A stretch of DNA of 6,150 nt from Caedimonas varicaedens (lineage in GTDB: Bacteria > Pseudomonadota > Alphaproteobacteria > Caedimonadales > Caedimonadaceae): NCBI GenBank assembly GCA_001192655.1, contig BBVC01000009.1, positions 1-6,150 of the forward strand, given 5' to 3'. The position numbers and the translations under genes were made by a program. Positions 1-6,150 of this stretch are shown here, piece by piece. Positions within the stretch are counted from its first letter, which is position 1; each line of letters begins with the position of its first letter. The notes under the pieces are model-generated. The model had not been told where the DNA came from, searched no databases, and saw nothing but the letters and a program-made list of their open reading frames with translations.

Positions 1-756
1 CCAATGGGCGTTGACAGGGTTTTTAATACACACATTCCCCGGCGTTTCAAGAGAGACGGAATCACACGTTCCTCCCCACAGGTCAATATTTCCCTGACCG
101 TCAATGTCCAGCGTTAATCCCCCCACCGACCATCGAATTCCGTTTTGCAGGGGTTCGCTGTGAGACAGGAGGGAATCTTTAAACAGCAAGGGATGTAAAA
201 GGGCTTGTCCCAGAAGGCGCTCTTGGCTTTCCTCTTCAGAGTCTTCGGGGATATCTTTCTGAAACGCGCGGAGGCGCAACCCTTGGGGTGGTTCTTCATC
301 GTCAGAGACAGGGGCGCGGTCTATATGAAGGCGCAGATCTGTCCCTCGGCGATACAGGGACTCGATTTTTTCACTTAAGGATTGGATGGCGTCTTTGAGA
401 GCAGCTTGAGCCTGGGCGAGAAGGGTTTTGGGTTCGGGTTCTTTTTTGGGAGACGAAGGTTTGGAGAAAGGGACATCGATGGACTGTTTTTCTAACACCT
501 CCAGATAAAGATCCGTCCGCTTTTTAAGAGGGAGGAGATCTTCTTCCTTGAGTCCTTTGGGCAGAGGGATCCGGGGAGAATAATCGATCTCTCCGGATTT
601 GGAGAGACGATGAGCCCACCCTTGTTCCAGGAGATCTTCTGAGAGAAGATCGGCTGTATAACGTCCTCCTCCCCGCTCATAAGGCCATTGCGCTAAACAG
701 CTTGTAAGAGTATGATTCCAAATGAGAAAGTAACAGAGTAGACGTTTCCAGAACAT
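1..756 (-). CDS. Putative secreted lipoprotein. N-terminal 252 codons only; the gene continues past the left edge of the window.
   Basis: Hand translation of the minus strand. ATG at 756 ('cat' at 754-756) is the first ATG after an in-frame TGA (784-786). The frame stays open to position 1. It is absent from the ORF track because no stop lies in the window. The N-terminus MFWKRLLCYFLIWNHTLTSC|LAQ has a basic n-region (KR), a hydrophobic core and an L-T-S-C lipobox. A purine-rich SD-like tract GGGAGGGGGA lies about 7-11 nt upstream. The rest is a charged/Pro-rich linker (KPSSPKKEPEPK) followed by ...GGLTLDIDGQGNIDLWGG.... Track ORFs 114..299 and 492..680 are off-frame inside it. Confidence 0.6.
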   Translation of the reverse strand, partial: MFWKRLLCYFLIWNHTLTSCLAQWPYERGGGRYTADLLSEDLLEQGWAHRLSKSGEIDYSPRIPLPKGLKEEDLLPLKKRTDLYLEVLEKQSIDVPFSKPSSPKKEPEPKTLLAQAQAALKDAIQSLSEKIESLYRRGTDLRLHIDRAPVSDDEEPPQGLRLRAFQKDIPEDSEEESQERLLGQALLHPLLFKDSLLSHSEPLQNGIRWSVGGLTLDIDGQGNIDLWGGTCDSVSLETPGNVCIKNPVNAHW

Positions 757-1012
757 TGTAGAGTCCCCCTCCCATAGAGGGCTTCATATCCCCCCTTCGC
801 TTGCAGTACAGTCATAAGACGTATGTGGATGATCCCAGCAGAGCATTTTTTAACGGGGATTGTCTAGGGCTTTTTGAGATAATCTGAAAATTTTTTCCAG
901 ATCGGCCGATCGTTCCATAATCTTAGGGAGAGTTGGGGGCGATAGTCGTCCTTCTGTTTCTGCTCATCCCTTCACGTAGAGAACGTGCCATCAATACCGA
1001 CAATAGCGCGAT

Positions 1013-1450
1013 CTATTGAGACCGCATCATTTTCTGCTGAAGCCCCGCGATGTACTGTTGGCTTTTGGCGATCTGATCGGCAATCATCTTCTCTTTTTTC
1101 GCAATGTTCTTGTTAAACTCCGCTGTTTGCTTGTCAAAAGCTTGTTTCTGACGATCAAGATCTGTGAGAGAGTCTCCCGATTGCCCCTCTGACGGCAATA
1201 AAGCGCCGATCACGCTATGCAAGATCTTTAATTCTTCTCCTGCAGAGAGGGTCATCTCGTCACAACACACGGCAAGCATCCGTGAGAGAATCTTGCGCAG
1301 AAACACGGAACGCGCCTGAGGAACAACTTTTTGAATGTCCGTCTCGCTCAGAGACTCTTGACCTGTCAATACTTCCCGAAGGGTTTGTAAATCCTGTTGA
1401 AACAAGCTGTCCAGAGAAGCGACCAGATCGGTCATCGATGGTGTGGTCAT
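1013..1450 (-). CDS. Hypothetical protein, 145 aa, with a predicted coiled-coil C-terminus. Last gene of the reb-linked transcription unit.
   Basis: Track ORF. Its ATG overlaps the upstream stop as ATGA (1447-1450), which implies translational coupling. SD-like GAGGAAG lies 4 nt upstream. The C-terminal half (DLDRQKQAFDKQTAEFNKNIAKKEKMIADQIAKSQQYIAGLQQKMM) is heptad-like and K/Q/E-rich. I recognise no family. Confidence 0.65.
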   Translation of the reverse strand: MTTPSMTDLVASLDSLFQQDLQTLREVLTGQESLSETDIQKVVPQARSVFLRKILSRMLAVCCDEMTLSAGEELKILHSVIGALLPSEGQSGDSLTDLDRQKQAFDKQTAEFNKNIAKKEKMIADQIAKSQQYIAGLQQKMMRSQ

Positions 1451-1863
1451 AGAACTTCCTCTTCTTGAGACATGGAGGGAACATTCCCGCGCCCTACAGG
1501 AAACCCGTTGAGAATATCATCGGCTGTGGTACCCACCTCGCCCACAAATTTAATCATATCCGTGAGAGGAATCGCAGCCTTTGCGGCGGCTTCTGCCCAT
1601 TTGGCGGCAACAGCAGGACTAGGAGAGGATGCCGCTTTTTTCATAAAGACGGCTTGGGTGGCCTGTACAAGAGCTTCTGTGTTGAGAAGGGTCGTGTTGG
1701 CGTTTTAGATCATCTGCGCCATCGACTGCGCGACAGCCTGATACGCATTGCCGGTCGCTTGCTTGGCCGCATAATCATAGACTTCTTTATTGATAAACGA
1801 TACCGGATCCGTATCAATGGTCAGCACATTCCGGACTTTGGGGTTCTCATGGGAAGAAGACAT
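1447..1863 (-). pseudogene. Divergent Reb-like reading frame of 139 codons, interrupted by one in-frame TAA (1705-1707). It is a nonsense-mutated paralog, a read-through candidate, or two small CDSs (1705..1863, 52 aa; 1447..1644, 65 aa).
   Basis: A 52-aa ORF, too short for the track, runs ATG 1863 to TAA 1705: MSSSHENPKVRNVLTIDTDPVSFINKEVYDYAAKQATGNAYQAVAQSMAQMI*. It has the SD AAGGAA 7 nt upstream. The track ORF 1447..1644 is in the same frame (1704-1644 = 60 nt) and has no SD before its ATG (..CCAAGCCGTCTTTATG). The joined sequence GNAYQAVAQSMAQMI*NANTTLLNTEALVQATQAV aligns without gaps to SMVYQAMAQSVSLSMQNATYGQQQMQAISQAITTV of the 74-aa Reb paralog. The stop sits at the conserved Q of the QNAT motif. 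Confidence 0.5.
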
Positions 1864-1900
1864 CGCGGAGTTCCTTTTTCAATCCAACACATACCCTTTT

Positions 1901-2125
1901 TTATTGTTTCAGAAGATCCATAATCTTACTTGATCCTACCGTGGTAATGGCCTGACTGATAGCCTGCATCTGCTGCTGACCATAGGTGGCATTCTGCATG
2001 GAAAGACTCACCGATTGCGCCATGGCCTGATACACCATGGACATGGCCATAGCGGGCGATTCGGCCACCACCTTCACGTTGGTCTGGGTTACGGCATCCG
2101 TAACCTGTTCATTCACTCCGGCCAT
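1901..2125 (-). CDS. RebB-family R-body protein ('Killing trait' family), short core-only paralog, 74 aa
   Basis: MAGVNEQVTDAVTQTNVKVVAESPAMAMSMVYQAMAQSVSLSMQNATYGQQQMQAISQAITTVG... carries the family hallmarks I recognise: N-terminal VNxQ(I/V)TD(A/S)VTQ(T/S)NV, then YQA, then QNATxxQQQ. SD-like AAGGAA lies about 7 nt upstream. Confidence 0.85.
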   Translation of the reverse strand: MAGVNEQVTDAVTQTNVKVVAESPAMAMSMVYQAMAQSVSLSMQNATYGQQQMQAISQAITTVGSSKIMDLLKQ

Positions 2126-2180
2126 TGTCGTTTTTCCTTCCCTTCACACCACAGGGGAAAATGCTTCCCATGATTTCCTT

Positions 2181-2217
2181 AAAACAGGCGTATCCTATCA
2201 TAAGACGATCCTGTTTT
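2181..2217 (-). terminator. A-tract/stem/T-tract hairpin in the 97-nt gap between the third and fourth reb genes. Possible weak terminator, attenuator or mRNA-stabilising element.
   Basis: aaaacagg (2181-2188) and cctgtttt (2210-2217) are perfect complements around a 21-nt segment that can pair further (CGT/ACG). This is the only reb intergenic gap longer than 40 nt. The GC core is only 4 bp, so it is weak as a terminator. Confidence 0.3.
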
Positions 2218-2222
2218 TAACC

Positions 2223-2540
2223 CTATAAAATGCCAGGAATGAACAGGGTGTTAATGACGTCCGCAGGGATATCCGCACGGGCAACTTTCTCCGTAGCATC
2301 AGCAATGGCTTCCGTGTCCACTGCGTAAATCAGGTTGACGCCCTGTGATGTGACTGCCTGATGAACGGTATTGGTCTGTTGCTGACCAAAGGTCGCATTC
2401 TGAACCGCATTGGCAAGAGCGCTGGACGCTGCCTGATATAAATTGCTGGTGGCAACGGCAGCAGACTGCCCCAGGGTTGTGACATTGGATTGGGTCACCG
2501 CATCGGTGATCTGGTTATTGACAAATGTGGGATAAGCCAT
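2223..2540 (-). CDS. RebB-family R-body protein, long paralog, 105 aa
   Basis: MAYPTFVNNQITDAVTQSNVTTLGQSAAVATSNLYQAASSALANAVQNATFGQQQTNTVHQAVTSQGVNLIYAVDTEAIADATEKVARADIPAD.... By my hand alignment it matches the 116-aa paralog at about 73 of the first 94 residues. SD GAGGAG lies 7 nt upstream of the ATG. Confidence 0.9.
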   Translation of the reverse strand: MAYPTFVNNQITDAVTQSNVTTLGQSAAVATSNLYQAASSALANAVQNATFGQQQTNTVHQAVTSQGVNLIYAVDTEAIADATEKVARADIPADVINTLFIPGIL

Positions 2541-2570
2541 AGTAAAACTCCTCTTCTCTCTCGCAAATCT

Positions 2571-2906
2571 CTAGTAGCCGCCGTAGCGGTTGCCCTTGCT
2601 CACCATGAGCAGTCCCCTCTCAATAGATTGCAGCGTATTGTTCAGGCTGGACAACCCTTCTGACAGTTCGGATGACAGGTTCTCTGCACGACTTGAATCA
2701 GGTATTGGGATGATATGGTCGGCCAGGCTGGATAATCCCAGAATCTGGGCGTTCTGTTGGGCATAGACGGCATTATAGGCCATCAGGGCATGAGCGTGGC
2801 AGGTTGACAGTATCTGACTGGACAGGGCAATGGCGGGTGATTCCGCCATCACCGTGACGCTGGTTTGCGTCACTGAATCCGTCACCTGGTCATTGACCTC
2901 TGCCAT
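2571..2906 (-). CDS. Divergent RebB-family protein, 111 aa. Reb-like N-terminal about 60 aa fused to an unrelated Ser/Leu/Glu-rich C-terminal tail.
   Basis: MAEVNDQVTDSVTQTSVTVMAESPAIALSS... keeps the N-terminal Reb motif. The centre is degenerate: CHAHALMAYNAVYAQQNAQ replaces YQA...QNATxxQQQ. The tail (IPIPDSSRAENLSSELSEGLSSLNNTLQSIERGLLMVSKGNRYGGY) has no counterpart in the other three. SD AGGAGA lies 8 nt upstream. Confidence 0.8.
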   Translation of the reverse strand: MAEVNDQVTDSVTQTSVTVMAESPAIALSSQILSTCHAHALMAYNAVYAQQNAQILGLSSLADHIIPIPDSSRAENLSSELSEGLSSLNNTLQSIERGLLMVSKGNRYGGY

Positions 2907-2944
2907 CGCTCATGTCTCCTTCTGTCTCGTCAATCCTAGTCAGA

Positions 2945-3295
2945 TTAGGGACCGTAAGGATTTTTAGGAGTTGGGCTGTTCATCAATGACTTGAGAAGAA
3001 TGGCCGTAATGGTATCCGCAGGGATATCCGCACGGGAGATTTTCTCCGCAGCATCGGCAACCGCTGCTGTGTCTACCGCATAAATCAGGTTCACACCTTG
3101 TGTGGTGGTCGCTTGATGAATGAGGTTAGATTGTTGCTGCGCGAACGTAGCATTCTGTATCGCATTTGCAAGGGCGCTGGAGGTGGCCTGATACAAATTG
3201 CTCAGGGCAACAGCGGCGGACTCGCCAATGACTTTTACGTTTGACTGTGTGACGGCATCAGTAATCTGATCATTCACAGCGGTTGGATACCCCAT
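2945..3295 (-). CDS. RebB-family R-body protein, long paralog, 116 aa. First gene of the reb array.
   Basis: MGYPTAVNDQITDAVTQSNVKVIGESAAVALSNLYQATSSALANAIQNATFAQQQSNLIHQATTTQGVNLIYAVDTAAVADAAEKISRADIPAD... contains all family motifs. SD AAGGAG lies 8 nt upstream. It follows a 206-bp non-coding gap. Confidence 0.9.
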   Translation of the reverse strand: MGYPTAVNDQITDAVTQSNVKVIGESAAVALSNLYQATSSALANAIQNATFAQQQSNLIHQATTTQGVNLIYAVDTAAVADAAEKISRADIPADTITAILLKSLMNSPTPKNPYGP

Positions 3296-3501
3296 AGTAT
3301 AGACTCCTTTAACTCAAATATTGAAGATTTAATCCAATGAATCAGCCACAAAACACGCGTTGAGGTTGTTTTTGCATGATTCACACTTCCTCATTACATC
3401 ACGCTCCCCTCCTAAAAACAAGATAGGGGGATCGCGTTTGTCCACAGGATGGGCCCTGCTTTTTAACCGGGGATCTGGAAACGTCAGAATCTTGAGCACG
3501 A
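3296..3501 (-). promoter_or_regulatory. Non-coding gap between the methyltransferase stop and the first reb gene. Presumed promoter/5'-UTR region of the reb operon; no confident -35/-10 call.
   Basis: This is the largest non-coding gap inside the gene string, apart from 757-1012. Its 3' part (minus sense: ..TTGTGGCTGATTCATTGGATTAAATCTTCAATATTTGAGTTAAAGGAG) is AT-rich. I found only imperfect sigma70-like hexamers, so only the region is annotated. Confidence 0.3.
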
Positions 3502-4437
3502 TCATGGCATTTCTCGAATATTATCATAGACATGACCAACCATTGTGGGAATTACCGCATTGCCCAGCTGCCTTTGGGCTGTTCCCGCCACAGAAGAAAG
3601 AATATGACTGTCAGGGAATCCCATCACCCGTCGCCCTTCCATCAGAGAAAGATACCGCACCCGTCCATTGATATGATACATCCCTGTTTTGCCCTGATCG
3701 GTCATTTGAGTCACCGCATGACCGGACGGGCTGTAAATCTTCTGGGATTGGCTTTTCGTGCCAAAGTAACCTACGCGTAAGGTTGTGAGGGCTTTTTCTG
3801 TCAACCGTTCAGGATGGTCATACACAAAATCAGGACGATCCCGACAGAGCCTCTCCTCCACCGTGTCTTCCAGAACATCGCTCAGATAAATCTCTTCTCG
3901 TGTAGGTTGGGGGCATTCAGACTTCAAAGGCACATCCTCCCGAATTCCCACAAAATAGACGCGAATGCGCGACTGGGGAATCCCGTAAAGAGACGCATTC
4001 AGAAGATGATGGCCTATTTTATAACCCGTATCTTCAAAAGCCTTTGCAAAAACAGAGAGGATTTCTCCATCATCGATTCTGAGAAGATGGCGGACATTTT
4101 CCAGAAGAATCAGTTTAGGTCGATGAAAGCTCACAATCCGCATCATCTCGTAAAAGAGTTTCCCGTTGCTGCACTCCACGCTCTCGCCCTTGCCAGAAAT
4201 GGTAAAGGACTGGCACGGAAACCCGCCGCATAAAATATCATGAGGGGGAATCTTCCTCACATCGATGGTTCGAATATCTCCTTTGGGCATCTCGCCAAAG
4301 TTGGCGTGATACGCCTCACGGGTTCGGGGATCAATCTCTGAGGAAAACACACACTGCAATCCTCGTTGTTCAAGAGCAACCCTGAATCCGCCAATCCCGC
4401 AAAAAAGATCGATAAAGGTGCCGCATCCTTCTATCAT
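3502..4437 (-). CDS. dcm: DNA (cytosine-5)-methyltransferase, single-domain M.HhaI-like architecture, 311 aa from ATG 4437. The track start at 4452 would add MGALA.
   Basis: Canonical C5-MTase motifs in order: I FIDLFCGIGG (AdoMet binding), IV GFPCQ (catalytic Cys), VI LLENV, VIII QSRIRVY, IX RYLSLMEGRRVMGFPD, X QLGNAV. As I remember M.HhaI, the protein is collinear with it from MIE..FIDLF to GNxV. ATG 4437 has GGGAG 8 nt upstream and sits 2 nt after the upstream gene's TAG. ATG 4452 has no well-spaced SD. Confidence 0.9.
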   Translation of the reverse strand: MIEGCGTFIDLFCGIGGFRVALEQRGLQCVFSSEIDPRTREAYHANFGEMPKGDIRTIDVRKIPPHDILCGGFPCQSFTISGKGESVECSNGKLFYEMMRIVSFHRPKLILLENVRHLLRIDDGEILSVFAKAFEDTGYKIGHHLLNASLYGIPQSRIRVYFVGIREDVPLKSECPQPTREEIYLSDVLEDTVEERLCRDRPDFVYDHPERLTEKALTTLRVGYFGTKSQSQKIYSPSGHAVTQMTDQGKTGMYHINGRVRYLSLMEGRRVMGFPDSHILSSVAGTAQRQLGNAVIPTMVGHVYDNIREMP

Positions 4438-4439
4438 GG

Positions 4440-4676
4440 CTAATGCTCCCATCCTGTGCGTTCCATCTCCTCAAAGATAAACGAATCGTAAATACCCAGA
4501 TGACCGCTGTGGATAGCGTTATCATGATTCAGTCCATATCGAAGAGAATCACGATTCATAAAGCTATACGACCCATCATGATGTTTAGTGATAATAAAGC
4601 ATCCTGCCTCGTTCCGTTCTTTGGCAATCAGGCGGGCGGTGTCTTCAAGGCTTTCAAATGGCGGATATTTGCTCAT
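4440..4676 (-). CDS. Hypothetical protein, 78 aa
   Basis: Track ORF on the same strand, packed between neighbours. Its ATG is 1 nt after the upstream TAA (TAAGATG) and its TAG is 2 nt before the methyltransferase ATG. I recognise no family. It is too small to be a restriction endonuclease. Confidence 0.55.
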   Translation of the reverse strand: MSKYPPFESLEDTARLIAKERNEAGCFIITKHHDGSYSFMNRDSLRYGLNHDNAIHSGHLGIYDSFIFEEMERTGWEH

Positions 4677-4677
4677 C

Positions 4678-4965
4678 TTAGTGGATTTGAGGCCGTTCGG
4701 GTTTCATGTTTAAAAACATCTGCTCAATATTGCCCATAATAACGCTTCGAATGATCATCAGGGATTCTTCATCCGGGGCTTGCTGAATGAGGGTATTGAT
4801 AATCGTAAAAGCCACACTCATGGGGATAGAGGCCAGAGAATCTTCAGGGATTTTGTTGCGATGAATAAACTTCTTGCCCTCGTCAAAAACATGAGCCACA
4901 CACGTATCGGTGGTCTTGATCAGGTCTTTCTGAATCTTTTTACTCGGGATATATGCTTTGGTCAT
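4678..4965 (-). CDS. Hypothetical protein, 95 aa
   Basis: Track ORF. SD AGGAG lies 8 nt upstream of the ATG at 4965. It is co-directional and tightly coupled to the next gene. I recognise no family. Confidence 0.6.
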   Translation of the reverse strand: MTKAYIPSKKIQKDLIKTTDTCVAHVFDEGKKFIHRNKIPEDSLASIPMSVAFTIINTLIQQAPDEESLMIIRSVIMGNIEQMFLNMKPERPQIH

Positions 4966-4996
4966 GGGTTACGCTCCTGTTGTTGCTCAAACTCGG

Positions 4997-5350
4997 TTAA
5001 ATGGATAAGTATTGATCATTTTTCTGACTCATTTTCTTGTAGTGATAATCTGTTGGGCTCGGCGCTCTTTTCTTCATCTTTTGCCGTGGTTTAAACGCCG
5101 ATTGCTCTTCATAGACAAAAATAGGTTTCACGCCGTTCTTTTCTATCCAGGCGTTTTGATAATCCCTCCATTCTTGAGAATGGCTTAACGCATCACCAAT
5201 CTTGGAGAGAATTTCTCTTTCGGGAAGATTGCCCTTGAGCCTGTGAAGCGGATGCTTCTGAAAGGCTTGGATATAAGCGGTGCGGGCAAGATCAAGCGGG
5301 GTCATGACGTTTTTCTTTCTCCAAAAAGACGCCAGTACAAGCGGGGTCAT
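4997..5350 (-). CDS. Hypothetical basic protein. The start is ambiguous because the start region is tandemly duplicated: ATG 5350 gives 117 aa, ATG 5305 gives 102 aa, and the track start 5368 gives 123 aa.
   Basis: The track ORF begins MQKGNVMTPLVLASFWRKKNVMTPLDLARTAY, so NVMTPL occurs twice. ATG 5350 has AAGGAA 5 nt upstream. ATG 5305 has the degraded copy (GAAAAA). Both overlap the 3' end of the resolvase gene. I recognise no family. Confidence 0.55.
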   Translation of the reverse strand: MTPLVLASFWRKKNVMTPLDLARTAYIQAFQKHPLHRLKGNLPEREILSKIGDALSHSQEWRDYQNAWIEKNGVKPIFVYEEQSAFKPRQKMKKRAPSPTDYHYKKMSQKNDQYLSI

Positions 5351-5837
5351 GACGTTTCCTTTCTGCAAAAAGACGCCAGTACAGCAAAGCCAGGGCGTCG
5401 GCTTCGTTATGATCTTGAGGGACGTGTCCCTTCTCTCGTATGGCTTCTATCATTTTTTCTTTGGAAGCACTTCCGTTCCCCGTCATAAACTTCTTGATGG
5501 TTCCCACAGGAACGCCTTCATAGGGGATGCCCTCTTGCTCGCACCATGCGGTCAGATGCGCCATAAAGCCTCCGTAGACGTGAGAAGCGTCTGTTCCCAC
5601 ATGGCGGCGCACTTCTTCAAAATACACTTCGCCTATGCCGTTATTGATGGACTTCATCTCGTCCAGCCATTTTCTGAAACGAAGGAACCGCATCCCCCCT
5701 CCTGAATACCGGTCACAGGCGAAGGACATCACCCCAGAGGTGATGTGCCCCTGGGCAAATTCGAGATAAAGATGTCCACAGCGATAAATCGCCCAGCCTG
5801 TGGTCGTGCCGAGGTCAAGGGCGAGGAGGGAGGTCAT
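5292..5837 (-). CDS. RuvC-like crossover junction endodeoxyribonuclease (phage/plasmid-type Holliday junction resolvase), 181 aa
   Basis: RuvC-fold catalytic signature: N-terminal LALDLGTTTGWA (Asp8), central VYFEEV (Glu74/75), C-terminal QDHNEADALALL (Asp142/Asp147; compare the ..ADAADALA.. region of E. coli RuvC). Its size and context, next to a methyltransferase and small ORFs, fit the phage-encoded type. The last about 15 residues are encoded by the duplicated segment. Confidence 0.8.
   Translation of the reverse strand: MTSLLALDLGTTTGWAIYRCGHLYLEFAQGHITSGVMSFACDRYSGGGMRFLRFRKWLDEMKSINNGIGEVYFEEVRRHVGTDASHVYGGFMAHLTAWCEQEGIPYEGVPVGTIKKFMTGNGSASKEKMIEAIREKGHVPQDHNEADALALLYWRLFAERKRHDPACTGVFLEKEKRHDPA
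5293..5383. repeat. Two-copy tandem direct repeat, with copy A at 5293-5337 (45 nt) and copy B at 5338-5381 (44 nt) plus 2 shared nt
   Basis: Copy A: caagcggggtcatgacgtttttctttctccaaaaagacgccagta. Copy B: caagcggggtcatgacgtttcctttctgcaaaaagacgccagta. They differ by two substitutions and a 1-nt indel. The repeat spans the resolvase stop and the next gene's start. Confidence 0.9.
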
Positions 5838-5870
5838 GTTTTTCTCTTCATATTTAAAAATCTCTTAAAA

Positions 5871-5911
5871 ATCGACACATTGCTCAGATATGTCGATCTC
5901 ATCGACATATC
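5871..5911. promoter_or_regulatory. Candidate operator: perfect 11-bp inverted repeat (3-nt spacer) plus a third half-site, 34-74 nt upstream of the resolvase ATG
   Basis: gatatgtcgat (5887-5897), ctc, atcgacatatc (5901-5911) form an exact palindrome. atcgacacat (5871-5880) repeats the right half-site with one mismatch. No U-run directly follows on either strand, so protein binding fits better than an intrinsic terminator. Confidence 0.4.
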
Positions 5912-5955
5912 GCTCAAGGATTTTCTCTTATTCAAATTCTGCAACGGTCATTTTT

Positions 5956-6051
5956 CTACCGCTCCAATAAATCCAAAATAGCATCCATTTTACGGGATGC
6001 TCTCTCACATTCCTCTTCGAGGTAATCAAGATCGTTTCTCAAATCTATCAT
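5956..6051 (-). CDS. Possible small ORF, 31 aa (MIDLRNDLDYLEEECERASRKMDAILDLLER). The frame is also open upstream to a possible GTG/TTG start.
   Basis: ATG 6051 is preceded by AAGGGAG with 3 nt spacing. The peptide is an acidic, helix-like sequence. The ORF is co-directional with the module, and an in-frame TAG at 6145-6147 bounds it upstream. It is very short, so support is weak. Confidence 0.25.
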   Translation of the reverse strand: MIDLRNDLDYLEEECERASRKMDAILDLLER

Positions 6052-6150
6052 ATGCTCCCTTATATTTCCTTTGTGTTTGAAAAAGTGCGCATCAGGGTGC
6101 AGAGAATCCGTGATCACCAAACAACCGCCTTTATCAATGTATAGCTAAAA

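Follow-up and report, generated by a model that had tools for sequence, protein, structure and literature searches.

We describe a reading frame, assigned here to a conserved gene of a reb operon, that is cut by a single premature TAA in a 6,150-nucleotide stretch of the Caedimonas varicaedens contig BBVC01000009.1 (the window). The explanation we favour, at a probability of roughly two in three, is a genuine and very recent CAA-to-TAA nonsense mutation that inactivated the gene. A sequence-only reading of the same DNA had listed a recently inactivated accessory subunit among its options; that option stays viable, with Gln at the site in all intact orthologues and low dN/dS. The interrupted gene, its parts and its neighbours are laid out as follows.

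1447..1863, minus strand: interrupted gene, orthologue of an uninterrupted 136-146-aa reb-cluster gene of a RebB-related, HP1.2-like family
1705..1863, minus strand: N-terminal remnant of 52 aa with the gene's own weak SD (aaaggaa), deposited separately as P0157
1705..1707, minus strand: premature TAA in place of the invariant Gln53; C>T at window position 1707 on the coding strand (G>A on the plus strand)
1645..1704, minus strand: 20 post-stop sense codons, in which the conserved segment NANTTLLNTEALVQATQAVF is still encoded
1447..1644, minus strand: C-terminal remnant of 65 aa, deposited separately as P0155, with the family's VG..A..IL..FP.G motif
2945..3295, minus strand: 116-aa RebB-family gene, first of the cluster (Pfam RebB E 2e-26)
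2571..2906, minus strand: 111-aa divergent RebB-family gene (Pfam RebB E 2e-14)
2223..2540, minus strand: 105-aa RebB-family gene (Pfam RebB E 4e-23)
1901..2125, minus strand: 74-aa RebB-family gene, directly upstream of the interrupted gene (Pfam RebB E 3e-25)
1013..1450, minus strand: downstream 145-aa gene, conserved in all close loci; its start codon shares bases with the TGA of the interrupted gene (ATGA)

A single frame interrupted at Gln53

The conceptual translation of 1863..1447 on the minus strand runs MSSS...AQMI*NANTTLLNTEALVQATQAVFMKK...EEEVL*. As first described from the letters alone, a 52-aa ORF (1863-1705) and a 65-aa ORF (1644-1447) lie in one frame, with one TAA and 20 sense codons between them. 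The second ORF was also said to start without an SD, and the anti-SD duplex at ATG 1644 indeed amounts to only -2.0 kcal/mol. The corresponding values are -5.6 to -8.8 kcal/mol for the starts of the four RebB genes and of the 52-aa ORF, and -6.6 kcal/mol for the start of the downstream 145-aa gene. In relatives, the codon at ATG 1644 encodes an unremarkable Met inside the protein (FMKK); we found no promoter-like site ahead of it on the coding strand.

In a tblastn comparison, the intact 138-aa orthologue of locus L007 matches window positions 1863-1450 with 94.9% identity (E 2e-77) and with exactly one stop inside. We judge this match in one frame not to be due to chance, and from the sequence we read positions 1863-1447 as one gene, not two: the fifth gene of the reb (R-body) operon. 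The deposited proteins of 52 and 65 aa would then be fragments of one disrupted gene, and their records should be merged and flagged.

The TAA had been placed on a conserved Gln, one transition away from CAA. The nearest DNA agrees: L007 has ATC CAA AAC where the window has ATC TAA AAC, a single C>T with all neighbouring codons identical. Elsewhere the same site reads ATT CAA AAT (L002) or contains CAG (L001 and L003). Whether related genomes would carry two genes divided by a conserved stop had been left as a check, and every relative examined turns out to hold a single uninterrupted ORF with Gln at the site. A search with the joined product retrieves P0001-P0004, full-length single ORFs of 136-146 aa and 49-95% identity, each with Gln where the window has the stop. 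The closest relative falls in a 90%-identity cluster of 20 sequences, and our figures rest on the 15 listed: 12 relatives at 91% identity or more are intact, 137-138 aa long and carry Q53, one is N-terminally shorter and also has Q53, and the split entries are solely P0155 and P0157 of this very contig.

A stop at this position is thus seen in 0 of 16 close relatives and in 0 of about 45 distant family members. In the family alignment of 45 sequences Q53 never varies, and neither do G111, F121 and P122; in the 35-sequence alignment Q53 is nearly invariant. Two contigs with 97% identity (L004 and L005) end before the stop site and are uninformative for the Gln53 codon. The window's own sequence, which makes up a complete 6150-bp NCBI contig, occurs once in the collections, exact look-ups with the 52-aa, 65-aa and 145-aa products having matched no other contig, so that the TAA allele is documented by this one assembly.

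Age and origin of the stop codon

Against L001 and L007, codons 1-52 have a dN/dS of 0.15-0.17 and codons 54-138 one of 0.07-0.11. The 20 post-stop codons show 0 non-synonymous and 2-3 synonymous differences in the same comparisons, and their peptide is identical in close relatives. Nearly all divergence on both sides of the stop thus seems to have built up under purifying selection, which means that the stop is either very recent or not real; as a lesion it would be young, since the flanking codons keep this signature. The window and L007 are 89% identical over 4.3 kb, and the 11 other syntenic genes that they share are all intact, the stop being confined to the interrupted gene; the contig as a whole is thus neither error-ridden nor decaying. 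Within the interrupted gene, we found no signs of secondary decay, that is, no extra frameshifts and no raised dN/dS downstream of the stop. This fits a very young pseudogene and fits an artefact equally.

Under the nonsense-mutation reading, a single C>T would have turned the CAA of the invariant Gln53 into TAA midway along the first long helix. No product longer than a 52-residue fragment, without most of the conserved residues, would then be made. Ribosomes terminating at the TAA would have a poor chance of reaching the next ATG, which lies 60 nt further on and has no SD. Because of such poor re-initiation the 145-aa gene, coupled to the interrupted one through the ATGA overlap, may be under-expressed too; this polar effect is one that we infer. 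Claims that the element makes R-bodies should note that one conserved member of the operon is knocked out in this sequence.

A sequencing or assembly error, also raised from the sequence alone, stays viable as well, the change being of one base and the allele lying in one contig. In that case, which we consider unlikely but rank as the main rival, the true codon would be CAA, the 138-aa gene would be intact, and the coding-strand T at 1707 would be a miscalled base, a consensus artefact or a minor variant taken up by the assembler. The single-base change with every neighbouring codon as in L007 is what such an error would look like; so is the lack of any other gene decay, dN/dS being low on both sides and the other genes intact, and so is an allele found in one short contig when at least 16 relatives are intact. 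What argues against it is the absence of other frameshifts or stops relative to L007 over about 4.3 kb, from which the contig does not appear to be a low-quality assembly. Moreover, a substitution error in an assembled consensus is a rare event next to the real nonsense polymorphisms of accessory and mobile-element genes, which also counts against an artefact.

Could the split gene still work? Read-through of the TAA might give a minor 138-aa product, or the 52-aa piece and a re-initiated 65-aa piece might both serve as sub-stoichiometric R-body subunits. In favour of this, the frame past the stop is open throughout and conserved, an in-frame ATG follows after 60 nt, and minor Reb components are known in type 51 R-bodies, namely RebD (bioRxiv 10.64898/2026.05.21.725848). 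However, the stop is absent from all examined relatives and so is not a selected feature. It also cuts the predicted 60-residue helix in its middle and removes an invariant Q, and the ATG at 1644 has no SD. TAA is moreover an ordinary terminator in this DNA: it ends four other window genes, including Reb116 and Reb74 (TAA-A in Reb74), and no other window gene shared with L007 contains an in-frame stop. Both release factors recognise UAA, which leaks less than any other bacterial stop. The window contains no tRNA, hence no suppressor tRNA was found there, and no Rfam element; together with the regular use of TAA as a terminator, this leaves both reassignment of TAA and programmed recoding unsupported. 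Read-through and sub-stoichiometric use, which the sequence-only reading had entertained, thus found no backing, and we consider a functional split very improbable. Even less probable, to our mind, is that the TAA allele is real and tolerated since both halves work, the Reb-like 52-aa fragment together with a re-initiated 65-aa module or with traces of read-through product altering the stoichiometry of R-body assembly as a natural on/off or dosage variant of an accessory protein borne by a mobile element.

Two genuine small genes of 52 and 65 aa, expressed independently of each other, we regard as next to impossible. Both pieces are indeed deposited as separate proteins (P0157 and P0155), each initiated at an ATG. 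But the 60-nt "spacer" between them encodes a conserved peptide with 0 non-synonymous changes, the second ORF has neither an SD nor a promoter-like site, and all homologues are fused; the two-gene layout is effectively refuted by the orthologue comparison. Phase variation was rejected as well, since the site has no simple repeat and the change is a substitution. As for the origin of the C>T, deamination by the element's own C5 methylase can be imagined, purely as speculation.

Operon neighbours and the surrounding element

Four RebB paralogues lie upstream of the interrupted gene and score 54-92 bits against Pfam RebB. The gene order, in which RebB genes with the 74-aa one as the last are followed by the orthologue of the interrupted gene and the 145-aa gene with its ATGA overlap, is the same in L001, L002, L003, L007 and two JGI contigs. 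The 111-aa paralogue (2571-2906) is markedly divergent, at 54 bits compared with 82-92 for its neighbours: QILS...AYNAV replaces the LYQ...QNAT core, and the C-terminal tail is distinct and Ser/Leu-rich. This divergent variant is conserved in L002 and L007.

No similarity links the 145-aa gene to HP1.1, HP1.3 or further proteins encoded beside reb genes, and its product has no Pfam, PHROG or other family match; by sequence it appears to be lineage-specific. Its protein contains a conserved LFLRKILSRMLAVCC segment and a K/Q-rich C-terminus that is probably a coiled coil.

Upstream of the reb genes lies a module (3502-5837) with a C5 cytosine methyltransferase and a RuvC-like resolvase. Related contigs (including L002 1-8400) add RecT, a peptide deformylase, a primase/helicase, YqaJ and an integrase fragment. 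The methylase and resolvase, along with RecT, primase/helicase, integrase and YqaJ in the relatives, suggest that the reb operon rides on a prophage-like or integrative element. A megablast of the window against phage and plasmid collections gave no match, and the element is absent from IMG/VR.

Positions 1-1000 of the window hold no credible ORF, and similarity to L007 stops at about 1000, just past the 145-aa gene. The relatives differ from one another there: L002 has small ORFs and a 323-aa protein, a JGI contig has an integrase fragment, and L007 has MFS/OEP genes. This region may be the boundary of the element or a variable part of it. At the other end of the window, a tandem duplication (5293-5383; a unit of 44-45 bp in 2 copies, 93% match) sits at the 3' end of the RuvC-like ORF and overlaps the start of a 123-aa ORF, with the repeated peptide KKNVMTPL.

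In a Verrucomicrobia MAG (L006 2745-7541), four RebB-like genes are accompanied by a 116-aa member of the interrupted gene's family. Ahead of this reb cluster is a gene whose 767-aa product combines TPR-like repeats with an N-terminus resembling sigma-70, reminiscent of Pseudomonas, where reb genes are under sigma-factor control. In Aphanothece (L010), too, a Sigma70_r2/r4 gene and a TPR gene lie close to the locus.

The protein family and its known counterparts

The joined 138-aa product matches Pfam RebB (PF11747) with 19.9 bits (E 8e-4) over residues 18-69, across the stop, which falls short of the Pfam gathering threshold for RebB (24 bits); the 52-aa piece alone reaches 18.4 bits. A profile-profile comparison, the check proposed for Reb kinship, gives a clearer answer. 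With hhalign, the family aligns to the local RebB paralogues at 93.2% probability (E 2.8e-7, 70 columns), and at 95.9% (E 5e-9, 93 columns) when the 45-sequence alignment is used; both alignments cross the position of the stop. They also reproduce the ungapped alignment to the 74-aa paralogue seen at the outset, in which the stop takes the place of the QNAT glutamine: within the family's (I/V)Q(N/D)A block, which reads MIQNA in the window lineage, the Q is aligned with that of RebB MQNAT. The frame had been called a fifth, divergent Reb-like one. That it is one Reb-like frame holds, but to call the gene a fifth RebB paralogue falls short: it is part of a separate family of longer proteins associated with reb genes, set apart from RebB by a conserved C-terminal half of its own.

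An exhaustive HMM search of 1.84 billion representatives returned 35 relatives, mostly of 105-157 aa, nearly all of which match across profile positions ~18-124. Only five of the 35 match RebB, and weakly. By profile search the family has at least 366 members, spread over Cyanobacteria, Alteromonadales, Gamma- and Alphaproteobacteria, Myxococcota, Cytophagales and a Verrucomicrobia MAG. No Pfam or NCBIfam model covers it, and its members are all annotated as hypothetical, which makes it a candidate for a new family definition. The consensus is G.AYQAVAQSMA..VQDA...LRN, followed by a second conserved half that ends in ...VG..A..IL..FP.G. Taken together with the profile comparisons, this points to a remote RebB homologue over the N-terminal ~70 residues, extended by the conserved C-terminal half.

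The AlphaFold2 model has helices at 19-78, 83-95 and 98-120, with pLDDT >90 over residues ~41-110, and the ~138-aa protein is predicted to be all-helical. The stop falls in the middle of the first long predicted helix (60 residues) and takes away two thirds of the protein. A PDB sequence search and Foldseek on the AlphaFold2 model returned generic helical hairpins only, none with E <0.001, and viral contigs yielded no relative of the family. RebB genes are adjacent in 9 of the 9 family contexts inspected, from a family of at least 366 members. We infer that the family is an accessory or minor structural component of R-bodies.

Its closest published counterpart is HP1.2. In the Group 1 reb synteny of Raymann et al. 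2013, HP1.2 (~110-120 aa) occurs with HP1.1 (~360 aa) and HP1.3 (~170 aa) (PMC3583457). It was described as having "no putative conserved domains", and the pattern was explicitly noted on an A. brasilense plasmid (PMC3583457). On the Azospirillum brasilense plasmid ABSP7_p3, five RebB genes are followed by a 116-aa family member and then by hypothetical proteins of 357 and 175 aa. In Pseudoalteromonas, five RebB genes are followed by proteins of 126, 360 and 180 aa. Family members also come directly after RebB genes in Aphanothece sacrum and in the Verrucomicrobia MAG. The family profile matches P0122 (E 8e-28), which is 69% identical to WP_035680645.1, the 116-aa hypothetical protein after the five RebB genes of ABSP7_p3. 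As gene order and sizes match the Group 1 pattern, the family is very probably HP1.2. Like HP1.2, the window protein is small and adjoins reb genes, and the profile links the two. Unlike it, the window lineage has a longer N-terminus and C-terminal tail (138 aa in all), is followed by the lineage-specific 145-aa gene instead of HP1.1 and HP1.3 partners, and in the window copy carries a nonsense codon. The HP1.2-type protein, formerly without a recognisable domain, thus emerges from profile-profile comparison as a remote RebB homologue, and is a candidate factor for R-body assembly or a candidate minor structural one.

With RebB itself (PF11747; RebA, RebB and RebD of Caedibacter taeniospiralis), the window protein shares the operon, a helical character, a low-charge composition rich in Q/A/S/T and the core block ...YQAxAQSxxxxxQNAxxx... 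In contrast to RebB, it has neither the VNxQITDAVTQ signature nor the QQQ motif, and has an extra conserved C-terminal half of ~60 residues with the FP.G motif at its end. Dorr et al. 2026 give an N-terminal (D)QITD flanked by prolines and an NA(V/T)...QQQ motif as Reb signatures (PMC13430693). The window protein departs from this signature, with VSFINKEVYDY for VNxQITDAVTQ, and QNANTTLLN with no QQQ. A VNPQV-like start is kept in distant members of the family, such as the 116-aa protein of L006. By position, the gene does fall within a reb cluster, directly downstream of four RebB genes in the window, L001, L002, L003 and L007.

The same authors distinguish weakly Reb-like "secondary" groups, S1-S4, which co-occur with primary reb genes (PMC13430693). 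The seed of S3, htRebG (WP_068173302.1), is 113 aa long, and S3 co-occurs with group 1 in Alteromonadales and Vibrionales (PMC13430693). As the family occurs there too, S3 is its likely equivalent; this is a guess, made on size and taxon distribution and not on sequence. S4 is RapA/paRebB (210 aa, seed WP_003108962.1; PMC13430693), which co-purifies with P. aeruginosa R-bodies (PMC8322103). It differs from the family in its length of 210 aa, and no Pseudomonas aeruginosa protein appears among the family matches listed. As with RapA, accessory proteins of reb clusters can be of consequence for R-bodies: the assembly of type 51 R-bodies is steered by RebC, which is not incorporated, and by RebD, a minor component (bioRxiv 10.64898/2026.05.21.725848).

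The lesion, for its part, resembles the ordinary nonsense pseudogenes of bacterial accessory and mobile-element genes. These likewise show one transition, an otherwise intact frame, and unaffected neighbours and orthologues, and nothing sets the interrupted gene apart from them.

What the first reader, a model, noticed from the sequence alone, without database searches (positions are those of the whole stretch)
1901..3295. Tandem array of four RebB-family genes: an R-body (refractile ribbon) locus
Four consecutive small minus-strand ORFs (116, 111, 105 and 74 aa) share the N-terminal motif VNxQ(I/V)TD(A/S)VTQ(S/T)NV. Three of them also share YQA...QNATx(A/G)QQQ. I recognise these motifs from the Reb proteins of Caedibacter, the 'killer' endosymbiont of Paramecium. 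Reb proteins polymerise into coiled proteinaceous ribbons that extend at low pH and rupture membranes.

The array has three classes: a long pair with a shared ...YAVDT...RADIPAD C-terminal region, a short core-only form, and a hybrid form. Each gene has its own SD. Multiple co-expressed paralogs are what a functional R-body operon needs. The array therefore looks like a working membrane-breaking machine rather than a stray homolog.
Basis: partly seen in the sequence, partly recalled or inferred. Interest (0 to 1): 0.8.

Follow-up and report, generated by a model that had tools for sequence, protein, structure and literature searches.

The report
R-body gene cassette, one gene broken
This is a real but ordinary R-body locus of the type found in protist endosymbionts, carried on a phage- or plasmid-like element; it has six genes rather than four, and the fifth, a relative of the assembly factor RebC, is cut by a premature stop codon.

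Summary
Four minus-strand ORFs (2945-3295, 2571-2906, 2223-2540, 1901-2125) all pass Pfam RebB (PF11747) at 54-92 bits, against a cut-off of 24.

The closest named relatives are Holosporales protist endosymbionts: Ca. Bealeia plasmid, Caedimonas and Ca. Finniella (61-77% identity). The backbone is phage-like, with Dcm and a RuvC-like resolvase similar to that of Wolbachia phage WO.

A 138-codon gene (1447-1863) and a 145-aa gene (1013-1450) follow, and both are conserved in every related locus.

The 138-codon gene belongs to a partner family found only in reb clusters (Raymann's HP1.2). By profile search that family includes Caedibacter RebC, which two surveys reported as having no homologues. 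The gene order long-long-short-RebC-like therefore mirrors type 51 rebA-rebB-rebD-rebC.

In this window the gene carries an in-frame TAA (1705-1707) at a Gln that is invariant in the family. All six genes show purifying selection (dN/dS 0.07-0.20), so the stop is recent, polymorphic or an error.

"R-body locus" is supported. "Working machine" and "low-pH trigger" are not established. This is a new member of a known kind, of moderate interest.

The parts
3393..3421 (-). Candidate promoter of the reb cassette: TTGTTT, 17 nt, TGTAAT, with a TGn extended -10. It lies about 98 nt upstream of the first reb start codon.
   Evidence: There is a single match in the window and none in 200 shuffles. The core GAGCGTGATGTAMTGA is conserved in L006 and L001 although the upstream genes differ. 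This is inference only; the generic promoter scan did not flag it.
2945..3295 (-). reb gene 1: 116-aa long RebB-family protein (RebA/RebB-like, probably group 1B of Dorr et al.).
   Evidence: Pfam RebB 92.3 bits. It is 73% identical to the Caedimonas 'killing trait' protein P0018 and 72-77% to Bealeia plasmid Reb proteins. dN/dS against L006 is 0.10.
2571..2906 (-). reb gene 2: 111-aa divergent RebB-family protein. It has the N-terminal QVTD domain, then a CHAHAL-type middle region and its own C-terminus.
   Evidence: Pfam RebB 54.0 bits over profile positions 1-54. Orthologues are the L006 111-aa protein (53% identity) and the Bealeia 90-aa protein (54% over 50 aa). dN/dS is 0.20.
2223..2540 (-). 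reb gene 3: 105-aa long RebB-family protein, a paralogue of gene 1 (70% identity).
   Evidence: Pfam RebB 81.7 bits. There is a 293-nt direct repeat with gene 1 at 74% identity. dN/dS is 0.14-0.17.
1901..2125 (-). reb gene 4: 74-aa short RebB-family protein (RebD-like in architecture and position).
   Evidence: Pfam RebB 88.5 bits. It is 83% identical to the L006 78-aa protein, 73% to the Bealeia 77-aa protein and 42% over 69 aa to C. taeniospiralis RebD, and shares the C-terminal ...(K/R)IM... ending. It sits immediately before the RebC-like gene, as rebD does in pKAP298. dN/dS is 0.07.
1447..1863 (-). Gene 5: 138-codon RebC/HP1.2-family gene interrupted by an in-frame TAA. It reads as a 52-aa ORF plus an 85-codon remainder.
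   Evidence: A single frame runs across the TAA. Uninterrupted orthologues of 138-140 aa exist in L005, L006 and the P0002 contig. The family profile hits both fragments at 75 and 48 bits. The family includes the A. brasilense protein at the HP1.2 position (118 bits) and C. taeniospiralis RebC (53-70 bits). It is distantly related to RebB (hhalign 88.7-95.5%).
1705..1707 (-). The premature stop: TAA at codon 53 of gene 5.
   Evidence: It aligns with a Gln that is invariant in alignments A2, A6 and A10 (RebC included) and at least 90% conserved across 39 family representatives. L006 has CAA and L005 has CAG at this codon. TAA, TAG and TGA all serve as true stops in neighbouring genes.
1013..1450 (-). 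Gene 6: 145-aa all-helical protein specific to Holosporales-type reb cassettes. Its ATG overlaps the TGA of gene 5 (ATGA).
   Evidence: Orthologues follow the RebC-like gene in L005, L006, the P0002 contig, Bealeia (153 aa, 27% identity, E 1e-9) and Finniella (151 aa). The profile hits nothing in the 80 distant reb loci. The AlphaFold2 model has four helices and pLDDT 72. dN/dS is 0.13-0.17.
3413..3505 (-). Context: remnant of a peptide deformylase gene. Only the first ~31 codons survive; the 58-aa ORF 3329-3505 reads on into non-homologous sequence.
   Evidence: tblastn with the L006 deformylase matches only residues 3-31 (E 4e-6). Relatives have an intact 165-167-aa def gene between dcm and reb. 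L001 shares the deletion.
3502..4452 (-). Context: C-5 cytosine DNA methyltransferase (Dcm), 316 aa.
   Evidence: Pfam DNA_methylase 243.8 bits, TIGR00675 235 bits, phrog_116 238 bits. It is syntenic in the P0002 contig and in L006.
5292..5837 (-). Context: phage-type RuvC-like Holliday junction resolvase, 181 aa.
   Evidence: phrog_159 E 2.9e-29. It is 53-58% identical to resolvases of Wolbachia phage WO, Ralstonia and Acidithiobacillus phages, 82% to L006 and 57% to a gene of the Bealeia plasmid.

Best explanation
Window 1013-3421 (minus strand) is a six-gene R-body cassette of the alphaproteobacterial (Holosporales, Caedimonas-like) type. It is carried on a phage- or plasmid-like mobile element.

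How it is expected to work, by homology with the type 51 system (inferred, not shown here):
- The two long RebA/RebB-like proteins (116 and 105 aa) are the main ribbon subunits.
- The 74-aa RebD-like protein is a minor subunit that helps start the roll.
- The 138-codon RebC-family protein is an assembly factor that is not incorporated. It steers the subunits into an ordered alpha-helical lamellar roll rather than aggregates.
- The 111-aa divergent Reb protein and the 145-aa helical protein are lineage-specific extras of unknown role.
- The finished roll lies in the bacterial cytoplasm. After the bacterium is eaten by a protist, the roll extends and ruptures the vacuole membrane.

In this copy the RebC-family gene is cut at codon 53 by a TAA. 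As sequenced, the cassette most likely cannot assemble proper rolls efficiently. The lesion is very recent, or is one allele in the population, because the rest of the gene and all its neighbours still look selected.
For: Shown:
- Four RebB-family genes lie above the Pfam cut-off.
- The closest named homologues are Reb proteins of Bealeia (plasmid), Caedimonas and Finniella.
- The six-gene order is conserved in L005, L006, the P0002 contig, Bealeia and Finniella.
- dN/dS is 0.07-0.20 for all six genes, and 0.11 for the part of gene 5 after the stop.
- Gene 5 belongs to a family found beside RebB arrays in 50 of 80 distant loci and at the HP1.2 position in A. brasilense.
- That family includes the 114-aa, 12.5-kDa RebC of pKAP298: 70 bits, or 53 bits (E 2e-14 among 12,303 ORFs) without its closest relative. 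jackhmmer started from RebC alone recovers both window fragments.
- The TAA sits at an invariant Gln, one C-to-T change away from the CAA of L006.
- The backbone is phage-like.

From the literature:
- Without RebC, roll formation largely fails and subunits aggregate; RebD was detected only when RebC was present (bioRxiv 10.64898/2026.05.21.725848).
- A non-Reb partner gene is essential in Azorhizobium (PMC5527310).
- R-body determinants of Caedimonas and Caedibacter lie on plasmids or phage-like elements (PMC11909080).
Against: - No expression or protein data exist for this sequence.
- The TAA rests on a single assembled sequence. No second contig covers it (L001 ends at window 2670), so an assembly error or a minority allele cannot be excluded.
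- Whether the RebC-family partner is required in Holosporales-type cassettes is untested. The requirement is known only for type 51, whose Reb proteins are 37-48% identical to these.
- R-bodies have never been observed in Bealeia or Finniella (PMC11909080), so even intact cassettes of this type may be conditional or cryptic.
- The assignment of the 74-aa protein to the RebD class rests on length, C-terminal ending and gene position. BLAST scores against RebA, RebB and RebD are equal (61-63 bits).
- The promoter is a consensus match plus conservation in only one independent relative, L006; L001 is the same lineage as the window (98% identical).
Confidence: 0.6

Rival explanations
1. The cassette is fully functional. 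Either the TAA is a sequencing or assembly error or a rare allele, or the RebC-family protein is dispensable here, for example because the 145-aa protein or the extra 111-aa Reb protein covers its role. The bacterium would then make normal R-bodies.
For: Codons downstream of the stop still show strong purifying selection (dN/dS 0.11, 12 synonymous against 4 conservative changes versus L005). All four RebB genes are intact and match their orthologues in length. Heruth's early work, as cited in PMC3583457, shows that not every reb gene is strictly required for some R-body formation in E. coli.
Against: The stop is at an invariant residue of a gene conserved in every related cassette. Errors that create a stop at one specific base are rare in consensus assemblies. 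The neighbouring def gene has also been lost in this lineage, so local gene loss does occur. In type 51, loss of RebC abolishes efficient roll formation (bioRxiv 10.64898/2026.05.21.725848).
Confidence: 0.3
2. The cassette is a cryptic or decaying passenger of a mobile element. It is carried along but no longer (or never) makes R-bodies in this host, and the stop codon is the first visible step of pseudogenisation.
For: There is a nonsense codon in gene 5 and a def remnant next door. R-bodies were never observed in Bealeia or Finniella despite intact cassettes (PMC11909080). Bealeia has what looks by eye like a truncated extra copy of the RebC-like gene (71-aa ORF).
Against: dN/dS of 0.07-0.20 in all six genes against two relatives, with no frameshifts or other stops. 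The cassette is conserved across at least five lineages at dS above 1, which argues for long-term function.
Confidence: 0.08
3. The RebB-family proteins here build something other than a membrane-rupturing R-body, for example a phage-associated scaffold or inclusion linked to the phage-like element.
For: The backbone is phage-like. The 116-aa RebB protein hits a phage protein family of unknown function, phrog_32040, at E 1.8e-22. R-bodies of Caedimonas are historically linked to phage-like particles (PMC11909080).
Against: Every experimentally studied RebB-family cluster (Caedibacter, Azorhizobium, Pseudomonas PA14) makes R-bodies (PMC5527310, PMC8322103). No RebB homologue was found in 50,697 deposited phage genomes. 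Gene order matches the type 51 R-body operon, including RebC.
Confidence: 0.03

Closest known systems
Holosporales reb clusters: Caedimonas varicaedens (cvReb; group 1B seed cvRebC), Ca. Bealeia paramacronuclearis plasmid pBealeia1, Ca. Finniella inopinata chromosomal island
   Same: These hold the closest named proteins: 72-77% identity in Bealeia, 73% in Caedimonas, 61-68% in Finniella. The cassette logic is the same: long Reb proteins, a short Reb of 71-78 aa, a RebC/HP1.2-like gene of 111-152 aa, then a helical protein of 145-153 aa. The window shares a RuvC-like backbone gene with pBealeia1 (57% identity) and has mobile-element context.
   Different: The number of Reb genes differs (4 here, 6 in Bealeia, 3 in Finniella). 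The dcm-def neighbourhood is shared only with uncultured relatives. This copy has the nonsense codon and the def deletion. The host organism is unknown: the exact sequence occurs only on a 1146-bp JGI metagenome contig.
Type 51 R-body operon of Caedibacter taeniospiralis (pKAP298/pKAP47: rebA, rebB, rebD, rebC)
   Same: It consists of RebB-family paralogues. The gene order is the same: two long, one short, then a RebC-family gene. It lies on an extrachromosomal element that carries phage genes. It is the only system in which the roles of each gene have been dissected.
   Different: It is from a gammaproteobacterium, and its proteins are only 37-50% identical to the window's. It has no 111-aa CHAHAL-type Reb protein. 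The gene after rebC (95 aa) is unrelated to the 145-aa family (hhalign probability 0.4%). Low-pH reversible telescopic extension is documented for type 51 only.
Group 1 reb synteny of Raymann et al. 2013 (e.g. the Azospirillum brasilense plasmid: Reb x4, HP1.4, HP1.3, HP1.2, HP1.1)
   Same: The window's gene 5 is a member of the family at the HP1.2 position (118 bits against the 116-aa A. brasilense protein). A short Reb protein precedes the partner genes.
   Different: There are no HP1.1 (~360 aa) or HP1.3 (~170 aa, proline-rich tail) equivalents in the window. The 145-aa gene is absent from Group 1 loci.
Pseudomonas aeruginosa PA14 reb cluster (RebP1, RebP2, RebD, RapA)
   Same: It works the same way: RebB-family subunits plus a conserved partner protein not annotated as Reb (RapA) that was recovered with the R-body fraction (PMC8322103).
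   Different: It is chromosomal, regulated by a sigma factor and a transcription factor, and belongs to a different Reb group. Homology between RapA and the window's gene 5 was not tested because no sequence was available.

Membership tests
Pfam PF11747 RebB ('Killing trait') | Whole-protein score at or above the curated gathering score (24 bits) | tested here: met
   92.3, 54.0, 81.7 and 88.5 bits for the 116-, 111-, 105- and 74-aa proteins. The 52-aa ORF 1705-1863 scores 18.4 bits, which is below the cut-off and so is not a member by this test.
Pfam PF11747 RebB ('Killing trait') | Signature motifs described by Dorr et al. 2026: Q(I/V)TD in domain 1, a conserved Tyr in domain 2, and NA(T/V) plus QQQ in domain 3 | tested here: met
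   All motifs are present in the 116-, 105- and 74-aa proteins. The 111-aa protein has QVTD and NAVYAQQN but lacks the Tyr and the full QQQ (alignments; motifs from PMC13430693).
R-body gene cluster (likely producer, criterion of Dorr et al. 2026) | At least three reb-homologous genes in one cluster | tested here: met
   Four RebB-family genes lie within 1.4 kb on one strand.
Type 51-like R-body operon (rebA, rebB, rebD, rebC) | Two long structural paralogues plus a short RebD-like paralogue | tested here: met
   116 and 105 aa (70% identical), plus 74 aa that aligns over 69 residues with ctRebD. The class assignment of the short form rests on architecture and position, not on score.
Type 51-like R-body operon (rebA, rebB, rebD, rebC) | A RebC-family assembly-factor gene directly after the short reb gene | tested here: met
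   Gene 5 (1447-1863) is homologous to the 114-aa, 12.5-kDa RebC of pKAP298. The family profile scores RebC at 53-70 bits, and jackhmmer from RebC recovers both window fragments.
Type 51-like R-body operon (rebA, rebB, rebD, rebC) | All required genes have intact reading frames | tested here: not met
   There is an in-frame TAA at codon 53 of the RebC-family gene, at an invariant Gln. The four RebB genes and the 145-aa gene are intact.
Functional R-body | Forms an SDS-insoluble ladder or a refractile rolled ribbon | not testable with these tools
   This needs heterologous expression with TEM and SDS-PAGE.
Functional R-body | Extends on a trigger (low pH for type 51) and ruptures membranes | not testable with these tools
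   The trigger differs among R-body types (PMC3583457). No solved structure exists for modelling (no PDB sequence match).
Killer trait (R-body plus toxin plus immunity) | An associated toxin gene | tested here: inconclusive
   No known toxin domain was found in the window by Pfam, NCBIfam or PHROGs. The toxin is unidentified even in Caedibacter and Caedimonas (PMC11909080). An orphan ORF truncated by the window edge at 1-756 has no homologues.
Raymann Group 1 reb synteny | Presence of HP1.1, HP1.2, HP1.3 and HP1.4 next to the reb genes | tested here: not met
   Only the HP1.2-type gene (gene 5) is present. No ~360-aa or ~170-aa partner lies in the window or in the Holosporales relatives.

The most novel reading that the evidence does not exclude
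The in-frame TAA may be a switch rather than a defect. R-bodies are made by only a small, non-dividing fraction of the endosymbiont population. A stop codon in the RebC-family assembly factor, bypassed at low frequency by read-through or by reversion (TAA to CAA is one transition), could restrict productive and lethal R-body assembly to a few cells, while the structural genes stay under selection.

In the nuclear genetic code of the Paramecium hosts of related endosymbionts (recalled from general knowledge, not checked here), TAA encodes Gln, the residue expected at this position. However, the window's own genes use TAA as a true stop, so recoding in the bacterium is not supported.
Probability: 0.04. 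Interest if true: 0.7.

Novelty: new member of a known kind. Interest (0 to 1): 0.4.

Why it matters
As an R-body locus the window is ordinary. Reb genes are known in hundreds of taxa, and Reb genes are already known in Holosporales (Caedimonas, Bealeia, Finniella).

Three points add value:
1. Cassettes of this type have six conserved genes, not just the RebB paralogues. Two of the six are annotated only as hypothetical proteins.
2. The fifth gene links three things that the literature treats separately: RebC of type 51 (reported to have no homologues), the HP1.2 partner found only in reb clusters, and the RebB fold itself. If this holds, the recent genetics of RebC as an assembly factor can be tested in many R-body systems.
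3. This copy is a natural nonsense allele of that factor.

Tried and rejected
- Megablast of the whole window against PLSDB plasmids and INPHARED phages found no match.
- An exact-protein look-up found only a 1146-bp metagenome contig, so the host organism is not identified.
It returned only distant RebB loci (47-63% identity) and missed the Holosporales genomes. Those loci were useful later as a test set.
- The viral-contig scan gave only 16-40-residue matches, which are not real RebB genes.
- tblastn found no RebB in deposited phages.
- No PDB sequence relative of RebB was found.
- The AlphaFold2 model of the 145-aa protein is all-helical, and Foldseek against PDB gave nothing below E 3.7.
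- The 95-aa gene after rebC in pKAP298 is unrelated to the 145-aa family.
- NCBIfam has no model for any cassette protein. Cluster names for the gene-5 family are all 'hypothetical' or spurious.
- There are no tRNA genes and no Rfam families in the window.
- Generic promoter and terminator scans were not above chance.
- An alternative genetic code (TAA = Gln) was rejected. TAA ends the 116-aa and 74-aa genes exactly where their orthologues end, and TAG and TGA are also used as stops.
- Independent translation of the 65-aa ORF 1447-1644 was considered. No Shine-Dalgarno sequence precedes its ATG (sequence), and no relative has a separate gene there.
Full report
**1. Observation**

| ORF | Length |
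|---|---|
| 2945-3295 | 116 aa |
| 2571-2906 | 111 aa |
| 2223-2540 | 105 aa |
| 1901-2125 | 74 aa |

Each is preceded by an AGGAG-like Shine-Dalgarno sequence (sequence). The shared motifs are real (alignment A1), with one small correction: the 111-aa protein has VTQTSV rather than ...NV. Base composition across the array is unremarkable, at 48-52% G+C.

**2. Family test**

All four proteins match Pfam PF11747 (RebB, 'Killing trait') at 92.3, 54.0, 81.7 and 88.5 bits, against a gathering score of 24. NCBIfam has no model for them.

A search of 5.8 billion proteins found 651 relatives. The closest named ones are:
- 'RebB family R body protein' of the Ca. Bealeia paramacronuclearis plasmid (77% identity);
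- 'killing trait' of Caedimonas varicaedens (73%);
- RebB of Ca. Finniella inopinata (61-68%).

These three are exactly the Holosporales known to carry reb genes (PMC11909080). By the 40%-identity rule of Dorr et al. (PMC13430693, Table S1), the 116-aa protein probably falls in their rare group 1B, whose seed is the 133-aa cvRebC. P0018 is a 133-aa Caedimonas protein. Identity to type 51 RebA, RebB and RebD of Caedibacter taeniospiralis is only 37-50%.

**3. The cassette is larger than the finding**

Downstream of the 74-aa gene, the ORF list shows a 52-aa ORF (1705-1863) and a 65-aa ORF (1447-1644). They are in one frame, separated by a single TAA.

Related contigs carry one uninterrupted gene of 138-140 aa at this position, followed by a 145-aa gene whose ATG overlaps the preceding stop (ATGA). 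This holds for the 118.8-kb contig of P0002, L005 and L006.

The Bealeia plasmid has RebB x6, then a 152-aa gene, a 71-aa ORF and a 153-aa gene. A Finniella chromosomal island has RebB 108, 115 and 71 aa, then genes of 111 and 151 aa, then an integrase. Alignments confirm that both extra genes are orthologous across all these loci.

The unit is therefore six genes, spanning window 1013-3295, plus a conserved upstream block. That block contains a promoter-like TTGTTT-17-TGTAAT at 3393-3421, which is conserved in L006 although the upstream genes differ. The promoter is inference only.

**4. What gene 5 is**

The interrupted gene weakly resembles RebB. Its N-terminal fragment scores 18.4 bits in Pfam, and hhalign of its family against a RebB alignment gives 88.7% probability.

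A profile search of 1.84 billion representatives found only 40 family representatives. They have no Pfam or NCBIfam model and only 'hypothetical' names.

When the family profile was run over the 80 distant RebB loci fetched, it hit a specific ORF in 50 of them, at about 78-137 bits. Most of these ORFs had no RebB-profile hit, and none scored even half as high against the RebB profile. They lie on the same strand as the RebB genes and usually downstream of them. The loci include Xanthomonas, Stenotrophomonas, Pseudoalteromonas, Pedobacter, Burkholderia, myxobacteria and cyanobacteria.

In the Azospirillum brasilense plasmid, which Raymann et al. cite as carrying all four Group 1 partner genes, the profile hits the 116-aa 'hypothetical protein' at 118 bits. 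That protein sits at the size and position of their HP1.2 (PMC3583457).

**5. Link to RebC**

On pKAP298, the gene table omits genes that cross the record origin. Joining the two ends reveals a 114-aa ORF 8 nt downstream of rebD. Three things identify it as RebC:
- Its length equals that of ctRebC (WP_011178482.1, 114 aa) in Dorr's seed table.
- Its mass is 12.52 kDa, matching 'RebC (12.5 kDa)' in bioRxiv 10.64898/2026.05.21.725848.
[quoted passage not shown] That paper also records the original 56-aa annotation of RebC.

The evidence that RebC belongs to the gene-5 family is as follows:
- RebC matches the family profile over its whole length at 70.2 bits.
- It still scores 53.1 bits (E 2e-14 among 12,303 background ORFs) after its closest relative is removed from the profile.
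- jackhmmer started from RebC alone recovers the HP1.2-type ORFs in 76 loci, including both fragments of the window's gene (E 1e-12 and 3e-7).
- Single-sequence phmmer finds only marginal hits (E about 1e-3).

The weak single-sequence signal probably explains why two BLASTP-based surveys reported that RebC has no homologues (PMC3583457; PMC13430693). With RebC included, the family aligns to the RebB family at 95.5% probability over 71 N-terminal columns.

The window's order (long, divergent, long, short, RebC-like) thus mirrors type 51 rebA-rebB-rebD-rebC. The 95-aa gene after rebC in pKAP298 is unrelated to the window's 145-aa gene. The 145-aa family occurs only in the Holosporales-type loci. 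Its AlphaFold2 model is four helices (pLDDT 72), with no structural match in PDB.

**6. The stop codon**

The TAA (window 1705-1707) replaces a Gln. That Gln is invariant in the Holosporales orthologues, in Finniella, in A. brasilense and in RebC itself. It is at least 90% conserved across 39 family representatives. It is the Q of the family's (I/V)Q(N/D)A motif, which corresponds to the QNA motif of RebB.

L006 has CAA at this codon, so one C-to-T change suffices. TAA, TAG and TGA all terminate neighbouring genes where their orthologues end, so recoding is not supported. No Shine-Dalgarno sequence precedes the internal ATG at 1644.

All six genes have dN/dS of 0.07-0.20 against L005 and L006, including 0.11 for the codons after the stop. 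The lesion is therefore recent, polymorphic or an assembly error. No second contig covers it; L001 is 98% identical to the window but ends at 2670.

Because gene 6 starts in an ATGA overlap with gene 5, early termination may also lower its translation (inference).

**7. Context**

Upstream lie a Dcm methyltransferase (244 bits) and the remnant of a peptide deformylase gene. Only 29 N-terminal residues of the deformylase are still recognisable, whereas relatives keep the full 165-167-aa gene.

Further upstream is a RuvC-like resolvase (phrog_159, E 3e-29). It is 53-58% identical to resolvases of Wolbachia phage WO and other phages and 57% identical to a gene of the Bealeia plasmid. Related contigs add RecT, a primase-helicase and integrases.

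This fits the classic association of Caedimonas and Caedibacter R-bodies with plasmids and phage-like particles (PMC11909080). The element could not be classed as phage or plasmid: RebB is absent from deposited phage genomes, and the window matches no known plasmid or phage at the DNA level.

**8. Mechanism and verdict**

By homology, the two long proteins are the main ribbon subunits and the short one is a minor nucleating subunit. The RebC-family protein is an assembly factor that is not incorporated and that favours ordered alpha-helical lamellae over aggregation. These roles were shown only for type 51 (bioRxiv 10.64898/2026.05.21.725848).

The roll would extend after uptake by a protist and break the vacuole membrane. 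The trigger for this subtype is unknown, since R-body types differ in trigger and in mode of unrolling (PMC3583457).

- The claim of a working machine is not established, and as sequenced it is doubtful.
- The low-pH trigger is an extrapolation from a distant system.
- This is a new member of a known kind.

The most useful by-product is the sequence link between RebC, the HP1.2 partner family and the RebB fold, which I did not find in the papers read here.

Noticed in passing
L097 (pKAP298, NC_005915.1) 48821-49112 joined to 1-53, minus strand: The 114-aa, 12.5-kDa RebC of Caedibacter taeniospiralis is a member of the widespread partner family found only in reb clusters (Raymann's HP1.2). Two surveys reported it as having no homologues. 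The family is itself a distant relative of RebB (hhalign 95.5%).
   Followed up: yes
window 3413-3505 (-), within ORF 3329-3505: This is the remnant of a peptide deformylase gene. Only about 30 N-terminal codons survive, and the rest (about 135 codons) has been deleted. Relatives keep an intact def gene between dcm and the reb genes, and the 98%-identical contig L001 shares the deletion.
   Followed up: yes
window 1-756 (-): An open reading frame of at least 252 aa starts at ATG 756 and runs off the left edge of the window, just downstream of the cassette. It has a hydrophobic N-terminus and is rich in acidic residues and proline. It has no match in Pfam, in the plasmid collection or in any fetched locus. 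It could be cargo of the element; a toxin role would be pure speculation.
   Followed up: partly
window 5286-5383: A tandem duplication of about 45 nt (two overlapping repeat families, 89-93% identical) lies where the 3' end of the RuvC-like gene overlaps the 123-aa ORF. It produces a repeated NVMTPL(V/D)LA peptide in the latter.
   Followed up: no
window 2223-2540 versus 2945-3295: The 105-aa Reb protein is closer to its neighbour, the 116-aa paralogue (70% identity, 152 bits), than to its positional orthologue in L006 (62%, 132 bits). The 116-aa protein is 83% identical to its own orthologue. This suggests gene conversion or an independent duplication within this lineage.
   Followed up: no
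L002 (Bealeia plasmid) 5187-5402: A 71-aa ORF lies between the RebC-like gene and the 153-aa gene. By eye it resembles the N-terminus of the RebC-like family (compare P0142, 193 aa). It may be a truncated second copy, which would mean partner-gene decay is not unique to the window.
   Followed up: no
window 5292-5837 (-): The RuvC-like resolvase is 53-58% identical to resolvases of Wolbachia phage WO, Ralstonia phage YO164_3 and Acidithiobacillus phage AcaML1. This points to a phage WO-like backbone in an alphaproteobacterial endosymbiont.
   Followed up: partly
window 2945-3295 (-): The 116-aa RebB protein matches PHROG family phrog_32040 (unknown function) at E 1.8e-22, so RebB-like proteins occur in the prophage and virus data behind PHROGs. 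None was found in the 50,697 deposited phage genomes.
   Followed up: partly
window 4440-5368 (-): Three small ORFs (78, 95 and 123 aa) between dcm and the resolvase have no family match. The 95-aa and 123-aa ORFs are conserved in L006 (73% and 68% identity), so they are probably real genes of the mobile element.
   Followed up: partly
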